A stretch of DNA of 64,000 nt from Aigarchaeota archaeon (lineage in GTDB: Archaea > Thermoproteota > Nitrososphaeria_A > Caldarchaeales > Calditenuaceae). The DNA lies in contig JANXDH010000004.1 of the NCBI GenBank assembly GCA_025059745.1, positions 533,646-597,645 on the forward strand, in the 5' to 3' direction. The translations under genes were made by a program, and so were the position numbers. The notes beneath the pieces were generated by a model. It was given only the letters and a program-made list of their open reading frames with translations, had not been told where the DNA came from and searched no databases. Positions 1-64,000 of the stretch are shown here, piece after piece (position 1 is the stretch's first letter; each line of letters starts with the position of its first letter).

Positions 1-378
1 CAAGAGTCTGGCGATCGCCTCCGCGGCAGACCCCTCAGGCAGCTCAACGTACGCCATGTTACCGCCGAGTTCAGATGCGAGGGGAACTACCGCCGAGACC
101 ACCACGGCACCGCTTTGAATCCTGTCTCTGACGGCCTTGATGACCTCATATATTCCGGTGAAGGGCACGGCGACGATTATCACCTCTGCATCTGTAACCG
201 ACTCCTCGTTAAGCCCTCCCTTTATCGGCCGATCGATCATCGAGTTCAACTCCTCGACGACACTCCTCGCGCGCTCCCCGGACCTCGACCCGATACTGAC
301 TTCGTGTCCAGCAACCGCCAGCCGTGCAGCTAATCCCTTACCCAGACCCGCAGTCCCGCCCAGAATCGCTATCCTCAA
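1..378 (-). CDS. fno: F420H2:NADP+ oxidoreductase (Fno/NpdG), N-terminal ~125 aa; 3' end lies beyond the window edge
   Basis: Reverse-strand translation from a TTG at 376-378 reads LRIAILGGTAGLGKGLAARLAVAGHEVSIGSRS...VVSAVVPLASELGG. It is colinear with archaeal Fno (GGTGxLGxGLAxRLAxxGHxVxxGSR Rossmann N-terminus). It is absent from the ORF track because it runs off the window and starts with TTG. Confidence 0.7.
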   Translation of the reverse strand, partial: MRIAILGGTAGLGKGLAARLAVAGHEVSIGSRSGERARSVVEELNSMIDRPIKGGLNEESVTDAEVIIVAVPFTGIYEVIKAVRDRIQSGAVVVSAVVPLASELGGNMAYVELPEGSAAEAIARLL

Positions 379-503
379 TTGAACCCTCTCATAACGTCAA
401 AAGAGGACCGTAAAAAGGGTGATGACGGCTCTCTAAACTTTGTAAGATCCCGCAATAAAGGTCCTGAGGACGACGATCACTGGCCCTAGTCACACTCAAT
501 ATG

Positions 504-1172
504 TTAGCCACCCTCCGGCCTCTTTATGCCCAGTTGTTCTAGTATCCTGTTCACCTCATCATCTGTCAAACGCGATACGTCCACTGAACCCCTCATCCAC
601 GGGTGAGGTATACAGTGGTACCGGTAGAGACCTGGTGAGACGAAGGTGTACTTGTACTGCACCCCCTTCCCGAACAACCCTGAGTCGAACCTAAAATTAT
701 CATCGGTCACGGTGTGCGCTATATCGAGATCCTCGTTGTTGGTCCAAACGACGGTGTTGTTCACCTTTAGAACGACTCTGATATCTCTGGGAACGTAACT
801 GTCCGGTTGATTGGGGTTCCAAGACCCCGGGATTATGCTCACGTAGACTATTACGGGTGACTCGGCCGCGGGGGGCGGAGGGGGAGTGAGGAGGGTGAAG
901 GGGCCGTATCCCGTGATGGCGGAGTAGGTGAGGCCACCGAGGGAGACCGCCACGACAGCGCCGATTACCGCGACGTACTTGAACTCGAGGCTAGGGAGGC
1001 CACCTTTGAAGAGACCCCCAGAGAAGAGCATTGCACCGAATAGGACTACCAGTATCGACAGGGCCTGGAGCCCCTCCTCAAATGTCTTGGAGACTCCCGC
1101 ATAGGTCAGGAATACGCCCCCAGCCCCTATGAAGATGAGGAGAGCACCGAGCAGCGTCTGATTCTTGTCCAA
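504..1172 (-). CDS. membrane-anchored type-1 (blue) copper protein, sulfocyanin/plastocyanin-like cupredoxin
   Basis: N-terminal hydrophobic helices, a Pro-rich linker (TPPPPPAAESP), and a C-terminal cupredoxin domain with H...C-x2-H-x2-M ligands (YRYHCIPHPWM). Confidence 0.75.
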   Translation of the reverse strand: MDKNQTLLGALLIFIGAGGVFLTYAGVSKTFEEGLQALSILVVLFGAMLFSGGLFKGGLPSLEFKYVAVIGAVVAVSLGGLTYSAITGYGPFTLLTPPPPPAAESPVIVYVSIIPGSWNPNQPDSYVPRDIRVVLKVNNTVVWTNNEDLDIAHTVTDDNFRFDSGLFGKGVQYKYTFVSPGLYRYHCIPHPWMRGSVDVSRLTDDEVNRILEQLGIKRPEGG

Positions 1173-1273
1173 ATTGTTCGCACCAAAAACAAATTTCTCA
1201 TAACTTACTATTTAACCTTCACGATGGGTGAGCGGGCGAGAAATCACCTCTCCTATGAGTATCCCTCAGTCAT

Positions 1274-3442
1274 CTATGATATGTAGACCATGCTCTTCTT
1301 GAACTCCTTCATTATCTTCTCGTACTCCCTCCTCATCTCATCGGTTATGCTGGGTTTGACCTTCTCTAGGGCCGTCAAGAAGTGCCGCGCGGAGACCCTC
1401 GAGACGTCTATGTTCTCCCTCGCGGCCGTCAATGCAGCCTCCCTACAGACGGACTCTATGTCGGCGCCCGTGTAACCCTCCGTGAGGCGTGCCAAGTCCT
1501 CTAAACTCACATCGCTCTCCAGGGGCATCGCAGCCGTGTGTATCTTGAATATCTGTAACCTGGCCTCGTAGTCCGGCGGGGGCACGAATATGACCCTGTC
1601 AAACCTCCCGGGCCTCAGCAACGCTGGGTCGAGTATGTCCGGCCTGTTCGTCGCTCCCATGACGACCACTCCCCTGAGGGTCTGTATGCCGTCCATCTCG
1701 GTGAGGAGCTGGTTGACTATCCTGTCTGTGACGCCCGCGTCGCTGTGGGTACCTCTGCGTGGCGCGATCGAGTCCAGTTCATCGAAGAATATTATGCATG
1801 GCGCAGTCTCCCTGGCCTTCCTGAATATTTCGCGGACCGCCTTCTCAGACTCTCCCACCCACTTGCTGAGGACCTCGGGGCCCTTAACGCTGATGAAGTT
1901 AGCCTGACTCTCGGTGGCGACTGCCTTAGCGAGCAACGTCTTCCCAACGCCCGGCGGTCCGTACAACAGGATGCCTCGCGGCGGCCTTATTCCCAACCTC
2001 TTGAAGACGTGTGGGTATCTCATCGGCCACTCTACTGTCTCCTTCAACTGCTGCTTCACGTCCTCCAACCCGCCGATCATATCCCATTTGACGTTCGGTA
2101 TCTCTAAGATCACCTCCCTCAGTGCTGATGGCTGTACCGACTTGAGCGCCTCCGCGAAGTCCTCCCTCGTGACCTTCAGCTGCTCTAAAACGTCAGCCGG
2201 TATCACCTCTTTCTCGAGATCGATCTTAGGCAGGAACCTCCGTAGTGCGTTCATGGCGGCCTCCCTGCAGAGTGCGGCTATATCGGCGCCCGTGAAACCG
2301 TGGGTGATATCAGATAGCTCATCTAGGTTAACGTCTTTGTCAAGCGGCATCCTCCGTGTATGTATCTGCAGGATCTCCTTCCTGCCGTTCTTATCAGGCA
2401 CCCCCACCCTGATCTCCCTATCGAACCTCCCCGGTCTCCTAAGGGCGGGATCTATGGCCTCGATCCTGTTGGTTGCACCGATCACGACCACCTGGCCGCG
2501 GGACTTCAATCCATCCATCAGCGTTAGCAGCTGAGAGACCACGCGCCTCTCCACCTCACCCGTGACCTCGCCACGCTTCGGTGCGATCGCGTCAAGCTCA
2601 TCGATGAATATTATGCTAGGCGCCTTCTGTTCAGCCTCTTGGAAGACCTCCCTCAACCTAGCCTCGCTCTCACCGTAAAACTTACTCATTATCTCGGGGC
2701 CGTTTATAGTTATGAAGTATGCTCCGGTCTCGTTCGCGAGGGCCTTCGCGATGAGCGTCTTCCCGGTTCCGGGCGGCCCGTAGAGGATGACCCCCTTTGG
2801 AGGCTCAATCCCTAAATGCCTGAAGAGCTCTGGGTGCTTCATCGGTAGTTCGACCATCTCCCTAATCTTCTGAAGCTCCTCATGGAGGCCACCTATGTCC
2901 TCATAGGTGATGCCCATGACCTCTTCCGCGCGCTTCACCGGAGTCGAGCTGACCTCTATATTCGTGTTTTCAGTTATGATCACCATGTTCGCCGGAGAGG
3001 TCGAGATGACCTTCAGTTCAACACCCATCCCCAGTATCGGTATGATTACCACGTCACCTTTCGCCAAAGGGACGTTCAAGAGTTGACTCTTCACTATCCT
3101 GCTGAAATCGCCCACGAACGGAAGTTGCTCGAATGGCGCCATCACTACCTTGGTTGCGTTCTTTATGACGGCCTTCGTGATGGTGATGTAGTCGCCTACG
3201 TTTGCACCCGCGTTCCTCCTGATCTCGCTATCGATGCGAATCATGCCGAGTCCATCGTCCTCCTTGTATGGAGGCCACGCTATGGCCACCGTGCTCCGTT
3301 TGCCCACTATCTCTATCGCGTCTCCCGCAGTGAGCCCGAGCTCCTTATATGCGACACTATCGACCCGTGCGACCCTTCTCCCAACATCACGCTGTTTGGC
3401 CTCTGCTACGCGTAACTGAAACGTCTTTTTATCGTCCAACAT
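1274..3442 (-). CDS. cdc48: CDC48/VCP-like AAA+ ATPase (two AAA domains)
   Basis: 722 aa. Two Walker A motifs ([26 protein letters not shown]), two Walker B ([16 protein letters not shown]), and an N-terminal double-psi barrel region. Confidence 0.95.
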
Positions 3443-3473
3443 TCCGTCCTGTACCCTATATCGACTCGGTTAC

Positions 3474-3489
3474 TTAAAAATATAAATTT
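3474..3489. promoter_or_regulatory. A/T-rich TATA-like element (ttaaaaatataaattt) in the divergent cdc48/mdh intergenic region
   Basis: It is the only strongly A/T-rich block in a 98-bp divergent intergenic region. It lies ~30 nt upstream of the cdc48 start codon on the minus strand, consistent with an archaeal TATA box and a leaderless transcript. Confidence 0.4.
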
Positions 3490-3539
3490 GATATGCGTTA
3501 AATCATAAAACCTATTTCAAGCGCCTGAGAGATAAATTC

Positions 3540-4490
3540 TTGTTCAAGGGAATGGTGCTGATATCCATAATCGGTAGTGGAAGGGTCGGAACCTCTGCAG
3601 CAGTACAGATGATCCTGAGGGAGCTGGGAGACTTGATGCTGATAGACGTGGTGAAGGGTTTACCGCAGGGCGAGGCCCTGGACCTCTCTCACATGGCCGC
3701 CATGAGAGGGATAGACGTTGAGGTGAGCGGGTCGAACGATTACAGGGACATCACTGGATCTGATGTGGTCGTGGTGACGGCGGGATTGGTGAGGAAACCA
3801 GATATGACCCGGCTCGATCTCTTGCAGAAGAACGCCAAGATCGTTGGGGAGGTCGCAATTAAGATCAGGGAGTACGCCCCTCGTTCCATCATCGTCCAAG
3901 TCACGAACCCCCTAGACGTCATGACCTATGTCGCACTGAAGACCTCTCAGTTTAGGCGTGAACGCGTTCTTGGATTCAGCGGTCTCCTAGACATAGGCAG
4001 ATACAGGTACTACCTCGCCAAAGCCTTGAACGTCTCTTACACCTCGATAGTGGCACCAATACTCGGTGAGCACGGTGACAGCATGGTACTCTTACCAGAG
4101 CATACCTGGGTTGGTGGTAGGCGGCTAACCGAGTTACTCGACAAGGCGAAACTGGCGGAGGTGATCGATATGACGAGAAGGGCCGGTGCCGAGGTCATAT
4201 CGCTGAAGGGATGGTCTGCGCATCACGCCCCGGGCGAGGGGATAGCCGAGATGGTGGACGCGATAGTGAAGGACAGGAAGATGGTGATCCCCTCCTCGAT
4301 ACTACTGGACGGCGAGTACGATGTGCGGGGAGTCTGTACTGTTGTCCCCGTCGTTTTAGGGAGGGAGGGCGCGGAGAGGGTCGTGGAGTTGGACCTGCCA
4401 GATGAGGCGAGAGCCTCTTTCCTGAGGAGCGTGGACGTCATCAGGAGAGCTCAGGCGGAGGTCGACAGTTTACTCCGGTCAGGCTTTTGA
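3540..4490 (+). CDS. mdh: malate dehydrogenase (LDH-like MDH family)
   Basis: IIGSGRVGTSAA dinucleotide-binding motif and LDH/MDH-family colinearity (VVVTAG..RKPDMTRLDLL, active-site region GEHGDS). The start could alternatively be ATG 3552. Confidence 0.9.
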   Translation: MFKGMVLISIIGSGRVGTSAAVQMILRELGDLMLIDVVKGLPQGEALDLSHMAAMRGIDVEVSGSNDYRDITGSDVVVVTAGLVRKPDMTRLDLLQKNAKIVGEVAIKIREYAPRSIIVQVTNPLDVMTYVALKTSQFRRERVLGFSGLLDIGRYRYYLAKALNVSYTSIVAPILGEHGDSMVLLPEHTWVGGRRLTELLDKAKLAEVIDMTRRAGAEVISLKGWSAHHAPGEGIAEMVDAIVKDRKMVIPSSILLDGEYDVRGVCTVVPVVLGREGAERVVELDLPDEARASFLRSVDVIRRAQAEVDSLLRSGF

Positions 4491-4548
4491 CCTCAGTCGT
4501 TCCTCAAGTCTCCATACGTGAAGTACATCAGGAGTACAGTATAAATAA

Positions 4549-5697
4549 TTGAAAGAGGTTGAAAGTGTGATGCTGCTGCTTCCTGGGCCCACCGATATAC
4601 CGGATGAGTCTTACCGGTCTATGACGAGGAGATTGATAAATCATAGGAGTAAGGAGTTCAGGGATTTTCATGAAGGTCTGTTGAAGAAGGTGAGAGAGGT
4701 ACTCGGCACTAGGTCGGATGTCTTCGTCCTCACCTGTTCGGGTACGGGAGGCGTGGAGGCCGCAGTGGCTAACGTCATTGACAGGGACGACAGGGTACTC
4801 GTGTTCAGGAACGGTCAGTTCGCTGAGCGCGTCGGCATCGCTGCAGAGTACTACTCTGACAACGTGATCTACCGCGATATGCCTTGGGGTACTGCGCCGA
4901 CATCAAGCTTTGTTAAGGAGGCACTAGACGAGGTGGGAGACGTAGACGTAGCGGTATTAGTGCACAACGAGACGTCCACTGGCGCTTTGACAACCGAACT
5001 AGGACGGATCGCGAGAGTATGTAAGGAGTCTGGCGCCTTCCTCATACTCGACGCTATAACCTCCATCGGCGGCGTCGACTTCAGGTTCGACAATCTAGAC
5101 GTCAGCGTGGTAGTGACCGCGACCCAGAAGTGTTTGGCGGGGCCCCCTGGTCTATCAGTGATCGGGGTCAAGGACTACGTATGGGAGAAGATATTGAGGA
5201 AGAAAAAGAGACCGTACTACTTCGACCTAATAACACACCGGGATTTCATGACGAAGTTGGAGACGCCATTCACCCCAGCGATCCCCCTCTTTTACTCTCT
5301 CGATGCCTCATTATCACAAGTCCTGAACCTCGGTATAGATCGTTGGGTTGACCGTCACAGGAAGGGCGCCAATGCCTTCTACGAGTCCGTATACAGGATG
5401 GGCTTGGAGGTTCTTCCTCCTCCGGAGTTCAGGTCACCAACCTTGATCGCCGTAAAGATGCCCGACGGCATAGTGGACCACGACGTTGCAGATTACATGG
5501 CGAAGAAGTTCGATGTCCACGTGGGTGTGGGTGTCTCTCGTACCAAAGGGAAGCTGATAAGGATCGGCAACATGGGACTCGTAACACCTGATAGGGTAAG
5601 GGAGGCCATTATCGCTCTATCTGAGTCTCTGAGACACCTAGGGTACAACTCCCCGAGGTTTGACGTCGACGAGTTGACGGGGCGGAACTTCAAGTAG
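4549..5697 (+). CDS. class V aminotransferase (serine-pyruvate / alanine-glyoxylate / aspartate aminotransferase family)
   Basis: LLPGPT N-terminal motif and a PLP-fold layout typical of AGXT-type class V aminotransferases. 382 aa. Confidence 0.75.
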   Translation: MKEVESVMLLLPGPTDIPDESYRSMTRRLINHRSKEFRDFHEGLLKKVREVLGTRSDVFVLTCSGTGGVEAAVANVIDRDDRVLVFRNGQFAERVGIAAEYYSDNVIYRDMPWGTAPTSSFVKEALDEVGDVDVAVLVHNETSTGALTTELGRIARVCKESGAFLILDAITSIGGVDFRFDNLDVSVVVTATQKCLAGPPGLSVIGVKDYVWEKILRKKKRPYYFDLITHRDFMTKLETPFTPAIPLFYSLDASLSQVLNLGIDRWVDRHRKGANAFYESVYRMGLEVLPPPEFRSPTLIAVKMPDGIVDHDVADYMAKKFDVHVGVGVSRTKGKLIRIGNMGLVTPDRVREAIIALSESLRHLGYNSPRFDVDELTGRNFK

Positions 5698-6595
5698 TTA
5701 GACCGAGCGCCTCTCTTGTCATTCTTACCAGCTCGGAGGGCCTCTGAGCGACTCTCACACCCGACCCTGACAGCCTCTTAATCTTGGACGCCGCGTCCCC
5801 CACACCCATCGAGATGATAGCGCCCGCGTGCCCCATCCTCTTACCCGGGGGTGCCGAGGTGCCCGCGATGAAGGCCAGAACCGGCTTATTGTAGTTAGTC
5901 CTCCTTATGTAATCAGCGGCCCTCTCCTCGGCATCTCCCCCGATCTCCCCTATCAGGATGACGCATGAGGTCTCATCATCGCCCCTGAACATGTCCAACA
6001 GCTGTACAAATTGAGTCCCCACCACGGGGTCTCCACCGATACCGACTGCGGTGCTCTGCCCTATCTTGGCGTTGGTCAGATTGAGCGCGACCTCGTATGT
6101 CAATGTGCCGCTTCGAGAGATTATGCCAACCGGCCCTTCACTGAACACGTTGGCCGGCATGATGCCGACCTTCGACTTGTTGGGTGATATCAGCCCTGGA
6201 CAATTGGGCCCAATTATGTTCACACCCTTGTAGCGGGCGTACTTCACGAACGCCATGGTCTCATGTATCGGAATGCCCTCGGTGATCACCACGACGGTCT
6301 TTATGCCGCTATCGATCGCCTCATAGACCGCATCAGGAGCGGACTTAGCGGGCACGAATATCGCGGAGGTATTGATCTCAGGGTGCCTCTCCACCGCTTC
6401 TCGTACGGAGTCATAGACCGGTACCCCATCAACCCTCTCGCCTCCCTTATTAGGTGTGACGCCCGCTAACACCTTGGTACCGTACCTCAACATCGCAGAG
6501 GTGTGAAACCTGCCCTCCTTTCCAGTTACACCCTGGACGACGACTCTCGTCTCTCTGTTAACTAATATAGCCAAACCCGACTTGGGTGATCTCAA
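5690..6595 (-). CDS. sucD: succinyl-CoA synthetase alpha subunit (CoA-binding, SucD family)
   Basis: VVVQGVTGKEGRFHTSAMLRYGTKVLAGVTPNKGG, the phospho-His region GHAGAII, and citrate-lyase/SucD-like C-terminus. 301 aa. No adjacent sucC is present. Confidence 0.9.
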   Translation of the reverse strand: MRSPKSGLAILVNRETRVVVQGVTGKEGRFHTSAMLRYGTKVLAGVTPNKGGERVDGVPVYDSVREAVERHPEINTSAIFVPAKSAPDAVYEAIDSGIKTVVVITEGIPIHETMAFVKYARYKGVNIIGPNCPGLISPNKSKVGIMPANVFSEGPVGIISRSGTLTYEVALNLTNAKIGQSTAVGIGGDPVVGTQFVQLLDMFRGDDETSCVILIGEIGGDAEERAADYIRRTNYNKPVLAFIAGTSAPPGKRMGHAGAIISMGVGDAASKIKRLSGSGVRVAQRPSELVRMTREALGLTT

Positions 6596-6690
6596 CTCAC
6601 ATATTAACCATATCTAACACCTCTAGGCGCCATCCGATAGAGGCGGTCGTTCATTCAGGAAAATTTTAATAATGGTCATTTACTGTTATA

Positions 6691-7017
6691 TTGGGTACTG
6701 TAGAAGTAATGGATGGTAGTTGCCCTGTCTGTGGGCTCCCGAAGAACATCTGCGTCTGCGCTACTATATCGTACGAGGCACAGCGGATAAAGGTGAAGCT
6801 GGAGACGAAGAAATGGAACCGTCCCACGACAGTCATAGAGGGACTGACGTCCTCACCGATAGACCTCTACCAGCTTGCTACCGACCTGAAGACGAAATGT
6901 GCGTGCGGTGGCGCGGTGAAGAACGGCCTCATCATCCTTCAGGGTGATCAACGCGAGAAGGTCGTGAAGACGCTCATAGAGATGGGACTGTCGAGGGAGA
7001 ACATCGAGGTAATCTGA
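6691..7017 (+). CDS. sui1: translation initiation factor aSUI1 (eIF1 homolog) with N-terminal zinc-ribbon
   Basis: CPVCGLPKNICVC Zn knuckle followed by the SUI1 domain (KKWNRPTTVIEGL...KTKCACGGAVKNG...ILQGDQR). Confidence 0.85.
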   Translation: MGTVEVMDGSCPVCGLPKNICVCATISYEAQRIKVKLETKKWNRPTTVIEGLTSSPIDLYQLATDLKTKCACGGAVKNGLIILQGDQREKVVKTLIEMGLSRENIEVI

Positions 7018-7030
7018 TCCCAGACACACA

Positions 7031-7435
7031 TCAACCGGATTTTTCTTTCCCGTCCTCCGTACCCTTTTGTGTCGTCTCAAGGGCAGAGACTAGGTCCTTT
7101 AATTTCGCGTTTATGGCGTCCCTTATGTCCTGTCTCGTCAATCCCTCCGTGCCTATGTTGAGCTCTCTCGCGACCTTCAGCAACCTCATGTCTTCTGATA
7201 GTTCGGTGACGCCCTGTACGCGCGCGCCCTCCTTGGCGAGTGGGGTATAACTCGTCGAGGTTGAAGGGGATATGTTGAACGATATCATCTTGTTGAATTC
7301 TGACTGGGCCTTGGCGAACTCAGACCTCACTCGTATGATCGCCTTGAAGAGCTCAGCTATGTTCTCAGGCTTCCATAATAACATCAGTAGTGATACTATC
7401 GCGATTATCGCCCACTCGACTCCTTCGACAGGCAA
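7031..7435 (-). CDS. tatA: Sec-independent (Tat) translocase subunit TatA/E-like
   Basis: N-terminal TM helix (AIIAIVSLLMLLW), then a KPENIAELFKAIIRVRSEF amphipathic helix resembling TatA FGPKKLPEL...; the tail is charged. The start may be internal. Confidence 0.55.
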   Translation of the reverse strand: MPVEGVEWAIIAIVSLLMLLWKPENIAELFKAIIRVRSEFAKAQSEFNKMISFNISPSTSTSYTPLAKEGARVQGVTELSEDMRLLKVARELNIGTEGLTRQDIRDAINAKLKDLVSALETTQKGTEDGKEKSG

Positions 7436-7445
7436 CCCTACCCCT

Positions 7446-8384
7446 CTATACCGTGCTCTGCGGTTGCTCTCCCTCGAGTATCTCCTTCAGGCCCTTGAAC
7501 CTGTTCCTGACTGTGACCTCCGTGACCCCTGCGGCGCGCGCGACGTCCTTCTGAGTGATGTTCTGGGTAGTCTCCTGACATGCCATATAGAGAGCGGCCG
7601 CGGCTATTCCTACGGGGTCCTTTCCTATGGTCGCACCCCTCCTAGTGGCCTCCTGGAGTAACCTGACGGCCTCCTGAACTGTCCTCTGATCGAGGTTCGC
7701 GCGCGAGGCTATCTTGCTCACGTAGATCGCCGGGTCGGCTATCGGCACCCTTATGTTCAGGTACTTCAGTAGCAACCTGTATCCCTGTGCTATCGTCTTC
7801 CTCTTCACGAGCGGATAGGCCCTCTCGAACTCCCTGAGGTCTCGGGGCATTCCGGACAACCTGCAAGCCGCGTACGCAGAGGCTGCCATGATACTCTTTA
7901 TAGACCTGCCCCGGACCAGCCCTGCCTTGAGAGCCTTCCTGTATATCGTCATGGCCATCTCCGCCACAGACTGAGGGAAGTGGAGCTTGTCGACGTAGAT
8001 CTCTAGTACGTTGGCGGCCTGCTGAAGGTTTCTGGTCTCGGAGGAGTTGACCTGCGAGGTCTGATCTAGCTTCTTGAGCCTGAGCATCTTCTCCCGCGCC
8101 TCCTTGGTCAGCTTCCTCCCCGTCGCGTCCTCATCGACCCTCTCTATCACCGTTGAGAGGCCGTGGTCCCTGTACATTATCGAGAGGGGTGCACCGACCC
8201 TGCTCCTGTCACCCTCCTCATCCTCCAGCTTCCTCCATTCAGGTCCCCTATCAACGTCCCTCTCCATCACCACATAACCGCACTCGGGACAGCTCACCTC
8301 ACCGGTCTTGGGGTCCGTGACTAGATTTTGGTTTCCACACTCTGGACATATACCCTCTGCTCTCCAGCTCTTCAAACCTCCCAC
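7446..8384 (-). CDS. tfb: transcription initiation factor TFB (TFIIB homolog)
   Basis: N-terminal Zn ribbon CPECG...CPECG, B-finger/linker, and two cyclin-fold repeats. 312 aa from GTG 8384. A TTG at 8375 would give a leaderless start relative to the TATA at 8396-8408. Confidence 0.95.
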   Translation of the reverse strand: MGGLKSWRAEGICPECGNQNLVTDPKTGEVSCPECGYVVMERDVDRGPEWRKLEDEEGDRSRVGAPLSIMYRDHGLSTVIERVDEDATGRKLTKEAREKMLRLKKLDQTSQVNSSETRNLQQAANVLEIYVDKLHFPQSVAEMAMTIYRKALKAGLVRGRSIKSIMAASAYAACRLSGMPRDLREFERAYPLVKRKTIAQGYRLLLKYLNIRVPIADPAIYVSKIASRANLDQRTVQEAVRLLQEATRRGATIGKDPVGIAAAALYMACQETTQNITQKDVARAAGVTEVTVRNRFKGLKEILEGEQPQSTV

Positions 8385-8395
8385 GATCCCACCTC

Positions 8396-8408
8396 AAAAT
8401 TTATATCC
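8396..8408 (-). promoter_or_regulatory. TATA-like box (minus-strand ggatataaatttt) upstream of tfb
   Basis: A/T-rich element 12-25 nt upstream of the annotated tfb GTG. A second TATA-like element (ggtttatatattac, minus strand ~8430-8445) is also present. Confidence 0.4.
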
Positions 8409-8477
8409 AAGCCAGTAAATCTTATGTATCGTAATATATAAACCCTTTCTCAATCAGATGAGAGCACCAATTCTTTA

Positions 8478-8490
8478 GGTTTTATATCAC
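8478..8490 (+). promoter_or_regulatory. TATA box (ggttttatatcac) for cysS
   Basis: Centred ~28 nt upstream of the cysS ATG at 8512, consistent with a leaderless mRNA. Confidence 0.5.
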
Positions 8491-8511
8491 TAAGGGGGAT
8501 GTGTCACGTAT

Positions 8512-9987
8512 ATGGTCCTGAGCGGAGAGGAGGCCCCGAGGATCCACATCTATAACTCGATGACGAGGAGAGAGGAACCTTTCGTGCCGATACGCGGGAA
8601 CCGGGTCAAGATGTTCGTCTGCGGCCCGACGGTGTACGACGACATGCACCTCGGCCACGCCCGGACCTATCTAGCTTACGACATCATCGCGAGGTTCCTC
8701 AGGCGCGCTGGGTATTCCCTATTTTACTTGATGAATATAACCGATGTAGACGACAAGATAATTCAACGTGCAAGCGAACTGAGGCGCGATCCGTTATCGG
8801 TGGCGCGGGAGTATGAGCGACGGTTCAGCGAGGACCTCGAGAGTTTAGGGATAACCTCGGTGAACCTCTTCGCGAGGGCCACTGAACACGTGGAAGAGAT
8901 GATAGAGCAGATATCTGTGCTCATCAAGAAGGGTTTCGCGTACGAAACTGAGACCGGGGTTTATTACGACGTGACCAAGTTCCCCCACTACGGCGAGCTG
9001 TCACATCAGGACCCATCCGAGTTGATCAAGCATAGAGTAGATCCCGATCCGACCAAGAGACACGTCCACGACTTCGCTCTCTGGAAGAAGAGGCCGAGGG
9101 AGGAGTTTGGATGGAACTCGCCTTGGGGTTATGGCAGACCTGGGTGGCACATAGAGGACACCGCTATCACGGTGACCTATTTCGGACCGACCTATGACAT
9201 TCACGGAGGCGCCATAGAGTTGATCTTCCCTCATCACGAGGCCGAGATAGCTCAGGCAGAGGCCTTCACTGGTGAGAGGCCGTTGGTCAAGTACTGGACC
9301 CACACGGGGCTGTTGACTGTAGACGGCGAGAAGATGTCCAAGTCCCTCGGAAACTTCATCACCGTGAGGGAGATCCTCTCTAGGTACGAACCTGGTGTCA
9401 TCAGGTTCTATCTCGCGTCCTCCCACTATAGGAGTCCCATAGACTTTAAAGAGGAAAACGTCGCCCAGGCCGAGCAGGCCCTCGAGTCGTTGCGCAACGC
9501 GATCGATAACCTCGAAACGATCGATGTCACGGAGAGTGTCGAGGATTCGGACCTCAAGTTCTTAGAGAAGGCGAGGGCCCATCGTGAGGAGTTTATGAGG
9601 TCGATGTGCTCTGACTTCAACACTCCCTCGGCCATCGCAGCGCTATTCGCCTTCGCATCGGAGATAAACAGGTTTCTGGAGAGAGAGGGGAGGCTGAACG
9701 CCAACGTAAAGAACGACGCGTTGGCAATCCTCCACGAGATGACCTCGATACTCGGCATCAAAAAGTACCGCCGGGTGACCGAACTCGAATTGACCGAACT
9801 CTATGACTTGATCAGGTTGCTAATAGACGTTAGGGACGCGTTGAGGAGGGAGAGAAAGTACGAGCTCGCCGACGAGATAAGGGGAAGGCTGGAGCAAATG
9901 GGAATCGAGCTAGAAGATACGGCAGGTGGTACCAGATGGCGAATCGCCGGAAGACCGAGTTCTAAAGACGACGATCGTAATTTATAA
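8512..9987 (+). CDS. cysS: cysteinyl-tRNA synthetase
   Basis: Class I HIGH (HLGHARTY) and KMSKS (KMSKSLGN) motifs. 491 aa, colinear with CysS. Confidence 0.95.
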   Translation: MVLSGEEAPRIHIYNSMTRREEPFVPIRGNRVKMFVCGPTVYDDMHLGHARTYLAYDIIARFLRRAGYSLFYLMNITDVDDKIIQRASELRRDPLSVAREYERRFSEDLESLGITSVNLFARATEHVEEMIEQISVLIKKGFAYETETGVYYDVTKFPHYGELSHQDPSELIKHRVDPDPTKRHVHDFALWKKRPREEFGWNSPWGYGRPGWHIEDTAITVTYFGPTYDIHGGAIELIFPHHEAEIAQAEAFTGERPLVKYWTHTGLLTVDGEKMSKSLGNFITVREILSRYEPGVIRFYLASSHYRSPIDFKEENVAQAEQALESLRNAIDNLETIDVTESVEDSDLKFLEKARAHREEFMRSMCSDFNTPSAIAALFAFASEINRFLEREGRLNANVKNDALAILHEMTSILGIKKYRRVTELELTELYDLIRLLIDVRDALRRERKYELADEIRGRLEQMGIELEDTAGGTRWRIAGRPSSKDDDRNL

Positions 9988-10013
9988 ATCGAGGAGAAGA
10001 GTGATCAAAGGAG

Positions 10014-10700
10014 ATGAAGGCCGTCATTCTCGCGGGCGGATACGGTAAGCGTCTGAGGCCTCTAACAGACTCCATGCCCAAATCCATGGTCCAGATAGCG
10101 GGGAGACCGATAGTCGAGTGGCAGTTGTTGTGGCTCATAAAGCACGGAATAGACGAGTTCATCCTGTGCGTCGGATACTTGAAGGACAAGATCATAAACT
10201 ACATAGGTAGCGGTCAGAGATACAACGTAAAGGTGGGCTATGTGGTCGAGGACGAACCTTTGGGTACCGCGGGTGCACTGAGGAACGCTGCTCACGTCCT
10301 GGCGAGGGGCGAAAACTTCTTCGTGATCAATGGCGACATCATAACAGACCTATCACCTGTCAGCATGTTGGGGAAGATAGGCGACGCAATCGGCTCCATA
10401 GCGATAGTCCCACTCCCCTCACCTTACGGTATCATAAGGTTCGACAGCGATATGAGGGTCAAGGAATTCGCTGAAAAGCCCACGTTACATGACTATTGGA
10501 TAAACGCCGGCGTGTACCTGTTCAAGCCCGAGGTTATAGATTACTTGCCCGAGAAGGGTGATCTGGAGCGAGAGACGTTACCGGTCCTCGCCCGTCAGGA
10601 GAGGTTGATCGCTTCTCCTTATAGAGAGGTCATGTGGAAGAGCCTAGACAGTCACAAGGACCTCGAGGAGGCAGAGTCCATCCTCTTGAAAGCGAGGTGA
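10014..10700 (+). CDS. sugar-phosphate nucleotidyltransferase (NTP-transferase fold; G1P thymidylyl/uridylyl or mannose-1-P guanylyltransferase-like)
   Basis: MKAVILAGGYGKRLRPLTDSMPKSMV signature motif of nucleotidyl-sugar pyrophosphorylases. 228 aa. Confidence 0.8.
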   Translation: MKAVILAGGYGKRLRPLTDSMPKSMVQIAGRPIVEWQLLWLIKHGIDEFILCVGYLKDKIINYIGSGQRYNVKVGYVVEDEPLGTAGALRNAAHVLARGENFFVINGDIITDLSPVSMLGKIGDAIGSIAIVPLPSPYGIIRFDSDMRVKEFAEKPTLHDYWINAGVYLFKPEVIDYLPEKGDLERETLPVLARQERLIASPYREVMWKSLDSHKDLEEAESILLKAR

Positions 10701-10745
10701 AAGAAGAGTTTTTTATCCACGTCTCCGCAACCGTGGTGGACGACT

Positions 10746-11072
10746 TTGCAACGGCCCGAATCATTCATAAGGATCGAGGTAGACAGTCTCGAAGATCTGG
10801 CCATGCTAGCGTCAATGCTACCCATCCCTCACCTGAACTACGACGTCAGTGGCCGCGTCCTTTACCTATTACTTGTTGGGCCGAGTTGGTGGGGCCTGAT
10901 CTACTACTACAGACTCGATGCCGACCTAAACGCCAAATTCCTCCAAGTCGATAAGTTCACGGGCAAGGTCACGACGGGAGATAAGTCATCTATTGACCCA
11001 TCGATTACATCAATCGCAATCATCAGGGTGAGGTCTCAAGAGTTCGATGTGACTAAAGGCTTCTCGCCATAA
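10746..11072 (+). CDS. hypothetical small protein (uncertain; could be non-coding)
   Basis: 108-aa ORF with unbiased composition fills a ~350-bp gap between convergent genes. No recognisable motifs. Confidence 0.25.
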   Translation: MQRPESFIRIEVDSLEDLAMLASMLPIPHLNYDVSGRVLYLLLVGPSWWGLIYYYRLDADLNAKFLQVDKFTGKVTTGDKSSIDPSITSIAIIRVRSQEFDVTKGFSP

Positions 11073-11550
11073 CATACGCATTCTCTCCATCTAGGTAGTA
11101 ATGTTTCAGGACCTCGCTCACTACGAAACCTAAGTTCTCATATAATCTTATTGCTTGCCAGTTACTCACCCGGACCTCGAGGAAGACCTCATCACACTTA
11201 TATCTATCCTTAAGGACGCTCAACGCCACTTCCATCAGGCGTCTCCCCACCCCTCGTCCACGATACTCTGGAAGGACCGCGATAGATATGACGTGTCCAG
11301 CCCTCCTGTATCTAAACCTCTCAATCTTTGAGAAGATCCTCTCGACGCGGCACATTATGTACCCGACGACCATCGAGTCAACCTCTGCCACCAGGAACGC
11401 GTTAGGAAAGGTCTCGTAGATGTTATGAAAGAAAGAGTAACTGTAGTTCTCAGGGAGAGATACTCGATTGATATGCATGATCGTAGGTAGGTCCTCGGAC
11501 TTAGCCTCCCTGATGTGGACCGAGAGACCGTCTCTATCAGTCCTTTGCAA
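11053..11550 (-). CDS. ard1: N-alpha-acetyltransferase Ard1/NatA-like (GNAT family)
   Basis: Colinear with Sulfolobus Ard1 (EDLPTIMHINRVSLPENYSYSFF, VGYIMCRVE, GHVISIAVLPEYRGRGVGRRLM, LEVRVSN, GENAYVMARSL). The ORF track extends to 11718, but that part overlaps the M50 protease gene and its TATA box. An in-frame TTG at 11550 gives a 166-aa product matching Ard1 length. Confidence 0.7.
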   Translation of the reverse strand: MQRTDRDGLSVHIREAKSEDLPTIMHINRVSLPENYSYSFFHNIYETFPNAFLVAEVDSMVVGYIMCRVERIFSKIERFRYRRAGHVISIAVLPEYRGRGVGRRLMEVALSVLKDRYKCDEVFLEVRVSNWQAIRLYENLGFVVSEVLKHYYLDGENAYVMARSL

Positions 11551-11607
11551 GACGCTATAATTTACGGAGATATAGGGATTGATAAAAGCATCGCCGTGAT
11601 AACGCAA

Positions 11608-11621
11608 GGGTTTATAATACG
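11608..11621 (+). promoter_or_regulatory. TATA box (gggtttataatacg) immediately upstream of the M50 protease GTG start
   Basis: Located 8-20 nt upstream of the GTG at 11629; the same A/T block may serve the divergent ard1. Confidence 0.4.
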
Positions 11622-11628
11622 CTTGTAG

Positions 11629-12777
11629 GTGAGTAGATGGAATAGTTTGGGGGTAGAACCCGAGACGTACGCGGAGAAGCTCGGTAGTATAAAGAGCGCC
11701 GTTTACAGTCTGTTCCACGTGTCTGATGTGAGATACGAGGCCGGAGTCCTCACCTTCATCACGGAGAAGGCCGACATCAAGGACGCCTTCAAGAGGTTGT
11801 ACAACGATCTAAAGCCGATGGGTTACGTCCCGACCGCTGAGAGAATGGGAGACTCGGTGGTCATAAAGATCTACCCCTTCAAACCCCCCAGGATAGGCAG
11901 CGCGAGGCTACCGTTGATACTAATGGCGGTCACCTGTACGACGGTCTTCATCGACGGGTTGCTCAGGTCGAACGGGATCTACAAGTACGCCTCAACGGTC
12001 TATGAAAACTTCAACGCTTGGTACTACGCAGCCCTCTTCACGGTCTCGCTGTTGGCTATCATAGGCATTCACGAACTAGGGCACAAGATAGTCGCTCGTA
12101 TGAGGAAGATCGACTCGACTCTCCCCTACTTCATACCCGGGATACCGGGGGAGATACCAACTTTCGGAGCTGTTATACTCCAGAAGGGTCCCTTGGTCAA
12201 CAAGGACGACCTCTTCGACCTCGGTATAAGTGGTCCCATCGCTGGGTTCGCCGTCAGTCTCCTCGTCCTCTTCTTAGCTTACTCAACGGCAATCTGGGTG
12301 CCCTATGGGACAGCAGAGGACTTGTACAGGTGGATGCAGAGCGAGGGAGGGATCTTCCTACCGAGGCCGTTCATCTTCGACATCTTCGAGAGCTTCTTGG
12401 GGAGGGACTCAGAGGTGCCCCTGATCGCCTTCACACCCTACGCGTTCCCGGCATGGCTGGGCATGCTGGTGACGGGACTGAACATGGTGCCCATATGGCA
12501 ACTGGACGGGGGCAGGGTAATGAGGGCTCTGGTCAGCAGGAGAGTTCACATGATATTGTCGTACGTGGGCGCCGTCTTCTTGTTCATCACTGGTTACGTT
12601 CTGATGGCGTTACTGCTCCTGTTACTTATGCGGAACACCATGGATCTGCAACCGCTCGATACGGTCTCCTCGCTATCCCTATCGAGGAAGCTGATCTTTC
12701 TGGGTGGACTCGTGATGCTCGCGGTGACCTTCGTAGCCCTCCCCAGCCCCTTCATTCCTCAATTAAGGGGTCAGTGA
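11629..12777 (+). CDS. site-2 protease family (M50) membrane zinc metalloprotease
   Basis: HELGH zinc-binding motif inside a TM helix and multiple hydrophobic segments. 382 aa. Confidence 0.8.
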   Translation: MSRWNSLGVEPETYAEKLGSIKSAVYSLFHVSDVRYEAGVLTFITEKADIKDAFKRLYNDLKPMGYVPTAERMGDSVVIKIYPFKPPRIGSARLPLILMAVTCTTVFIDGLLRSNGIYKYASTVYENFNAWYYAALFTVSLLAIIGIHELGHKIVARMRKIDSTLPYFIPGIPGEIPTFGAVILQKGPLVNKDDLFDLGISGPIAGFAVSLLVLFLAYSTAIWVPYGTAEDLYRWMQSEGGIFLPRPFIFDIFESFLGRDSEVPLIAFTPYAFPAWLGMLVTGLNMVPIWQLDGGRVMRALVSRRVHMILSYVGAVFLFITGYVLMALLLLLLMRNTMDLQPLDTVSSLSLSRKLIFLGGLVMLAVTFVALPSPFIPQLRGQ

Positions 12778-13759
12778 CGTAACCGTGCGGAATCAAGCAG
12801 ACTGAGAGACCCTTACCGTGCAGACGAGTGATGTAGTGAACTGAGTCCTGGATCGTATCGAACGATCGAAAACCGCAAACTCCCTCCACGTAGCTCTTCG
12901 GGAGCGGTGTCACCATGCCCACGTGATAGTTCTCCCTTACCCCTTTTACGCTCGTGGCCATCAGATAGTGATAACTCGACTCATCGTCCACTTCAGAGGT
13001 CAACAAGTACCTCAACAACTTCTCTGAACCGATGCCCTTCTCGCACTCAGTCACGAGTATGACCGTACCGGAGCCCTTTATGACACGGGAGGATAAGAGG
13101 AGCGCATTGATGCTCAGCATGAGGGTCTGGTCGAGCGGCTCACCGCCAACTGAAGCTATGACCGCGTCGTAACGTTTAGGTAACCTAGCGACGTAGGACC
13201 CGCCACCTGTCTCATCGGACGAGACGGACAGGAGTGATCCGTCCAGTCCGAAGGAGAGGCCCACGGTCGTCACCTCTAAGGAGGACGCCCACCTTGATAA
13301 CGCATCGGGCCATACGCCGACCATGCCCGAGACAGCCGTAATGAACCTCTGAGACGAACTCGAGAGACCACTGAGGGGTGTAGGTAAAGTCGGCACAATG
13401 AACGCCACACTCTTGATGTCTTTCAACAGATCACCTCTCTTTACGAAGTCATCCACCAGGTGGACCCCTTCCCTATCACTGAAGTCACGGATAATTACAT
13501 CACCCATTACCTCACCGACCCTCCAAGTACTGAGGAGGATCGGCCTCGTCTCGAGTTGAGATATGAGGTCCGCGTACGCCCTCAGTGGTAGGTAATCTAC
13601 GACAACCGCATCAGTACCCCTTGTCCTCTCCCGGACCTCTTCGACTACGTTCGAACTGATGTTCTCAGACCTTACTTGGGGTATCGCCGTGTAGACCTCA
13701 GCCTCATCGGGTAGATCGAACGAGTACTCGAATTTCCCCCTCCTCAACCAGTACTCCAA
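12752..13759 (-). CDS. hypothetical protein; N-terminus resembles LarA/DUF2088 (lactate racemase N-terminal) domain
   Basis: N-terminal pattern (YG..E..LPDEA.V...P) recalls DUF2088, but the protein is only 335 aa. Lies 14 bp downstream of gnd on the same strand. Weak assignment. Confidence 0.3.
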   Translation of the reverse strand: MEYWLRRGKFEYSFDLPDEAEVYTAIPQVRSENISSNVVEEVRERTRGTDAVVVDYLPLRAYADLISQLETRPILLSTWRVGEVMGDVIIRDFSDREGVHLVDDFVKRGDLLKDIKSVAFIVPTLPTPLSGLSSSSQRFITAVSGMVGVWPDALSRWASSLEVTTVGLSFGLDGSLLSVSSDETGGGSYVARLPKRYDAVIASVGGEPLDQTLMLSINALLLSSRVIKGSGTVILVTECEKGIGSEKLLRYLLTSEVDDESSYHYLMATSVKGVRENYHVGMVTPLPKSYVEGVCGFRSFDTIQDSVHYITRLHGKGLSVCLIPHGYVTDPLIEE

Positions 13760-13772
13760 CCATAGCTCGACC

Positions 13773-15170
13773 TCATGTCAGCCTCCAAGTGGAGTGGAAC
13801 TCGCCCTCTCTATCGGATCTCCTGAACCCGTGGGCCCCGAACAGGTCACGTATCGCCTGTATCAAGTTAGTAGGTAGACGCTCTGAGGTCATCATGAGGA
13901 AGTAGTTGAACGCCGATGAAATAACGGGTATCGGTAGGCCTGAGGACGCGGAGAGCCTGATGAACTCCTTCCATCTCTCCACCCTCTCGAGGGTACCCTT
14001 CGTGAAGATGGGTGTGCTGAAGAGGTACCTGCTACTCGATTCTTCCGACTCATATGCCGTCTGCACTATCTTAGACCGGATTATACAACCCGAGCGCCAG
14101 ACCCTTAACGCCCTGCGGGGCTCCGTCTGGTAACCGAGACTCTCGATGGCCGCGACCAGCATGGACAGGCCCTGCGAGTAACTCATCACGTACGTGCCGT
14201 AGAGCGCGGCCTCCGAGAGTCTTTCAGCGAGTAACCTTCCGATCCTCTCATATGTCAATCTAGGAAACGACTTACTCAGCGCCAACCTGTCGCCGCGTGA
14301 CGTCGATGCAATCCTCTCAGTTACTGCCGCGTCGATGGAGGGGGCCGGAACTCCGAGCCTCATGGCCTCCTCGCTCGCCCACATCCCCGTGCCCTTCTGT
14401 TCCGCCTCATCGACCACCTTCTCCACCAACTCGACCTCACTACCCTCCTCGCGGAACCTCAAGACCTGCGACGCGGCCTCTAGAAGGTAAGATCCGAGCT
14501 CACTACCGTTCCACTCGGAGAAGCAGTCAGCGATCTGACCGTTGCTGAGACCCCCCACCCTCCTCAGGAACTGATAGACCTCAGCTATGCCGCCGAGCAT
14601 GGCGTACTCTATGCCGTTGTGTACTATCTTCACGAAGTGCCCGGCTCCACCCCTCCCAAAGTACCCCTCGCATGAATCATCGTTATACTTGGCCGCGATC
14701 GACCGTAGGAGCTCCCTCACCTCGGCGTACCCAGTCTCATCTCCACCCACCATGATAGAAGGTCCTTTGAGCGCGCCCTCAACTCCACCACTCACACCGA
14801 CCCCTAGGAACCTGATACCCTCACGTAGGAGCTCCTCGTAACGTCTCTCGGTATCTCTGAAGTGGGAGTTCCCGAAATCGAGCACTATATCGCCCCTCGA
14901 GAGCAGTTTCTTCAGCTCAGCTACGTAGTCGTCTACGGGTTTGCCAGCCTTGACCATTAAGATTACGAGCCTTGGAGGACTCAGGGAATCTACGAACTCT
15001 CTAAGCTCCCTGTAGCCCCTCACCCTCAAACTCCCGCACTTCTCCTTAAGGAAACTCTCGACCTTCTCGTAAGTCCGGTTATAGAGCGAGACGGAGTACC
15101 CTCGACTCTCCACGTTGATCACTATGTTCTCCGCCATGGGACCCAGTCCTATGATGCCGACCTCTCCCAA
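13773..15170 (-). CDS. gnd: 6-phosphogluconate dehydrogenase, decarboxylating
   Basis: N-terminal IGLGPMAENIVIN Rossmann motif, 6PGDH catalytic domain, and C-terminal FGAHGFRRSD..GEFHSTW tail typical of Gnd. 465 aa. Confidence 0.9.
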   Translation of the reverse strand: MGEVGIIGLGPMAENIVINVESRGYSVSLYNRTYEKVESFLKEKCGSLRVRGYRELREFVDSLSPPRLVILMVKAGKPVDDYVAELKKLLSRGDIVLDFGNSHFRDTERRYEELLREGIRFLGVGVSGGVEGALKGPSIMVGGDETGYAEVRELLRSIAAKYNDDSCEGYFGRGGAGHFVKIVHNGIEYAMLGGIAEVYQFLRRVGGLSNGQIADCFSEWNGSELGSYLLEAASQVLRFREEGSEVELVEKVVDEAEQKGTGMWASEEAMRLGVPAPSIDAAVTERIASTSRGDRLALSKSFPRLTYERIGRLLAERLSEAALYGTYVMSYSQGLSMLVAAIESLGYQTEPRRALRVWRSGCIIRSKIVQTAYESEESSSRYLFSTPIFTKGTLERVERWKEFIRLSASSGLPIPVISSAFNYFLMMTSERLPTNLIQAIRDLFGAHGFRRSDREGEFHSTWRLT

Positions 15171-15283
15171 ACCAGACTAGCTCCGTGTACCTCATAAGAT
15201 AAATGTGTCAGTAATACGACCGGCTCTCAACTCGGATGGGAGGGTATTAAAACGTAATAAACGCCCGCTCCATTCCGACCCTC

Positions 15284-15661
15284 ATGCGTTACGTCAGGGC
15301 TAGGGACTTGGAGGAGAGAACCAAGCGGATGGTCGATGCCCTCGGTCTGAACCATATAGACCCCGAGAGGGTGATCTGCATCAGGAGTTACGGATCTCGG
15401 TCCAAGAGGACGCTCGCTAGGGTCCATGCACCCTCGAAGGCCGTACTCGCGGCCCTGAACATGAAGCCCGTCTACGTGATAGAGTTCATTGAAGAAGCAT
15501 GCAGGAGACTGACCGATGAGCAGCTGGAGGACGTTATTCTCCACGAACTGCTTCACATCCCCAAGTCGTTCAGTGGAGGCCTGCGTGGCCACGACGCTAG
15601 GTTCTCCTCGGAGTTAGAGAGTTACAGGAAGTTCCTCAGTAGAGCTCGCAGATACCGATGA
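15284..15661 (+). CDS. small predicted zinc metallopeptidase (HExxH; SprT/WLM-like minimal domain)
   Basis: HELLH motif in a 125-aa protein. The 3' end overlaps the convergent cyclase gene by 26 bp. Confidence 0.45.
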   Translation: MRYVRARDLEERTKRMVDALGLNHIDPERVICIRSYGSRSKRTLARVHAPSKAVLAALNMKPVYVIEFIEEACRRLTDEQLEDVILHELLHIPKSFSGGLRGHDARFSSELESYRKFLSRARRYR

Positions 15662-16304
15662 CCGTGCAAGGTGTGCTGTCAACCCCCTCTATTAATAGCG
15701 GAGCCACTATGACCAGATCGTAATAGTTATCCTTCCCCGCGAGCGCCATGTCCTCTATGATCAGGAGGTCGGGGGCCGACAGGAGAACTCTATGTGACCT
15801 CCATCCCTCATCTCTGTGACGCGGAGATCCTATGCTTATAGCGTCTGTGCCCACGCATCTGAGACGCGGATAGAACTTGATCAGGTACTTCGCGCCCTCC
15901 TCGGATATACACGGTCCATCGTTCGCGAACTTGACCGGATCGCTCACCGCCATGCGCTCGATACCAGTGCGTATCATGACTAAGCCCGACCTGGATATGG
16001 CCTGCTCATGCGCCTCGAGATCTCTTCTCGTTATCAGCTCCCCAGGTCCCTTGGGTACGTCTATAATGACTCCCCTCTTGAAGACTAACTCCTCCGGTCT
16101 GAAGTCCGAGATCGCTCGCCCCTCACCGTAGAAGTGTCTCTGGGCGTCCACGTGTGTTCCAACGTGGTTACCCAACATCATAGCGTAGCTGTTGCTCGTA
16201 TCCCCTGAGGAGATCTGACGCAACGGTGAGACCCTCAGAGGCATCATTCCGGGGTACACCGGAGTCCTCTCAGATAGGGTCTTTGATAATAGTGCCGCCT
16301 TCAA
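15636..16304 (-). CDS. cyclase-family metal-dependent hydrolase (kynurenine formamidase-like)
   Basis: HVGTHVDAQRHF motif (HxGTHxDxPxH of the PF04199 cyclase family). 222 aa. Confidence 0.8.
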   Translation of the reverse strand: MKAALLSKTLSERTPVYPGMMPLRVSPLRQISSGDTSNSYAMMLGNHVGTHVDAQRHFYGEGRAISDFRPEELVFKRGVIIDVPKGPGELITRRDLEAHEQAISRSGLVMIRTGIERMAVSDPVKFANDGPCISEEGAKYLIKFYPRLRCVGTDAISIGSPRHRDEGWRSHRVLLSAPDLLIIEDMALAGKDNYYDLVIVAPLLIEGVDSTPCTVIGICELY

Positions 16305-16370
16305 CTTTTCAATTCAATCCGTTCGTCGAGTTAAATAATTTTTCGATTCTCCACCTGAACGAGCTCGGTA

Positions 16371-16384
16371 AGGGTTTATATCTC
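16371..16384 (+). promoter_or_regulatory. TATA box (agggtttatatctc) for the Fgd-like gene
   Basis: Centred ~27 nt upstream of the GTG at 16403. Confidence 0.45.
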
Positions 16385-16402
16385 TAGGCCCCGGCCTTTG
16401 AG

Positions 16403-17449
16403 GTGAGTATGGTGACCAGATCGCTCCAGTTGGGGTACTGGGCCGCGCAAGAGCAGTACTCGCCGGACACTCTCTTGAAGTTTGCGATACGAGCGGAGAT
16501 AATGGGCTTCGACATCATAGTGACGAGCGATCACTTCCACCCATGGAGCGACACCGGTGGCCAAAGCGGTCATACGTGGATCTGGTTGGCGAGCGTGGCC
16601 GAGCGCACGAAGAAGGTCGAGGTCGGCACCGCGGTCACCACTCCCCTCTTCAGGTATCATCCCGCCATAGTGGCGCAGGCGTTCTCCACGCTCGACCACC
16701 TATATCCTGGGAGGATCTTCCTAACAGTCGGTACTGGACACGCGATGAATGAGGTGCCCTTAGGTTACTCCTGGCCGGGGTACAGAGAGAAGGTGGGTAG
16801 GTTGAAGGAGGCGATAGAGGTGATCAAACTCCTCTGGGAGGGTGACTTCGTGACGTATGAGGGCGAGTACTATAGGCTGAACACCGCAAAGCTCTACACG
16901 AAGCCCAAGAGCAAGATCAGATTATACGTCGCGACGTCCAATGAGAGAGTAGCCGAGATAGCAGGGACGCACACGGACGGGATCTTGACGAACCCGAGGG
17001 GACTAGAGAACCTTAAGGAGATAATCGAGTCGATGGAGAAGGCGGCCAGGCGCGCCGGGAGAGACCCGTCTACTCTGAGCAAGTGCATGGAGTTCAAGGT
17101 CTCCTACGACCTCGACTACCAGAGGGCACTAAGGGCGGCCAGTTTCTGGGCGCCGACCGCTATACCGAGGGAGAAGAGGGAGAAGGTCGCCGACCCAAGG
17201 GTTCTGGAATCTATGGTGACGGAGAAAGAGATAGAGAAGATAAAGCGGACCTGGCTGATAACGACGGACTCCGACGACATATTCAAGGCACTGGGGGATT
17301 TCCTGAAGCTAGGGTTCGATAGAGTATACATACATAGCGCCTCCCCCAACGAGGAGCGATTTCTGAACCTCCTAGGCAGGGAGATACTGCCTTGGATGAG
17401 GGAGTACTGGGAGGAGCTGAGGGCTCCTATCAGATCTGCGGCGGAGTGA
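16403..17449 (+). CDS. fgd: F420-dependent glucose-6-phosphate dehydrogenase family oxidoreductase (luciferase-like monooxygenase class, Fgd-like)
   Basis: Block-by-block similarity to actinobacterial Fgd1: LGYWAAQEQYSP, VTSDHFHPW, FRYHPAIVAQAF, LTVGTGHAMNE, GEYYRL, FWAP, WLITTDSDD. 348 aa. Confidence 0.7.
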   Translation: MSMVTRSLQLGYWAAQEQYSPDTLLKFAIRAEIMGFDIIVTSDHFHPWSDTGGQSGHTWIWLASVAERTKKVEVGTAVTTPLFRYHPAIVAQAFSTLDHLYPGRIFLTVGTGHAMNEVPLGYSWPGYREKVGRLKEAIEVIKLLWEGDFVTYEGEYYRLNTAKLYTKPKSKIRLYVATSNERVAEIAGTHTDGILTNPRGLENLKEIIESMEKAARRAGRDPSTLSKCMEFKVSYDLDYQRALRAASFWAPTAIPREKREKVADPRVLESMVTEKEIEKIKRTWLITTDSDDIFKALGDFLKLGFDRVYIHSASPNEERFLNLLGREILPWMREYWEELRAPIRSAAE

Positions 17450-17450
17450 T

Positions 17451-18608
17451 CTAAGACGTTACGGAGTGGTGCCACCTCAGGATGTACTCCGGTAACTTCA
17501 GTCCCCTCTCCTGTAGTTTGTAGACCAGTAGGAGCGGTATGGGGCTGGAGGCGAACGCGGCCTTAAGATAGAAGTCATTGGGACCACCATCGAAGGAGTT
17601 GGATGGTATGTAGTACGAATAGTCCGAAAGGGCCTCTATCGTTGATCCCTTGGTACCGACTATTGATGCGACGACGCCCCCCATCTTCTTGAAGTTCTTA
17701 CACCACGCGGCAACGACCTCTATCTCTCCGCTCTGAGATATGACCAATAAGAGATCTCCAGCCCTCGGTGAGGGCGTGCTCGCGTCCCCTGCGACATAGA
17801 CCTGGTCCCCTATGGCCCTCTTCACGTGTCCCAACCTCACTGCGGTCATTCTGGCTACCTCCCTGCTGCTCCCTAAACCGGCAAGGAAGCAGACGTGCCT
17901 TTTCTCGAGCATATCGACGACGGTCTTCATGAAGTCCGATCTCACGACGTCCTCCACCACCTTCGTCACCTCCGAGGTGAAAGACGCTATGTACTCACGG
18001 ATCTGACTGGCCGGCGCGTCCCTGTTCAAGGTCTCGGCCAACCCATAGAGGAACAGGAGACCTCCGAGAATGAAGACGTCCTCTAATATACCAACTGATC
18101 TGAACTCGACGGTATCGATCTTGTCTTCACTGAGCTCCCTCCCCTTCAGGACCATGAGTGTGCCGTACTTGTAACCGAGTTTACCTAGCGGAGACTCCGG
18201 GTCACTCGTTATCACGTCTATCTTATGGTCCTTATAGTTCTCGGACTTGGCGATCAATAACGCGAGCTTTTGAGCGTCGATCAGCGGTAGGAGAGACTTC
18301 CCGCTACCGGAGAGTATTAGGAGCGAGATCTGCCCGAATCGTCTCCTCAACGTGGGCGCGGCCTCGTCTATATGCCTCGCGGGGAAGCCTATGTCACCCC
18401 TATCGATGACCACCTTACCGTTCTTCATCTTAGCTAGCTCGCTACAGAATATGCTCAGGGCACCCTTCGTCCTCCCCTCAGCGCTTGGTACTATAACGCC
18501 GGAACTCCTGATATCGGTATAGATGTCCTCGGTCGCCTTGTTGTCCAGTTCGTACAGATTGTTTACGATTTTGTTGATGAAACCAATCGAGGCGGAAATT
18601 TCACCCAT
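17451..18608 (-). CDS. double SIS-domain sugar-phosphate isomerase/deaminase (GlmS-C / AgaS / PGI-PMI-like)
   Basis: The C-terminal half matches the SIS/6-phospho-3-hexuloisomerase pattern (GLGSSREVARMTAVRLGH..DLLLVISQSGEIEVV..). The N-terminal half carries a second SIS-like core (ISLLILSGSGKS...VITSDPESPLGKLG). 385 aa. Confidence 0.6.
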   Translation of the reverse strand: MGEISASIGFINKIVNNLYELDNKATEDIYTDIRSSGVIVPSAEGRTKGALSIFCSELAKMKNGKVVIDRGDIGFPARHIDEAAPTLRRRFGQISLLILSGSGKSLLPLIDAQKLALLIAKSENYKDHKIDVITSDPESPLGKLGYKYGTLMVLKGRELSEDKIDTVEFRSVGILEDVFILGGLLFLYGLAETLNRDAPASQIREYIASFTSEVTKVVEDVVRSDFMKTVVDMLEKRHVCFLAGLGSSREVARMTAVRLGHVKRAIGDQVYVAGDASTPSPRAGDLLLVISQSGEIEVVAAWCKNFKKMGGVVASIVGTKGSTIEALSDYSYYIPSNSFDGGPNDFYLKAAFASSPIPLLLVYKLQERGLKLPEYILRWHHSVTS

Positions 18609-18664
18609 CCTAAGTTCACCTCTCTCTCCCTGAATAAAAGTATTAACCCATTAACATGGGTTTT

Positions 18665-19420
18665 TCATAGGTCCTCCCATTTCACGTATCTACGGGCCAA
18701 CAACCCCTCTACCACAACGAACCCAAGCAAGCCGGCTATTATATAGAGCAGTTCCACCTCACCTATCTCGCTCAGACTGAAGGACATCTGAATTATCCTC
18801 GCACAAACGTAAGTTGGAGTCAGGAAGGCCAGCTGTGCTATCTGGGGCGGGAGCAACTCGTGCGGGTAGAAGACCGGTGGTAGAACTGTCAGTAGTGCGG
18901 TGATCATGGGAGAGTAGGTCCATAGGTCCTTCAGCTCCTTTGCCCTGCTACCGATTATGAAACCCCACACCGATATGGTGATCCACAGCAATATCACGCA
19001 CCCCCCTATCACCAATAGATTGAACACCGTGACGGGGACGACCTGTGAGATCAAGAACAAGATCATTACCAGTGCAGGTACCGTAATAATCAGGTTGCCG
19101 AGAGCGATACCGAAGTAGTAAGGTAGAGGGCCACTCGGCGACGCAACGAAGACGTCCTGGAGCCTCAAGAGGACGCGCATGTGAGCTATGTCCGTCTCCA
19201 CTACTATGGTCGACGCGACCGTGATTGATATGAGGCCGCCTATCAGGGCATACGGCATGATAATGCTGCCCACGTAAACATACGCGAAGAAGATTATGGT
19301 AAATGGAGTGATGAGGTAGTTGAGGGCCCAGATGGGTTGCCTCTTGAACGGGATCAGGTTCGTGAGGTACGCTATCAGGAACGACCTCCACAACCCCATG
19401 AGAAGGCGCCTACCCCTCAT
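18665..19420 (-). CDS. ABC-2 type exporter permease
   Basis: Six predicted TM segments and ABC-2 family topology. Start overlaps the ATPase stop (TAATG). Confidence 0.75.
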   Translation of the reverse strand: MRGRRLLMGLWRSFLIAYLTNLIPFKRQPIWALNYLITPFTIIFFAYVYVGSIIMPYALIGGLISITVASTIVVETDIAHMRVLLRLQDVFVASPSGPLPYYFGIALGNLIITVPALVMILFLISQVVPVTVFNLLVIGGCVILLWITISVWGFIIGSRAKELKDLWTYSPMITALLTVLPPVFYPHELLPPQIAQLAFLTPTYVCARIIQMSFSLSEIGEVELLYIIAGLLGFVVVEGLLARRYVKWEDL

Positions 19421-20325
19421 TACTCAGCCCTGTTTACTACCTCGAGGAAGACGTCCTCCAGAGTGAGAGGAGATATGGTGGCTTTTGCTCCGTTACTTAC
19501 AGCTATCTCCGCCAACTCCCTCGCACCCCTCAGGTCGGTATAGACCCTCACAATCGAGCCCAGTACGATACAACGCCCGTAACCCCTGACAAGACTCAGG
19601 TCTAGACGTGACGTCTCGAGGTCAACCCTCATTTTCTTCTCGATCCTAGCCTTCAACTCTTGAACTGAAAAGGACGCTAGGACCCTTCCGGCCTCCAAAA
19701 TGGCTACGCTATCCGAGAGGACCTCAGCCTCTTCCATATCGTGGGTCGTCAATAGGACGGTCCTACCCTCACGAACAGACTTCCTAACGACCTCCCACAC
19801 TCTGTGCTTGCTAACAGGATCTAGACCTATCGTAGGTTCATCGAGGAAGAGTAGATCGGCCTCGGACGCCAACGCCATCCCGACAAGCACGCGCCTCCTC
19901 AAGCCGCCTGAGAGGTTGGAGGCTGGAACGTTCATGTAATCTGAGAGTTCCAGGTCTTTTAAGTAGCTCCTCGCCCGCTCCCTCGCCTCACTACGTCCTA
20001 TCCCCCGTATGTTCAGGTAATAGTAGACGTGTTCCCACGGCGTGCAGAGGTGCAGGGGATGTGACTCCTGGGGCACAACGGCCACCCTCTCCCTAACCAT
20101 CTTAGCCTCCCTCTCAACGTCATATCCCAATACCCTTAACTCACCCTTGGTCTTTCTGAGCTGTGTGGCCGCTATCCTCACGAAGGTCGTCTTCCCCGCT
20201 CCATTTCTACCCAGCAAGGAGACTACCTGTCCCCTCATGACCTTCAAGGAGAAGTCCTCAAGTGCCCATCTGAGACCGTCGTAGGTCTTATAAAGTCTTG
20301 TCGCCTCTATGGCGATCTCACTCAT
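19420..20325 (-). CDS. ABC transporter ATP-binding protein (ABC-2/DrrA-like)
   Basis: Walker A LLGRNGAGKTT, ABC signature LSGGLRRRV, and Walker B LLFLDEPT. ATGA overlap with the upstream GcvH/TusA gene. Confidence 0.9.
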   Translation of the reverse strand: MSEIAIEATRLYKTYDGLRWALEDFSLKVMRGQVVSLLGRNGAGKTTFVRIAATQLRKTKGELRVLGYDVEREAKMVRERVAVVPQESHPLHLCTPWEHVYYYLNIRGIGRSEARERARSYLKDLELSDYMNVPASNLSGGLRRRVLVGMALASEADLLFLDEPTIGLDPVSKHRVWEVVRKSVREGRTVLLTTHDMEEAEVLSDSVAILEAGRVLASFSVQELKARIEKKMRVDLETSRLDLSLVRGYGRCIVLGSIVRVYTDLRGARELAEIAVSNGAKATISPLTLEDVFLEVVNRAE

Positions 20326-20999
20326 GTCTTCTTTATGAGGACGTGTGCCAACTTCTGTTCGATTCTAAAATCGAGCACAACGTTCCCCGTAAATTCAGAC
20401 CACTGTCGTAACTGTTCATCTGAACCAGGGCTGTATTCTGCGACCACGTGGACAACCTCTCCTGGAGGTATAGAATTTATCATATCAGAGAGTACCATCA
20501 GTACCTGAGCGCAATCTACGCCTATCGCGGCGTAGACGTGATCCGGTACGTGATCGAAGCACATCAAACCTCTCCTCTTTGAGTCCTCAGCGACCCTATC
20601 AGATATCTCATCCCATTTTTGGAGGGAGCTGATTGAGCCTCTATCCAGTACCTCCGCCTCATAGATCCACCCGTCCTCGTAGTCCCCTATTTGTAAACGA
20701 TGTGGGTTATCCGACACGCCTTCATTGACCCTCAATATCCTGAGTCCTATAGGTGAGTGCACGTTACCGAGAAATTTGCGCCCTTCAATCATGAACAACA
20801 CCCCCTCGGGTTCTATGACCGTCCCCTCCCCCTTCAGCTTGATCCTTCTGATCTTGCCAAAGAGGGCCTGCGTGATAGGGAGTAGTCCTAAGCGAGAGAT
20901 AGAACCGTCCCTTACCTCGAACCACAAGTTACGCTCATAACTGTAGAGAAGATCTTCCCTATACTTACATCCTTGGATCACGTTAGCCCCTGCAGACAT
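20322..20999 (-). CDS. fusion protein: GcvH-like (lipoyl-domain fold) N-terminal domain + TusA-like sulfur-carrier C-terminal domain
   Basis: The N-terminal ~125 aa align with glycine-cleavage H protein, including a Lys at the lipoyl-lysine position (MIEGRKF vs AESVKAAS) and the GWI[FY] C-terminal motif. The C-terminal ~75 aa align with TusA (IGVDCAQV vs LGLRCPEP, PGEVV, LIKK). Confidence 0.6.
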   Translation of the reverse strand: MSAGANVIQGCKYREDLLYSYERNLWFEVRDGSISRLGLLPITQALFGKIRRIKLKGEGTVIEPEGVLFMIEGRKFLGNVHSPIGLRILRVNEGVSDNPHRLQIGDYEDGWIYEAEVLDRGSISSLQKWDEISDRVAEDSKRRGLMCFDHVPDHVYAAIGVDCAQVLMVLSDMINSIPPGEVVHVVAEYSPGSDEQLRQWSEFTGNVVLDFRIEQKLAHVLIKKT

Positions 21000-21057
21000 C
21001 CAACTGACATCATCTGTTATGCGGAGAAATAAAAAGGTAAAAAAGCAGGCCTGTAAA

Positions 21058-21900
21058 TTAACGCTCTATCGGTAGGCCCACCACGTTGCCCCACTCGGAC
21101 CAACTACCGTCATAGTTCCGTACTTTCGGATACTTCAACAGATACTTCAGTACGAACCAAGTCACGGATGACCTCTCACCTATTCGACAGTAGGTGATGA
21201 CCTCCTTATCGGGCGTTATCCCTAAAGACTCATAGAGCCTCCTCAGCTCCTCAACTGACTTGAAGGTCCCGTCCTCGTTTATGGCCTTTGCCCACGGTAC
21301 GTTCACGGCACCCGGGATGTGGCCACCCCTCTGCGCGTGTTCAGTCGGATACTCCGGTGGCGCTAAAATTTTACCAGCGTACTCGTCAGGAGATCGTACG
21401 TCAACCAAGCACACGTTCGTACTCCCCAGTCTAGATCTTACGTCGGGTAATAGTATTCTATACTCGTAGTTGACCCTCGTGACTTTGTACCTAGTCTGCT
21501 TATTACTCGGTACGTCTTTCACTAACGGCCTCTCCTCCTCGATCCACTTTCTCCTACCCCCGTCCATCAGGCTCACCCTCTTGTGGTCGTATAGCTTGAA
21601 GACCCAGAACGCGAACGAAGCGAACCAGTTGTTGAAGTCGCCGTAGAGCACAACCCACGTCTCATTCGATATCCCGTTCCTCTCCATTAACTTCTCGAAA
21701 CCCTCCTTGCTGACGATATCCCTCTCGAGCTCATCGTTTATATCCCTCTTCCAATCTATGAGCGTAGCGCCTTCTATGTGACCTTGGTGATAGGCCGCCG
21801 TGGGTTCGTAATCGACCTCCACCACCCTTACGTTATCAGCCTTTCTGTTGTTCCAAACCCAGTCTGTCGTCACTAAAGGAGGTGATTCTTCGGTAGACAT
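21058..21900 (-). CDS. thiosulfate sulfurtransferase (tandem rhodanese domains)
   Basis: Two rhodanese domains. Catalytic loop CRIGERSS (CRxGxR, TST-type). 280 aa. Confidence 0.85.
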   Translation of the reverse strand: MSTEESPPLVTTDWVWNNRKADNVRVVEVDYEPTAAYHQGHIEGATLIDWKRDINDELERDIVSKEGFEKLMERNGISNETWVVLYGDFNNWFASFAFWVFKLYDHKRVSLMDGGRRKWIEEERPLVKDVPSNKQTRYKVTRVNYEYRILLPDVRSRLGSTNVCLVDVRSPDEYAGKILAPPEYPTEHAQRGGHIPGAVNVPWAKAINEDGTFKSVEELRRLYESLGITPDKEVITYCRIGERSSVTWFVLKYLLKYPKVRNYDGSWSEWGNVVGLPIER

Positions 21901-22013
21901 CAGCGATCCAATATCTTAGGTTATTATTATATTATTATATCTAACATATTATTGAGTTATATGTCCATGGATGTTTGAAACGATCGATTAACTATTTTAT
22001 GTAGTTAAAAACG

Positions 22014-22024
22014 CTTTTATACTA
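22014..22024 (+). promoter_or_regulatory. TATA box (cttttatacta) in a very A/T-rich divergent intergenic region
   Basis: ~37 nt upstream of the ATG at 22056. The region 21901-22055 is ~28% GC, versus mid-50s for the window. Confidence 0.4.
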
Positions 22025-22055
22025 TAAGTAAGCCATATATACTGAGGAAACGAGA

Positions 22056-23702
22056 ATGAGCAGTTTAGAATTTGACGGAGTAATTATAGGTGCAGGACAC
22101 AACGCCTTGGTCTTGGCCGGGTACATGGCTAAGTCGGGTCTGAAAGTGGCCCTGATCGAGAGGAACGTCACGATCGGCGGAGGATGCGGTACCTACATGC
22201 ATCCGGAGTATCCGGGGTTCCTTCACGAACTCCACTCCCAATTCCACAGGAACATTCCGAATCTACCGTGGTACAGGGACCTAGAGCTCTCAAACTACGG
22301 CCTTGACTACATATATCCACAGGCGAACAACGGGACGCCACTCAGCAGCGGTAAGAACATCGTAGTACACGCTAACCCCGACGTCTCCTACAAGTCCATC
22401 GAGAGGATCTCCAAGAAGGACGCCGACTCCTATTACAAGGTCTACCACAAGTACCAGGAGATGGGCAGGAAGATATGGTTCGTCCGCGATTACTCGCCCC
22501 CACTCCCTCCGGATGAAGAGGCTCGACTCCTAGAGAAGAGCGAGATGGGGCGCGAGTTCCTCCAGATCAACAAGAGGAGCGCTTACGACATCGTCATGGA
22601 TCTATTCGAGTCCGTGGAGATGCGCACGTTCTACCTCTTCCTCTACTCTATCAGAGGATATCTACCATCGCCCGAGAGCAAGAACACAGGTTTCGCTGCA
22701 GTCGCCATGACTTATCTGGGAAACAAGGCCATGTTACCGCGAGGAGGCTCAAGGATGCTCACCAACGCCCTGAGCAAGGTTGTACTCACGCACGGGGGGA
22801 TGATATTCGAGAACCACGAGGTCTCGAGGATAATCACGAAAAACGGGACTGCGATCGGTGTGGAGACCACTAACGGGAGGAAGTTCATGGCGAAGAAGTT
22901 CGTGGTGAGCAGCGTGGATCCGACCCAGACGTTCCTAAGGTTCATAGATGACGGACACCTCGGGAGCGACTTCTTGAAGAAGGTGAGGAACTACAAGTAC
23001 GGTGCATCGGCTAGGAGCTTCGGCGTCCTTTTCACTCTACACGCTGGAATCCACCAGCCCCCACGTTACGCATCGGAGAAGTGGGATCCGATGATCAACG
23101 AGGTCTTCAACACGTGCATAGGCTATGAGACGCCCGAGTCGATAATCAAGCACATTCATGAGACGATGGAGGGGATCGTACCCTCAGAGATAGGACTCCA
23201 GTGTGCTGTTCCGACACTCTTTGATCCAACGAGGGCACCTAAGGGTAAGCACGTGCTCCTCGCGTGGCAGTTCGCTCCGTATCATATAAAGGGTCACGGG
23301 CCAGAGAAGTGGGACGAGATAAAGTACTCGTATCTCGAGAAGGTCTTAGACAGGTGGGCCGATTACGCACCGAACCTCAGGAAGTCCTCGGGCAACATCA
23401 TATACATGTTCCCGCAGACCCCGCCTGATACGGAGAGGCACCTCATAAACATGAGGGAGGGAGACTTTCACGTGGGCGCCCTGATACCAGAGCAACTCGT
23501 GTACAACAGGCCCTTCCCGGAGGTCTCAAACTACCGCACACCGATAAAGAACCTCTACCTCACAGGAGCACCAACCCACCCAACCGGCAACATAACTGGA
23601 GCACCGGGCTACAATACCGCTCGAGTGATCGCGCAAGACCTCGGGATTAATCTCTGGTGGAATCCACCAGATCCGAGGAGGGAGTGGGCCTCACTAGAGT
23701 GA
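22056..23702 (+). CDS. FAD-dependent oxidoreductase, phytoene desaturase (CrtI)-related family
   Basis: GVIIGAGHNALVLAGYMAKSG..ALIE dinucleotide-binding motif and CrtI-like length (548 aa). Confidence 0.65.
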   Translation: MSSLEFDGVIIGAGHNALVLAGYMAKSGLKVALIERNVTIGGGCGTYMHPEYPGFLHELHSQFHRNIPNLPWYRDLELSNYGLDYIYPQANNGTPLSSGKNIVVHANPDVSYKSIERISKKDADSYYKVYHKYQEMGRKIWFVRDYSPPLPPDEEARLLEKSEMGREFLQINKRSAYDIVMDLFESVEMRTFYLFLYSIRGYLPSPESKNTGFAAVAMTYLGNKAMLPRGGSRMLTNALSKVVLTHGGMIFENHEVSRIITKNGTAIGVETTNGRKFMAKKFVVSSVDPTQTFLRFIDDGHLGSDFLKKVRNYKYGASARSFGVLFTLHAGIHQPPRYASEKWDPMINEVFNTCIGYETPESIIKHIHETMEGIVPSEIGLQCAVPTLFDPTRAPKGKHVLLAWQFAPYHIKGHGPEKWDEIKYSYLEKVLDRWADYAPNLRKSSGNIIYMFPQTPPDTERHLINMREGDFHVGALIPEQLVYNRPFPEVSNYRTPIKNLYLTGAPTHPTGNITGAPGYNTARVIAQDLGINLWWNPPDPRREWASLE

Positions 23703-23792
23703 TATCAAACGATACAGCTCTCTATCATCAAATTTTTTTGACTCAGTTTCACTCTAAACATATATATTTAACATCTTTAGGGATATCTGGAG

Positions 23793-24038
23793 ATGCCGAT
23801 AGCGTTCGTCCTGATAAATACGGAGATCGGATCTGAGGAGGACGTGGTGAAGCAGTTGAAGAGGATAGAGGCCGTCAAGGAGGCGTACGCGGTCTATGGA
23901 GTCTATGACATAATCGCGAAGGTTGAGGCCGAGTCGATGGACAAGCTGAAGGAGATAGTCTCGTGGAACATAAGGAGGTTAGACAAGGTCAGGTCCACCC
24001 TCACCATGCTAGTCATGGGAAGCGAGGGCAAGACCTAG
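23793..24038 (+). CDS. stand-alone Lrp/AsnC-type RAM (ligand-binding) domain protein
   Basis: 81-aa beta-alpha-beta-beta-alpha-beta pattern typical of AsnC_trans_reg domains (AFVLINTE...VKEAYAVYGVYDIIAKVEAES). Confidence 0.7.
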   Translation: MPIAFVLINTEIGSEEDVVKQLKRIEAVKEAYAVYGVYDIIAKVEAESMDKLKEIVSWNIRRLDKVRSTLTMLVMGSEGKT

Positions 24039-25322
24039 AGGTCTGACCAGGTGACGCCTCGCCGATACCGCAACCTCATACATCCCCGGCCTCAGGTCCC
24101 TCTCGATCACCTCTATCTCTGGCGTACCACCCAACCTAATTCCACACCTCCTACACCTGTAACCCTTACCGAATCCCGCAGACTCACCCCTCTTGCCACA
24201 TGTCCCGCATATGGGAGGCCTGACCGTCACGATTTCGGCTAACCTCAAGATGAGTAACTTCTCGAGGTTCATGGTTATCCCCTGAGGTTTATGCTTGATC
24301 GCACCGAACGCAACCACCTCGTCTCCAGGGAGGAGGCTGCACACTACTCTCCTGAAGGAGAGGGTAGGTTCGTAGGCGGCCAGTGTCAGGTGACCAGTGT
24401 AATCCGTTATCTTTGCGAACACGTGACCCCCCCTCTCAACGTACGGCTTACCCACTACTACTCCCCTCACTGATGCAGAGACGCCGTGTCTTACCTCGGA
24501 CACCCGCGATTCAACGTAATGGATGTCCGTCGCCTGATTGGTCGCGAAGATCTCCCAGAAGTCGACTCTCTCGTCGATCTCGATCATCTGGAGCGCACCT
24601 TTCAATACCTCCCTCGAGGTGCCGCGTATGCCGACAAGGACGGGACACGGCGTGTGCGGCGTCAATCTGACGCTTCGTTTTTCGTAATCGTAATTATCGA
24701 ATGTGTACGGTCTCGTAGACTGATCCATCCTGATTACAGAGTCTGGTGAGACCCTCCGCGGTCTCCCCCAGTTCCCTCGCTCCCTATAAGCGAGTAACTC
24801 GTAGGTAAGCAGGTGAGACTCATCTACCGATGTGGCAGAGAGTGCTCCTATAAGCCCCCTACCCTCTTTGAAATACTTGTAGGCCAGAGCGTACTCGTCG
24901 CATAACCTCATAGCCTCATCGATATCCACCAGCTCCCTCAGGGTCCTCAGGTAGAAGTCTCTGAGACGCTCCATGACACCGTAGGGCATAAACACTATGC
25001 CTGGATCAGTACCCTCGTCGTCTAAGTCCGCCAGCTCACGAACCACCTCAGATACCACCCCGATAGCACTCTCAACCGTGATGCGACCCAGTTTGACGGA
25101 GAAGCCAACGGCTGCGTTACCGCGGGTCTTGTAAGGACAGTTGGGGTTCAGCCTGACGAGCACTGGGTCTCCTACCCTGACGCATCCCAACAGCTCTAGG
25201 GCTCGGAGGGCCCTACAACCTACGTACGTCGTACACATGGTCCTCTTAGAATCGGTATCGTCGATTCCGACCCTCACTACCTCCCTACTCAAATCTACGG
25301 TGAAATTGCATTCACACCTCAT
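24009..25322 (-). CDS. tiaS: tRNA(Ile2) 2-agmatinylcytidine synthetase TiaS
   Basis: GIDDTDS kinase-like N-terminal motif, central OB-like region, and C-terminal Zn ribbon (CGTCGKRG...CRRCG). The ORF gives 437 aa; a likely GTG start near 25277 gives ~422 aa. Confidence 0.8.
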   Translation of the reverse strand: MRCECNFTVDLSREVVRVGIDDTDSKRTMCTTYVGCRALRALELLGCVRVGDPVLVRLNPNCPYKTRGNAAVGFSVKLGRITVESAIGVVSEVVRELADLDDEGTDPGIVFMPYGVMERLRDFYLRTLRELVDIDEAMRLCDEYALAYKYFKEGRGLIGALSATSVDESHLLTYELLAYRERGNWGRPRRVSPDSVIRMDQSTRPYTFDNYDYEKRSVRLTPHTPCPVLVGIRGTSREVLKGALQMIEIDERVDFWEIFATNQATDIHYVESRVSEVRHGVSASVRGVVVGKPYVERGGHVFAKITDYTGHLTLAAYEPTLSFRRVVCSLLPGDEVVAFGAIKHKPQGITMNLEKLLILRLAEIVTVRPPICGTCGKRGESAGFGKGYRCRRCGIRLGGTPEIEVIERDLRPGMYEVAVSARRHLVRPLGLALASHD

Positions 25323-25368
25323 ATACTTAAAAGGGTGGTTTTATTACTTGGTCTTTGGGTCGATCAGA

Positions 25369-26472
25369 GTGTTAGTGAGGGAGGTTCTCAGGAGACTCGA
25401 GCCTTACGCGTTCGAACCATCGGATAGAGAACTCGCATCGCTGGTTGGACTGAGACCGGATCAGATAGTCCGGTTAGATACCAACGCCTCGCCATATTAC
25501 CCAAAGGGAGTGATCAACTCGGTCTGCAGATCGGTCTCCAAGATCAGACTCAACCACTACCCCGATACAAGCTATGCGTCCCTCCGTCACTATATCTCCT
25601 GCTACGCGGGTGTCGGTCCTGATAATGTCATACCGACCAACGGTGCCGACGAGGGGATCGACATAGTGACTCGGGCGTTCGTCGAGAAGGGCGATGAGGT
25701 CCTAGCGCCGCATCCCACATACAGCTACTTCAGAGTCTCCTCAGAGATACAAGGGGCCGAATTCATCAGGATCGATAGCGATGATAAGTTCAGGATCGAT
25801 ATAGGTGCGTTAATCTCCCGCGCCTCAGAGAGGACCAGCCTGATCTTCCTGTGCAACCCGAACAACCCGACAGGTCAGTCGTTACCCATGAGGGAGGTTG
25901 AACGGATATGCAGTTCTGTCGAGGTGCCCGTGCTGGTGGACGAGGCCTATTACGAGTACTGCGGGACCTCAGCGGCCCCACTCATCGAGAAGTACCAGAA
26001 CCTTATAGTGGTGAGGACTCTCTCGAAAGCATTCGGTCTGGCGGGCATACGCATAGGTTACCTCCTGGCATCTGAAGAGACCGTGGACCTGCTCAACAAG
26101 GTCAGGCCTCCGAACAGTCTCGGAGTACTCAACATAGCAATAGCAGAACGTGCACTCAGGGACCCTCAGTTCGTCAAGAGGTTTGTCGAGAGGATCGCCG
26201 GGGTGAGGGAGTGGCTCTACAGAGAACTCGCGTCGATTAAATCGTTGGAGGTCTTCCCCTCAAGGACGAACTTTTTACTCGTCAGGCTGTTAAAGGGAGA
26301 CTCACAGGATCTCTGGACCAGACTCTTAAAGAGGGGACTAGTCGTCAGGAGGTTCGCAAGCGATCCGATGCTGAGGAACTGTCTGCGGATAACTATAGGT
26401 GAGATGAAGCACGCGAGGGTAATTGCAAACGTAATAACGAGGTACATAGAGGACGCTGAGGGGGAGGTTTGA
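25369..26472 (+). CDS. hisC: histidinol-phosphate aminotransferase family (class I/II PLP aminotransferase, HisC/CobD-like)
   Basis: NPNNPTG, DEAYYEY and RTLSKAFGLAGIRIGY (Schiff-base Lys) motifs. The ORF track starts at 25141 but that overlaps tiaS; in-frame TTG 25348 or GTG 25369 follow a ttttatta box at 25338-25345. Confidence 0.8.
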   Translation: MLVREVLRRLEPYAFEPSDRELASLVGLRPDQIVRLDTNASPYYPKGVINSVCRSVSKIRLNHYPDTSYASLRHYISCYAGVGPDNVIPTNGADEGIDIVTRAFVEKGDEVLAPHPTYSYFRVSSEIQGAEFIRIDSDDKFRIDIGALISRASERTSLIFLCNPNNPTGQSLPMREVERICSSVEVPVLVDEAYYEYCGTSAAPLIEKYQNLIVVRTLSKAFGLAGIRIGYLLASEETVDLLNKVRPPNSLGVLNIAIAERALRDPQFVKRFVERIAGVREWLYRELASIKSLEVFPSRTNFLLVRLLKGDSQDLWTRLLKRGLVVRRFASDPMLRNCLRITIGEMKHARVIANVITRYIEDAEGEV

Positions 26473-26876
26473 TAAGGGTCTTCAGCATAGACGTCAACAC
26501 ACAGAAGAGGGTCGAGCTGGTAAACATAACGCGAAGGATCAACGAGAAGATATCGGAGGCGAGGGTCAGGGACGGCGTCGTTGTCGTCTTCACGAGACAC
26601 ACAACGTCCGCGCTAATAATCAACGAGGACGAGGAGAGGTTGAAGAGGGACATACTGGTACTGATGGACAGGCTAGTGCCGACCGGTGCGGGATACAGAC
26701 ACGACGAGATAGATAACAACGCCGACGCGCACCTCAGGCAGAACCTCATGCAACCCTCGCTGACCGTACCCATCGTGAACGGCCGTATGGCACTGGGGAC
26801 TTGGCAGAACGTCTTCCTCTTTGAACTGGACGGCCCGAGGACTCGAGAGGTCACGGTAGTCTTAATCGGTGAGTAG
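26469..26876 (+). CDS. YjbQ/UPF0047 family protein (secondary thiamine-phosphate synthase-like)
   Basis: HTTSALIINEDE, NADAHL and LGTWQNVFLFELDGPRTREV motifs. 135 aa. Confidence 0.85.
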   Translation: MIRVFSIDVNTQKRVELVNITRRINEKISEARVRDGVVVVFTRHTTSALIINEDEERLKRDILVLMDRLVPTGAGYRHDEIDNNADAHLRQNLMQPSLTVPIVNGRMALGTWQNVFLFELDGPRTREVTVVLIGE

Positions 26877-26881
26877 AAATC

Positions 26882-28354
26882 TCAGGAGAATCTCTGATAG
26901 GCCTCGTTTAATTCCCTCCTTAACCTCTTGACCCAGTCTTGGAAGCCACCCTTCATCTCCGGGTACTCCATATATAATTTGATTAGTTTCCTGCTCTTGT
27001 CTGCTGTGAACTTTAGGTTTCGCGCGAGTTGGGGCTCCTGCCTTATCCTCGACCTCAACTCACCGTCCGTGAGCAACCTGATCAGGTTACTCAACCTCGG
27101 AAACCGCGGGTGCTCTCGTCTCTTTATGCTCTCTATGTCGTCTTGGGAGAGGAAGTACCTCATACCGAAATCTATCTTCTCGTTGGGGAGCGTCTGAAGG
27201 TACCTCCTCAGCACCTCGAAGCTCGCCATCTGATAGCCATAGGCGTGGACGTAATCAACGTTGTACTTCCAGAGTCCGTCCTCGCTGGTATCATTCGACT
27301 CGACCGCCTCTACCAGCACCTTCCCTAAAATCACGCTCGCGTATAGGGCGGGCCCCATCCCTCCTGCGTCTATCGGCCTCGGCATCCACGCGGCGTCTCC
27401 AATAATAACGAAACCGTTGGCTACCATGCAGTCGTTCTGTCTCCTCACCGGCACCTGCCAGGTGCTGTACTCGTTACCAGAATCTTGCGATCCCGCGGCT
27501 AATCTGGCGTTCCTTATCGCCTTGTTTCGCCTGACGTACTCGTCGATCAGACTGACCAGCGTGTCCTCCTTTCCGTACGCCCTATTTCGCCGCTCCAAAG
27601 CCTTCCTCTGCACCCCGAGGCCGACGTTCATCTTCGACTCGCCCTTTGGGAAGACCCAGCAGTAACCTCCAGGTGCGAGGTACTGATCGAGGTGTATAAT
27701 ACAGTACCTGGGGTCAAACCAAGTCTCGTCATCACCCGCCCGCTCGAAGTCTAGTATATAACGCCCCGTCGCCTCCATGTCGTTCTCTTTATCTATCTCG
27801 CGTTCTATCAGAGTATCTATTGGTATATGGGCCCTCAAGACTGATGCCGATCCGGAGGCGTCGACGACCACCCTCGCCCTTACCCTCACCGGCGTTTGGT
27901 CTGATAACCTGAGACCCGCGACTCCGACTATCCTGCCGTTCTCCGAGAGCAGCGTCCTCGCATCGATCTGGTAGAGGACCTCTACACCGAACCTCTCGAG
28001 GTACTCCCTCTGTTTCTGCGGCCAGAGCTTCCTGTTGAGCATGTATCCCTCTCCGTCAAAGAGGACCTTGACTTCGTGGTCGGGGGAGTAGACCAGCACG
28101 CCGTCGACCTCATGCTCTATCTCGGGGTACGAGTAGGATATGTTCAGGGAGTTGCAGACGGTATCGAGACTCCTCTTACTGACGGCGTCGCCACACGACC
28201 ACCCCCTCCTAGTCTTCTTGCCGAACTCGCCCGGAGGGTTGCGGTCCACCAATATTACCCTCAGATTCTGGTTTGAGAACTTAGCGACGGCCATCGCGGT
28301 GTGTGAGCCGGCTGGACCTCCGCCCACAACCACGACATCGCATTCGTACTCCAT
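26882..28354 (-). CDS. geranylgeranyl reductase family FAD-dependent oxidoreductase with C-terminal extension
   Basis: DVVVVGGGPAGS FAD motif and GGR-like core. 490 aa, ~90 aa longer than typical GGR. Confidence 0.7.
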   Translation of the reverse strand: MEYECDVVVVGGGPAGSHTAMAVAKFSNQNLRVILVDRNPPGEFGKKTRRGWSCGDAVSKRSLDTVCNSLNISYSYPEIEHEVDGVLVYSPDHEVKVLFDGEGYMLNRKLWPQKQREYLERFGVEVLYQIDARTLLSENGRIVGVAGLRLSDQTPVRVRARVVVDASGSASVLRAHIPIDTLIEREIDKENDMEATGRYILDFERAGDDETWFDPRYCIIHLDQYLAPGGYCWVFPKGESKMNVGLGVQRKALERRNRAYGKEDTLVSLIDEYVRRNKAIRNARLAAGSQDSGNEYSTWQVPVRRQNDCMVANGFVIIGDAAWMPRPIDAGGMGPALYASVILGKVLVEAVESNDTSEDGLWKYNVDYVHAYGYQMASFEVLRRYLQTLPNEKIDFGMRYFLSQDDIESIKRREHPRFPRLSNLIRLLTDGELRSRIRQEPQLARNLKFTADKSRKLIKLYMEYPEMKGGFQDWVKRLRRELNEAYQRFS

Positions 28355-28451
28355 TCAGCCCTCATCTAATTTCTTTACTATAAAAACCATAGTCTACTGA
28401 ACGTGTTGTTTGGATGCACTTATAAGTACCTGACCGAGAGAGACTCGTGGT

Positions 28452-28910
28452 ATGAGGGTAGGAGAGTTAGCGCCCAACTTCTCTCTGCCAGATCACGAAA
28501 ACAGAGTCCGCTCCCTCAGAGACCTCTTGGAGAACAAGAAGTTCCTTATCCTCTACTTCTATCCCAAGGACGATACCCCGGGTTGCACCAAGGAGGCGTG
28601 CGGCTTTAGAGACCTACTGAATGAGATCCGTGGGATGAACGGCGACGTGGTGGGGATAAGCGTGGATGACGCGCGCTCCCATCAGTCGTTCTCTAAGAAG
28701 TACTCTCTGGGCTTCACCTTATTAACGGACAGCAAGGGCGAGGTCGCTCGACTCTTCGACAGCTTCAGCGAGGAGAAGGGCAGGTGTCTCAGAAAGACAT
28801 TCGTGATCGATGAGAAGGGTAGAGTGATTGGTGCGTTCGAGGAGATTAAGGCAGAGGATCACCCGCTGAGGGCCTTGGAGTACGTCAAGGAAAAGATCGG
28901 TAGAGGCTAG
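28452..28910 (+). CDS. bcp: peroxiredoxin, Bcp type
   Basis: YFYPKDDTPGCTKEACGFRD peroxidatic and resolving Cys motif. 152 aa. Confidence 0.9.
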   Translation: MRVGELAPNFSLPDHENRVRSLRDLLENKKFLILYFYPKDDTPGCTKEACGFRDLLNEIRGMNGDVVGISVDDARSHQSFSKKYSLGFTLLTDSKGEVARLFDSFSEEKGRCLRKTFVIDEKGRVIGAFEEIKAEDHPLRALEYVKEKIGRG

Positions 28911-30484
28911 GGATGGGCGCGCGGATGTTCGACGATCCCCAAGTAGATCTCCCCCCTCTGTGATCTGTACGCAGGTACCCCGATCGCCACGGTCATCATG
29001 TTCTCCTTATCCGCGGCATGAGGCGAGAAGAACTCTCTGACGTCGTCATCGTAAAACGTCAGGCCCGTAGCGCCCAGACCCAGTGCGTAAGCCGCGAGGT
29101 ACGTCCTCCCAGCGCGGACCCCAGCCTCTAACTGGCACGCCCTGTAACCCCTCTCTCCGAGCATCTTCACCACCTCTCTCACGTCAGCCATGAAGAAGAG
29201 CACCGCGCTCGCGTCGCCCCCGAGGTCCTGCTCCAGACACAGGTGCCTCGAGACCGTCCTAAACCTCCCCCTCTTCAAGCCAACCAGACTGTCTCTGACC
29301 CGATCGTAGAAGTATGCGCCCTCCTCTAGTCCGTCTACCTCGTTTACTATTAAATAGATATCGAGTAACGAGAGGGTTGGCTTTATGGTGAAATCGGAGT
29401 TCAGGCTCGATGAAGAACAGCGCAATATCGTCTCTAGGTCTCCCCTTTTTATTGGCCTGCGGCTGAACCGCCTCGTGGAGCCCCTCTGGAGTATCACCTC
29501 GTGGAGAGGTCTATCGTTCTCTGATGGTATCTCGACCCTCATATCCACCAGTCTATCGTCGGTGATCTTCGACCTAGCGTACTCAGCGACGCGGGCCCTC
29601 CACTCTCTGAGAGCTTCTGCACTCTGTAATGCGGAGGTCTCGAAGGCCTTGACTATCGCCGGGTAACTCAACTCTCTGGGTGAGTACGGTAGCCTCGGGA
29701 GATCCAGACTATCCAGCTGTTCGATGGCCCTAGGTACGGTAGCTGCACCCCCATTGACCTTCATATCAAGGACGGCGATCGCTGACTCCTCCATCCCGCC
29801 TATCCCCAATAAGTCGTTGACCCTCTTGTCAACGAACCCTACAAATATCTTAGACTCGATACCTAACGCGTTGGCTACGGAGATCATGTTCGCAAGGATG
29901 ACCCCACCATCCCAGAAGGAGTGGCGATAAGACCTCTCTCCGTACTTCCACGCGTTGCGCCAGGGAACCGAGGTGAGAATTACGCTCGCCCCACACCCCT
30001 TCACCGAGTCGTCCAACGTCGCCTCCCTCATCCACCATCTGAAGTCTCCCCTCCTCAGTACTGTCAGCACGAACTCTCCCGGGTCAAAATGGTAGACCCC
30101 TTGCTCCAAACCCACCACGTTATGACTGACCACGTAGAGCTCTGATTGATAGAGTGCGCCAGTGCACGGTGCTGCCCTGAAGTAGAACCTCTCGCCGAAG
30201 TACTCCCTGACTCTAGTTATCCCGTAGGAGAAGAATAGCAGCCCCGAGAGTGAACTGACGTCCAGACGTTCCATGACCTCAGATCTGCCCGTTATCGATC
30301 TCAGGGCCGAGCTCTTTGGTAGTCTCAACTCCTTGGGCAGGTGAACCCTCTCACCGTCTAGGTAGACCTTGAATGGGTAGGGCTTGTTGCTCCAGTCCAA
30401 CCTGTGGCCTGAACTCCTAATGCTGATGTAGCTGTGTTTGGTTGACTCGTGGTAAGTTAATGCGTAGCTCTCCTCCCCCCTCAT
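28907..30484 (-). CDS. tandem SagB-type (nitroreductase-superfamily) dehydrogenase domain protein
   Basis: N-terminal YHESTKH motif (SagB-type dehydrogenase signature). Two nitroreductase-like halves. 525 aa. Confidence 0.6.
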   Translation of the reverse strand: MRGEESYALTYHESTKHSYISIRSSGHRLDWSNKPYPFKVYLDGERVHLPKELRLPKSSALRSITGRSEVMERLDVSSLSGLLFFSYGITRVREYFGERFYFRAAPCTGALYQSELYVVSHNVVGLEQGVYHFDPGEFVLTVLRRGDFRWWMREATLDDSVKGCGASVILTSVPWRNAWKYGERSYRHSFWDGGVILANMISVANALGIESKIFVGFVDKRVNDLLGIGGMEESAIAVLDMKVNGGAATVPRAIEQLDSLDLPRLPYSPRELSYPAIVKAFETSALQSAEALREWRARVAEYARSKITDDRLVDMRVEIPSENDRPLHEVILQRGSTRRFSRRPIKRGDLETILRCSSSSLNSDFTIKPTLSLLDIYLIVNEVDGLEEGAYFYDRVRDSLVGLKRGRFRTVSRHLCLEQDLGGDASAVLFFMADVREVVKMLGERGYRACQLEAGVRAGRTYLAAYALGLGATGLTFYDDDVREFFSPHAADKENMMTVAIGVPAYRSQRGEIYLGIVEHPRAHP

Positions 30485-30538
30485 ACTGACACCCCATCGA
30501 CCACTCCACGTGATAAAAGTGTCGCGTTTTTATCTCGC

Positions 30539-31270
30539 TTGGTTTATCATGTAACTGGGTACTTGCCGGGACCCGGGTTCAACCTTAGGGCCTTTAAGGA
30601 GGCCGTAGACGAGCAGATGAGTCAGCTGCCTGACCTGAGGTCCTTCTGTGACCGCTGTCTGAGGACAGAGAGGTGGAGGGGGAGCGTGGTGTTGATGGTA
30701 GTGGACGCCTCTTTCACCTCCATCGGCATGAGCTACCTCAGGGCCGTGGTCCCGAGCGTTCTGAACTTCGAGAGGAGGTTCGTGAGGAGCGGTGTGATCG
30801 CATCCCTGAGGGACCTGACCGAGGTGCCGACAAGAGCTCTTAAGGCCGTGTGGAAGAATGAGCGTTCTTGGGCGATCGCCAAGGGCATAGCTGAGACCCT
30901 GACAGGACTCTCATCCGACGATAGGTCTGCGCTCCGAGGGTGGGCCGAGCGGAGTAGCCTCTCAGGTATGCGGGATGATCCGATAGGCCGTCTGAAGGGT
31001 GTAGGGCCGGTCACCTTCCAATACCTGCGCATGATGGGAGGTGTGGACACCGTCATGCCTGATAAGGTCGTCAAGAAGGTCCTCAACGAATTCATTATCA
31101 AGTCTGGAGGTGTGGCCCCAAAGGGTAACGTAGAGTTCGTCGAGACGATAGAGTGGCTGGCCAGGGAGTGTGGTTACAGGCCGGTAGAGCTCTGCTGGAT
31201 GACCTGGTTGCTCACGTCCGATAGGGAAGTACGAGTAAATTATGACACCGCGATACTGGAACGCATCTAG
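30539..31270 (+). CDS. hypothetical protein with helix-hairpin-helix-like motif
   Basis: LKGVGPVTFQYLRMMGGVDTVMPDKVVKKVL resembles the HhH-GPD hairpin of EndoIII-like proteins. No other motif recognised. Confidence 0.35.
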   Translation: MVYHVTGYLPGPGFNLRAFKEAVDEQMSQLPDLRSFCDRCLRTERWRGSVVLMVVDASFTSIGMSYLRAVVPSVLNFERRFVRSGVIASLRDLTEVPTRALKAVWKNERSWAIAKGIAETLTGLSSDDRSALRGWAERSSLSGMRDDPIGRLKGVGPVTFQYLRMMGGVDTVMPDKVVKKVLNEFIIKSGGVAPKGNVEFVETIEWLARECGYRPVELCWMTWLLTSDREVRVNYDTAILERI

Positions 31271-31344
31271 TTCTCTTGAATCGATCCCTGACCGGTCCCG
31301 CTTAATACAGAGTTAAATGATGGGAAACTCGACGAGGTTACGTA

Positions 31345-32268
31345 ATGAAGACGGCGCTGGAGGAGTACGTGTTCCAGGACTTCACCGTGCTGACCTTGGA
31401 GAGTCCCACTTTTAAGGAACTGGAGGACCTCGGTAGTAGGTTCGGGTTCCACAGGTTAGAGATAGAGGACTGTCTATCTAGGAGACAGCTCTCCAAGATC
31501 GAGCACTACCCTGACCACCTTTTCGTCATACTCCGCTTCCCGGCCATGATAGGCAAAGAGAAGGTCGTCGTCCCAGCTCAACTATCAGCATTTCTGAGGG
31601 ACGATTACCTAGTCATCGTACACGACCCGCGGCTCAGCTCGTTAAAGAACGTCATAGCTGAACTTAAAGGGAAAGAGGGCAAGATAAAATCGCCCAGCTT
31701 CGTCCTCTATAAGATCATAGACAGACTCATCGATGACCTCTTTCCGATATTAGAGAATCTAATGGACGACATAGAGGCGATCGAGGACCTCGTGTTCGAC
31801 GAGAAGCTGGTAGGGGTCAGAGAGGTGTCCACCCTCAGGAGGAGGGTCTCCTCATTGAGGAGGATAGTTTATCAGTTACGAAGGACCTTGGGCGACCTAG
31901 CCGTTGAACTCCAGATGAGGAGCAAGGAGGACCTCTCGGCCTACCTGAGAGACCTCAACGATCACGTAGAGAAAGTCTGGGAAGTGCTTGAGGAGGCAAA
32001 GGAGGTGATAGAGATCTACAAGGACACGGACTTCGTCCTCAGCACCGAGCTCACTAACAAGATCCTAGCCGTCCTTACGGTGATATTCACAGCGACCATA
32101 CCCGCGACACTGGTGGCGTCATTCTACGGCATGAACGTCGATCTCCCGCTGGCCGACTTACGTCTGCCTCTGATAGGGGAGTACAGCGCGTTCGCCATAC
32201 TTGTGGGGGGCTCCCTGACGATAGCCGGCGTCATGATGTACTTCTTTAGAAAAATAAGGTGGCTCTGA
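31345..32268 (+). CDS. corA: CorA family Mg2+/Co2+ transporter
   Basis: YGMN signature before the last TM helix, two C-terminal TM helices, and a large cytoplasmic N-domain. 307 aa. Confidence 0.9.
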   Translation: MKTALEEYVFQDFTVLTLESPTFKELEDLGSRFGFHRLEIEDCLSRRQLSKIEHYPDHLFVILRFPAMIGKEKVVVPAQLSAFLRDDYLVIVHDPRLSSLKNVIAELKGKEGKIKSPSFVLYKIIDRLIDDLFPILENLMDDIEAIEDLVFDEKLVGVREVSTLRRRVSSLRRIVYQLRRTLGDLAVELQMRSKEDLSAYLRDLNDHVEKVWEVLEEAKEVIEIYKDTDFVLSTELTNKILAVLTVIFTATIPATLVASFYGMNVDLPLADLRLPLIGEYSAFAILVGGSLTIAGVMMYFFRKIRWL

Positions 32269-32277
32269 GAATCACAT

Positions 32278-33138
32278 TTAAAGATTCAGAGAGGCGTTCG
32301 ATAACGAGCGATAGTCCTCATCCGAGAGTCTCCACCCAGATGCCCCGGCGTTCTCCTCTAGGTGGGGTCTCTTGATGGCCTTCGGTATCGTGATCACGTT
32401 CTCATCATGGACGACCCAGTTCAGTAGTATCTGGACCGGCGTCCTCTGGTACCTCTCGGCGAGTCTCGACACGACCTTATACAATTCGCTCCTCTTGTTA
32501 TTGAGCTGTGCGAGCAGACGGCCCTTTCCCAACGGGCTGTAAGCGGTTACTGTGATCCTTTCGCGAGAGCAGTGTTGTAGGAGGCCGTTCTCGGCCCACC
32601 TCGACAGCAGGCTATACTCGACCTGATTGGCGACCACCTCGGTCACCGAGAGGTACGACCGCGCCTGCTCTACCTCATCGATTGAGAAATTGCTCACACC
32701 GATGTGTCTGATCTTACCGTCTCTGTAAAGCTTTTCCAGGGCCTTCATCGTGTCCCTGAGCGGTACCTCCCTGTTCGGCCAGTGTATCATATAGAGGTCT
32801 ACGTACTTCATTCCGAGCCTCCTAAGAGTTGCATCACACGATCTTATCACGTCATCGTATCTGAGGTTGGTGGGCCATACCTTGCTGGCCACGAACACCT
32901 GATCACGCGGGTACTGCCTGAGGGCCTCGCCGACCAACTCCTCTGCGTGCCCCGCAGCGTACATCTCTGCAGTATCTATGTGCGTCATCCCTAACTCGAC
33001 AGCATACTTGATTGCATTGATAGCATCTAGGTCGTGGGAGTAGTCGGGTATAGACCTGCCACCGATCTCCCAGGTCCCTAATCCTATCTCGGGGATATAC
33101 TCGTCTGTGGACCCGAGTCTCTTTTTAATAATCGACAT
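32278..33138 (-). CDS. aldo/keto reductase
   Basis: IGLGTWEIGG N-terminal motif and AKR (alpha/beta)8 colinearity with catalytic Tyr/Lys region. 286 aa. Confidence 0.85.
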   Translation of the reverse strand: MSIIKKRLGSTDEYIPEIGLGTWEIGGRSIPDYSHDLDAINAIKYAVELGMTHIDTAEMYAAGHAEELVGEALRQYPRDQVFVASKVWPTNLRYDDVIRSCDATLRRLGMKYVDLYMIHWPNREVPLRDTMKALEKLYRDGKIRHIGVSNFSIDEVEQARSYLSVTEVVANQVEYSLLSRWAENGLLQHCSRERITVTAYSPLGKGRLLAQLNNKRSELYKVVSRLAERYQRTPVQILLNWVVHDENVITIPKAIKRPHLEENAGASGWRLSDEDYRSLSNASLNL

Positions 33139-33272
33139 CTGGTTGATACGTGTTAAAGGACATTTTTTAATTTTTTCCCTCTTTTACGCACGCCCTCCGA
33201 GGACCCTCGAGATCATCGAGGTAGCCCCCAGTGCTAGCGCCCGTGACCGGCGACTCCGTTTTATCACGAAAA

Positions 33273-33289
33273 ATTAGGAGCGTCCTAAT
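33273..33289. promoter_or_regulatory. perfect 7-bp inverted repeat ATTAGGA-gcg-TCCTAAT in a 320-bp divergent intergenic region
   Basis: Seen directly in the sequence. Candidate transcription-factor operator between the aldo/keto reductase and ABC ATPase genes. Confidence 0.3.
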
Positions 33290-33457
33290 ATTTAGTCGTG
33301 ACGCTGTAAGGTAATCATAACACTCCTTGTGCACAGATCTAATCAATAGACGCGAGCAAGCCCTCGAGCGATCAACTAAGAGCCAACGAGATCGAGTCAG
33401 TTCATCACAAACAAATTTTTTAGGCGCTCCCCCCTCCTTACCATTAGATACCCGCAT

Positions 33458-34456
33458 ATGGCAGGCGTTATCGAGACCGTCAATTTAGTCAAACGATTCG
33501 GTGATGTGGTGGCTGTCGACGACGTTAGCATAAGCGTTGAGGACGGTGAGCTCTTCGGTTTCCTCGGACCTAACGGGGCGGGGAAGACCACCACCATCAA
33601 TATACTCACCACCCTAATGCGTCCAACATCAGGTAGGGCTGTGGTGGGAGGTTACGACGTGGTAGAGAACCCCAACGAGGTGAGGAGGATCGTTGGGGTA
33701 GTGCCTCAGGAGTTGACGGTCGATGAGGATCTGACTGGATGGGAGAACCTGATGCTCCAAGGCGGGCTGTATCACCTGTCGAGCGCCGCTCGGAGGCAAA
33801 GGGCCGAGGAACTGCTCGAGCTCGTGGGCCTCTCAGACGCAAAACATAGGAGGGTGGAGACCTACTCGGGGGGCATGCAGAAGAGGTTGGAGCTGGCATG
33901 CGGACTTATGCATCGACCAAAAGTGTTGTTCCTCGATGAACCTACATTAGGGCTCGACGTCCATACGCGCTCGGCCATATGGGAGTACATAAGGAGGTTG
34001 AGGGACGAGCTGAACATAACTATATTCTTAACCACTCATTACCTTGAGGAGGCCGACGCGCTCTGCAACAGGGTGGCTATAATAGACAAGGGGAGGGTTA
34101 TGGTGACCGGTACGCCGAGCGAGCTGAAGGTGAGAGTAGGGGGTGACATAATAGAACTCGAGACGTTCAACGGTCACGAGGGTCTGGTCCACGCTCTGAA
34201 GGAGATAGACGGGGTGAAGAGGGTGATTAGCAGAGATAGGGCGTACCATCTGACCGTTGAGAGGGGAGAGGAGGTGTTGCCGACCATCCTGGAGGCGTTC
34301 GTCAGGTTGGGCGTCAAGGTAACAAAAGTCACGATGAAGAGGCCGACGTTGGACGAGGTATTCTTAGAATACACTGGTAGGCAGCTGAGACAGGAGAGCT
34401 CGGACTGGGAGGACAAACTCAAGAGCAGGTTCACCATCAGGAGGATTAGATCTTGA
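33458..34456 (+). CDS. ABC transporter ATP-binding protein (ABC-2/DrrA-like)
   Basis: Walker A FLGPNGAGKTT, signature YSGGMQKRL, Walker B LFLDEPT. 332 aa. Confidence 0.9.
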   Translation: MAGVIETVNLVKRFGDVVAVDDVSISVEDGELFGFLGPNGAGKTTTINILTTLMRPTSGRAVVGGYDVVENPNEVRRIVGVVPQELTVDEDLTGWENLMLQGGLYHLSSAARRQRAEELLELVGLSDAKHRRVETYSGGMQKRLELACGLMHRPKVLFLDEPTLGLDVHTRSAIWEYIRRLRDELNITIFLTTHYLEEADALCNRVAIIDKGRVMVTGTPSELKVRVGGDIIELETFNGHEGLVHALKEIDGVKRVISRDRAYHLTVERGEEVLPTILEAFVRLGVKVTKVTMKRPTLDEVFLEYTGRQLRQESSDWEDKLKSRFTIRRIRS

Positions 34457-34493
34457 AGACGGCATATGGTCGTCTAGCGGGTGAGGCAGTCTC

Positions 34494-35351
34494 ATGAGTA
34501 CTCGGTTGCGTGACTTGATCTCTATCACCAAGCCAAAGATCGCGCTGTTGAACCTGATGACCTGCCTCACCTGCTACTTCGCTGGTAGCGGCCCTATCGT
34601 CGGCGCACTACCGCTCTTTATCTCGGGATACTTGGCCGCTGGTGGATCTGCAGTCCTCAACAATTATCTCGATAAGGAGTTGGACTCAAAGATGCGTAGG
34701 ACAGTCAAAAGACCAATTCCCTCTGGAAGGTTAAACCCCTTCCTTACGCTGGTCATGGGTTTACTGATGCTCATCGCATCTCTGGTGATCTCCGCCTACA
34801 CCCTTAACCCGTTAACGTCTCTACTCATGCTCTCAGGAGCCCTGTTCTACGTGATCGTCTACACCCTCGTCCTGAAGAGGAGGACGTATTGGAACATCGT
34901 CATAGGTGGGGCCGCGGGTAGCTTTCCACCATTGGCGGGGTGGGCCGCTGCCACAGGTACGGTAGCCGCAGTACCGGCGTTGCTCGCGGTCTTAATTTTC
35001 CTCTGGACCCCAGGACACTTCTGGGCGCTCTCGATAAGGGCTGTGGATGATTACAGGGCCGCGGGTATACCGATGCTCCCAGCTGTAGTGGGCGTTGAGA
35101 GGGCCTCTGAGGTCACCGGAGCCTCCAACCTCTCTATGCTGCCGCTGTGGGGACTCTGCACCTTCCTCGTTCCCAACCCCGTGCTATACCTCTTGGTCTC
35201 TGCCCCTCTGACATTCGTCCTCTCGTTCTACAGTCTGAGGCTGATGTCGTCACACGATCCGGGAATCGCTTGGAAGTTGTTCAAGTACTCGAGCCCATGG
35301 TTGATGTCGGTCTGTATAGCAGTCCTGGTATCCTATTTGATCGTCCCATGA
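34494..35351 (+). CDS. ctaB: protoheme IX farnesyltransferase (heme O synthase, UbiA family)
   Basis: ITKPKIALLNL N-terminus, UbiA motif NNYLDKELDSKMRRTVKRPIPSG, and ~8 TM segments. 285 aa. Confidence 0.85.
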   Translation: MSTRLRDLISITKPKIALLNLMTCLTCYFAGSGPIVGALPLFISGYLAAGGSAVLNNYLDKELDSKMRRTVKRPIPSGRLNPFLTLVMGLLMLIASLVISAYTLNPLTSLLMLSGALFYVIVYTLVLKRRTYWNIVIGGAAGSFPPLAGWAAATGTVAAVPALLAVLIFLWTPGHFWALSIRAVDDYRAAGIPMLPAVVGVERASEVTGASNLSMLPLWGLCTFLVPNPVLYLLVSAPLTFVLSFYSLRLMSSHDPGIAWKLFKYSSPWLMSVCIAVLVSYLIVP

Positions 35352-35412
35352 GATCTTTTGGTGCGTACATCAATCAAGGATTTATACGACGTCCACGACC
35401 GGGGTTGTCAGA

Positions 35413-36282
35413 TTGAGGGAAGTACTGAGCGAGATATCGGCCCTTACGATGAGGGAATTGAAGCACTGGTACAGGTCACCGTTCCTGCTCGTCATGACCT
35501 TCGTTCAGCCCGTGTTATGGATGGGCCTCTTCGGGAAGGCCATGAACTTGACTGGGATCCTGAGAGTCCCCGAGGAGGTCCTCGCGCAGCTTCCCCCTTA
35601 CATCTCATCAGAGATCTCAGCGGTCTTCAACAAGGTCATCTCCAACGTATTCGGTACTCCCCACGCTGACTACTTCACGTTCATGTCAGTGGGGATGCCC
35701 ATAATAGTCATACTCTTTACGTCCATGTCGAGCGGTATCTCGATCTCGTGGGACAGGCGTCTCGGGTTCCTAAACAAACTACTGGTCGCGCCTGTGAGGA
35801 GGGGGTCTATAATACTCGCAAAGGTCCTCTCAGGTGTGATAAGGTCAGGTGTTCAGGCCGCGTTGGTGTTATTGGTCGCTGTGGCCTTCGGCGCTAAGTA
35901 CGTTACGCCCCATCCGCTGATGATACTCGTCTTGATCGGTGCGATACTGCTGTTGGCCCTCGGTATCTCGTCACTCTTCATCCTTCTAGGCATCAGACTG
36001 AAGTCCTGGGAGTCCCAGATGACTCTCATGAACCTTCTTACCTTGCCCTTAATGTTCGCGAGCAACGTTTTCTATCCCCTCGATATAATGCCCCAGTGGT
36101 TGCAGGTCGTTGCGCAGCTCAACCCGCTGACTTACGCTGTCGACCTCCTACGCCAGCTTCTAGTCACTGGTTCATACGAGAACTACCTCTTCTTCGGAGA
36201 GCTTGGTGGACTCGTCCTGTTCACGTTATCTGTGACGTTCCTTAGCGTACTATTTGCTGAGAGGGGCTTGAGACGAGATTAG
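35413..36282 (+). CDS. ABC-2 type exporter permease
   Basis: ABC-2 membrane protein topology (6 TM). 289 aa. Likely partner of the ATPase at 33458. Confidence 0.75.
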   Translation: MREVLSEISALTMRELKHWYRSPFLLVMTFVQPVLWMGLFGKAMNLTGILRVPEEVLAQLPPYISSEISAVFNKVISNVFGTPHADYFTFMSVGMPIIVILFTSMSSGISISWDRRLGFLNKLLVAPVRRGSIILAKVLSGVIRSGVQAALVLLVAVAFGAKYVTPHPLMILVLIGAILLLALGISSLFILLGIRLKSWESQMTLMNLLTLPLMFASNVFYPLDIMPQWLQVVAQLNPLTYAVDLLRQLLVTGSYENYLFFGELGGLVLFTLSVTFLSVLFAERGLRRD

Positions 36283-36352
36283 CGTTTAAGAAAGTGGCCG
36301 GTCTATCGACGTACAAAAGATTTATAACTGTTAATAAGTAAACAATCAATGA

Positions 36353-37090
36353 TTGACGCTTACAATGCTTGAGGGCACGGGCATCACTAAAAGGTTCGGT
36401 GGCCTCATCGCTCTCAACAACGTTGATTTTCGTATAGATGAAGAGGAGATATTGGCACTGATAGGACCTAACGGATCCGGCAAAACCACCCTCTTCAACG
36501 TAATTACCGGTCTGATAAAACCTGATAAAGGCCGTGTAACATTCAACGGCAGCGATATAACCCACAAGCCGCCGCACGAGATCGCTAAGTCCGGTATAGC
36601 GCGTACGTTCCAGATAGTGAGACCTTTCAAGAACCTGAGCGTGAGGGAGAACGTGGCAATAGCCGCGATGCACGGAAAGGAACCATTGGACATGAGGAGG
36701 GCTCTCAAGAGGGCCGAGGAACTGTTGAGAGTGGTGGGGCTGGAGGACAGGATTTATTCTACGGCCAACTCTTTAACCCTCATGGAGATGAAGAGGATGG
36801 AGGTCGCAAGGGCCCTCGCTCTGTCCCCCCGAATCCTACTCTTGGACGAACCAATGGCCGGATTGAGACCAAGTGAGATAGATCAGGCGAACCAACTCAT
36901 AAATCATATAAGGGCCGAGCTGGGAGTGAGCGTCTTTTTAGTCGAACACGTGATGAAAGTAGTCGTCTCAGTAGCGGACAGGGTTATGGTCTTAAATTAC
37001 GGAGAAAAGATCGCCGAGGGGACACCGACTCAAGTCATGAACGAGACCAAGGTCATAGAAGCGTACCTGGGGGCCCGTGAGATGAGATGA
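36353..37090 (+). CDS. livG: branched-chain amino acid ABC transporter ATP-binding protein LivG-like
   Basis: Walker A IGPNGSGKTT, signature, Walker B LLLDEP. 245 aa. Confidence 0.85.
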   Translation: MTLTMLEGTGITKRFGGLIALNNVDFRIDEEEILALIGPNGSGKTTLFNVITGLIKPDKGRVTFNGSDITHKPPHEIAKSGIARTFQIVRPFKNLSVRENVAIAAMHGKEPLDMRRALKRAEELLRVVGLEDRIYSTANSLTLMEMKRMEVARALALSPRILLLDEPMAGLRPSEIDQANQLINHIRAELGVSVFLVEHVMKVVVSVADRVMVLNYGEKIAEGTPTQVMNETKVIEAYLGAREMR

Positions 37091-37803
37091 TGCTAGGCGT
37101 CGACAACGTAGTTGCAGGATACGGTGAGGTAACCGTTCTCAAAGGAATTAATTTGACGGTGAGAAAAGGAGAGATAGTGTCGCTATTAGGAGCTAATGGT
37201 GCGGGGAAGACAACGACTTTAAAGGTCATCTCCGGACTACTCCAACCGAAAGGTGGCCGCGTTTCGTTCAACGGTCATGATATAACGACGGCGAGGACCA
37301 ATGAGCGGGTAAAGATGGGAATAATATTGGTCCCGGAAGGCAGGCAACTCTTTCCGAGGATGACGGTGCTGGAGAACCTAGAACTCGGTGCCTACACTAA
37401 AAAGGCTAGGACGAGAATTAAGGAGACGCTTCATCGCGTCTATGAACTGTTCCCAATCCTTAAGGAGAGGAAGTTTCAACTCGCTGGGACTTTGAGCGGA
37501 GGCGAGCAACAGATGTTGGCTATTGGACGAGGTCTCATGGCCCTACCCGAACTACTCCTGTTAGATGAACCATCGTTAGGCCTCGCGCCAAAGATCGTTA
37601 AGCTCGTGATGGACGCAATAGACAGAATAAACAAGGTGGACGGCATCACGGTCCTTTTAATTGAACAGAACGTCTATAGGTCTCTTCAGATTTCTGATAG
37701 GGCATACATAATCGAGAACGGTATGATAACCTTGGAGGGATCCGGTCAAGAACTTCTGAACGAACCGAGGGTTAGGTCGGCGTACCTCGGTCTGTCAGCC
37801 TAG
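37087..37803 (+). CDS. livF: branched-chain amino acid ABC transporter ATP-binding protein LivF-like
   Basis: Walker A LGANGAGKTTT, signature LSGGEQQML, Walker B LLLDEPS. ATGA overlap with livG. Confidence 0.85.
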   Translation: MMLGVDNVVAGYGEVTVLKGINLTVRKGEIVSLLGANGAGKTTTLKVISGLLQPKGGRVSFNGHDITTARTNERVKMGIILVPEGRQLFPRMTVLENLELGAYTKKARTRIKETLHRVYELFPILKERKFQLAGTLSGGEQQMLAIGRGLMALPELLLLDEPSLGLAPKIVKLVMDAIDRINKVDGITVLLIEQNVYRSLQISDRAYIIENGMITLEGSGQELLNEPRVRSAYLGLSA

Positions 37804-38730
37804 AGGTCTTACTAGTCTCTTCACCAGGTCCTTGGTATGCCCAATGAGTCCCTCTGGCATAAACCTGACGACTAGGATAATAATTATAGAGAAGAAGAGT
37901 AGCCGCATGTTCGCTAGAGTCGCGACGCTCTGACCGATCAGCGTGTAGACGACTGCACCAAGTATAGGTCCCAGGAAGGTCCCGAACCCACCAAGGATCG
38001 CCATGAATACGGGTCCTATTCCCCACTCCAAGTGGAATGTCGAGTGGGGTTCTATGTACGTCTGATAGCTAGTATAGACACCCCCTCCTATTCCGAATAT
38101 TACTGCGCTTATCACTAATGCGAGAATTTTGTAGGGCAGGATCCTTATGCCCAGTACGCTGGCAGCTGTCTCATCCTCCCTTATGGCGTTAAGGGTCAGC
38201 CCCAACTTTGATCTGTGTACGAAGAGAGCAACGAGGGCGGTGACTAAGCAGTAAGCTAAGGCCGTGTAATAGAAGGGCTCTAACACGAAGACCGTTGGTA
38301 TTGGAAGGTAAAGGCCGACTCCTCCACCTACTGCATCCCAGTTTAAGAAGACCTGTTTGGTGACCTCGTTCAGGAAGAGTGTACCTATTGCGAAGTATAT
38401 GCCTCTGAGTCTGAAGGTCGGTATCAGTAGTAAGGCTGAGATTCCAGCGAGCATACCGCCCAGCATAATTCCAGATATCGGAGGATGCCCGCTCAACCAT
38501 ACGACCGCGGTAGTGTAGGAGCCTATACCGAAGAAGACCGCGTGTCCAAGACTCACCTGACCCGTTAACCCGCCTATTATGTTCCACCCGGTCGATAGGC
38601 CTATGAATATGAACATGATGAAGAGCATGTATATCACGTAGGAGTTCTTTACGACGAGAGGTAGTAGCCCGAGCGCTATAGTTGCAATGATGAAAAGGTA
38701 TAGCGAGCGGTTCTTAAATATCGACATCAT
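37795..38730 (-). CDS. livM: branched-chain amino acid ABC transporter permease LivM-like
   Basis: Polytopic membrane protein, LivM/BPD_transp_2 family. 311 aa. Confidence 0.8.
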   Translation of the reverse strand: MMSIFKNRSLYLFIIATIALGLLPLVVKNSYVIYMLFIMFIFIGLSTGWNIIGGLTGQVSLGHAVFFGIGSYTTAVVWLSGHPPISGIMLGGMLAGISALLLIPTFRLRGIYFAIGTLFLNEVTKQVFLNWDAVGGGVGLYLPIPTVFVLEPFYYTALAYCLVTALVALFVHRSKLGLTLNAIREDETAASVLGIRILPYKILALVISAVIFGIGGGVYTSYQTYIEPHSTFHLEWGIGPVFMAILGGFGTFLGPILGAVVYTLIGQSVATLANMRLLFFSIIIILVVRFMPEGLIGHTKDLVKRLVRPLG

Positions 38731-39695
38731 CTCTCACCGAAGAGACCCGACGGTCTCAAGATGAGGACTAACAAAAACGTTAAGAGCGCTACCGCGTTTA
38801 TGAACCCGCTACCTACTATGTAGCCGACATAGGTCTCTATGAGACCGAGTATCAAACCCCCAACCAGGGCGCCCGCCACACTCCCTATTCCACCGAGAAC
38901 TATGATGGCAATCGTCTTACTCGTCAACACGGGGCCATCTAACGGACTAACGCTAAAGACCATACCTAACATTGTACCTGCTATCGCTGCGAGACCAACG
39001 CCCAGAGAATAGGCTAATACGTTGACTATAGAGACGTTTATCCCCATCAACGCAGCCGCCTCCCGATTCTGGGAGATGGCGCGCAACCCCTTCCCTATCA
39101 TGGTCTTCTCAATAAAGGCCTTTACCAATAGGATGAGGACTATCGCCAGAATGAACGAGACGAACCGGGCCAGCTGAATTGATACTCCCTCAACCTGCAC
39201 TGTCGAGTCTATCAAAGGACTCCTGATAATTCTTACGTCTGCAGTCCACGCTAATATCATAAGGTTCTGGAGCGCAAGCGCTATCGCAAAAGCTAAAAAG
39301 ACGGGAGGGTTCAGACCATATCTCATGGCGCTATTGAAGAGGGTGCTTTGGAAGAATACTCCAATAACGAACAACACTACGAATGATATCGGCAACACGA
39401 ACAACGGATCTGTTCGGAGGAACGTCGATATCCAGAGCGAGATGAAACCGCCCAACATCATCAGCTCTCCGTGAGCTAGATTGATTATCTTCATCACCCC
39501 GAAAATTATCGTTAGACCAGTTGCCGCGAGACCATAAATCCCGCCCAACATCAATCCGGACGTTACGAGCTGAGCAAAAAGAAGAGAGGTGTTATTCATG
39601 ACGTAAACTACGTAGTAGTAAGCTATCGCCGAGGAGATCACGAAGGCCAATATCAGGGCGGCGATCAGTTGAAAGTTAGGCCTCGCAATAGACAA
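38727..39695 (-). CDS. livH: branched-chain amino acid ABC transporter permease LivH-like
   Basis: Polytopic membrane protein, LivH family. 4-nt overlap with livM. Confidence 0.8.
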   Translation of the reverse strand: MSIARPNFQLIAALILAFVISSAIAYYYVVYVMNNTSLLFAQLVTSGLMLGGIYGLAATGLTIIFGVMKIINLAHGELMMLGGFISLWISTFLRTDPLFVLPISFVVLFVIGVFFQSTLFNSAMRYGLNPPVFLAFAIALALQNLMILAWTADVRIIRSPLIDSTVQVEGVSIQLARFVSFILAIVLILLVKAFIEKTMIGKGLRAISQNREAAALMGINVSIVNVLAYSLGVGLAAIAGTMLGMVFSVSPLDGPVLTSKTIAIIVLGGIGSVAGALVGGLILGLIETYVGYIVGSGFINAVALLTFLLVLILRPSGLFGER

Positions 39696-39793
39696 GCAGA
39701 ATCACCCACGTGAGCTATTCGGTATTGACGCTCATAATCGTAAGTACCATCAGCAAAAATTATTCGTCAATTTCCGCGGGATGGCTCATAGGT

Positions 39794-41056
39794 TTACCGT
39801 CTGTCCCAGCTAGGTGCAGGATATGCTAGAGTACCAGTGGCATATTCCCTCGGCCATATCAGTACCTGTTTCATGTTCATCCATTGGATTGCGTAATCCG
39901 GTGCTATCATTCTCCCGGGGTCGCTAGAACCCTCCTTCATGAACTCTACGGGGCCCAATATCGTAGTCATCTTGGTGTTGGAGAGAGCCTCCCTGATCGA
40001 TTCTCTGGTCAAGGATCTAGCGTTCTCTATGGCGTTGGCTATTATCTGAAGCGCCGCGTAATCGGCTCCGTGCTCCTTCCCAGGTTCTTTATTGTACTTC
40101 GCGACGAACTTTCTATAGAACTCTTGACTACCAGGGTATGGTAGCGCGGGGTGCCACGTGACTGCAGTAACTACCGCGTAGTTTGAGTCGACCCTCAAGG
40201 TGTCTGCATAAGAGATGAACGAGTGTGCTGTCCAACCGACATACAGCCTGGGGTAATAGTTGTTAGTCTTCATCTGTCTATCGAAGTTGAAGACGTCTGA
40301 GTGGAAGAAGATCACATTGACTAGCACGTCCGGGTTGAGAGTCCTAAGCCTGAGTATGGACGGTGTGAAGTCCGTCTGACCGGCCGTTACGTTCTCCTTC
40401 AGTACTATTCTGTCCCCGTATCCTCTATTCTTCGCTACATCGACGAAAGAGACCAACGCTTCCCTCCCGAACGCGGTGTTGTCAGCCACTATCGCGAACG
40501 TCCTAGGACGTCGATCACTAGGTATGAGGTTCTCGACTACGTCGAACAGGACCGGCCAGTCTTGATAGAAGTGCTTGTAGGCTGAAAAGACGTACTTGAA
40601 CCCCCTCCTTGTCAGCTCCGCAGTAGATGTCTGGACGGTGACTATCGGTAGTCCCAGTCTTTCGGCTGCAGGAGCCGCCGAGAGCGCGAATACGGTGCCC
40701 GCAGGTCCGAAGACTACGAGAGCACCCTCGCTCGCTAGCCTCTCCATGTTCTGTGCCGATATGGCTGGATTGCTCTGATCATCTAGTAGAATCGTTCTAA
40801 CAGGTATCCTCCTATTATACGCCTTCACGAGCAACCCGCCCTGAGCCCTCACCTCCTCAAGCCATATCTCGAGGGTCTCCTGACCTGTCAACCCGATAGG
40901 CGCAGACCCGCCTGTCAAGGGTAGGTTAACGCCGATCACGATCTCTCTGGGTATTTCAGGTGCTGGAGGCGCCGATAGGAGTAGGAACCCGAAACCGCCA
41001 GCGATGAGGACAACAACCACGAGGATAACTAAGACTAAAGTTTTTCTTGGGATCAT
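39794..41056 (-). CDS. ABC transporter substrate-binding protein (Leu/Ile/Val-binding protein family)
   Basis: N-terminal signal/anchor helix, then a periplasmic-binding-protein type I fold colinear with LivK/LivJ. 420 aa. Confidence 0.8.
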   Translation of the reverse strand: MIPRKTLVLVILVVVVLIAGGFGFLLLSAPPAPEIPREIVIGVNLPLTGGSAPIGLTGQETLEIWLEEVRAQGGLLVKAYNRRIPVRTILLDDQSNPAISAQNMERLASEGALVVFGPAGTVFALSAAPAAERLGLPIVTVQTSTAELTRRGFKYVFSAYKHFYQDWPVLFDVVENLIPSDRRPRTFAIVADNTAFGREALVSFVDVAKNRGYGDRIVLKENVTAGQTDFTPSILRLRTLNPDVLVNVIFFHSDVFNFDRQMKTNNYYPRLYVGWTAHSFISYADTLRVDSNYAVVTAVTWHPALPYPGSQEFYRKFVAKYNKEPGKEHGADYAALQIIANAIENARSLTRESIREALSNTKMTTILGPVEFMKEGSSDPGRMIAPDYAIQWMNMKQVLIWPREYATGTLAYPAPSWDRR

Positions 41057-41219
41057 ATTAATAGATCATTATATTATGTTATATAAACTTTAATAACAGT
41101 TAACGGAAGACCGCCTACTGCACCGCCCCTCGGGCTCAGATCTCCCTCCGTAGATCTTAGCGACTCTCTTAGAGTTCAGGCCCCTCTTTATAAAGTGGGA
41201 AATTGATGTTAAGAAAAAG

Positions 41220-42263
41220 ATGACGAAACCCATCGCCCGACGACTCAGAGAGTCCGATGAGGAAGAGCTACTCCAATGGATCTCGACGAACAGGTTAAGA
41301 AAGGTCCTGATCCAGGCCCCACTCGGTCTAAAACACCTGATTTCGGAGGTGAAGGCGGTATTGGAGCGATCCTCAGTAGATTACGTCGTGTCGGCTTCGA
41401 ACTGCTGGGGTGGGTGCGACGTGGCTGTGGGCGAGGCTCTGCGAGTCCGTGCAGACGGTATAGTACACATAGGACACGCACCCTTCATGAGGATAGATAG
41501 CGTGAAGGTGTTCTATCTCGAGGGCAGGTACCTAGACCCCGAGCCTTTACTGAACGTACTCGGACCCACAATCGAGCAACTATCCGGGCACTCGCGCGTA
41601 GGTCTCGGGATGAGCGTGCAGTGGCTAAACTTCCTTGATCTGGTGATATCGAAATTGAATGATCACGGGATAGAGGCAGTCACCGGCGAAGCTGAAGGTC
41701 GCTTAGCACACAGAGGCCAAGTGATCGGCTGCGACTACACGCCGTTGATGAAACTCAAGGGAGCGGTCGATGTGTACCTTTGCATAGGCTCACTTTTTCA
41801 CTCGTTGGGACTGGCCATGACCTCTTCCAAGCCAACTCTCTCTGCTGACCCACACACGTGCAAGGTCCTCTGGGCGAACGAACTGGCGGATAGAATGTAC
41901 AGGCAGCGCTACGCCAACATAGAGAGATTTAAGTCCGCGAGAAAAATAGGAGTTATACTCAGCACAAAGCCTGGGCAGTACTTGCCCGGATTGGCGAAGA
42001 GGATCACCAGCCTCCTAAAGGATCGCGGTTACGAGGCTGACGAACTGGTCACGGATGAGGTCAACGAGTACTTATTGATGGATCAGAGGTACGACGCCTA
42101 CGTTAACAGCGCCTGTCCTAGGCTGAGCGTGGAGGACCAGTCAAAGTTCACCAAACCACTCCTATTACCCTCGGAGGTACTGGTAGCGCTGAACATAATA
42201 TCGTGGTCAGAGTTCCTAGAAAGGGGTCTGCTATTCAGAATGTACGTCCCCGGAGGTGTCTGA
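41220..42263 (+). CDS. dph2: 2-(3-amino-3-carboxypropyl)histidine synthase Dph2 (diphthamide biosynthesis, radical-SAM-like)
   Basis: Colinear with archaeal Dph2 (VLIQAPLGLK, three conserved Cys in separate domains, GCDYTPLMK, GSLFHSLGLAM, ACPRLS). 347 aa. Confidence 0.85.
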   Translation: MTKPIARRLRESDEEELLQWISTNRLRKVLIQAPLGLKHLISEVKAVLERSSVDYVVSASNCWGGCDVAVGEALRVRADGIVHIGHAPFMRIDSVKVFYLEGRYLDPEPLLNVLGPTIEQLSGHSRVGLGMSVQWLNFLDLVISKLNDHGIEAVTGEAEGRLAHRGQVIGCDYTPLMKLKGAVDVYLCIGSLFHSLGLAMTSSKPTLSADPHTCKVLWANELADRMYRQRYANIERFKSARKIGVILSTKPGQYLPGLAKRITSLLKDRGYEADELVTDEVNEYLLMDQRYDAYVNSACPRLSVEDQSKFTKPLLLPSEVLVALNIISWSEFLERGLLFRMYVPGGV

Positions 42264-42265
42264 TC

Positions 42266-42844
42266 TTGAAGAGGGATTTAGCGTTCCCAGGGAAGAGACT
42301 ATGCGTCATAGAAGAGTTCTTACCAGGTCGATACGCGTTCATCTCTCAGGGCGGTGAGGTCGTATCTTCAGTGATCGGCTACCCGGTATATGACACGAAA
42401 CAGCACGTCGTCAGCGTGAGTTCGATGAGGCCCTCCCTCAAACCGGTCGTCGGAGATGTCGTGCTCTGTGAGGTGAGAGAGGTCCAAGACCGCGTGGTGC
42501 TCTGTGACATAATAGCGAAGGAGGGGGGAGAGGTGAAGTACAGGTGGAACGGAGCGATAGTTACCACGCCCAGGAGCGGTAAGGCCTCGCTACCCGCGTT
42601 CACCATCGGAGATTTGGTGGTGGCTGTTGTGAAGTCGGAGAGCTTCGGCATGTACGAGTTAACGATAGACGAGAAGGGGTTAGGTGTCGTGCTCGCCTTC
42701 TGCGACTATTGCGGGAGAAACCTGATTTACAGGAGGGGCTCACTGGTCTGCAACAAGTGTAGAGTCGCGTTCAGGAGGAAGACGGTGAGTTACTATGGGA
42801 ACAGGGAGGCGATACTATCAAGGTTTGGGCTTCAGTTATCTTAA
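42266..42844 (+). CDS. csl4: exosome complex RNA-binding subunit Csl4
   Basis: N-terminal domain VIEEFLPGRYAF, S1 domain, and C-terminal Zn ribbon CDYCG...CNKCR. The ORF track starts at 42203 inside dph2; TTG 42266 gives a typical 192-aa Csl4. Confidence 0.75.
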   Translation: MKRDLAFPGKRLCVIEEFLPGRYAFISQGGEVVSSVIGYPVYDTKQHVVSVSSMRPSLKPVVGDVVLCEVREVQDRVVLCDIIAKEGGEVKYRWNGAIVTTPRSGKASLPAFTIGDLVVAVVKSESFGMYELTIDEKGLGVVLAFCDYCGRNLIYRRGSLVCNKCRVAFRRKTVSYYGNREAILSRFGLQLS

Positions 42845-42856
42845 AATAAGAGAGGT

Positions 42857-43156
42857 GTGAGGTGGCCCCCGTTGGAGCTGAAGGTAGCTGGTTTGAGGGA
42901 GGACTTTCTCGAGCTGGATACCGGGGGAGTGGACTTCAGCGTCCTCGACTCCTTGAAGACGATCCTCAATGAGGACCAGCGCATCGAGTATGCAGGTGTT
43001 AACCTGACGCACCCCCTAACCCGTCGTATAAGGTTCATCGTGAAGTCAAAAGGTAATGTTGACGTGATGATCGTAGTCAAAGAGGGAATCGATAAACTCA
43101 TGAAGCTCTCTAACGAGCTCAGTACCTTGATCGGGGACACATTGGGTAGGAGTTGA
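42857..43156 (+). CDS. rpoL: DNA-directed RNA polymerase subunit L (Rpb11 homolog)
   Basis: LELKVAGLREDFLELDTGGVD...IEYAGVNLTHPL colinear with RpoL. GTG start. 99 aa. Confidence 0.75.
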   Translation: MRWPPLELKVAGLREDFLELDTGGVDFSVLDSLKTILNEDQRIEYAGVNLTHPLTRRIRFIVKSKGNVDVMIVVKEGIDKLMKLSNELSTLIGDTLGRS

Positions 43157-43197
43157 TAAACCGTTGGCGATAAAATATTAAATTAGTAGGAGTTTGG

Positions 43198-43542
43198 TTG
43201 TGTGTTACGAATATGGAGTTCTGTCCTAAGTGCGGGGGAATACTCTCGGCCTCAAAGCGTTCAGGTGGAAACTCCTTGAGGTGTCGTAAGTGCGGCTTCG
43301 AGAAGTCCTCGAGTGAGAGCTACGTGACGATAGCCAAGTTCGGTAAGAAGAGACAGGGAGTCGCGTTCCTCATAGAGGACACCGAGGCCGAATTACACCC
43401 TAAGACCACCGACATACAGTGCCCAGCATGTGGGAATAGAGAGGCCTACTGGTGGAGCGTCCAGACGAGGTCTGCAGATGAGCCCACCACCCAATTCTTC
43501 AGGTGTACGGGTTGCGGGCACACGTGGAGGGAATACGCCTAG
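43198..43542 (+). CDS. tfs: transcription factor S / RNA polymerase subunit M (TFIIS C-terminal Zn-ribbon type)
   Basis: N-terminal Zn ribbon CPKCGG...CRKCG, and C-terminal TFIIS-type ribbon CPACGN...RSADEPTTQFFRCTGCGHTW with the acidic hairpin. Confidence 0.9.
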   Translation: MCVTNMEFCPKCGGILSASKRSGGNSLRCRKCGFEKSSSESYVTIAKFGKKRQGVAFLIEDTEAELHPKTTDIQCPACGNREAYWWSVQTRSADEPTTQFFRCTGCGHTWREYA

Positions 43543-43545
43543 AGG

Positions 43546-44277
43546 CTATTTCGAGTCCAGTATCAGCGTCGCTACTCGCTTAGTTCCGGAAGGGATGAGG
43601 ATCGATTCCCATACCTCTCTATACGCTACTAACGTACAGATGGCCGCTAACGGTATCCTGCTCTTTTCGAAGTGCCTGATTATCTCTCTGAGCGGACTCA
43701 CGGAGAAGACGCTACTCACGAACAGGACGATTGAGTTCCTTCTGTCTAAAGACTTCAGCGGTATCCAGAGCCTCTGCCTGCTCGCTATGCCGTCCACTCT
43801 ATAGCCTATCTCGACGTACTCTCCTTCTTGCCATAGGGGTTTTTCACTCGCGAAGAATAGGCTCGAGTTGGTCAGGGAGGCGAAGTAAGTCGCTATAGGT
43901 ATCGAGACGATATCGACCGCGAGGACTGAATTTATCTTAACTCCCAGGAGCTCGCTGAACGCGTGTAACGCCATTATCTTCACCTTCTGGACGTCCTGAG
44001 AGATGGTTATCAGGTTGTCTTGCTCGTTCGGCGGGCTCAGCACCTCCTTGATTATCTCACCGGGCTTTATTACCTCGGAGCAGATGTTGACTATCCTATA
44101 CGCGTTCTTGTAGCGGGGCAGCGTTCTCCCGCTCACGTAACGGGATAGGGTCGACGACGGTAACTTGGTCATAGAAGATATCTTCCTGTAATCATGTCTC
44201 GATTTCAGAAACCTCAACATGTCCACGGAGGCCTGAATGAGTCCAGAGGAGTTATTAGTCGAGTAGACGCGTCTCAT
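43546..44277 (-). CDS. putative transcriptional regulator: N-terminal HTH + C-terminal phosphoribosyltransferase-like domain
   Basis: HTH-like segment TKLPSSTLSRYVSGRTLP. The C-terminal region has a PRTase-like hydrophobic-acidic loop pattern (IVLFVSSVFSVSPLREII). 243 aa. Weak assignment. Confidence 0.35.
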   Translation of the reverse strand: MRRVYSTNNSSGLIQASVDMLRFLKSRHDYRKISSMTKLPSSTLSRYVSGRTLPRYKNAYRIVNICSEVIKPGEIIKEVLSPPNEQDNLITISQDVQKVKIMALHAFSELLGVKINSVLAVDIVSIPIATYFASLTNSSLFFASEKPLWQEGEYVEIGYRVDGIASRQRLWIPLKSLDRRNSIVLFVSSVFSVSPLREIIRHFEKSRIPLAAICTLVAYREVWESILIPSGTKRVATLILDSK

Positions 44278-44356
44278 CTGCGATCGTTTTTTAAAAGACG
44301 TATATAGGTTTTCTATAAATTAAAATTCGCGATAATACGCAAAAAATTTAGAGCAA

Positions 44357-44848
44357 CTAATGTCTATGCCCATGGTCTGAGGTATGGTCTGAGGGCGTGG
44401 CATCGAAGGACACCCTCTTCCCGCTCTCGAAGATGAGAGTGATGTGGAACTTCTTATAGTCGTGGACGTTTCCGAATATCATCACGTGGTACCCCTCACC
44501 CTCTACTCCGGTGAACCTCACCTCACTCATCGGTCCTATACAAACTCGATCTACCTTTACCATCTTCATCTCATACGGCCCTATCTCGGTCTTATGTAAC
44601 TCTGATTTAACCTTGGCACGTGACCCGGCACCCGTCACTCCTTCTACTTCCACACCAACCACGCAATCACCTGAGAGTCCGTGGTTATGGAGAACGAAGA
44701 AGATGCCCCCTGTATTAGTGCCCAACCTGATGAAGACGTCGTGCACCTCCGGCATGGATCCTACGGCTAGAACAGCAGCGAAAAGCGCGGCGACACCAAC
44801 GACTGCTGTGACTAACGCCAATAAAATTGGTTTGGATAGTTTAACCAT
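44357..44848 (-). CDS. periplasmic copper chaperone PCu(A)C (DUF461) with C-terminal His-rich tail
   Basis: Signal/anchor helix, GGIFFVLHNHG and GYHVMIFG (H(M)x10Mx21HxM-type Cu(I) site pattern), and C-terminal HTSDHGHRH. Confidence 0.65.
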   Translation of the reverse strand: MVKLSKPILLALVTAVVGVAALFAAVLAVGSMPEVHDVFIRLGTNTGGIFFVLHNHGLSGDCVVGVEVEGVTGAGSRAKVKSELHKTEIGPYEMKMVKVDRVCIGPMSEVRFTGVEGEGYHVMIFGNVHDYKKFHITLIFESGKRVSFDATPSDHTSDHGHRH

Positions 44849-44880
44849 TCAACCGCAGATAGACCGGGCAGTATTAAAGG

Positions 44881-46374
44881 CTATCCCTTCACAACTCCTA
44901 TCGGTACCAGCCGAGCCACCTTAGAGCTTATCCCGACCTCGTGCGCGACCTCGACCACCTCATCAGGATCCTTGTACGCCTCGGGCACCTCCTCGACTAT
45001 CGTCTCCATCGTGTCGCCCTTTACGTAAATGCCGCGGCTCTCCAGAACCCTCACCACTGTATCGCCGGAGTACTGTCTCTTCGCTCCTGACCTACTCATG
45101 GTCCTTCCCGCTCCGTGGACGGAAGACCCAAACGTAAGCTCGAGCGAGTTCATCCTACCCATCAGGACCCAGCTCGCGGTCCCCATGCTTCCGGGCACAA
45201 ACACTGGCTGTCCGAGGTCTCTGTAGTCGGTTGGTATGAACTGGCTATAATATGGGTGTCCGCCAGGGAAACTCCTCGTGGCGCCCTTTCGATGGACGAA
45301 GACGTCCACGTCAGAGCCGTCGACTTTATGCCTCTCGAACTTAACTATGTTGTGAGTTATGTCGTACACGATCTTTATCCCCATCTCCTCGGCGGGCCTC
45401 CTGAATACCTCCTCGAAGCTCTGCCTCACCCAGTGACTTATGGCCTGGCGGTTCGCGAACGCAAAGTTAACAGCACACCCGAAGGCCTTCAGGTATTGCG
45501 TCGCCTCTGGGCTGTTGGTTGGTGTGCAGGCCAGCTCCCTGTCTGGCAACCTGAGGTTGTACTTGCTGACAGCCCTCTCCATGACCCTGAGGTAGTCGCT
45601 ACAGATCTGGTGACCGTATCCCCTCGATCCACAGTGTATGAGTACCGTTATCTGGCCCTCTTGGAAGATGCCGAACCTCTTGGCAGCGTTCTGATCGAAT
45701 ATCCTATCGACCCTCTGGATCTCTAGGAAGTGGTTGCCGCTCCCGAGGGTCCCTATCTGTGACTCACCGCGGCTCCTGGCTTGCTGAGAGACAGCGCCGG
45801 GGTCAGGGTCGGGGACGTTCGACGACTTGTACCTAGGGTACCTCCCCTCCTCCTCTATGTTTTTGTAGTCCTCGGGCCACCCCAACCCATATTTCTCGAC
45901 TACGTACCTGGCCCCCTCGACGGCGATCCTGTCCAAGTCGGTGAAGCTCACTCTGAAGTCCCTCCTCCTCGATCCGAGCCCCGCGGGGACGTTACGGAAG
46001 ACTACATCGACCAGCTCCTTTATCCTCAGCCTCACCTCATTATACGTCAGGTTGGTCACCATGAGCCGTACCCCGCAGTTTATATCATACCCAACCCCGC
46101 CGGGTGAGATAACTCCCTCTGAGGCATCCATCGCCGCCACGCCCCCGATGGGAAAACCGTAGCCTTCGTGAGCGTCAGGTAAGACCGCGACTTGCTTCCT
46201 GACGCCGGGCAGAGTCGCTACATTGATGCCCTGTATGATGGTCCTGTCAGTCATCATCTTCTCCAGCAGTCTCTCTGATGCGAACACGTACACGGGGACT
46301 CGCATATCAGACCTGAAGCTCTTATCTATGACCCAGGTGTTCTTGCCGATCTTGTTCAGCTGAACTTTACTCAA
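44881..46374 (-). CDS. rtcB: tRNA-splicing ligase RtcB
   Basis: GGVGYDINCGVRL, HCGSRGYGHQ and HGAGRTMSR metal/GMP-binding motifs. 497 aa. Confidence 0.95.
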   Translation of the reverse strand: MSKVQLNKIGKNTWVIDKSFRSDMRVPVYVFASERLLEKMMTDRTIIQGINVATLPGVRKQVAVLPDAHEGYGFPIGGVAAMDASEGVISPGGVGYDINCGVRLMVTNLTYNEVRLRIKELVDVVFRNVPAGLGSRRRDFRVSFTDLDRIAVEGARYVVEKYGLGWPEDYKNIEEEGRYPRYKSSNVPDPDPGAVSQQARSRGESQIGTLGSGNHFLEIQRVDRIFDQNAAKRFGIFQEGQITVLIHCGSRGYGHQICSDYLRVMERAVSKYNLRLPDRELACTPTNSPEATQYLKAFGCAVNFAFANRQAISHWVRQSFEEVFRRPAEEMGIKIVYDITHNIVKFERHKVDGSDVDVFVHRKGATRSFPGGHPYYSQFIPTDYRDLGQPVFVPGSMGTASWVLMGRMNSLELTFGSSVHGAGRTMSRSGAKRQYSGDTVVRVLESRGIYVKGDTMETIVEEVPEAYKDPDEVVEVAHEVGISSKVARLVPIGVVKG

Positions 46375-46398
46375 TTCTATCTATATGTCCAGCCTGCG

Positions 46399-46408
46399 TT
46401 ATATAAAG
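46399..46408 (-). promoter_or_regulatory. TATA box (minus-strand ctttatataa) ~29 nt upstream of the rtcB start
   Basis: A/T-rich element in the divergent rtcB/bcp intergenic region. A second A/T block (aaaatactaaaataac, 46421-46436) lies ~28 nt upstream of the bcp GTG. Confidence 0.4.
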
Positions 46409-46457
46409 AATATCCGTGACGAAAATACTAAAATAACTAACCATCGTATTATCACGT

Positions 46458-46940
46458 GTGCCCCAAGTAGGAGATATCGCGCCGGATTTCATGCTGCCGA
46501 ACCAGGACGGTCATTTAGTGAAGTTCTCCGATATATATAAGAAATCAGGCGTCGTACTCTTCTTCTACCCGAAGGACGGATCTCCCGGTTGCACGAGAGA
46601 GGCCTGCGGGATGAGAGACGCTCACGGTGAACTGGGGAGGTTGGGATACGCGGTAGTGGGTGTGAGCGCTGACACCGTGAGGAGCCACAAGATGTTCGCC
46701 GAGAGAAACTCCTTGCCGTACCTACTACTCAGCGACCCTACCAAGAAGGTCGCGGAGATGTACGACGCTCTATCGCTGTTCAAAGTCTTCGTGAGAAGGG
46801 TCACTTACGTGATAGACAAGGGCGGTACGATCAAGTTCATCTACAAGGGTCTGAACCCGTCAAGTCACGTGAGGGAGGTCCTCAATTTCATAAAGAGAGA
46901 TCTCAGCCAACGATCACAGCAAGGGACGGGAACCTCCTAG
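46458..46940 (+). CDS. bcp: peroxiredoxin, Bcp type (second paralog)
   Basis: FFYPKDGSPGCTREACGMRD motif. GTG start. 160 aa. Confidence 0.9.
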   Translation: MPQVGDIAPDFMLPNQDGHLVKFSDIYKKSGVVLFFYPKDGSPGCTREACGMRDAHGELGRLGYAVVGVSADTVRSHKMFAERNSLPYLLLSDPTKKVAEMYDALSLFKVFVRRVTYVIDKGGTIKFIYKGLNPSSHVREVLNFIKRDLSQRSQQGTGTS

Positions 46941-47316
46941 AGAACTCTATGACCGCAGATTTATACGTGTAGTAGAGTCCGTCCTCCGTCCTGTTCACGA
47001 GTTTGCTACCCAGCAGCTTCGAGAAGACCCTTGAGGCGATTTCGCCGCCCTGTATCACGTAGCTGTCCCCCCCGAGATCCTCAAATTTCGCGAGGACGAT
47101 CGGGAATATCCTCGCATCGGCCTCGATCTCGGACAGCAACCCCCTAGACCTCTCTAGATCTCCTCTGTTGAATCGATGCACTCCCCTCCCTTGGGTCGGG
47201 ACGTGTGGGTCCTCTTGGAGGAGCAGCTCATTCAAAGACGCCCTGACTGCGGGCGCTATGCTCGCTACCTCCCTCAGCCTTAAGGATATCCATTTGCTCG
47301 CTACCTCCTCCCTCAT
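46903..47316 (-). CDS. hypothetical protein
   Basis: 137-aa ORF directly abutting the CBS-pair gene on the same strand. No recognisable motif. Confidence 0.35.
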   Translation of the reverse strand: MREEVASKWISLRLREVASIAPAVRASLNELLLQEDPHVPTQGRGVHRFNRGDLERSRGLLSEIEADARIFPIVLAKFEDLGGDSYVIQGGEIASRVFSKLLGSKLVNRTEDGLYYTYKSAVIEFSRRFPSLAVIVG

Positions 47317-47694
47317 TCAGAGCTCACCAATTATGAAGAAGTCCATGGTGGAAAGTATGCCTATCACGCGTCTCTCCTCGTTAACGACCGGAAGGTGGCC
47401 GATGTTGTGCGCCCTCATTATGTTCAGGGCCTCCACGGAACTCACGTCCGGGGTCACCGTTATGGGGTTCTTGGTCATGTGAAGCTCAACCCTTTCATCG
47501 AAGTTGACGTTGTTTATCACGTACCTGATCACGTCGCGTTTCGTAACTATGCCCACGCTTCTCCCAGACTCATCTACTATCGGGACCGCACCGATCTTGT
47601 TCCTGTACATCAACTCCACGACCTGCCTGAGCGTAGAGTCGGGTCTGGCAGTTATGACCTTCATGGTCATGAAGTCCTTGACCTTACGCGGCAC
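47317..47694 (-). CDS. CBS domain pair protein
   Basis: Two CBS motifs (MTMKVITARPD...GAVPIVDESG; MTKNPITVTPD...GHLPVVNEERR). 125 aa. Confidence 0.85.
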   Translation of the reverse strand: MPRKVKDFMTMKVITARPDSTLRQVVELMYRNKIGAVPIVDESGRSVGIVTKRDVIRYVINNVNFDERVELHMTKNPITVTPDVSSVEALNIMRAHNIGHLPVVNEERRVIGILSTMDFFIIGEL

Positions 47695-47820
47695 ACCTCG
47701 TCTAAGTTATATGCGCCTCTAATTAAACCATGTTATAAGATTATGGTCAATTTAGAGATTGGATGGCCGTCTATCGATGAGGCTACCTATTTAAGTAGCT
47801 ACGAATCAGAATAAGGTGGC

Positions 47821-48225
47821 TTGACTAGGGGAGTCACACAGCAGATCTTTACGGGCTTCCGGAAGGAAGCCAGGGTGAGGCTGAGGGTCAAATCTGGGAA
47901 GGGGAACGTCTTCATAAACGGCACACCCCTCCACCTCCTCGGGGACGAGATAGCTCGAGAGAAGATCATGACGCCCCTCAGGATGGACGAGAAGTTCTGG
48001 AAAAGCCACGACTTCTTTCTCCACGCGGAGGGCGGAGGCATGATCGGTGTCGCCGATGCAGTAGCTCAGGCCATTGCTAGGTCGATCGCTGCGAGCAACC
48101 CGGCAACAAAGGAGAAGATCATGGGGTACAATCGCTACCTACTCGCGGGGGACCCGAGGAGAACCGAGCCGAAGAAACCGAACAGGAGGTCCGCGAGACG
48201 GTTCAAACAGAAGAGCTACAGGTGA
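47821..48225 (+). CDS. rps9: 30S ribosomal protein S9 (uS9)
   Basis: GGGMIGVADAVAQAIARSI...LLAGDPRRTEPKKPNRRSARRFKQKSYR C-terminal uS9 signature. 134 aa. Confidence 0.9.
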   Translation: MTRGVTQQIFTGFRKEARVRLRVKSGKGNVFINGTPLHLLGDEIAREKIMTPLRMDEKFWKSHDFFLHAEGGGMIGVADAVAQAIARSIAASNPATKEKIMGYNRYLLAGDPRRTEPKKPNRRSARRFKQKSYR

Positions 48226-48237
48226 TAGGCGGCCTTA

Positions 48238-49380
48238 TCATCTGATCACCTTGCGCCAGAGTATTATGGAGGCCGAGGTCTGTAAAAGTAGCGCGTATAA
48301 CAGGACGATGGGTAGACCTAAACTCACGTCAACGAAGTAACCGAAGACTACACCTGCAGTTAGCGCTCCGCCGCCGTAGGCCGTCCCCAAGATACCATAC
48401 GCGGCGCCCAGACCTGAGCGGTCGACTAACAGGGCTACCGCGGACCTGAAGACGGACTCGTGAGCTCCAATAACGACACCAATCAAGACGCCCGCTATTA
48501 CTAAAGAGGAAACGTCACCGTACATCAGTACCGCCGGGATCACAGATAGCGGCATCATAGGGATCAGGGTTTTGATCTCGTATTTATCGAAGAGTCTGCC
48601 TAGAACGACGGCCGCCACTGCATCAGTCAGCATTATCACCGTATACGTAGCGGGAGTCAACCATCCTACGCCCTGAGAGTTCAGGGAGACCAAGTATAGT
48701 AGGAGGGGCGCGGGAATGAGCCCGGTCGCGGTCAGGTACGTCACCAACGACAGGTAAGCGAGCCTCGCCCTTGGCAACGTCACCAGTCTTTTGTTATCAA
48801 CTCTCTCGCGCTCACCTCCTCTGAAAACTGGGAGAAGCATCAGGACACTCAACAGCGTGACGTAGGGGGCGAGGAGAACGTAGAAGGGCATACGGAGGTC
48901 ATTAAAGGTAAGCAACATGAGCGTGACAGTCAGCGGCCCGAGAACAGCGCCCAACTGGTCCAATAACTCATGTATGCCGAAAGCAGTCCCGAGCTTGACG
49001 TCCTTACGGAGAAGGACGATACTTGCGTCCCTGGCGGGAGCCCTAATGCCTCTCGCTATCCTCTCCACGAATATCAGCAGCACCAGCAGCGATAACTCGT
49101 TGACAAAACCCATGAGCGGTACGACTATCAGCAGGCCGTAGCCCGCCCTCATCACTACGTCGTATCTTCTCGTGCGGTCGCTTAGGAACCCTCCGACCGG
49201 CCTCGACAACCAACCAGCCAGCTCGGCGAGTCCGAACACCAGACCGATCAGTGCGGCACCCACGCCCATAGTCATCATGTAGCTAGGGAGCACCGACCTC
49301 GCGCCCTCATAGATGAAGTCGCCGAGGAGACTGATCAGACCTATTATCAGGATCGCACGATAACCCGTGTCGAGTCTCAA
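48238..49380 (-). CDS. MFS transporter
   Basis: 12 predicted TM helices, with an MFS-type loop 2-3 motif (GFLSDRTRRYD). 380 aa. Confidence 0.75.
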   Translation of the reverse strand: MRLDTGYRAILIIGLISLLGDFIYEGARSVLPSYMMTMGVGAALIGLVFGLAELAGWLSRPVGGFLSDRTRRYDVVMRAGYGLLIVVPLMGFVNELSLLVLLIFVERIARGIRAPARDASIVLLRKDVKLGTAFGIHELLDQLGAVLGPLTVTLMLLTFNDLRMPFYVLLAPYVTLLSVLMLLPVFRGGERERVDNKRLVTLPRARLAYLSLVTYLTATGLIPAPLLLYLVSLNSQGVGWLTPATYTVIMLTDAVAAVVLGRLFDKYEIKTLIPMMPLSVIPAVLMYGDVSSLVIAGVLIGVVIGAHESVFRSAVALLVDRSGLGAAYGILGTAYGGGALTAGVVFGYFVDVSLGLPIVLLYALLLQTSASIILWRKVIR

Positions 49381-49444
49381 TTTATGTCCCCCAATAGCGT
49401 CTCGTATTTATAGAGGTTCTGCGCTCTTATTCCAGACTCCACGT

Positions 49445-49657
49445 ATGATGTTCCCAATAAGGTGCTTCTCCTGCGGATCTCCAATAGGGGACAAGTGGGA
49501 TGAGTACAAGTCGATGATTGACTCGGGTACCGAACCGTCCAAGGCCCTTGACAAACTGGGGATAACCAGATACTGCTGCAGGAGGATGTTCATAAGTCAC
49601 GTGGACGTGATGGAGGACCTAGTGAAGTTCCACTCGCTCTACGGTACCGGTGTTTGA
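49445..49657 (+). CDS. rpoN: DNA-directed RNA polymerase subunit N (Rpb10 homolog)
   Basis: MFPIRCFSCGSPIGDKWDEY...LGITRYCCRRMFISHVDV with the CX2C...CC zinc motif. The ORF track starts at 49367, but the conserved protein begins at the internal Met. Confidence 0.8.
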   Translation: MMFPIRCFSCGSPIGDKWDEYKSMIDSGTEPSKALDKLGITRYCCRRMFISHVDVMEDLVKFHSLYGTGV

Positions 49658-50925
49658 GCTTGACCGCTTACGTTAAGGAGATCAAGGCCAGGGCGATCTT
49701 CGATAGCAGGGGAGACAAGACCATCGAGGTGGAGGTGAGGGTCGACGGGGGGATAGGTGTGGCGTCGGTACCCTCAGGGAAGAGTAGGAGCCTCAAGGAG
49801 TGCGAGCCCTATCCCAAGGGGGGAGTGGAGGAGGCGCTCTCAGTAGTGAGATCTGTCATAGCGCCGAGGATAAGGGGGTTGGACGTCTCGAGGTTCGGCG
49901 CGATCGACTCGGAGTTATCGGAGATAGACGGTTCTACGAGGTTCGAGAGAATAGGTGGGAACACCGCACTGGCCACATCCGTTGCAACAGCGAAGGCAGT
50001 GGCTACCTCGAGGGGTGTACCTCTCTACAGATACCTCTCAGAGGAGCTCTCGGCGGACGTGAGGCTTCCGTTACCTCTCGGAAACATCTTGGGTGGGGGT
50101 AAGCACGCAGGGAGCGGTGCCCCCGACTTTCAGGAGTTCCTCGTCATACCGCTGAACTGCAAATCCATTCACGAGGCCTTAGAGGCGAACATGATAGCAC
50201 ACAAGGCGTTGGGAAGCCTGCTCTCTCTATCAGTGCCGGGTTACGCGCTCGGGAGGGGTGACGAGGGCGCGTACGCGCCGCCCCTAGATAACGTCGAGTC
50301 ACTCGAGGTCGTGAAAGCGGCGGTCGATCTCGTAGAGCGCGAGAGGGGCGTAAAGTTGGGGATCGGCCTCGATATCGCCGGATCTAACCTCTACGACCCT
50401 CGCAGGAGACTTTATTCGTTGCGATCCCAGGGTCTCTACCTGAGCAGAGAGGACTACCTCGCGTTCATATCTGAGCTCGCCGATGAGTACAACTTGGTTT
50501 ATATTGAGGACCCCGTCTGGGAGGAGGACTGGGAGTCATTCGTCGACCTCACGAGGAGTTTGAAGAGAACACTCGTCTGCGGAGACGATCTGTTAGCCAC
50601 TAGGGCGGAGCTTATAGGAGAGTACTCCAAGAGGGGGGCGATAAAGGCCGCGATAATCAAACCCAATCAGGTCGGAACCTTATCTCTGACATGGGCGGCA
50701 GTCAAGGCCTCCTTATCCAACGACATTGTCCCAGTCTCTTCGCATAGGTCCGGCGAGACAGACGACGCGTTCATATCACACATAGCAGTGGGGACGGGCT
50801 GCAAGGTGCTGAAGGCGGGCGTGGTCGGGGGCGAGAGGGTAGTCAAGGCTAACGAGCTCTTGAGGATAGCAGAGACGGAGGCAGATCGCGGGAGCCCAGC
50901 CACAATTTGGGAGCTTCACCTCTGA
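49654..50925 (+). CDS. eno: enolase (phosphopyruvate hydratase)
   Basis: IKARAIFDSRGDKTIEVEV N-terminus, SGETDD and KPNQVGT catalytic motifs. 423 aa. Confidence 0.9.
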   Translation: MSLTAYVKEIKARAIFDSRGDKTIEVEVRVDGGIGVASVPSGKSRSLKECEPYPKGGVEEALSVVRSVIAPRIRGLDVSRFGAIDSELSEIDGSTRFERIGGNTALATSVATAKAVATSRGVPLYRYLSEELSADVRLPLPLGNILGGGKHAGSGAPDFQEFLVIPLNCKSIHEALEANMIAHKALGSLLSLSVPGYALGRGDEGAYAPPLDNVESLEVVKAAVDLVERERGVKLGIGLDIAGSNLYDPRRRLYSLRSQGLYLSREDYLAFISELADEYNLVYIEDPVWEEDWESFVDLTRSLKRTLVCGDDLLATRAELIGEYSKRGAIKAAIIKPNQVGTLSLTWAAVKASLSNDIVPVSSHRSGETDDAFISHIAVGTGCKVLKAGVVGGERVVKANELLRIAETEADRGSPATIWELHL

Positions 50926-50998
50926 TGCGTCAGACCGTCCTCATACTTATTAGATACCAATTGAAGTAAAATGAAAAAGGGGGAACGAGTGAGCGGGA

Positions 50999-51628
50999 TT
51001 GAGCGAGGAGGTAGAGGCGACGTTCGGGGCTGAGCTGCAGGAGCTGCTGGTGAAGAGCGGCGCACATCTGGGCGCGAAGATAAAGGTCAAGCACATGGAG
51101 AGGTTCATCTACAAGTTGAGGGCGGACGGGATCTACCTGATAGACGTCAAGAAGATACTGAACAAGTTGAACATGGCTGCACGCATGATAACCATGCACG
51201 ACCCCAAGAAAGTAGTAGTCGTGACGACCCACGTCTACGGGATCAAGGCAGTGAACAGGTTCTGCGAGCTCACTGGCTGTACACCGATCGCCGGAAAGAT
51301 CCCTCCTGGGACCTTCACAAACAGGGTACTGAGCTACTACCTAGAGCCAGAGCTACTGCTGGTCTCGGACCCGCGTTACGACGCGCAGGCGGTCTTCGAG
51401 GCGAAGGTCGCTAGGATCCCGGTGATTGCGATGTGCAGCACCGACAACGTTTACAGCAACGTCGACGTAGTCATACCCATAAACAACAGGGGACGAACCT
51501 CACTACCTTTCGCGTTCTGGTACCTTGCCAGACAGGTGCTGATCGAGAGCGGCCGCGCAACGCCTGAGCTGCTGAGCAACATGACCATAGACCAGTTCAC
51601 CGCTCAACCCGTCGAGGGCGAGGAGTGA
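50999..51628 (+). CDS. rps2: 30S ribosomal protein S2 (uS2)
   Basis: LLVKSGAHLGAKIKVKHMERFIY...DGIYLIDV and VVVTTH...PIAGKIPPGTFTN uS2 colinearity. TTG start. 209 aa. Confidence 0.85.
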   Translation: MSEEVEATFGAELQELLVKSGAHLGAKIKVKHMERFIYKLRADGIYLIDVKKILNKLNMAARMITMHDPKKVVVVTTHVYGIKAVNRFCELTGCTPIAGKIPPGTFTNRVLSYYLEPELLLVSDPRYDAQAVFEAKVARIPVIAMCSTDNVYSNVDVVIPINNRGRTSLPFAFWYLARQVLIESGRATPELLSNMTIDQFTAQPVEGEE

Positions 51629-51629
51629 T

Positions 51630-54260
51630 TTACTCCGGTTGGTGGGGCCTGTGCCTCAAGTAGATCAAGGTCATCAAGGCCGCCACGATAGATATTAAGA
51701 GGACGCTGTACGGCCCGAGGGGGACAGTACGCCTCTGTGGTGAGGTCGTTGGGTCTATTGAGGATTCGCTCCTCAAACCCCCGAAGGTGATTGTCAAGGA
51801 CTTACCGTAGGGCGAGACTGGACCGAGACGGACGACACCGTCCCAGCTCGTTACACCCTCTGACTCTACGAACCCGTCCTCTCTGCTTACGGTCACAGAG
51901 AGCATGGGGGCGGGGAGATGGAACAGGTCCTTCAGAGTGAACTCTATGTAGTAGAGCCTCACCCCCACCCTTACCTCCCCCGAAGCCGCATCGACCGATC
52001 TCTGGTCCGTGACGTCGGCCCCTCTCCATATCGACCTCTGGACAGTCCATCTGCCTTCCCTCAACCATATTATACTCCCAGAATGATGAGATACGAATTC
52101 CCCGCCAGGTCCTATGAGTTCAAAGGTCACCGAACCCGAGGTGCCTGTGCGCGGCTCCTCGATAAGCAGGGACAGGACCTCCTTGACGTAACGAGCGGTT
52201 AGCGATAACGGGCGCGTGACCACCGCTGAGACGTTCACGAGCTCTGTGATCAGGTCACCGCTCCAGTGCCTGAAGGAGAGACGCTCCCGATCGCTCAAGT
52301 AGATGAACTCCGGCGCACTGAACGACACCTCTGAGCCCTGAGTGACCCAGAACCTCTGGGACTTTAGGGGTTCGGGATAGTTTATCGATATTAGGTGCTC
52401 TAGGGTCCAGATTGCTCGTACCCTCATCGGTCTATCCACTCTCACCTCGACCACCCTCTCGACAGAGGTGACGTCACCCTCCCACTTCTTGAAGATCGCC
52501 CGAGTAGAGTCCGATAGGTAACTGATCTGATCGGCAGAGACGATGGCCCTTGACCCCATGAGGTACCATCCCTCACCGCTGACTGATCCGACGCCGGATA
52601 TTAGGTCGAGGTAGTACTCCACGTCGTACCTCGCGATAGCGGTGATGGGCCTGACGACCCTGACCTCCAAGACCGTAGACCTGAGGTTGAGGCCACCCTC
52701 CCAAGACCTGAATACGGCTCTGGTCATGTTATCCCACTCAATATATCGAGGGTACTCGATCGTCAGCGTATCTCCCCTATCGATCCAGACGGTTTTATTG
52801 AGGTTGCCGTGAGTCGACCAGAGGGAGACTAGGTACTGCGTCGTCCACTCGGCGTACAGTCTCTTCGGCCCGTCGATCAACAGTCGCACCCTCGGTCCTT
52901 TCATCGCGTAATCTCCGGTGAATCCCGAGAGCTGGATCCTGGTCATGTTCATAAGGTCCACCGTAGACGGTTCTACCCACACCTCGGCTACTCCCCCCTC
53001 ATCGTACCAACCAGCACCGCGGGTGCTGCCATGTGCGGTGAATACGTCAACCTTGAATTGCCTCACCCACGTCGCGGTGACCTCGACAGGCCCTCTGACG
53101 ACGATCCTCAGTGTGTTTATCGTGGAGCCGAATGTACCGACCCACCTATCGAACCTTAACCTAGAGACCTCGCTTATCGGGACTACGCTGGGAACCTCTA
53201 AGTCTATAATGCTCTCCCTATCGAACCAATCAGTTAAGTCCCTCGTGAAGGTCCCGGCCACCCTAACCAGATATTGGGTCCTATAGTCTTGAACGACCTC
53301 CATGTGGTATCTCGGTCTGATTACTATCTCAGGAGAACTCGAGACGGCCCTTCCACCGATCGACCATCCGATGAACCTCATCCTAGTTGAACTATCGACA
53401 CCTACGATCTCATCACTCCTAAGAGTGATGGACTGACCAGGCTCGACGAGGAGTACTTCTAAAGGTATGAGGCCACTACCATCCACCCTGCGATAGATCT
53501 TGACGGAGAGCTTGATCGGGTACCCCTGTACGTCGAGCAGATAGAACATCGGTATCTCGGCTGGCAGGGTGACCCTCGACGGTACGTTCTCAAAGACGTT
53601 CGTAGCCATCCAGCGGTAAGCTACGGCCAGTGAATAGAGCTCAAGCGTGGACGGCCTGCTACCAGGGACCACGTACCTACACATTATGCTCCTGCAGTTC
53701 GTGGTGTGACCTATGCCGAGCGCGTGGGCGAATTCGTGGGCCGCCACCACCTTCGTGATCTCCTCATCGCCCCTCGTACACGACAACGAGATAGCTATGG
53801 ACGCGTTCACTATCTCCGTCCCCGCCCTGAAGATGTAGGCGACACCGCAGATACCCGAGCCCAACGTCTCAACGTACCTCATCCTGATGTCTCCCGAAGA
53901 ACCGTTAACGCCGTAGATCAGCACGTTGATCTTGAGCTCCTCCAAGTAGTTGTAACCGAAGAGAGCGGTGAATATCGGTATGGCGGTGATCCACCACCTC
54001 ACGCCCTCCGCCGCCCAGACCGTGTAAGCGTGTTCCTGGTGGGGATAGATGAGAACGTTCAGTTCCCTCTTCCTCCAAGAGCCCAGCAGATCTATCACGC
54101 CATCCTCTTGTCTCTGTTCGGTGAGGTTCGCGGGAGGACTCTCGTAGGTGATCGCGTGTGAGGACGATTGAAAGTCGTGGCCACCGTCAACAGGATGAAG
54201 AATAAGTATCACGAAAACAATTAAAATGAGCGTGATCGGTACCGCTCTCAAACACCTCAA
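51630..54260 (-). CDS. secreted, C-terminally membrane-anchored metzincin-type zinc metalloprotease with ~6 tandem beta-repeat domains
   Basis: N-terminal signal peptide, HEFAHALGIGH (HExxHxxGxxH), then ~65-aa repeats each with F-x2-W-x-G ... GxGWY motifs (InlB B-repeat-like). C-terminal TM helix PLGPYSVLLISIVAALMTLIYL. 876 aa. Confidence 0.65.
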   Translation of the reverse strand: MRCLRAVPITLILIVFVILILHPVDGGHDFQSSSHAITYESPPANLTEQRQEDGVIDLLGSWRKRELNVLIYPHQEHAYTVWAAEGVRWWITAIPIFTALFGYNYLEELKINVLIYGVNGSSGDIRMRYVETLGSGICGVAYIFRAGTEIVNASIAISLSCTRGDEEITKVVAAHEFAHALGIGHTTNCRSIMCRYVVPGSRPSTLELYSLAVAYRWMATNVFENVPSRVTLPAEIPMFYLLDVQGYPIKLSVKIYRRVDGSGLIPLEVLLVEPGQSITLRSDEIVGVDSSTRMRFIGWSIGGRAVSSSPEIVIRPRYHMEVVQDYRTQYLVRVAGTFTRDLTDWFDRESIIDLEVPSVVPISEVSRLRFDRWVGTFGSTINTLRIVVRGPVEVTATWVRQFKVDVFTAHGSTRGAGWYDEGGVAEVWVEPSTVDLMNMTRIQLSGFTGDYAMKGPRVRLLIDGPKRLYAEWTTQYLVSLWSTHGNLNKTVWIDRGDTLTIEYPRYIEWDNMTRAVFRSWEGGLNLRSTVLEVRVVRPITAIARYDVEYYLDLISGVGSVSGEGWYLMGSRAIVSADQISYLSDSTRAIFKKWEGDVTSVERVVEVRVDRPMRVRAIWTLEHLISINYPEPLKSQRFWVTQGSEVSFSAPEFIYLSDRERLSFRHWSGDLITELVNVSAVVTRPLSLTARYVKEVLSLLIEEPRTGTSGSVTFELIGPGGEFVSHHSGSIIWLREGRWTVQRSIWRGADVTDQRSVDAASGEVRVGVRLYYIEFTLKDLFHLPAPMLSVTVSREDGFVESEGVTSWDGVVRLGPVSPYGKSLTITFGGLRSESSIDPTTSPQRRTVPLGPYSVLLISIVAALMTLIYLRHRPHQPE

Positions 54261-54313
54261 CCTATAGTTGAAGGGATTTAAGGTTTATGACGTAGGTACG
54301 GGATCTCAGTTAC

Positions 54314-55327
54314 GTGGACGCACCAAAGCTCGCGGTCTATGCGAGCCACTCGGCTCTACAGATAATCACCGGTGGAAGGAGAGAGGGGCTAAACGTCACG
54401 CTCTTTGGACCGGCGGAGAGGCTGACTTTCTATCGGAGGTTTAGGGCCCTGCAAATGAGTACGCTGGAGTGCACCAACGAGGACTGCATAGAGAAGTTAA
54501 ACTCTCTGAGTGACCACGTGGTCGTTCCAAACGGTAGTCTGGTGGAGTACGTCGGTGCAAAGAACGTCCTAGAGTTGAAGACGCCCCTCATCGGCTCGAA
54601 GGGTCTCTTGTGGATCGAGAGCCGCTGGAACCGGAAGATGAACCTCCTGATGGACGCCGGTCTACCGGTCCCCAAGTGGTTCTCGAGACCCGAGGAGGTA
54701 GACAGGTTGGTCATAGTGAAGTTGCCTGGCGCGAAGGGCGGGCGGGGATACATACTGACGGACTCACCCGGAGAGATAAACGAGTCCCTGAGGGAGTACG
54801 TGAGAAAGGGTATCATAAGCGACGCATCGGAGGCCTACATACAGGAGTACGTCGTCGGTATCCCGGTCTACGCCCACTACTTCATGAGTCCCATAATGAA
54901 CAGATTAGAGATAACGGGATTCGATGTGAGATACGAGACGAACGTCGACGGCCTCAGGCGTCTGAGCCACAGGAGAGCCGCTGAGATCAAACCTAGCTTC
55001 GTCGTAGGGGGCAACTTTCCGGTATATTTACGTGAGAGCCTCATAGAAACGTACATAGAGTGCGGTGAGAGGTTCGTCGAGGCCACCGGAAGGTATCTGG
55101 GGAAACCCGTCGTGGGCCCGTTCTGCCTCGAGTCCGTGGTGACCGAGGACCTGACGCCGGTCTTCTTCGAGTTCTCAGGGAGGATAGTCGCAGGTACCAA
55201 CGTATACATGGACGGGAGTCCTTACCTCGAGTTTTACTGGGGTGAGAGGATGAACGTGGGCCAGAGGATCGCGAGGGAGGTGAGGCTCGCGGCAGAACAG
55301 GGTCGCATCGATGAGGTGGTGACCTGA
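54314..55327 (+). CDS. purP: 5-formaminoimidazole-4-carboxamide ribonucleotide (FAICAR) synthetase PurP (ATP-grasp)
   Basis: Colinear with archaeal PurP: YASHSALQI, VVPNGSLVEYVG, GSKGLLWIESRW, KLPGAKGGRGY, YETNVDGL, YLRESL, VGPFCLE, AGTNVYMDGSPY, GQRIAREV. 337 aa. Confidence 0.85.
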   Translation: MDAPKLAVYASHSALQIITGGRREGLNVTLFGPAERLTFYRRFRALQMSTLECTNEDCIEKLNSLSDHVVVPNGSLVEYVGAKNVLELKTPLIGSKGLLWIESRWNRKMNLLMDAGLPVPKWFSRPEEVDRLVIVKLPGAKGGRGYILTDSPGEINESLREYVRKGIISDASEAYIQEYVVGIPVYAHYFMSPIMNRLEITGFDVRYETNVDGLRRLSHRRAAEIKPSFVVGGNFPVYLRESLIETYIECGERFVEATGRYLGKPVVGPFCLESVVTEDLTPVFFEFSGRIVAGTNVYMDGSPYLEFYWGERMNVGQRIAREVRLAAEQGRIDEVVT

Positions 55328-55454
55328 TCTGAGGACCATATCCATCTCATGCATCGCGAGCCACTCTGCCCTCGACGTATTCGATGGGGCGAAGGACGAG
55401 GGTTTCCGGACAATTGCGCTCTGCCAGGTCGGGAGGTCCAAGGTCTACCAGACA

Positions 55455-56384
55455 GTGAGAGAGACGGTGGACGAGTGTCTTGTATTACCGAATTACGCGA
55501 AGATCATCGAGGACGAGGTCCAGGCCGAGCTGTTGGGGAAGGACGCGGTGATAGTGCCCAATCGCAGCATGGCCGTCTATGTAGGATACGACAGGATAGA
55601 GGAGAGGCTTAGGGTCCCTGTATTCGGTAACAAGAAGATGCTGAGGTGGGAGGAGCGAGTCGGCGGGAAGAACTACTACGCGCTGCTCGACTCCGCAGGC
55701 ATTCGAAGGCCGAGGGTGATGAGGATCGAGGAGGTCGACGGTCCAGTGATATTGAAGGTCCAGGAGGCCATGAGGGAGCAGGAGAGGGCCTTCATAATAG
55801 CCTCTGACAGAGAGGACCTAGAGCGTAAGATAGAGTCTATGAGGTCTAGGAACCTCATCAGCGAGGAGACGCTGAGACGCTCGGTCATCGAGGAGCTCGT
55901 ACTTGGTGCACACTTCAACATAAATTACTTCTACAGCGTCGTCAGAAGGAGGTTGGAGATAGTAAGCATAGACCGGCGCATACAGTCTAACTTGGACGGA
56001 CTCCTCCACCTTCCAGCGAGGGATCAGCTCGACCTCCGGGCACCCGTCCGCATGATCGAGGTTGGTCACGTCCCCGTCAGCCTCAGGGAGAGCCTCTTGG
56101 AGGAGGCGATGGAGATCGGTGAGAGGTTTGTGGATGCCACACGCAGATTAGAACCGCCCGGCATAATAGGTCCCTTCACCCTACAGGTGATGGTGTCGCC
56201 CGATCTGAAGATGATCGTCTATGACGTCGCGACTAGGATAGGCGGTGGTACCAACGCGCAGATGGGGATAGGCGGACAGTACTCTAAGCTCTTCCTTAGA
56301 AAGGCGGTCTCTATGGGCCGTAGGATATGTATTGAGTTGAGGGAGGCTCTAGAGTCGAGCGCTTTGACCTCTGTTACAAGTTAA
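55455..56384 (+). CDS. purP: PurP paralog (FAICAR synthetase family); annotated from the first in-frame canonical start, which truncates the conserved N-terminus (possible frameshift/pseudogene)
   Basis: Same motif set as the upstream paralog (VVPNRSMAVYVG, GNKKMLRWEER, YESNLDGL, SLRESL, IGPFTLQ, GGTNAQMGIGGQY). Conserved IASHSALDVFDGAKDEGF is encoded in-frame upstream (55341-55454) without an ATG/GTG/TTG. Confidence 0.6.
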   Translation: MRETVDECLVLPNYAKIIEDEVQAELLGKDAVIVPNRSMAVYVGYDRIEERLRVPVFGNKKMLRWEERVGGKNYYALLDSAGIRRPRVMRIEEVDGPVILKVQEAMREQERAFIIASDREDLERKIESMRSRNLISEETLRRSVIEELVLGAHFNINYFYSVVRRRLEIVSIDRRIQSNLDGLLHLPARDQLDLRAPVRMIEVGHVPVSLRESLLEEAMEIGERFVDATRRLEPPGIIGPFTLQVMVSPDLKMIVYDVATRIGGGTNAQMGIGGQYSKLFLRKAVSMGRRICIELREALESSALTSVTS

Positions 56385-56735
56385 TCAGAGCAGCCTGAGG
56401 TGTCCGGTAATCGGTGTCAGTAACTCTTCTGGCGCCGGCCCGATCCCGATCGATGTTACGGTGCCGGGCTCAAGTTGAGTGAGCCCCGCGTCCTCGACCG
56501 AGGAGTAGGGCAGGCCGGCCCTCTCCGCGGACCTCGCGATCTCGAGCAACTCGTCTAGGGAGTCTACCCTGAGGACCACCTTCTTTTGGCCCTCTAAGAG
56601 CCACCGCTCTGCCCACTCCGGTCTGGACCTAGTCGTGACCAAGTAACTGGAGACCGCTGCGTGTGCTACCTGCGCCGCCATCTTTCCACGCCCCATACCG
56701 AGATCGGTCCTAACTATCAAGACCTGCTTGAACAT
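56385..56735 (-). CDS. pth2: peptidyl-tRNA hydrolase, archaeal/eukaryotic PTH2 type
   Basis: KQVLIVRTDLGMGRGKMAAQVAHAAV signature. 116 aa. Confidence 0.9.
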   Translation of the reverse strand: MFKQVLIVRTDLGMGRGKMAAQVAHAAVSSYLVTTRSRPEWAERWLLEGQKKVVLRVDSLDELLEIARSAERAGLPYSSVEDAGLTQLEPGTVTSIGIGPAPEELLTPITGHLRLL

Positions 56736-57610
56736 AGCTCATCGAGAGCCGAGTGATTCGTGGGGGAACAGACTACGACCTCTCCCTCGTAATTACTGAA
56801 ATGCGACCTCACGTCACCGGTCACCTCTTTCTCGCAAACCGCGAATATCGTCGGTCCCTTACCTGACATTCCCGAGGCCATCGCGCCCAATCTCATCGCA
56901 CCGATTATCGGATCGAGGGGGACGTCGGTGATGACAGCGTGCATCACCCCGTTCAGTGTCGCGGCCGTCCAGAAGTCTCCGCGCGTTGCCATGTCGTGCG
57001 CCGCCTCGATCAACTTCTTTATCGGCCTCAGGCTCTCCCTATCGAAGGTACCTGTATATCGCTTCACCGGTGGTATCAGGAGCACCACGTTCACCCATGA
57101 GGGGGCCTCGCTCCTCATCAGTAACCTCCTGTTGAGGTTATCCGTCACCACTACACCTCCCAACAGACAGGCCGCCGCGTCATCCAAAGCTCCGGTTATC
57201 GAGGTCCCGGATCTGATCGATGCTGATACTACCATCTCCAAGACCTCATCCGACCTGACCTCGCACCCCGAAGCCTTGAGAGCGGCCACTGCAACGGCCG
57301 TGCCCACAGAGCTCGAGCTCTTGAGGCCCCTAGCGGACGGTATCTCGCTCTGCACCATGACCCTGAACCCCAGATCATCGATCCCCTTCCTCCTCCGCAC
57401 CTCCGTCACCACCTCCCTGATAAGACCGCCCTCTCTTGAGACTTCTAGCTCTCCATAGCGGTCCCTCGCACTCGCTATCTCGACGTCCCCTCCTTCGACG
57501 ACCTCTACCTCTGCGACAGTCCTGAGGTCTATAGCCATCGCGCTACCTTTAGATATCGAGATAGCGTTCACTATCGTGATCGCACCGTTTGTTACGACCA
57601 TCGCCTTCAT
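56717..57610 (-). CDS. aroK: GHMP-kinase family shikimate kinase (archaeal type)
   Basis: GHMP ATP-binding glycine/serine-rich motif (PSARGLKSSSSVGTAVAVAAL). 297 aa. Divergent from the shikimate operon. Confidence 0.65.
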   Translation of the reverse strand: MKAMVVTNGAITIVNAISISKGSAMAIDLRTVAEVEVVEGGDVEIASARDRYGELEVSREGGLIREVVTEVRRRKGIDDLGFRVMVQSEIPSARGLKSSSSVGTAVAVAALKASGCEVRSDEVLEMVVSASIRSGTSITGALDDAAACLLGGVVVTDNLNRRLLMRSEAPSWVNVVLLIPPVKRYTGTFDRESLRPIKKLIEAAHDMATRGDFWTAATLNGVMHAVITDVPLDPIIGAMRLGAMASGMSGKGPTIFAVCEKEVTGDVRSHFSNYEGEVVVCSPTNHSALDELCSSRS

Positions 57611-57861
57611 CAGGTTTTCTATGCGTCTATCGCTCTCGTTGATTTATAAACGCGAAATTTGGCAGGACACAGAACGAGATCGTAATTAGATTTATATGTA
57701 GGTCGATACAGCAAGTACCGGGGCGGGGGGAAATGGGCGCGGATCTAAGGTATACACTTGGATTCACCTCAGACGGACGCGCCTATTTCTACACGGATGC
57801 CCCATGAACGCCCCCTCTATCCCCCCGCGAACCGATCGGTGTCACATCGTGGTGATGAGAG

Positions 57862-58914
57862 TTGGGTAAGTTAAAGGCCGCAGTTCTCGGTGCGACTGGC
57901 ATGGTCGGCCAGATCTATCTCCAGCTCCTCTCAAGACATCCGTGGTTCGAGCTCTCAGCGGTCACAGGCAAGTCTAACGTGGGCAAGAAGCTGGTAGAAG
58001 CCTACAGGGGTAAGGGGTGGGTACCTCCTGAGTACGCCGACATCGAGGTGTTGCCCACAGACCCATCGAAGGTCGACGCTGACGTGGTCTTCAGCAGCCT
58101 ACCGACACCTGTAGCGAGGGAGGTCGAACCTAAGTTCGCGGAGGCCGGTCTTCCAGTGGTGAGCGATGCGTCCGCGTACAGGATGGCACCAGACGTACCG
58201 CTCATAGTCCCGGAGATAAATGAGGATCACCTGGCATTGATAGAGTTACAGAAGAGGAACAGGCGATGGGACGGTTACATAGTGACCACTCCGAACTGCA
58301 CTACTGTCGGACTCGTCATGCCATTGAAAGCGCTACACGACGCGTTCACTCTCAGGTACGTCAACGCGGTCTCCATGCAAGCCGTATCCGGCGCAGGGTA
58401 CGCAGGTGTACCATCGATAGCCATAATGGGGAACATCATACCGTATATAGACGGTGAGGAGAGAAAGGTCATCGAGGAGCCGAGGAAGATACTGGGCACT
58501 CTAAAGGACGGCAACATCATACCCGCTGAGGTGTCTATCGACGCTACCTGCACGAGGGTGCCGACTCTTTACGGACACCTGATATCCGTTACCGCGGAGC
58601 TTGAGCGCGACTTCACTATCGATCGTGTCGTAGACTCTTTCAGTTCGTTCAAGGGTAAGCCCCAGTTACTCGAGCTGCCGACCGCACCATCAAGACCGAT
58701 CGTGGTTCTAACTGAGGATGATAGACCCCAACCGAGGATTGACGTAGAAGTCGGTGACGTAAAGGGGATGAGCGTCTCGGTAGGCAGGATAAGGAAGGGC
58801 GTGAACGAGAGAACGCTCCTGTTCGTCACTTTGAGTCATAACCTGATAAGGGGCGCTGCCGGTATAGCGATACTGACTGCTGAACTCTTAAAAGTCGGTG
58901 GGTGGTTGGATTAG
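57862..58914 (+). CDS. asd: aspartate-semialdehyde dehydrogenase
   Basis: AAVLGATGMVGQ NAD(P) motif, active-site Cys region (TTPNCTTVGLV), and C-terminal dimerisation domain. 350 aa. Confidence 0.9.
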   Translation: MGKLKAAVLGATGMVGQIYLQLLSRHPWFELSAVTGKSNVGKKLVEAYRGKGWVPPEYADIEVLPTDPSKVDADVVFSSLPTPVAREVEPKFAEAGLPVVSDASAYRMAPDVPLIVPEINEDHLALIELQKRNRRWDGYIVTTPNCTTVGLVMPLKALHDAFTLRYVNAVSMQAVSGAGYAGVPSIAIMGNIIPYIDGEERKVIEEPRKILGTLKDGNIIPAEVSIDATCTRVPTLYGHLISVTAELERDFTIDRVVDSFSSFKGKPQLLELPTAPSRPIVVLTEDDRPQPRIDVEVGDVKGMSVSVGRIRKGVNERTLLFVTLSHNLIRGAAGIAILTAELLKVGGWLD

Positions 58915-59704
58915 TATGGTCTCAGGGAAACAGGTCAGGCTCTCGAGACTCACCGAGAACGGCAAGATGTTGTGCGTGCCCATGGACCACGGAGTCTCCT
59001 CGGGGCCCCTGAAGGGTCTGGATAAGATTTACAGGACGATAGAGCGTATCGAGGCCGGCGGCGCCACGGCCGTGCTCTTCCAGAAGGGCATAATCAAACA
59101 CATGCCGAGACCCCCGAAAATAGGGTTCATCGTACACGTCTCAGCGAGCACCTCGATGGGACCCGATCCCAACTGGAAGGTCAGGGTGAGCGGTGCTGAG
59201 CATGTAGTGAAGCTAGGAGCAGACGGGTTATCCGTTCACATAAACGTGGGCAGCAAGATGGAGGCCGATATGTTGAGGAAGCTCGGTGAGCTGGCGGACG
59301 AGTGCGATTCTTGGCAGCTACCGTTCATCGCTATGATGTACCCGAGGGGGGAGGGAGTGAAGAACCCGAACGATCCTGAGGTGCTAGCGCACGTGGCGAG
59401 GGTGGGGGCCGAGTTAGGGGCCGATCTAGTCAAGGTGCCTTATACTGGCGACGAGTACACGTTCAAGAGAGTCGTGGAGTCGTGTCCCTCACCCATAGTA
59501 GTGGCCGGAGGCCCGAAGATGGACAACGATCTGGACGTCCTCAGGATAGCTAGGGGAGCGATCAACGCGGGTGCGGTCGGGGTGACTATCGGTCGTAACG
59601 TATTCATGCACGATCGGCCCGAGGTCATAATGAGGGCACTGAGGGCGATAGTCATAGAGGACAAGGAGGTCGAAGAGGCGGCTGAGTTAGTTGCGATCAA
59701 GTAG
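58898..59704 (+). CDS. 2-amino-3,7-dideoxy-D-threo-hept-6-ulosonate (ADH) synthase, DeoC/FbaB-family class I aldolase (aroA')
   Basis: LSRLTENGKMLCVPMDHGVSSGP and class I aldolase Schiff-base Lys region (GADLVKVPY). Positioned between asd and DHQ synthase II as in the archaeal alternative shikimate entry. Confidence 0.75.
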   Translation: MGGWISMVSGKQVRLSRLTENGKMLCVPMDHGVSSGPLKGLDKIYRTIERIEAGGATAVLFQKGIIKHMPRPPKIGFIVHVSASTSMGPDPNWKVRVSGAEHVVKLGADGLSVHINVGSKMEADMLRKLGELADECDSWQLPFIAMMYPRGEGVKNPNDPEVLAHVARVGAELGADLVKVPYTGDEYTFKRVVESCPSPIVVAGGPKMDNDLDVLRIARGAINAGAVGVTIGRNVFMHDRPEVIMRALRAIVIEDKEVEEAAELVAIK

Positions 59705-60680
59705 CAGGGAGGTCGTAATCGAGGTCAACGGACCTCAAGAGGCGCTCGAGGCGTACAACAACGGCGCTACGGCCATACTCTGCGACCCATCGGACGTCCC
59801 AAGCGAGCTGAAGGGCAAGATCAAGGTGTATGACAGGCGTGAGCTTAAGTTCGTCAACGTCAAGTCGCAGGACGACGTACTAAGACTCGAGCAGCTGGTG
59901 AGGGGCGGGTCAACTTCACTGATCGTCGAGCCCGAGGACCTCAAGGTCATCCCTCTCGAGAACGTGGTAGCAGTACTTCAGCGCACAGACGCGAGGCTCT
60001 TCGCGCGTGCCTCATCGGTCGAGGAGGTAGAGACCCTTTTGGGCATACTCGAGAGGGGCGTAGACGGCGTAGTCTACAGGCCGAGGGACTGGCACGAGGT
60101 AAAGGTAATAGACGAGGTGGTGAGGACCCCCACTTCTCTCGAACTCAGACCTGCGAGGGTGGTGGAGGTCGTCCCTACTGGGATGGGTGATCGTGCGTGC
60201 GTGGACACCTCGTCGATGCTAAGGATGGGCGAGGGGATGTTGGTCGGCAGCATGTCTAGAATGCTCTTCCTCGTCCACAGCGAGGTCATCGGTTCCAAGT
60301 TCACCCCTCCCAGACCCTTCAGGGTAAACGCCGGAGCCGTCCACATGTACACCCTGATGCCCAAGGGAGTTACCAGGTACCTCTCCGAGATAACCTCTGG
60401 TCAGCGCGTGCTCGTGGTGGACTGGAGGGGGAAGTCAAGGGTCGTCTCAGTAGGGCGGGTCAAGATAGAGAGGAGGCCCATGGCAATGGTAGTGGCCGAG
60501 ATAGACAAAGTGAGGGGCGCGGCTATACTCCAGCTAGCGGAGACTATCAGGCTCGTCGACCCCAAGGGCTCCCCAATCGAGGTCACAAGTCTCAAGGGGG
60601 GCGAGGAGGTTATGGTCCACCTCTCGCGCCCAGCAAGGCACATGGGGATCGACGTCGAGGAATCGATCGATGAGGTCTGA
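59691..60680 (+). CDS. 3-dehydroquinate synthase II (archaeal aroB')
   Basis: 329-aa protein colinear with the MJ1249-type DHQ synthase II family, located between ADH synthase and aroD. Confidence 0.7.
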   Translation: MRSSSREVVIEVNGPQEALEAYNNGATAILCDPSDVPSELKGKIKVYDRRELKFVNVKSQDDVLRLEQLVRGGSTSLIVEPEDLKVIPLENVVAVLQRTDARLFARASSVEEVETLLGILERGVDGVVYRPRDWHEVKVIDEVVRTPTSLELRPARVVEVVPTGMGDRACVDTSSMLRMGEGMLVGSMSRMLFLVHSEVIGSKFTPPRPFRVNAGAVHMYTLMPKGVTRYLSEITSGQRVLVVDWRGKSRVVSVGRVKIERRPMAMVVAEIDKVRGAAILQLAETIRLVDPKGSPIEVTSLKGGEEVMVHLSRPARHMGIDVEESIDEV

Positions 60681-61395
60681 CGTACTGGAGAGGATCTGCC
60701 TCTCTATAAGGGAGTCCTCAGTTAGGGGTTTTGAGGAGAAACTCAGGAGAGCTCATGACCTAGATCCCGTGATGGTTGAGCTGAGGCTCGATGACTTGTC
60801 TCTTGACGAGTCGAGGGAGGCCCTGTCTCTGGCATCGGAGTATCCAGTAAAAGTCATCGCCACCATCAGGTCAGTCAGAGAGGGAGGTGGCTTCAGGGGA
60901 GACGACGAGACGATGATCAAATCGTTGAGGGAACTCTCTGGTCGTGCGGACCTCGTAGACGTCGAGTACAGGCTGTGCGAATTCGATCCGAGGATCGTAG
61001 ATCATCTGAGGTCGAACGGAGCGATGGTGATCGCGTCCAGACACGTCTTGACTCCGATTCTCAAGATTGACCAGATCTCGGAGCTAGCGGAGGAGATGAG
61101 GAGGGTGGCAGACCTGGTCAAGGTGGTCTATACTGCCACCAACACGGTCGTGGCCTTGGGGATCATCGATCTATATGCCAAGGAGTGGGCCAAGGGTAGG
61201 TTGATCTCCTTCTGCATGGGCGAGAGGTGGTCTCTCACGAGGCCCCTCAGCGTCATACTGGGTGCCCCGTTCACCTACGCGTCTCTAGATAATGAGCCGA
61301 CAGGACCTGGACAGCTGAGCTTCACCGAGCTTTTACACTCAATAGAGAAGCTGATGGTGATGCCGAGGATTGCCCCTGATAGGCATCATAGGTAA
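60670..61395 (+). CDS. aroD: 3-dehydroquinate dehydratase, type I
   Basis: TIM-barrel type I DHQase layout (IATIRSVREGG, conserved Lys/His region). 241 aa. Operon position. Confidence 0.75.
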   Translation: MRSDVLERICLSIRESSVRGFEEKLRRAHDLDPVMVELRLDDLSLDESREALSLASEYPVKVIATIRSVREGGGFRGDDETMIKSLRELSGRADLVDVEYRLCEFDPRIVDHLRSNGAMVIASRHVLTPILKIDQISELAEEMRRVADLVKVVYTATNTVVALGIIDLYAKEWAKGRLISFCMGERWSLTRPLSVILGAPFTYASLDNEPTGPGQLSFTELLHSIEKLMVMPRIAPDRHHR

Positions 61396-62203
61396 CCCAG
61401 TGACACACTCGCTCTCTCCCGCGATTCACAACGCGATGTTCTGGGAGATGGGGCTTCCATACTTCTACGTGGCGATAGAGTTGCAGAGCCCCTCAGTCGA
61501 TGATCTGAGGTCTCTCCTAAGATTTATGGGGTTCAGGGGTTTTAACGTCACAATACCCTACAAGGAGGAGGCCGCGAGGCTGGTAGATCGACTGTCCGAT
61601 GAGGCGTCGGCCGCCGGTGCGATCAACACGGTCGTTGTGGAGGACGGTGAACTCCACGGTTACAATACGGACATCGATGGGATCGTATACGCCGCGGAGA
61701 GCATCAACGTTCGGCGGGTCGAGAACGCGATGGTCCTCGGTGCGGGTGGGACAGCGCGGGCTGCACTCCTCTCGTTGATGAAGATGAACGTGGGGAGAAT
61801 CCTGATAGCCAACAGGACCCTCAGCAGGGCCGAGAGACTATCTGTTGAGTTCGGTAGGCTAGGAATGGATGTAAGAGCTATCCCTCTCGAGGAGGCTCGA
61901 GACCATCTAAAGGGAATCGAGCTAGTGGTGAACACAACCTCGGTCGGTCTGAAGAAGGAGGACCGTCCTCTGCTCGACTCGGAGAGTCTCAGGAGCGTGA
62001 GGTATCTGATAGACGTCGTATACTCACCTTCAGGTACGGCTCTCCTGAGAGAGGGGAGTGCAGCCGGGTGTAGGGTCTCTGACGGGATAAAGGTCCTCAT
62101 CGGTCAGGCCGTCCGTTCTTTCGAGCTCTGGACCGGTCAAAAGCCCGATCCAATATTTATGGAGAAGATCGCTAGGGCTAGACTGGAATCGGTGTGGAGG
62201 TGA
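61370..62203 (+). CDS. aroE: shikimate 5-dehydrogenase
   Basis: IGNPVTHSLSPAIHNA substrate-binding motif and VLGAGGTARA NADP motif. 277 aa. Confidence 0.9.
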   Translation: MPLIGIIGNPVTHSLSPAIHNAMFWEMGLPYFYVAIELQSPSVDDLRSLLRFMGFRGFNVTIPYKEEAARLVDRLSDEASAAGAINTVVVEDGELHGYNTDIDGIVYAAESINVRRVENAMVLGAGGTARAALLSLMKMNVGRILIANRTLSRAERLSVEFGRLGMDVRAIPLEEARDHLKGIELVVNTTSVGLKKEDRPLLDSESLRSVRYLIDVVYSPSGTALLREGSAAGCRVSDGIKVLIGQAVRSFELWTGQKPDPIFMEKIARARLESVWR

Positions 62204-62210
62204 GAGGTGT

Positions 62211-63503
62211 TTGTCCGTCCGCGAATCCGTCCATATAGAGTCAAAGGGACCCGTCTCCGGAACTGTTAAGGCCCCGCCGAGTAAGAGTTACTCTCATAGG
62301 GCCGTTATGGTCGGGATGCTGGCGGACGGTGAGTCGAGGATAATTAACGCCTCGTTCAGTAGAGACGTCTTGGCGACGATGAACGCTGCAATAAAGTTCG
62401 GCGCAGGCCTGAAGGTACACGAGTCGGAGCTCTCGGTGGTCGGAGTCGCGAGGCCATCAATACCTGACGACGTGATAGACGCCATGAACTCTGGCACCAC
62501 GATCAGGGTCATGACCGCGATCGCAGGACTGGTCGAGAACGGATACACGATACTGACGGGAGACGAGAGTCTCAGGAGGAGGCCTATGGGACCCCTTTTG
62601 GACGCCATGAACGAGCTCGGCGTGATGGCGCTGTCGTCGAGGGGGAACGGCTGTCCTCCCGTGATAGTGAAGGGTGGAGATATGGGAGGTGAATGCAGGA
62701 TAAGGGGTGACGTCAGTAGCCAGTTCATCAGCGGTCTGCTCATCGCGGGCCCTAGGTCAAGACGGGGACTCGCGGTGAACGTATTAGGGGATCTGGTCTC
62801 GAGACCTTACATCGATGCGACACTATACGTCCAGTCCGCGTTTGGATATAGGTCCATCGAGAACCGGGGGTACGCGCAGTTCAGAGTTTGGCCTGGAGGT
62901 TACTCGGCCACAGAGTTCGAGGTTCCGGGCGATTACGGACTGGCGTCCTTCCTCATGATAGCCCCTCTATTCGCAGGTGGACGAGTCGAGGTTCTAAACT
63001 TATCTGAGGGTCCCCCCCAAGCGGATTACAGAATCGTCGAGATACTAAGAAAGATGGGGGCTAACGTCGAGGTGATGAGGGACAGGGTAGTGGTTGAAGA
63101 GTCGGAGCTGAGAGGCATCGAGGTGAACCTTCAAGACGCACCTGACTTACTACCCGTGATCTCCGTTACGGCTTGTAGGGCCCGCGGTACTACCGTTATA
63201 AGGGGTGTGAGACACGCGAGGTATAAGGAGACCGACAGGTTGAGCATAATATCGTCTGAATTAGGGAAGGTCGGCGCGAAGGTCACAGAGTTGGAGGACG
63301 GGCTGATAATCGAGCCACCTGTGAGGGTGAAGACGGGGGCCCTTGACCCGAGGGGTGATCACAGACTTTTTATGGCGTTCGCTATACTTGCGTTGGCTTG
63401 TGAGGGAGGCATGACCGTACTGGACCCCTCGTCTGCTTCTGTATCGTACCCCAGTTTTATATCGGACCTCACAATGATAGGAGCTGGTGTGAGCTACACT
63501 TGA
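62211..63503 (+). CDS. aroA: 3-phosphoshikimate 1-carboxyvinyltransferase (EPSP synthase)
   Basis: PPSKSYSHRAVMVGMLADG, LGDLVSRPYID, RHARYKETDRL motifs. 430 aa. Confidence 0.9.
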   Translation: MSVRESVHIESKGPVSGTVKAPPSKSYSHRAVMVGMLADGESRIINASFSRDVLATMNAAIKFGAGLKVHESELSVVGVARPSIPDDVIDAMNSGTTIRVMTAIAGLVENGYTILTGDESLRRRPMGPLLDAMNELGVMALSSRGNGCPPVIVKGGDMGGECRIRGDVSSQFISGLLIAGPRSRRGLAVNVLGDLVSRPYIDATLYVQSAFGYRSIENRGYAQFRVWPGGYSATEFEVPGDYGLASFLMIAPLFAGGRVEVLNLSEGPPQADYRIVEILRKMGANVEVMRDRVVVEESELRGIEVNLQDAPDLLPVISVTACRARGTTVIRGVRHARYKETDRLSIISSELGKVGAKVTELEDGLIIEPPVRVKTGALDPRGDHRLFMAFAILALACEGGMTVLDPSSASVSYPSFISDLTMIGAGVSYT

Positions 63504-63536
63504 CCGGCAACGTTCTGGGCGAGAGGTTCGTTGTGA

Positions 63537-64000
63537 TGAGCTTCGGGGAGAGCCACGGTGCTTGCGTGGGCGCGCTAATAGATGGCTGTCCGGCAGGTCT
63601 GCCCATATCAGTTGAGGACATACAGAGACAACTCGATCTCAGGAGGCCAGGCCAGTCACTCGTCACCACCCAGAGGAGAGAGCGCGATGAGGTCGAGATA
63701 CTCACCGGAGTCTTCAACGGATACACGACAGGTGCACCTATCCTGATGATAACGCGGAACAAGGACGTGGACTCAACGAGTTACCTCAAACTCAGGGACA
63801 CCCCGAGGCCGAGTCATGCTGACTTCTTCGCGCACGTGAAGTACGGCGGTTTCAACGACTGGAGGGGCGGCGGTCGCTTCTCAGGCAGGGTGACGGTGAC
63901 CTACACGATGGCGGGCGCACTAGCCCTCAAGCTGTTGAACGTTTATCTGGGCATCGATGTGATCGCGTACACTAAACAGATCGGTGAACTCAAGGTCACG
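63537..64000 (+). CDS. aroC: chorismate synthase (N-terminal part; continues beyond window)
   Basis: MSFGESHGACVGALIDGCPAGLPIS, RRPGQS, SHADFFAHVKYGG motifs. The open frame runs off the window end, so it is absent from the ORF track. Confidence 0.85.

What the first reader, a model, noticed from the sequence alone, without database searches (positions are those of the whole stretch)
20322..20999. GcvH-like / TusA-like two-domain fusion protein with a Lys at the lipoyl-lysine position
The N-terminal ~125 aa align with glycine-cleavage H protein (YSYERNLWFEV..., a conserved Lys in MIEGRKF where GcvH has the lipoylated AESVKAAS, and the C-terminal DGWIYEAEV motif). The C-terminal ~75 aa align end-to-end with TusA: IGVDCAQV corresponds to TusA LGLRCPEP with the Cys retained but CP changed to CA, and PGEVV and LIKK also match. 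Lipoate-binding GcvH-like proteins (LbpA) and TusA are separate partners in sHdr-type sulfur oxidation systems. A covalent fusion of the two folds is not something I recognise as described.
Basis: partly seen in the sequence, partly recalled or inferred. Interest (0 to 1): 0.7.

Follow-up and report, generated by a model that had tools for sequence, protein, structure and literature searches.

The report
Archaeal LbpA-like/TusA-like fused sulfur carrier

Summary
ORF 20322-20999 (minus strand, 225 aa) is real. Residues 1-147 are a GcvH-fold module. It is closer to LbpA, the lipoate-binding protein of sHdr sulfur oxidation, than to GcvH, and it carries both LbpA-signature cysteines (C11, C147). 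Residues 150-225 are a TusA-fold domain, and C163 aligns with TusA Cys19.

The fusion defines a large uncharacterised archaeal family (Thermoplasmata, Aigarchaeota, Bathyarchaeia, Nitrosocosmicus, Thermoprotei, Methanomassiliicoccales). Databases name its members hypothetical protein, GcvH or TusA-family protein.

All three cysteines are conserved in at least 113 of 114 sequences. The lipoyl-lysine position (K75, not 74) is Arg in 98 of 114 and Lys in 11. Lys and Arg alternate between sister sequences in the tree. No sHdr or lipoate-assembly gene lies near any of 116 loci.

A CysA/SseA-type tandem rhodanese is adjacent in 71/71 Thermoplasmata loci and 12/21 others. A DrrAB-like ABC-2 transporter follows directly in several Aigarchaeota, and in this window its start overlaps the fusion's stop.

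Best reading: a cysteine-based persulfide relay fed by the rhodanese, with an unknown final acceptor. The lipoate/sHdr interpretation is weakened. I rate it a new variant of a known kind.

The parts
20322..20999 (-). Full ORF, 225 aa: fusion of an LbpA-like module and a TusA-like domain
   Evidence: ORF. Both Pfam domains. AlphaFold2 pLDDT 94.8, pTM 0.87. Identical protein in Aigarchaeota MAG GCA_033581295.1.
20559..20999 (-). LbpA-type GcvH-fold module, aa 1-147, bounded by C11 and C147
   Evidence: GCV_H 52.8 bits. BLASTP to bona fide LbpA2 P0155 gives 67.8 bits, against at most 34 bits for PDB GcvH chains. Alignment A3.
20967..20969 (-). Cys11 (TGT), the N-terminal LbpA-signature cysteine in the GCxxP motif
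   Evidence: Conserved in 113 of 114 sequences. Invariant in both fusions and stand-alone LbpAs.
20775..20777 (-). Lys75 (AAA), at the position of the lipoyl-lysine
   Evidence: Aligns to the GcvH lipoyl-Lys. In the family this position is Arg 98, Lys 11, other 5. Lys and Arg alternate between sister sequences.
20559..20561 (-). Cys147 (TGC), equivalent to the C-terminal LbpA-signature cysteine, at the junction of the two domains
   Evidence: Conserved in 113 of 114 sequences. Aligns with the terminal GFGGC cysteine of LbpA. Lost together with C11 in P0012.
20325..20552 (-). TusA-fold domain, aa 150-225
   Evidence: Pfam TusA 20.3 bits, sub-threshold here, but 28 of 31 relatives match. Foldseek to 3lvj_C: E 1.2e-5, TM 0.86. 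The TusA of an shdr cluster hits 20328-20543 at E 6.5e-5.
20511..20513 (-). Cys163 (TGC), equivalent to the persulfide-carrying Cys19 of E. coli TusA
   Evidence: Conserved in 114 of 114 sequences. Ungapped alignment to TusA residues 7-48.
21058..21900 (-). Two-domain rhodanese (thiosulfate sulfurtransferase type, CRIGERS loop, Cys238 at 21187-21189), 58 bp upstream
   Evidence: Pfam Rhodanese 116.5 bits. 342 bits to T. thermophilus rhodanese 1UAR and 311 bits to M. tuberculosis CysA-type chains. An orthologue is adjacent to the fusion in 71/71 and 12/21 informative loci.
19420..20325 (-). DrrA-like ABC ATPase; its ATG overlaps the fusion's TGA (ATGA at 20322-20325)
   Evidence: An orthologue lies 22-57 bp downstream of the fusion in other Aigarchaeota. 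It is the best window match for the Thermoplasmata copy.
18665..19420 (-). ABC-2 type permease, overlapping the ATPase gene by 1 bp
   Evidence: Weak ABC2_membrane match. 37-41% identical to the permeases in loci where the fusion is followed by the ABC genes. The Thermoplasmata permeases match only this permease in the window.

Best explanation
The ORF encodes a cytoplasmic two-domain sulfur-carrier protein. A complete LbpA-type module (GcvH fold plus LbpA's two signature cysteines, C11 and C147) is fused to a TusA-type domain that keeps the persulfide-carrying cysteine (C163).

Proposed mechanism:
1. The neighbouring CysA/SseA-type tandem rhodanese takes sulfane sulfur from thiosulfate or another donor onto its CRIGERS cysteine. 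This is inferred from homology.
2. The rhodanese passes the sulfur as a persulfide to C163. This is inferred from the TusA Cys19 equivalence and from the near-obligate adjacency of the rhodanese.
3. The sulfur moves on to, or is resolved by, the C147/C11 pair of the LbpA-like module. This step is speculative.
4. An unidentified acceptor takes it. Candidates are the translationally coupled DrrAB-like ABC-2 transporter in Aigarchaeota and Thermoplasmata, or DsrE/TusA/cysteine-desulfurase proteins in Bathyarchaeia.

The conserved chemistry is cysteine-based. Lipoylation is not a family requirement, although K75 of this particular protein could still be modified.
For: Architecture and folds.

LbpA ancestry: family profile scores 136 bits to LbpA2 P0155 against 92 bits to the best PDB GcvH. 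P0155 lies in a cluster reading Rhd, TusA, sHdrC1B1A-hyp-C2B2, LbpA1, DsrE, LbpA2, radical-SAM, LplA, FAD protein, radical-SAM. That LbpA2 is 45% identical (E 3e-37) to the N-terminal domain of a Bathyarchaeial fusion.

Cysteines: C11 and C147 are invariant across both fusions and LbpAs. Counts are C11 113/114, C147 113/114 and C163 114/114. The one member lacking C11 is also the one lacking C147.

Lysine: Arg 98 and Lys 11 of 114, and Lys and Arg alternate between sister sequences.

Rhodanese adjacency holds across at least three lineages: 71/71 Thermoplasmata loci and 12/21 others. These include Aigarchaeota, Bathyarchaeia and a Thermoproteota locus where the gene pair sits inside the nuo operon.

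A Bathyarchaeial cluster reads rhodanese, fusion, DsrE-like, TusA, class-V aminotransferase.

ABC linkage: ATGA overlap in the window; 22-57 bp gaps in other Aigarchaeota; within 6 kb in 49/49 Thermoplasmata loci; same transporter subfamily.

Published background: Rhd, DsrE and TusA form sulfur-transfer networks, and TusA co-purifies with LbpA in Aquifex (PMC11094781).
Against: No biochemical data exist for any member. I could not read the model coordinates, so the spatial relation of C11, C147 and C163 is unknown. The TusA CPxP signature is missing here (CAQV) and in most members. This protein's own TusA score is below Pfam's cut-off. In Thermoplasmata the rhodanese is convergent, so it is not co-transcribed with the fusion. 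One Thermoplasmata lineage (L003-L005) and a Nitrosocosmicus locus have no adjacent rhodanese. The transporter's substrate is unknown. K75 is present in this protein, so lipoylation cannot be excluded for it.
Confidence: 0.6

Rival explanations
1. The protein is a genuinely lipoylated LbpA fused to its sulfur donor TusA, and it serves an sHdr-type sulfur-oxidation system encoded elsewhere in the genome.
For: K75 is present, with the E-x-x-K context retained. The N-terminal domain derives from LbpA. TusA and LbpA interact in the sHdr pathway (PMC11094781). One Thermoproteota locus has an LplA-like gene about 5 kb away.
Against: LbpA's Lys is strictly conserved (PMC6067878). Here it is Arg in 86% of sequences, including nearly all of this protein's closest relatives, and Lys and Arg alternate between sister sequences. 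No sHdrA/B/C, sLpl(AB) or LipS homologue was found in 1.5 Mb around 116 loci plus the window. The family also occurs in Nitrosocosmicus, an ammonia oxidiser; to my knowledge ammonia oxidisers are not sHdr sulfur oxidisers.
Confidence: 0.1
2. The three invariant cysteines bind a metal or an Fe-S cluster. The protein would then be a scaffold, carrier or sensor, not a persulfide relay.
For: There are three cysteines at or near invariance. One lineage has a divergent hemerythrin/RIC-like neighbour. In another lineage the gene pair sits inside the Fe-S-rich complex I operon.
Against: No fourth conserved ligand exists; H184 and H219 are not invariant. C163 occupies the canonical TusA persulfide site. 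A rhodanese, which is a sulfane-sulfur enzyme, is the constant partner. P0012 keeps C163 alone.
Confidence: 0.1
3. The protein is mainly an accessory or substrate-handling subunit of the DrrAB-like ABC-2 transporter, by analogy with the TusA-like YeeD working with the YeeE thiosulfate transporter. The rhodanese link would be secondary.
For: The fusion's stop overlaps the ATPase start in the window. Loci where the fusion is followed by abcA and abcP, with no rhodanese, occur in several Aigarchaeota. The same transporter subfamily lies near the fusion in Thermoplasmata. Foldseek also finds YeeD within the YeeE-YeeD complex.
Against: Many loci have a rhodanese but no ABC genes nearby. Rhodanese adjacency is phylogenetically broader. 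In Thermoplasmata the ABC genes are 1.5-3 kb away on the other strand.
Confidence: 0.12
4. The protein is an ordinary glycine-cleavage H protein with a C-terminal extension, which is how several databases name family members.
For: GCV_H is the only Pfam hit above threshold. The database names are shown.
Against: The Lys is not conserved. The protein scores far below the NCBIfam GcvH cut-offs (51 bits against 117). It carries the LbpA-type cysteines. No gcvT or gcvP is in the window.
Confidence: 0.01
5. The fusion is an artefact: two adjacent genes joined by a frameshift or an assembly error.
For: None was found. IMG holds a few split fragments of family members.
Against: The same continuous ORF appears in two independent assemblies of this organism and in more than 200 loci from many studies. 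The interdomain arrangement is modelled with confidence, pTM 0.87.
Confidence: 0.01

Closest known systems
[quoted passage not shown] 2018, PMC6067878)
   Same: It shares the GcvH fold. It shares the N-terminal GCxFPxDLLY motif and the cysteine at the C-terminal end of the module, both of which GcvH lacks. The ES-x-[KR]-[FWY]-x-G hairpin resembles LbpA's ESGKWVG. Identity to a genuine LbpA2 reaches 45%.
   Different: The lipoyl-Lys is mostly Arg. The gene is never next to shdr, lplA or lipS. The module is covalently fused to a TusA-like domain, and its conserved partners are a tandem rhodanese and an ABC-2 transporter.
TusA (E. coli YhhP; sulfur carrier in tRNA thiolation, molybdenum cofactor synthesis, Dsr and sHdr pathways)
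   Same: It has the same fold (TM 0.86, rmsd 1.5 A). The cysteine sits at the Cys19 position. The PDH, G and PGE motifs are shared, and many members share the DDP[AT] motif. Bathyarchaeial members keep CPGP and ADDPATT.
   Different: CPxP is replaced by C-[SA]-A-[VI] in most members, and by CAQV here. The domain is not free-standing. This protein scores below the Pfam cut-off.
GcvH, the glycine cleavage H protein
   Same: Same fold and same Pfam family. The Lys of this protein aligns with the lipoyl-Lys.
   Different: It falls far below the GcvH equivalog cut-offs. The Lys is not conserved. It has extra cysteines. There is no gcvT/gcvP context.
YeeD(TsuB)-YeeE(TsuA) and related pairs of a TusA-like protein with a membrane transporter
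   Same: A TusA-fold protein is genetically coupled to a membrane transporter. Foldseek finds YeeD in 8k1r.
   Different: The transporter here is an ABC-2 ATPase/permease system, not a YeeE-type channel. The direction of transport and the substrate are unknown.
Rhd-DsrE-TusA sulfur-transfer networks (Tanabe et al. 2024, PMC11094781; Liu et al. 2014, PMC4175335)
   Same: A rhodanese is genetically linked to a TusA-type carrier. One Bathyarchaeial locus adds DsrE-like, TusA and class-V aminotransferase genes.
   Different: The rhodanese here is the two-domain CysA/SseA type. No DsrE is present in most loci. The relay partners are fused into one polypeptide.

Membership tests
GcvH (PF01597 / TIGR00527) | Profile match to the H-protein family | tested here: met
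   Pfam scores 52.8 bits against a cut-off of 22.2. The NCBIfam equivalog models are far below their cut-offs: 51.4 against 117 and 32.3 against 115.85.
GcvH (PF01597 / TIGR00527) | Conserved lipoyl-lysine | tested here: not met
   K75 is present in this protein. Across orthologues the position is Arg 98, Lys 11, other 5 of 114.
GcvH (PF01597 / TIGR00527) | Genomic association with gcvT/gcvP | tested here: not met
   None in the 64-kb window. GCV_T appears 4 kb away in only one Thermoplasmata lineage.
LbpA (sHdr-associated lipoate-binding protein) | Two cysteines that GcvH lacks, one near the N-terminus and one at the C-terminus | tested here: met
   C11 and C147 are invariant in an alignment with LbpAs from an shdr cluster. 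The feature is defined in PMC6067878.
LbpA (sHdr-associated lipoate-binding protein) | Strictly conserved lipoyl-lysine | tested here: not met
   Met in this one protein. Not met in the family or in its closest relatives.
LbpA (sHdr-associated lipoate-binding protein) | Encoded in or next to shdr genes and the lipoate-assembly genes sLpl(AB) and LipS1/S2 | tested here: not met
   tblastn with an shdr cluster's proteins found no sHdrA/B/C, sLplAB or LipS hit in 1.5 Mb. Presence elsewhere in the genome could not be tested.
LbpA (sHdr-associated lipoate-binding protein) | Actual lipoylation of the protein | not testable with these tools
   This needs mass spectrometry of native or LplA-treated protein.
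TusA (PF01206) | Profile match | tested here: inconclusive
   This protein scores 20.3 bits against a cut-off of 28.6. However, 28 of 31 relatives match, best 6.7e-14. The family profile against PDB TusA gives 5e-11. A relative, L106, passes with 35.4 bits.
TusA (PF01206) | TusA fold | tested here: met
   Foldseek to 3lvj_C: E 1.2e-5, TM 0.86, rmsd 1.5 A over 74 residues.
TusA (PF01206) | Cysteine equivalent to the persulfide-carrying Cys19 | tested here: met
   The ungapped alignment places C163 on Cys19. It is conserved in 114 of 114 sequences.
TusA (PF01206) | CPxP signature around the cysteine | tested here: not met
   This protein has CAQV. The family has C-[SA]-A-[VI]. CPGP is retained only in Bathyarchaeial members and P0012.
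Rhodanese-TusA sulfur relay | Conserved genetic linkage to a rhodanese with a catalytic cysteine loop | tested here: met
   Adjacent in 71/71 and 12/21 informative loci. The CRIGERS loop aligns with T. thermophilus rhodanese 1UAR.
Rhodanese-TusA sulfur relay | Demonstrated sulfur transfer between the proteins | not testable with these tools
   This needs in vitro persulfide-transfer assays.

The most novel reading that the evidence does not exclude
The family would be a lipoate-independent descendant of LbpA. The C11/C147 cysteine pair would take over the sulfur-binding or dithiol role usually assigned to lipoamide. It would be hard-wired to its TusA donor and fed by a dedicated rhodanese. It would hand sulfane sulfur to an ABC-2 transporter, or take it from one. 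That would make an undescribed archaeal system for sulfane-sulfur trafficking or export, found in aerobic soil, hot-spring and ammonia-oxidising archaea that have no sHdr. A corollary is that the unexplained conserved cysteines of canonical LbpA are themselves sulfur-handling residues.
Probability: 0.25. Interest if true: 0.8.

Novelty: new variant of a known kind. Interest (0 to 1): 0.6.

Why it matters
1. The fusion is independent 'Rosetta-stone' evidence that LbpA-type and TusA-type modules work in direct contact. So far this rests mainly on co-purification in Aquifex (PMC11094781).

2. The fusion family keeps LbpA's two enigmatic cysteines nearly invariant while freely replacing the lipoyl-lysine. 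That points to the cysteines as a functional site in their own right. It gives the sHdr field a natural 'K-to-R mutant' family to test.

3. It defines a conserved rhodanese-plus-carrier gene pair, often with an ABC-2 transporter. The pair occurs in abundant uncultured soil Thermoplasmata, hot-spring Aigarchaeota, Bathyarchaeia and the ammonia oxidiser Nitrosocosmicus. Cytoplasmic sulfur trafficking is essentially uncharacterised in these organisms.

4. Family members are currently misnamed as GcvH, as TusA-family protein or as hypothetical protein.

Tried and rejected
- The word-index homologue search with the single protein found only itself. The exhaustive HMMER search was needed to find the family.
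- The search for related loci with the diverse alignment A1 failed for lack of a conserved stretch. Narrower alignments A2 and A4 worked.
- The afdb50 fold library was unavailable, so I could not check whether UniProt/AFDB holds annotated full-length analogues.
- Foldseek against PDB found no full-length two-domain analogue; the best query-normalised TM was 0.53.
- Model coordinates are not exposed to scripts, so I could not measure Cys-Cys distances.
- An apparent conserved 243-aa ORF upstream of the ABC-linked fusions was rejected as the antisense reading of a hemerythrin gene.
- NCBIfam gave no specific name for the ABC transporter beyond DrrA/DrrB-like.
- I looked for sHdr, lipoate ligase, LipS, DsrE or stand-alone TusA genes across the whole 64-kb window and found none.
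- Seven literature searches found no description of the fusion. The library lacks most subscription-journal papers, so a prior description cannot be excluded.
- All Thermoplasmata loci from the genome scan belong to one clade. I therefore count them as roughly one deep independent observation for synteny, not 71.
Full report
**The observation**

An ATG-to-TGA ORF of 225 aa occupies exactly 20322-20999 on the minus strand. Pfam GCV_H matches aa 19-136 at 52.8 bits, against a cut-off of 22.2. Pfam TusA matches aa 160-224, end to end on the profile, at 20.3 bits and E 4.9e-4, which is below the cut-off of 28.6.

The Lys in IEGRKF aligns with the lipoyl-Lys of solved H-proteins. It is residue 75, not 74. 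The stretch VPDHVYAAIGVDCAQV aligns without gaps to TusA SPDHTLDALGLRCPEP, which puts C163 on Cys19.

An AlphaFold2 model built on 31 relatives is very confident, with pLDDT 94.8 and pTM 0.87. It superposes separately on GcvH (TM 0.87-0.90) and on TusA (TM 0.86, rmsd 1.5 A). No full-length analogue exists in the PDB.

**Source organism and family**

The identical protein is annotated 'hypothetical protein' in an Aigarchaeota MAG, GCA_033581295.1.

An exhaustive HMMER search of 1.84 billion cluster representatives found about 35 full-length relatives of 215-250 aa at 24-40% identity. A motif scan of species-representative genomes found 194 confirmed loci, and the best 80 are all Thermoplasmata. 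A metagenome scan added 21 closer relatives.

Named members come from Calditenuaceae, Ca. Caldarchaeum, Ca. Pelearchaeum, Bathyarchaeia, Thermoprotei, Ca. Nitrosocosmicus, Methanomassiliicoccales and Ca. Sysuiplasma. One record is labelled Saccharimonadales and is probably mis-binned.

Databases call these proteins hypothetical protein, GcvH or TusA-family protein. IMG sometimes auto-names both domains. Of 31 diverse members, all 31 hit GCV_H and 28 hit TusA, best E 6.7e-14. The family profile finds PDB GcvH at 2e-25 and TusA at 5e-11.

**The N-terminal module is LbpA-type**

The best single-domain matches to the family profile are 145-aa proteins (126-136 bits). They carry an N-terminal RGCEFPEDLLYS motif, an ESGKWVGP hairpin and a C-terminal GFGGC. 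By comparison, the best PDB GcvH scores 92 bits.

One of these proteins, P0155, lies in a textbook cluster. The gene order is Rhd, TusA, sHdrC1, sHdrB1, sHdrA, hyp, sHdrC2, sHdrB2, LbpA1, DsrE, LbpA2 (P0155), radical-SAM, LplA, FAD protein, radical-SAM. P0155 is therefore a bona fide LbpA.

Cao et al. (PMC6067878) define LbpA by a strictly conserved Lys plus two cysteines that GcvH lacks, one N-terminal and one C-terminal. In a joint alignment, C11 and C147 of the fusion are invariant and coincide with those two LbpA cysteines. That LbpA2 is 45% identical (E 3e-37) to the N-terminal domain of a Bathyarchaeial fusion.

**What is conserved**

In 114 non-identical sequences, C11 is present in 113, C147 in 113 and C163 in 114. 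The lipoyl position is Arg in 98, Lys in 11 and another residue in 5.

In a neighbour-joining tree, Lys and Arg alternate between sister sequences. T, V, S, G and A also occur at this position. Among the closest relatives of the window protein (33-40% identity), nearly all have Arg.

P0012 is the only member lacking C11 and also the only one lacking C147, while it keeps C163. This suggests that C11 and C147 act as a pair.

The TusA CPxP signature is replaced by C-[SA]-A-[VI] in most members and by CAQV here. Bathyarchaeial members retain CPGP and ADDPATT.

**Genomic context**

In the window the gene order on the minus strand is as follows:
- rhodanese (21058-21900), followed by a 58-bp spacer;
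- the fusion, whose stop overlaps the next start as ATGA;
- a DrrA-like ABC ATPase (19420-20325), which overlaps the next gene by 1 bp;
- an ABC-2 permease (18665-19420);
- a SIS-domain protein.

The rhodanese is the two-domain thiosulfate-sulfurtransferase type with a CRIGERS loop. It scores 342 bits to T. thermophilus rhodanese 1UAR.

An orthologous rhodanese lies within 200 bp of the fusion in 71/71 informative Thermoplasmata loci, where it is convergent. It is also adjacent in 12/21 other loci, where it is mostly upstream and co-directional.

Other contexts found:
- a Bathyarchaeial cluster reading rhodanese, fusion, DsrE-like, TusA, class-V aminotransferase;
- a Caldarchaeum locus preceded by ETF and FAD-oxidoreductase genes;
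- a Thermoproteota locus where the fusion-rhodanese pair sits inside the nuo (complex I) operon.

The ABC ATPase and permease directly follow the fusion, with 22-57 bp gaps, in other Aigarchaeota that lack an adjacent rhodanese. They lie within 6 kb in 49/49 Thermoplasmata loci with long flanks. Reciprocal matching shows that these belong to the same transporter subfamily and are not related to the window's second ABC-2 system.

No sHdrA/B/C, sLpl(AB) or LipS homologue occurs anywhere in the window or in the 116 loci, 1.5 Mb in total.

**Interpretation**

- Shown: the protein is a real, conserved fusion of an LbpA-like and a TusA-like domain, with three near-invariant cysteines. The lipoyl site is dispensable across the family. 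The gene is linked to a rhodanese and to an ABC-2 transporter.
- Inferred: the rhodanese loads sulfane sulfur onto C163, as in known Rhd/TusA networks (PMC11094781).
- Speculative: sulfur moves on to the C147/C11 pair and then to an unknown acceptor, possibly the transporter.

I put about 0.6 on the cysteine-based sulfur-relay reading. The rivals are a lipoylated sHdr partner (0.1), a metal/Fe-S binder (0.1), a transporter accessory subunit (0.12), GcvH (0.01) and an artefact (0.01).

**Limits**

Several things could not be done. I could not read model coordinates, so Cys-Cys distances are unknown. I could not scan the rest of the genome for sHdr or lipoate genes. I could not search AFDB. The literature library is incomplete.

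The Thermoplasmata loci are one clade and should not be counted as independent. The window protein is a divergent member: it has R at the otherwise invariant P14 and lacks the DDPTA motif. In the relatives where the rhodanese and the SIS-domain protein flank the fusion, its neighbours are 62-75% identical to the window's, while the fusion itself is only about 39% identical.

**Verdict**

However, the lipoate/sHdr mechanism is not what the family conserves. This is an undescribed variant of known sulfur-carrier modules. It is of moderate-to-high interest (0.6) because it bears directly on how LbpA and TusA cooperate.

Noticed in passing
P0012 (family member): P0012 is the only family member lacking C11 (replaced by D) and the only one lacking C147 (replaced by F). 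Both are lost together. It keeps C163 with a canonical CPGP motif and has Lys at the lipoyl position.
   Followed up: partly
L119:1958-9848 (Thermoproteota archaeon metagenome contig): The fusion and a convergent rhodanese are inserted in the middle of the complex I operon, between nuoA-B-C-D-H-I and nuoJ-K-N. The fusion's start overlaps the end of nuoI. An LplA-like gene lies about 5 kb downstream, although this member has Arg at the lipoyl position.
   Followed up: no
L094:2165-5899 (Bathyarchaeia): The cluster reads rhodanese, fusion, DsrE-like, stand-alone TusA, class-V aminotransferase (cysteine-desulfurase family). This fusion keeps the canonical TusA motifs CPGP and ADDPATT.
   Followed up: partly
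L103-L116, e.g. L106:5261-5908 (-); window 1274-4490: A 215-aa hemerythrin HHE-domain protein is conserved divergently upstream of the fusion, abcA and abcP in one Aigarchaeal lineage. In L106 this cluster sits between CDC48 and malate dehydrogenase. Those two genes are directly adjacent in the window, which suggests the window lineage moved the ABC genes or merged two paralogous loci.
   Followed up: partly
L096-L102 compared with window 17451-21900: The fusion evolves much faster than its neighbours. The rhodanese is 74-75% identical and the SIS-domain protein 60-62% identical, but the fusion only 38-39%. The window protein has R at the otherwise invariant P14 (113/114) and lacks the DDPTA motif.
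   Followed up: partly
window 21000-21057 (minus strand): The 58-bp spacer between the rhodanese and the fusion reads ...GGCCTGCTTTTTTACCTTTTTATTTCTCCGC... . It has a T-run followed by a TATA-like box about 30 nt before the ATG. The fusion and ABC genes may therefore have their own promoter.
   Followed up: no
window 22056-23702 (+): A 548-aa FAD oxidoreductase of the CrtI/CrtO family (NCBIfam CrtO-like 255 bits, far below its cut-off) is divergently transcribed from the rhodanese. It is not conserved next to the fusion elsewhere.
   Followed up: partly
L053:8711-10030 (-): In this Thermoplasmata locus the rhodanese ORF can be extended upstream in frame through a SUI1/eIF1-like sequence (…RIRVRAEPRRYNKPATVISGF…). 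This is probably a separate small gene between the rhodanese and the ABC permeases.
   Followed up: no
window 15284-15661 (+); 54314-56384 (+); 51630-54260 (-): Three unrelated items: a 125-aa PF18894 'PhageMetallopep' protein; two tandem DUF1246/DUF1297 paralogues; and an 876-aa protein whose only Pfam hit is a short matrixin zinc-protease motif.
   Followed up: no
P0206: One family member is deposited under a 'Candidatus Saccharimonadales bacterium' MAG, while every other named member is archaeal. It is probably a binning error.
   Followed up: no

Follow-up and report, generated by a model that had tools for sequence, protein, structure and literature searches.

The window, that is, the whole 64,000-nt stretch of DNA that was analysed, contains on its minus strand an ORF (51630..54260, stop codon included) that starts with TTG and encodes 876 aa. 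The NCBI version begins at another TTG, three codons further on at 54251, has 873 aa and is annotated as "matrixin family metalloprotease". As the first-pass annotation had stated, this matrixin ORF is the largest of the window, the runner-up having 722 aa, and it is divergent from the purP pair (PurP-type genes at 54314 and at 55455). Comparison of three genomes revealed no conserved neighbours around the matrixin gene, which therefore appears to act alone; each genome neighbourhood holds a single copy, surrounded in every case by housekeeping genes. A scan for sigma-70 promoters and terminators gave nothing exceeding shuffle expectation, and the sigma-70 model is inapplicable to archaea. The sole NCBIfam match of the whole protein was to a myxosortase-dependent metalloprotease, an identity that we rejected at 10.6 bits against a cut-off of 250. 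The gene encodes an uncharacterised member of known protein kinds that is already correctly named in the database, and it therefore represents no new kind of system.

The protein begins with a signal-peptide-like segment of Sec type (aa 1-26; 54183..54260, on the minus strand like all parts described below), in which a basic n-region (R2, R5) and a 17-residue core form a hydrophobic segment at aa ~5-26. The signal peptide proposed earlier is supported by hydropathy, and orthologs have a similar signal-like pattern; the cleavage site, PVDG↓G, is putative. Next comes a poorly conserved linker or short propeptide (aa 27-55; 54096..54182), recognised by ortholog comparison and by low pLDDT where the model begins, which leaves ~30 residues between the signal-like segment and the catalytic domain. 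The linker contains no Cys and therefore cannot provide a cysteine switch; the PRCGxPD motif of cysteine-switch prodomains is absent, and there is no Cys from the signal peptide to aa 138.

The catalytic domain (aa 56-245; 53526..54095) carries the zinc motif HEFAHALGIGH (aa 175-185) followed by the Met-turn residue Met-193 (HEFAHALGIGHTTNCRSIM; aa 175-193; 53682..53738). Its matrixin/metzincin-like nature, first proposed from this motif, was supported by Pfam, by profile matches to karilysin, from the bacterium Tannerella forsythia, and to matrix metalloproteinases (MMPs), and by fold matches of which the top 50 were exclusively to MMP catalytic domains. Pfam PF00413 (Matrixin; cut-off 24) gave 25.5 bits with the whole protein and 28.0 bits with the domain alone, in a short match covering profile positions 109-137 (~30 residues around the active site), while three relatives found via the ortholog profile (P0035, P0052, P0059) match model positions 2-158/159 with 36-41 bits. 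A PDB search with the ortholog profile gave karilysin as the best match (E 4e-7), followed by MMP-20, -9, -11 and -14. The AF2 model of the domain has a pLDDT of 95.7 and a pTM of 0.92, and its top-50 Foldseek matches in the PDB are all MMP catalytic domains, including karilysin (probability 1.0, E ~1e-6). The TM-scores are 0.55-0.67 on target length and a moderate 0.45-0.53 on query length, with an rmsd of ~4 Å and 14-22% sequence identity to the MMP structures. Since the predicted fold matches MMP catalytic domains, we rejected a non-zincin HExxH protein; by sequence and predicted fold, the N-terminal domain is predicted to be a matrix-metalloproteinase-type zinc protease.

The extended zinc motif and the Met-turn, hallmarks of the metzincin clan MA(M), are both conserved. 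Across 30 family members, H175 is present in 100%, E176, H179 and H185 in 97% each, and M193 in all 30, in most of them seven residues past H185. The residue after the third zinc-binding His is T in our protein and S, T or A across the family. Matrixins (M10A/PF00413) likewise have HExxHxxGxxH, with Ser or Thr next to the last His and the Met-turn seven residues on, and the likeness extends to the family consensus ending in D-L-M-Y at the Met-turn, as in MMPs, and to a colinear ~190-aa domain with a W-x-K-x-x-L strand at its start. In contrast, a P-S-T-L-D-x-Y-A-L-A-x-A-Y-x-W helix is specific to the family of our protein, which also differs from vertebrate MMPs in having neither the PRCGxPD prodomain nor a hemopexin domain. 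No conserved His other than H175, H179 and H185 was found in the catalytic domain of the 30 members, and their alignment suggests that the His/Asp set of the MMP structural zinc and calcium sites is not conserved. In place of these ligands there is a co-varying pair, C138 and C161, which co-occur in 19 of the 30 sequences and are never found alone.

The catalytic domain is followed by six tandem beta repeats of ~73 aa each, five strong and one, the first, degenerate. An HMM built from the repeats of other proteins (P0006, P0010, P0011) gave six matches in the query, with 8.5, 25, 38, 23, 52 and 22 bits, whereas the best single match in 300 shuffles of the repeat region reached 4 bits; the repeats are thus real, and chance repeats were rejected. 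BLASTP self-comparison of the query returned the identity diagonal alone. The first-pass annotation was right in counting about six beta-repeats and misjudged their extent and period, having placed units of ~65 aa at residues 290-760, while the region spans aa 251-690 (nt 52191-53510). Unit 1 (RFIGWS; aa 251-325; 53286..53510) is degenerate in sequence and has a strand pattern like the other units. It is followed by unit 2 (FDRWVG; aa 326-397; 53070..53285), unit 3 (GAGWY, LSGFTG and an NMT sequon; aa 398-471; 52848..53069), unit 4 (FRSWEG and an NMT sequon; aa 472-544; 52629..52847), unit 5, which scores highest (GEGWY and FKKWEG; aa 545-617; 52410..52628), and unit 6 (FRHWSG; aa 618-690; 52191..52409). 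The F-x2-W-x-G-like opening that had been ascribed to every unit is exact (FxxWxG) in four, the other two having RFIGWS and LSGFTG, and GxGWY, supposed to occur in each, is exact in only two (aa 415 and 562).

The structure model of the stalk (635 residues) is all-beta and confident per residue, with a pTM of 0.43; all six units have a common strand pattern, and strands of ~16 residues cross each unit boundary. When this entire model served as the Foldseek query, the matches were multi-domain pilins and adhesins, poorly superposed (rmsd 13-60 Å) and unusable for fold assignment; tandem ubiquitin (beta-grasp) was found among these poorly superposed matches, at a probability of 0.5-0.9. According to Ebbes et al. 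2011 (cited in PMC9723798), the InlB B-repeat has a beta-grasp-like fold.

The suggestion that the repeats are InlB B-repeat-like holds, though by a transitive route only. The Pfam family PF18998 (Flg_new_2) matched neither the whole query nor any of its six units singly, nor any of 49 ortholog-derived units (E ≤ 0.01), and no other Pfam family matched the units of either set. The PF18998 cut-off of 23.6 is cleared by two orthologs as whole proteins, P0003 with 27.5 bits and P0004 with 32.9 bits. In hhalign, the unit profile A5 aligned with profile A6, made from eight units of PF18998-positive proteins of which five match PF18998 individually, with a probability of 99.5% and an E-value of 3.9e-22, the alignment spanning 72 of the 73 columns. 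An HMM from the units of the PF18998-positive proteins detected units 2-6 of the query with E-values of 1e-8 to 1e-18 and unit 1 only in part, at 8.5 bits. PDB sequence searches with A5 and A6 gave chance-level matches only (E > 0.5). On this profile evidence, the query repeats appear to be divergent InlB-B-repeat (PF18998) domains through a transitive link.

The repeats resemble the PF18998/PF09479 (Flg_new) stalks of bacterial and archaeal surface proteins in being tandem all-beta units of ~70-73 aa, in the signature G-x-G-W-Y ... R-x-x-F-x-G-W-x-G-D ... P, and in their place between the functional head and an anchor in membrane or wall. Repeats of the Flg_new type are known as stalk domains in surface proteins, and a bacterial enzyme is carried on such a stalk (PMC9210967). 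In contrast to PF18998 stalks, the units of the archaeal protease are too divergent for individual matches, their number is fixed and not variable, and half of them have a conserved N-glycosylation sequon (N-x-S/T at one fixed column in 25 of 49 ortholog units); moreover, the host lineage belongs to the thermophilic Thermoproteota and is not gut-associated.

Between the repeats and the membrane, aa 691-848 (~150 aa) form two further, non-repeat beta-sandwich domains, which the first-pass annotation overlooked. These are an all-beta domain without a family match (aa 691-770; 51951..52190) and a membrane-proximal beta-sandwich (aa 771-848; 51717..51950), for which the orthologs give sub-threshold matches to CarboxypepD_reg and Big_1; NCBIfam gave no match on aa 691-834. 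The Thr/Pro-rich stalk described earlier amounts to a Ser/Thr/Pro loop of just ~12 residues (SESSIDPTTSPQ), modelled inside the last domain, which also holds a conserved V-P-L-G-x-Y strand. In most orthologs, a [VLI]-P-[LVMF]-[GST]-x-[Y] motif immediately precedes the following helix and Arg/Lys come after it. The single C-terminal membrane anchor had been recognised correctly, both hydropathy and the structure model giving a transmembrane helix at aa ~849-869 (51654..51716). Like most orthologs, the query has basic residues after this helix; the short basic tail (RHRPHQPE region; aa 870-876), predicted to be cytoplasmic, occupies 51630..51653 together with the stop codon.

Orthologs of ~860 aa from Caldarchaeales MAGs always have six repeat units, though their identity is only 23-41%, so that the search for variation in repeat number among them revealed none. 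The catalytic domain has ~1,400 relatives. Family members with a short stalk, or with no stalk, and the same catalytic domain are common. The relatives of the repeat region include four proteins without any protease domain (P0006-P0009) and two, both from metagenome contigs, with other proteases: P0010, an M6 immune-inhibitor-A peptidase with CARDB and B-repeats, and P0011, a caspase-like C14 protein with B-repeats and a transmembrane segment. The repeats of these two proteins are of the query's type and match its repeat region at E 1e-12 to 1e-25, and both proteins resemble the query in having a C-terminal transmembrane anchor and a protease at the distal N-terminal end, although the catalytic classes are unrelated. 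One type of repeat stalk thus bears unrelated M10, M6 and C14 proteases, which indicates a generic display scaffold.

The overall layout, with signal peptide, matrixin domain, extracellular spacers, one C-terminal transmembrane helix and a short tail, is also that of MT1-MMP (MMP-14), which is among both the sequence and the fold matches of the archaeal protein. However, six B-repeats and two beta-sandwiches form the spacer in place of the hinge and hemopexin domain of membrane-type MMPs, and the furin-activated prodomain is absent. We infer that the common layout is analogous and was not inherited as a unit.

With the domain architecture, catalytic motif, fold and repeat homology described above, the protein is probably a type-I membrane-anchored extracellular endopeptidase of a hot-spring-type archaeon (Aigarchaeota/Caldarchaeales), displayed on a stiff stalk, which would feed the cell by cleavage of extracellular proteins. 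In the inferred topology, it would be exported by Sec, with probable removal of the signal peptide, and the C-terminal helix would anchor it in the cytoplasmic membrane, its short basic tail reaching into the cytoplasm. On the outer side, the two beta-sandwiches and six divergent B-repeats would form a stiff, probably N-glycosylated stalk, of presumably fixed length, whose far end bears the single-zinc matrixin-like endopeptidase domain. There, the three His of HExxHxxGxxH would bind zinc, Glu-176 would act as general base with the Met-193 turn beneath the site, and a putative Cys138-Cys161 disulfide would stabilise the domain. The physiological substrates would most likely be extracellular proteins, cleaved at or beyond the envelope to give peptides for uptake by a heterotrophic thermophile. 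Caldarchaeales reportedly live as heterotrophs on peptides and amino acids and possess transporters for oligopeptides (PMC10547907, PMC12979851). In the cultivated relative Calditenuis, extracellular proteases were reported to be almost entirely absent (PMC12979851), and extracellular proteolysis is therefore no general trait of the group.

The same architecture could serve envelope processing instead of feeding, the enzyme acting as sheddase or maturase of surface proteins such as those of the S-layer or pilins, while the constant length of the stalk would bring the active site level with its substrate in the envelope. We consider this unlikely. In its favour, the six repeats strictly kept in divergent orthologs are more easily understood as a ruler than as part of a feeding enzyme under loose constraint, and the single copy in each genome neighbourhood, always amid housekeeping genes, also fits. 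Animal membrane-type MMPs, of analogous layout, work as sheddases and activators. However, no conserved gene for a partner or substrate adjoins the matrixin gene, and the frequent short-stalk or stalk-less members with the same catalytic domain disfavour one fixed envelope target.

It is very improbable that the protein is primarily an adhesin, with B-repeats or terminal domains that attach to surfaces, polymers or other cells and with the protease as an accessory. Conservation is highest in the distal catalytic domain, which has a mean column identity of 64% against 43% for the stalk and every catalytic residue intact, and the association of the same stalk with M10, M6 and C14 proteases also speaks against this role. 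The Flg_new-family repeats of gut methanogens and bacteria have been read as adhesin-like (PMC9723798, PMC9210967), and P0006-P0009 show that such repeats exist without a protease domain, but fibrillar adhesins use them as the stalk and not as the binding part (PMC9210967). We give hardly any credence to a further reading, in which the C-terminal helix is a tripartite sorting signal cut by an archaeosortase-like enzyme, so that the protease becomes lipid-linked or is released. The V/L-P-L-G/S/T-x-Y-type motif, helix and Arg/Lys of most orthologs do resemble the layout of PGF-CTERM and PEP-CTERM signals (Haft et al. 2012, as cited in PMC9723798). Against this, no NCBIfam model of a sorting signal (PGF-CTERM, PEF-CTERM and similar) matches any of the three tails searched (query, P0002, P0013) with E relaxed to 10, two orthologs (P0024, P0025) extend ~70 residues past the helix, which is atypical of a cleaved signal, and the structure model makes the motif the last strand of the last domain.

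We speculate, at rather long odds, that the protein may represent a sizeable clade of matrixins native to Thermoproteota (Caldarchaeales, Thermofilaceae, Bathyarchaeia) that are minimal, single-zinc, disulfide-braced and anchored by a C-terminal helix. The stalk of its Caldarchaeales members, rigid and made of exactly six B-repeats and two beta-sandwiches, would then serve as a molecular ruler that keeps the active site at one fixed height, level with the S-layer or above it. In that case the catalytic domain of MMP type and the membrane-type layout would be old in prokaryotes and not only recent transfers from animals, and stalk length would be a testable determinant of the site of archaeal surface proteolysis. 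The practical value is modest and current understanding is not overturned. A matrixin that is compact, lacks the structural-metal sites and comes from a presumably thermophilic lineage could interest enzymologists. Divergent InlB-type B-repeats appear to act in archaea as a display stalk of fixed length that bears proteases of several classes, and Pfam misses this stalk in the query. Finally, some Caldarchaeales encode a predicted surface endopeptidase, which bears on whether these hot-spring heterotrophs degrade proteins themselves or depend on their neighbours, as has been suggested for Calditenuis (PMC12979851).

The protease gene lies at positions 51630-54260 of the window (minus strand) and encodes 876 aa from a TTG start, with exactly the coordinates of the first-pass annotation, and it is indeed longer than any other ORF of the window, the runner-up (1274-3442, minus strand, ATG start) having 722 aa. 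The identical NCBI entry, 'MAG: matrixin family metalloprotease [Aigarchaeota archaeon]', has 873 aa and starts three codons downstream, at the second of two in-frame TTG codons (54260 and 54251, minus strand) that are nine bases apart. Since an A/T-rich CTTAAAT element is found about 25 nt upstream of the two TTGs (window 54251-54290, minus strand), the longer start is no more plausible than the shorter one, which may be leaderless, and the mature protein would be identical with either. The start of the divergent purP is only 53 nt away; a promoter region common to both genes and a leaderless protease transcript are possible.

The divergent orientation noted earlier holds, as a tandem pair of PurP-type genes (Pfam DUF1246 and DUF1297) occupies 54314-56384 on the plus strand, with 337 and 309 aa in a mechanical ORF list and 348 aa for the second in the contig's own call. 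Downstream, a block of rpS2, enolase and RNA polymerase subunit N is convergent with the protease. The purP and rpS2-enolase arrangement is not kept in the orthologs' genomes: the neighbourhoods in three genomes are entirely different (rpS2, enolase and purP here, RNA polymerase subunits at ortholog locus L001, chorismate synthase at ortholog locus L002), and none of them offers an operon partner that would point to a function.

The motif HEFAHALGIGH is present at aa 175 (numbering of the 876-aa ORF), and H175, E176, H179, G182, H185 and M193 are invariant in five full-length orthologs of 27-41% identity. Pfam Matrixin (PF00413) scores 25.5 bits with the whole protein and 28.0 bits with the isolated domain (cut-off 24), in a match spanning profile positions 109-137 only, while several relatives span the whole length of the model (positions 2-158 of 159). 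A profile of the ortholog catalytic regions matches karilysin in the PDB (E 4.4e-7), as well as MMP-20, MMP-9, MMP-11 and MMP-14, with a weak colinear match at the first strand. The AlphaFold2 model of the domain, built with 30 family sequences, has a pLDDT of 95.7 and a pTM of 0.92, and Foldseek ranks nothing but MMP catalytic domains and karilysin among its 50 best PDB matches (probability 1.0, E about 1e-6, TM 0.55-0.67 on target length, identity 14-22%). The Pfam score, the ortholog profile and the predicted fold together bear out the metzincin proposed from the motif, and indicate a head that is matrixin-like but divergent.

Classical MMPs have a cysteine-switch prodomain, whereas here the first cysteine is at aa 138 and about 30 residues precede the domain. 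The structural-zinc site of the MMPs is also absent from the family, because no histidine is conserved in it except the three catalytic ones. C138 and C161 (window ~53776-53849, minus strand) are both present in 19 of the 30 family members and both missing in the other 11, never occurring singly, and C189 and C194 (~53679-53696, minus strand), which flank the Met-turn, occur together only in this protein and its ortholog P0002. This co-variation points to probable disulfides, which would take the place of the structural metal sites that classical MMPs have.

A BLAST self-comparison was uninformative on repeats. In contrast, an HMM built from eight units of three matrixin-free proteins (P0006, P0010 and P0011) gave six in-register matches, at aa 285-312 (partial, 8.5 bits), 326-396 (25 bits), 398-470 (38 bits), 472-541 (23 bits), 545-616 (52 bits) and 618-689 (22 bits), whereas single matches never exceeded 4 bits in 300 shuffles of aa 230-760. 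The roughly six tandem repeats read by eye are thus real, with the array shifted from aa 290-760 to aa 251-690 and the unit lengthened from ~65 to ~73 aa. The motifs described for every unit are less regular: exact FxxWxG occurs four times (aa 370, 517, 590 and 663) and exact GxGWY only twice (aa 415 and 562). Neither the repeat nor the protease domain was found in any other ORF of the window.

Searched unit by unit, the six repeats match no Pfam model, nor do 49 units of ten family members, and the unit profiles found no solved structure by sequence. The suggested likeness to InlB B-repeats is nevertheless solidly supported by a transitive link to the divergent family PF18998: its cut-off is passed by the whole proteins P0003 and P0004 (orthologs), P0006, P0010 and P0011, five of the eight units from the last three match it individually, and the protease-family unit profile aligns with these units over 72 of 73 columns (hhalign probability 99.5%, E 3.9e-22). 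An N-x-S/T N-glycosylation sequon occupies one fixed column (44-46 of the unit alignment) in 25 of the 49 units, just before the R-L-x-F-x-G-W strand, with an expectation of about 0.4% per position. It is kept here in just two units (NMT at aa 438 and 511; repeats at window 52191-53510, minus strand), and its distribution suggests that the ancestral stalk carried one glycan per repeat.

In the model of the stalk (aa 242-876, 14 sequences; pLDDT 89.6), the pTM of 0.43 is expected, since the stalk is a string of domains. The succession of strands is the same in all six units, even in the degenerate first one, and a continuous strand of ~16 residues crosses each unit boundary, which suggests a stiff rod. 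Two further all-beta domains, overlooked before, follow at aa 691-770 and 771-848; in orthologs the last has sub-threshold matches to CarboxypepD_reg and Big_1, and the presumed Thr/Pro-rich stalk shrinks to a loop of ~12 residues within it. The Foldseek matches of the whole stalk, to pilins, adhesin stalks and tandem ubiquitin, were all poorly superposed.

Among 1.84 billion cluster representatives, the catalytic-region profile has 1378 relatives at E<=1e-3, of which 136 reach E<=1e-10. About twenty representatives have the ~860-aa architecture, and the proposed comparison of repeat number among orthologs uncovered almost no variation, with six units (five strong and one degenerate) except for a 787-aa member with five. 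Other members have ~750 aa, some with PF18998 repeats (P0027, P0032 and P0148), and many more, of 250-310 aa, consist only of signal peptide, catalytic domain and C-terminal helix. Among the matches listed from species-representative genomes, full-domain relatives occur in Candidatus Caldarchaeum, Thermofilaceae and Bathyarchaeia, and other taxa have active-site matches only. One relative of 343 aa, P0045, has H-A-F-G-L-A-L-G-L-G-E in place of HExxHxxGxxH and keeps the Met-turn and C-terminal helix, an apparent pseudo-protease. The closest repeat-only relatives, P0006-P0009 from metagenome contigs, have a signal peptide, then three or four B-repeats and a TM helix, and in the cytoplasm a zinc ribbon and an HTH-like domain, a layout resembling a one-component regulator that spans the membrane and has B-repeats as its ectodomain. 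Two further metagenomic proteins with a C-terminal TM carry other peptidases on the same repeat type, M6 immune-inhibitor-A with a CARDB domain (P0010) and caspase-like C14 (P0011); the B-repeat stalk therefore works as a generic scaffold that displays proteases of three unrelated classes.

The best-supported reading is that of a type-I membrane protein. The N-terminus is hydrophobic, as is a C-terminal segment at aa ~849-869, whose helix (aa 850-869) is followed by a short basic tail, in line with the signal peptide and single TM segment first described. Sec export and this helix, with its positive-inside tail, would place stalk and protease outside the cell. Alternatively, the C-terminus could be a cleaved sorting signal, as a conserved [VLI]-P-[LVMF]-[GST]-x-Y motif directly precedes the helix and basic tail (aa 844-869, window 51654-51731, minus strand, and ortholog C-termini), a layout like that of tripartite sorting signals; however, the motif matches no NCBIfam sorting-signal model, and two relatives carry long cytoplasmic extensions beyond the helix. 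In the type-I topology, six B-repeats and two beta-sandwiches would carry the matrixin head at their membrane-distal end. Processing of envelope proteins is a less likely role, which the fixed stalk length would fit, and a primarily adhesive role is a further, unlikely alternative. Flg_new-type repeats are recognised stalk domains of surface proteins, with an enzyme head in a bacterial case (PMC9210967), and their occurrence in gut methanogens was interpreted as adhesin-like (PMC9723798).

The first-pass observation is thus confirmed as a whole, with its details corrected and its interpretation supported: the protein joins an uncharacterised yet correctly named matrixin to divergent representatives of a known stalk-repeat family. 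Beyond the database annotation, our analysis adds the six-unit stalk of fixed length, the two domains after it, the lack of the structural-metal features and the prodomain of MMPs, the cysteine pairs that co-vary and the conserved sequon. Catalysis would follow the standard metzincin scheme, in which three histidines hold the zinc, Glu-176 is the general base and the Met-turn provides the hydrophobic base. Although a cultivated relative is reported to be nearly without extracellular proteases (PMC12979851), the likely purpose is the degradation of extracellular protein, whose products would be taken up. This role fits published accounts of Caldarchaeales as heterotrophs on amino acids and peptides that have oligopeptide transporters and, occasionally, putative extracellular peptidases (PMC10547907).
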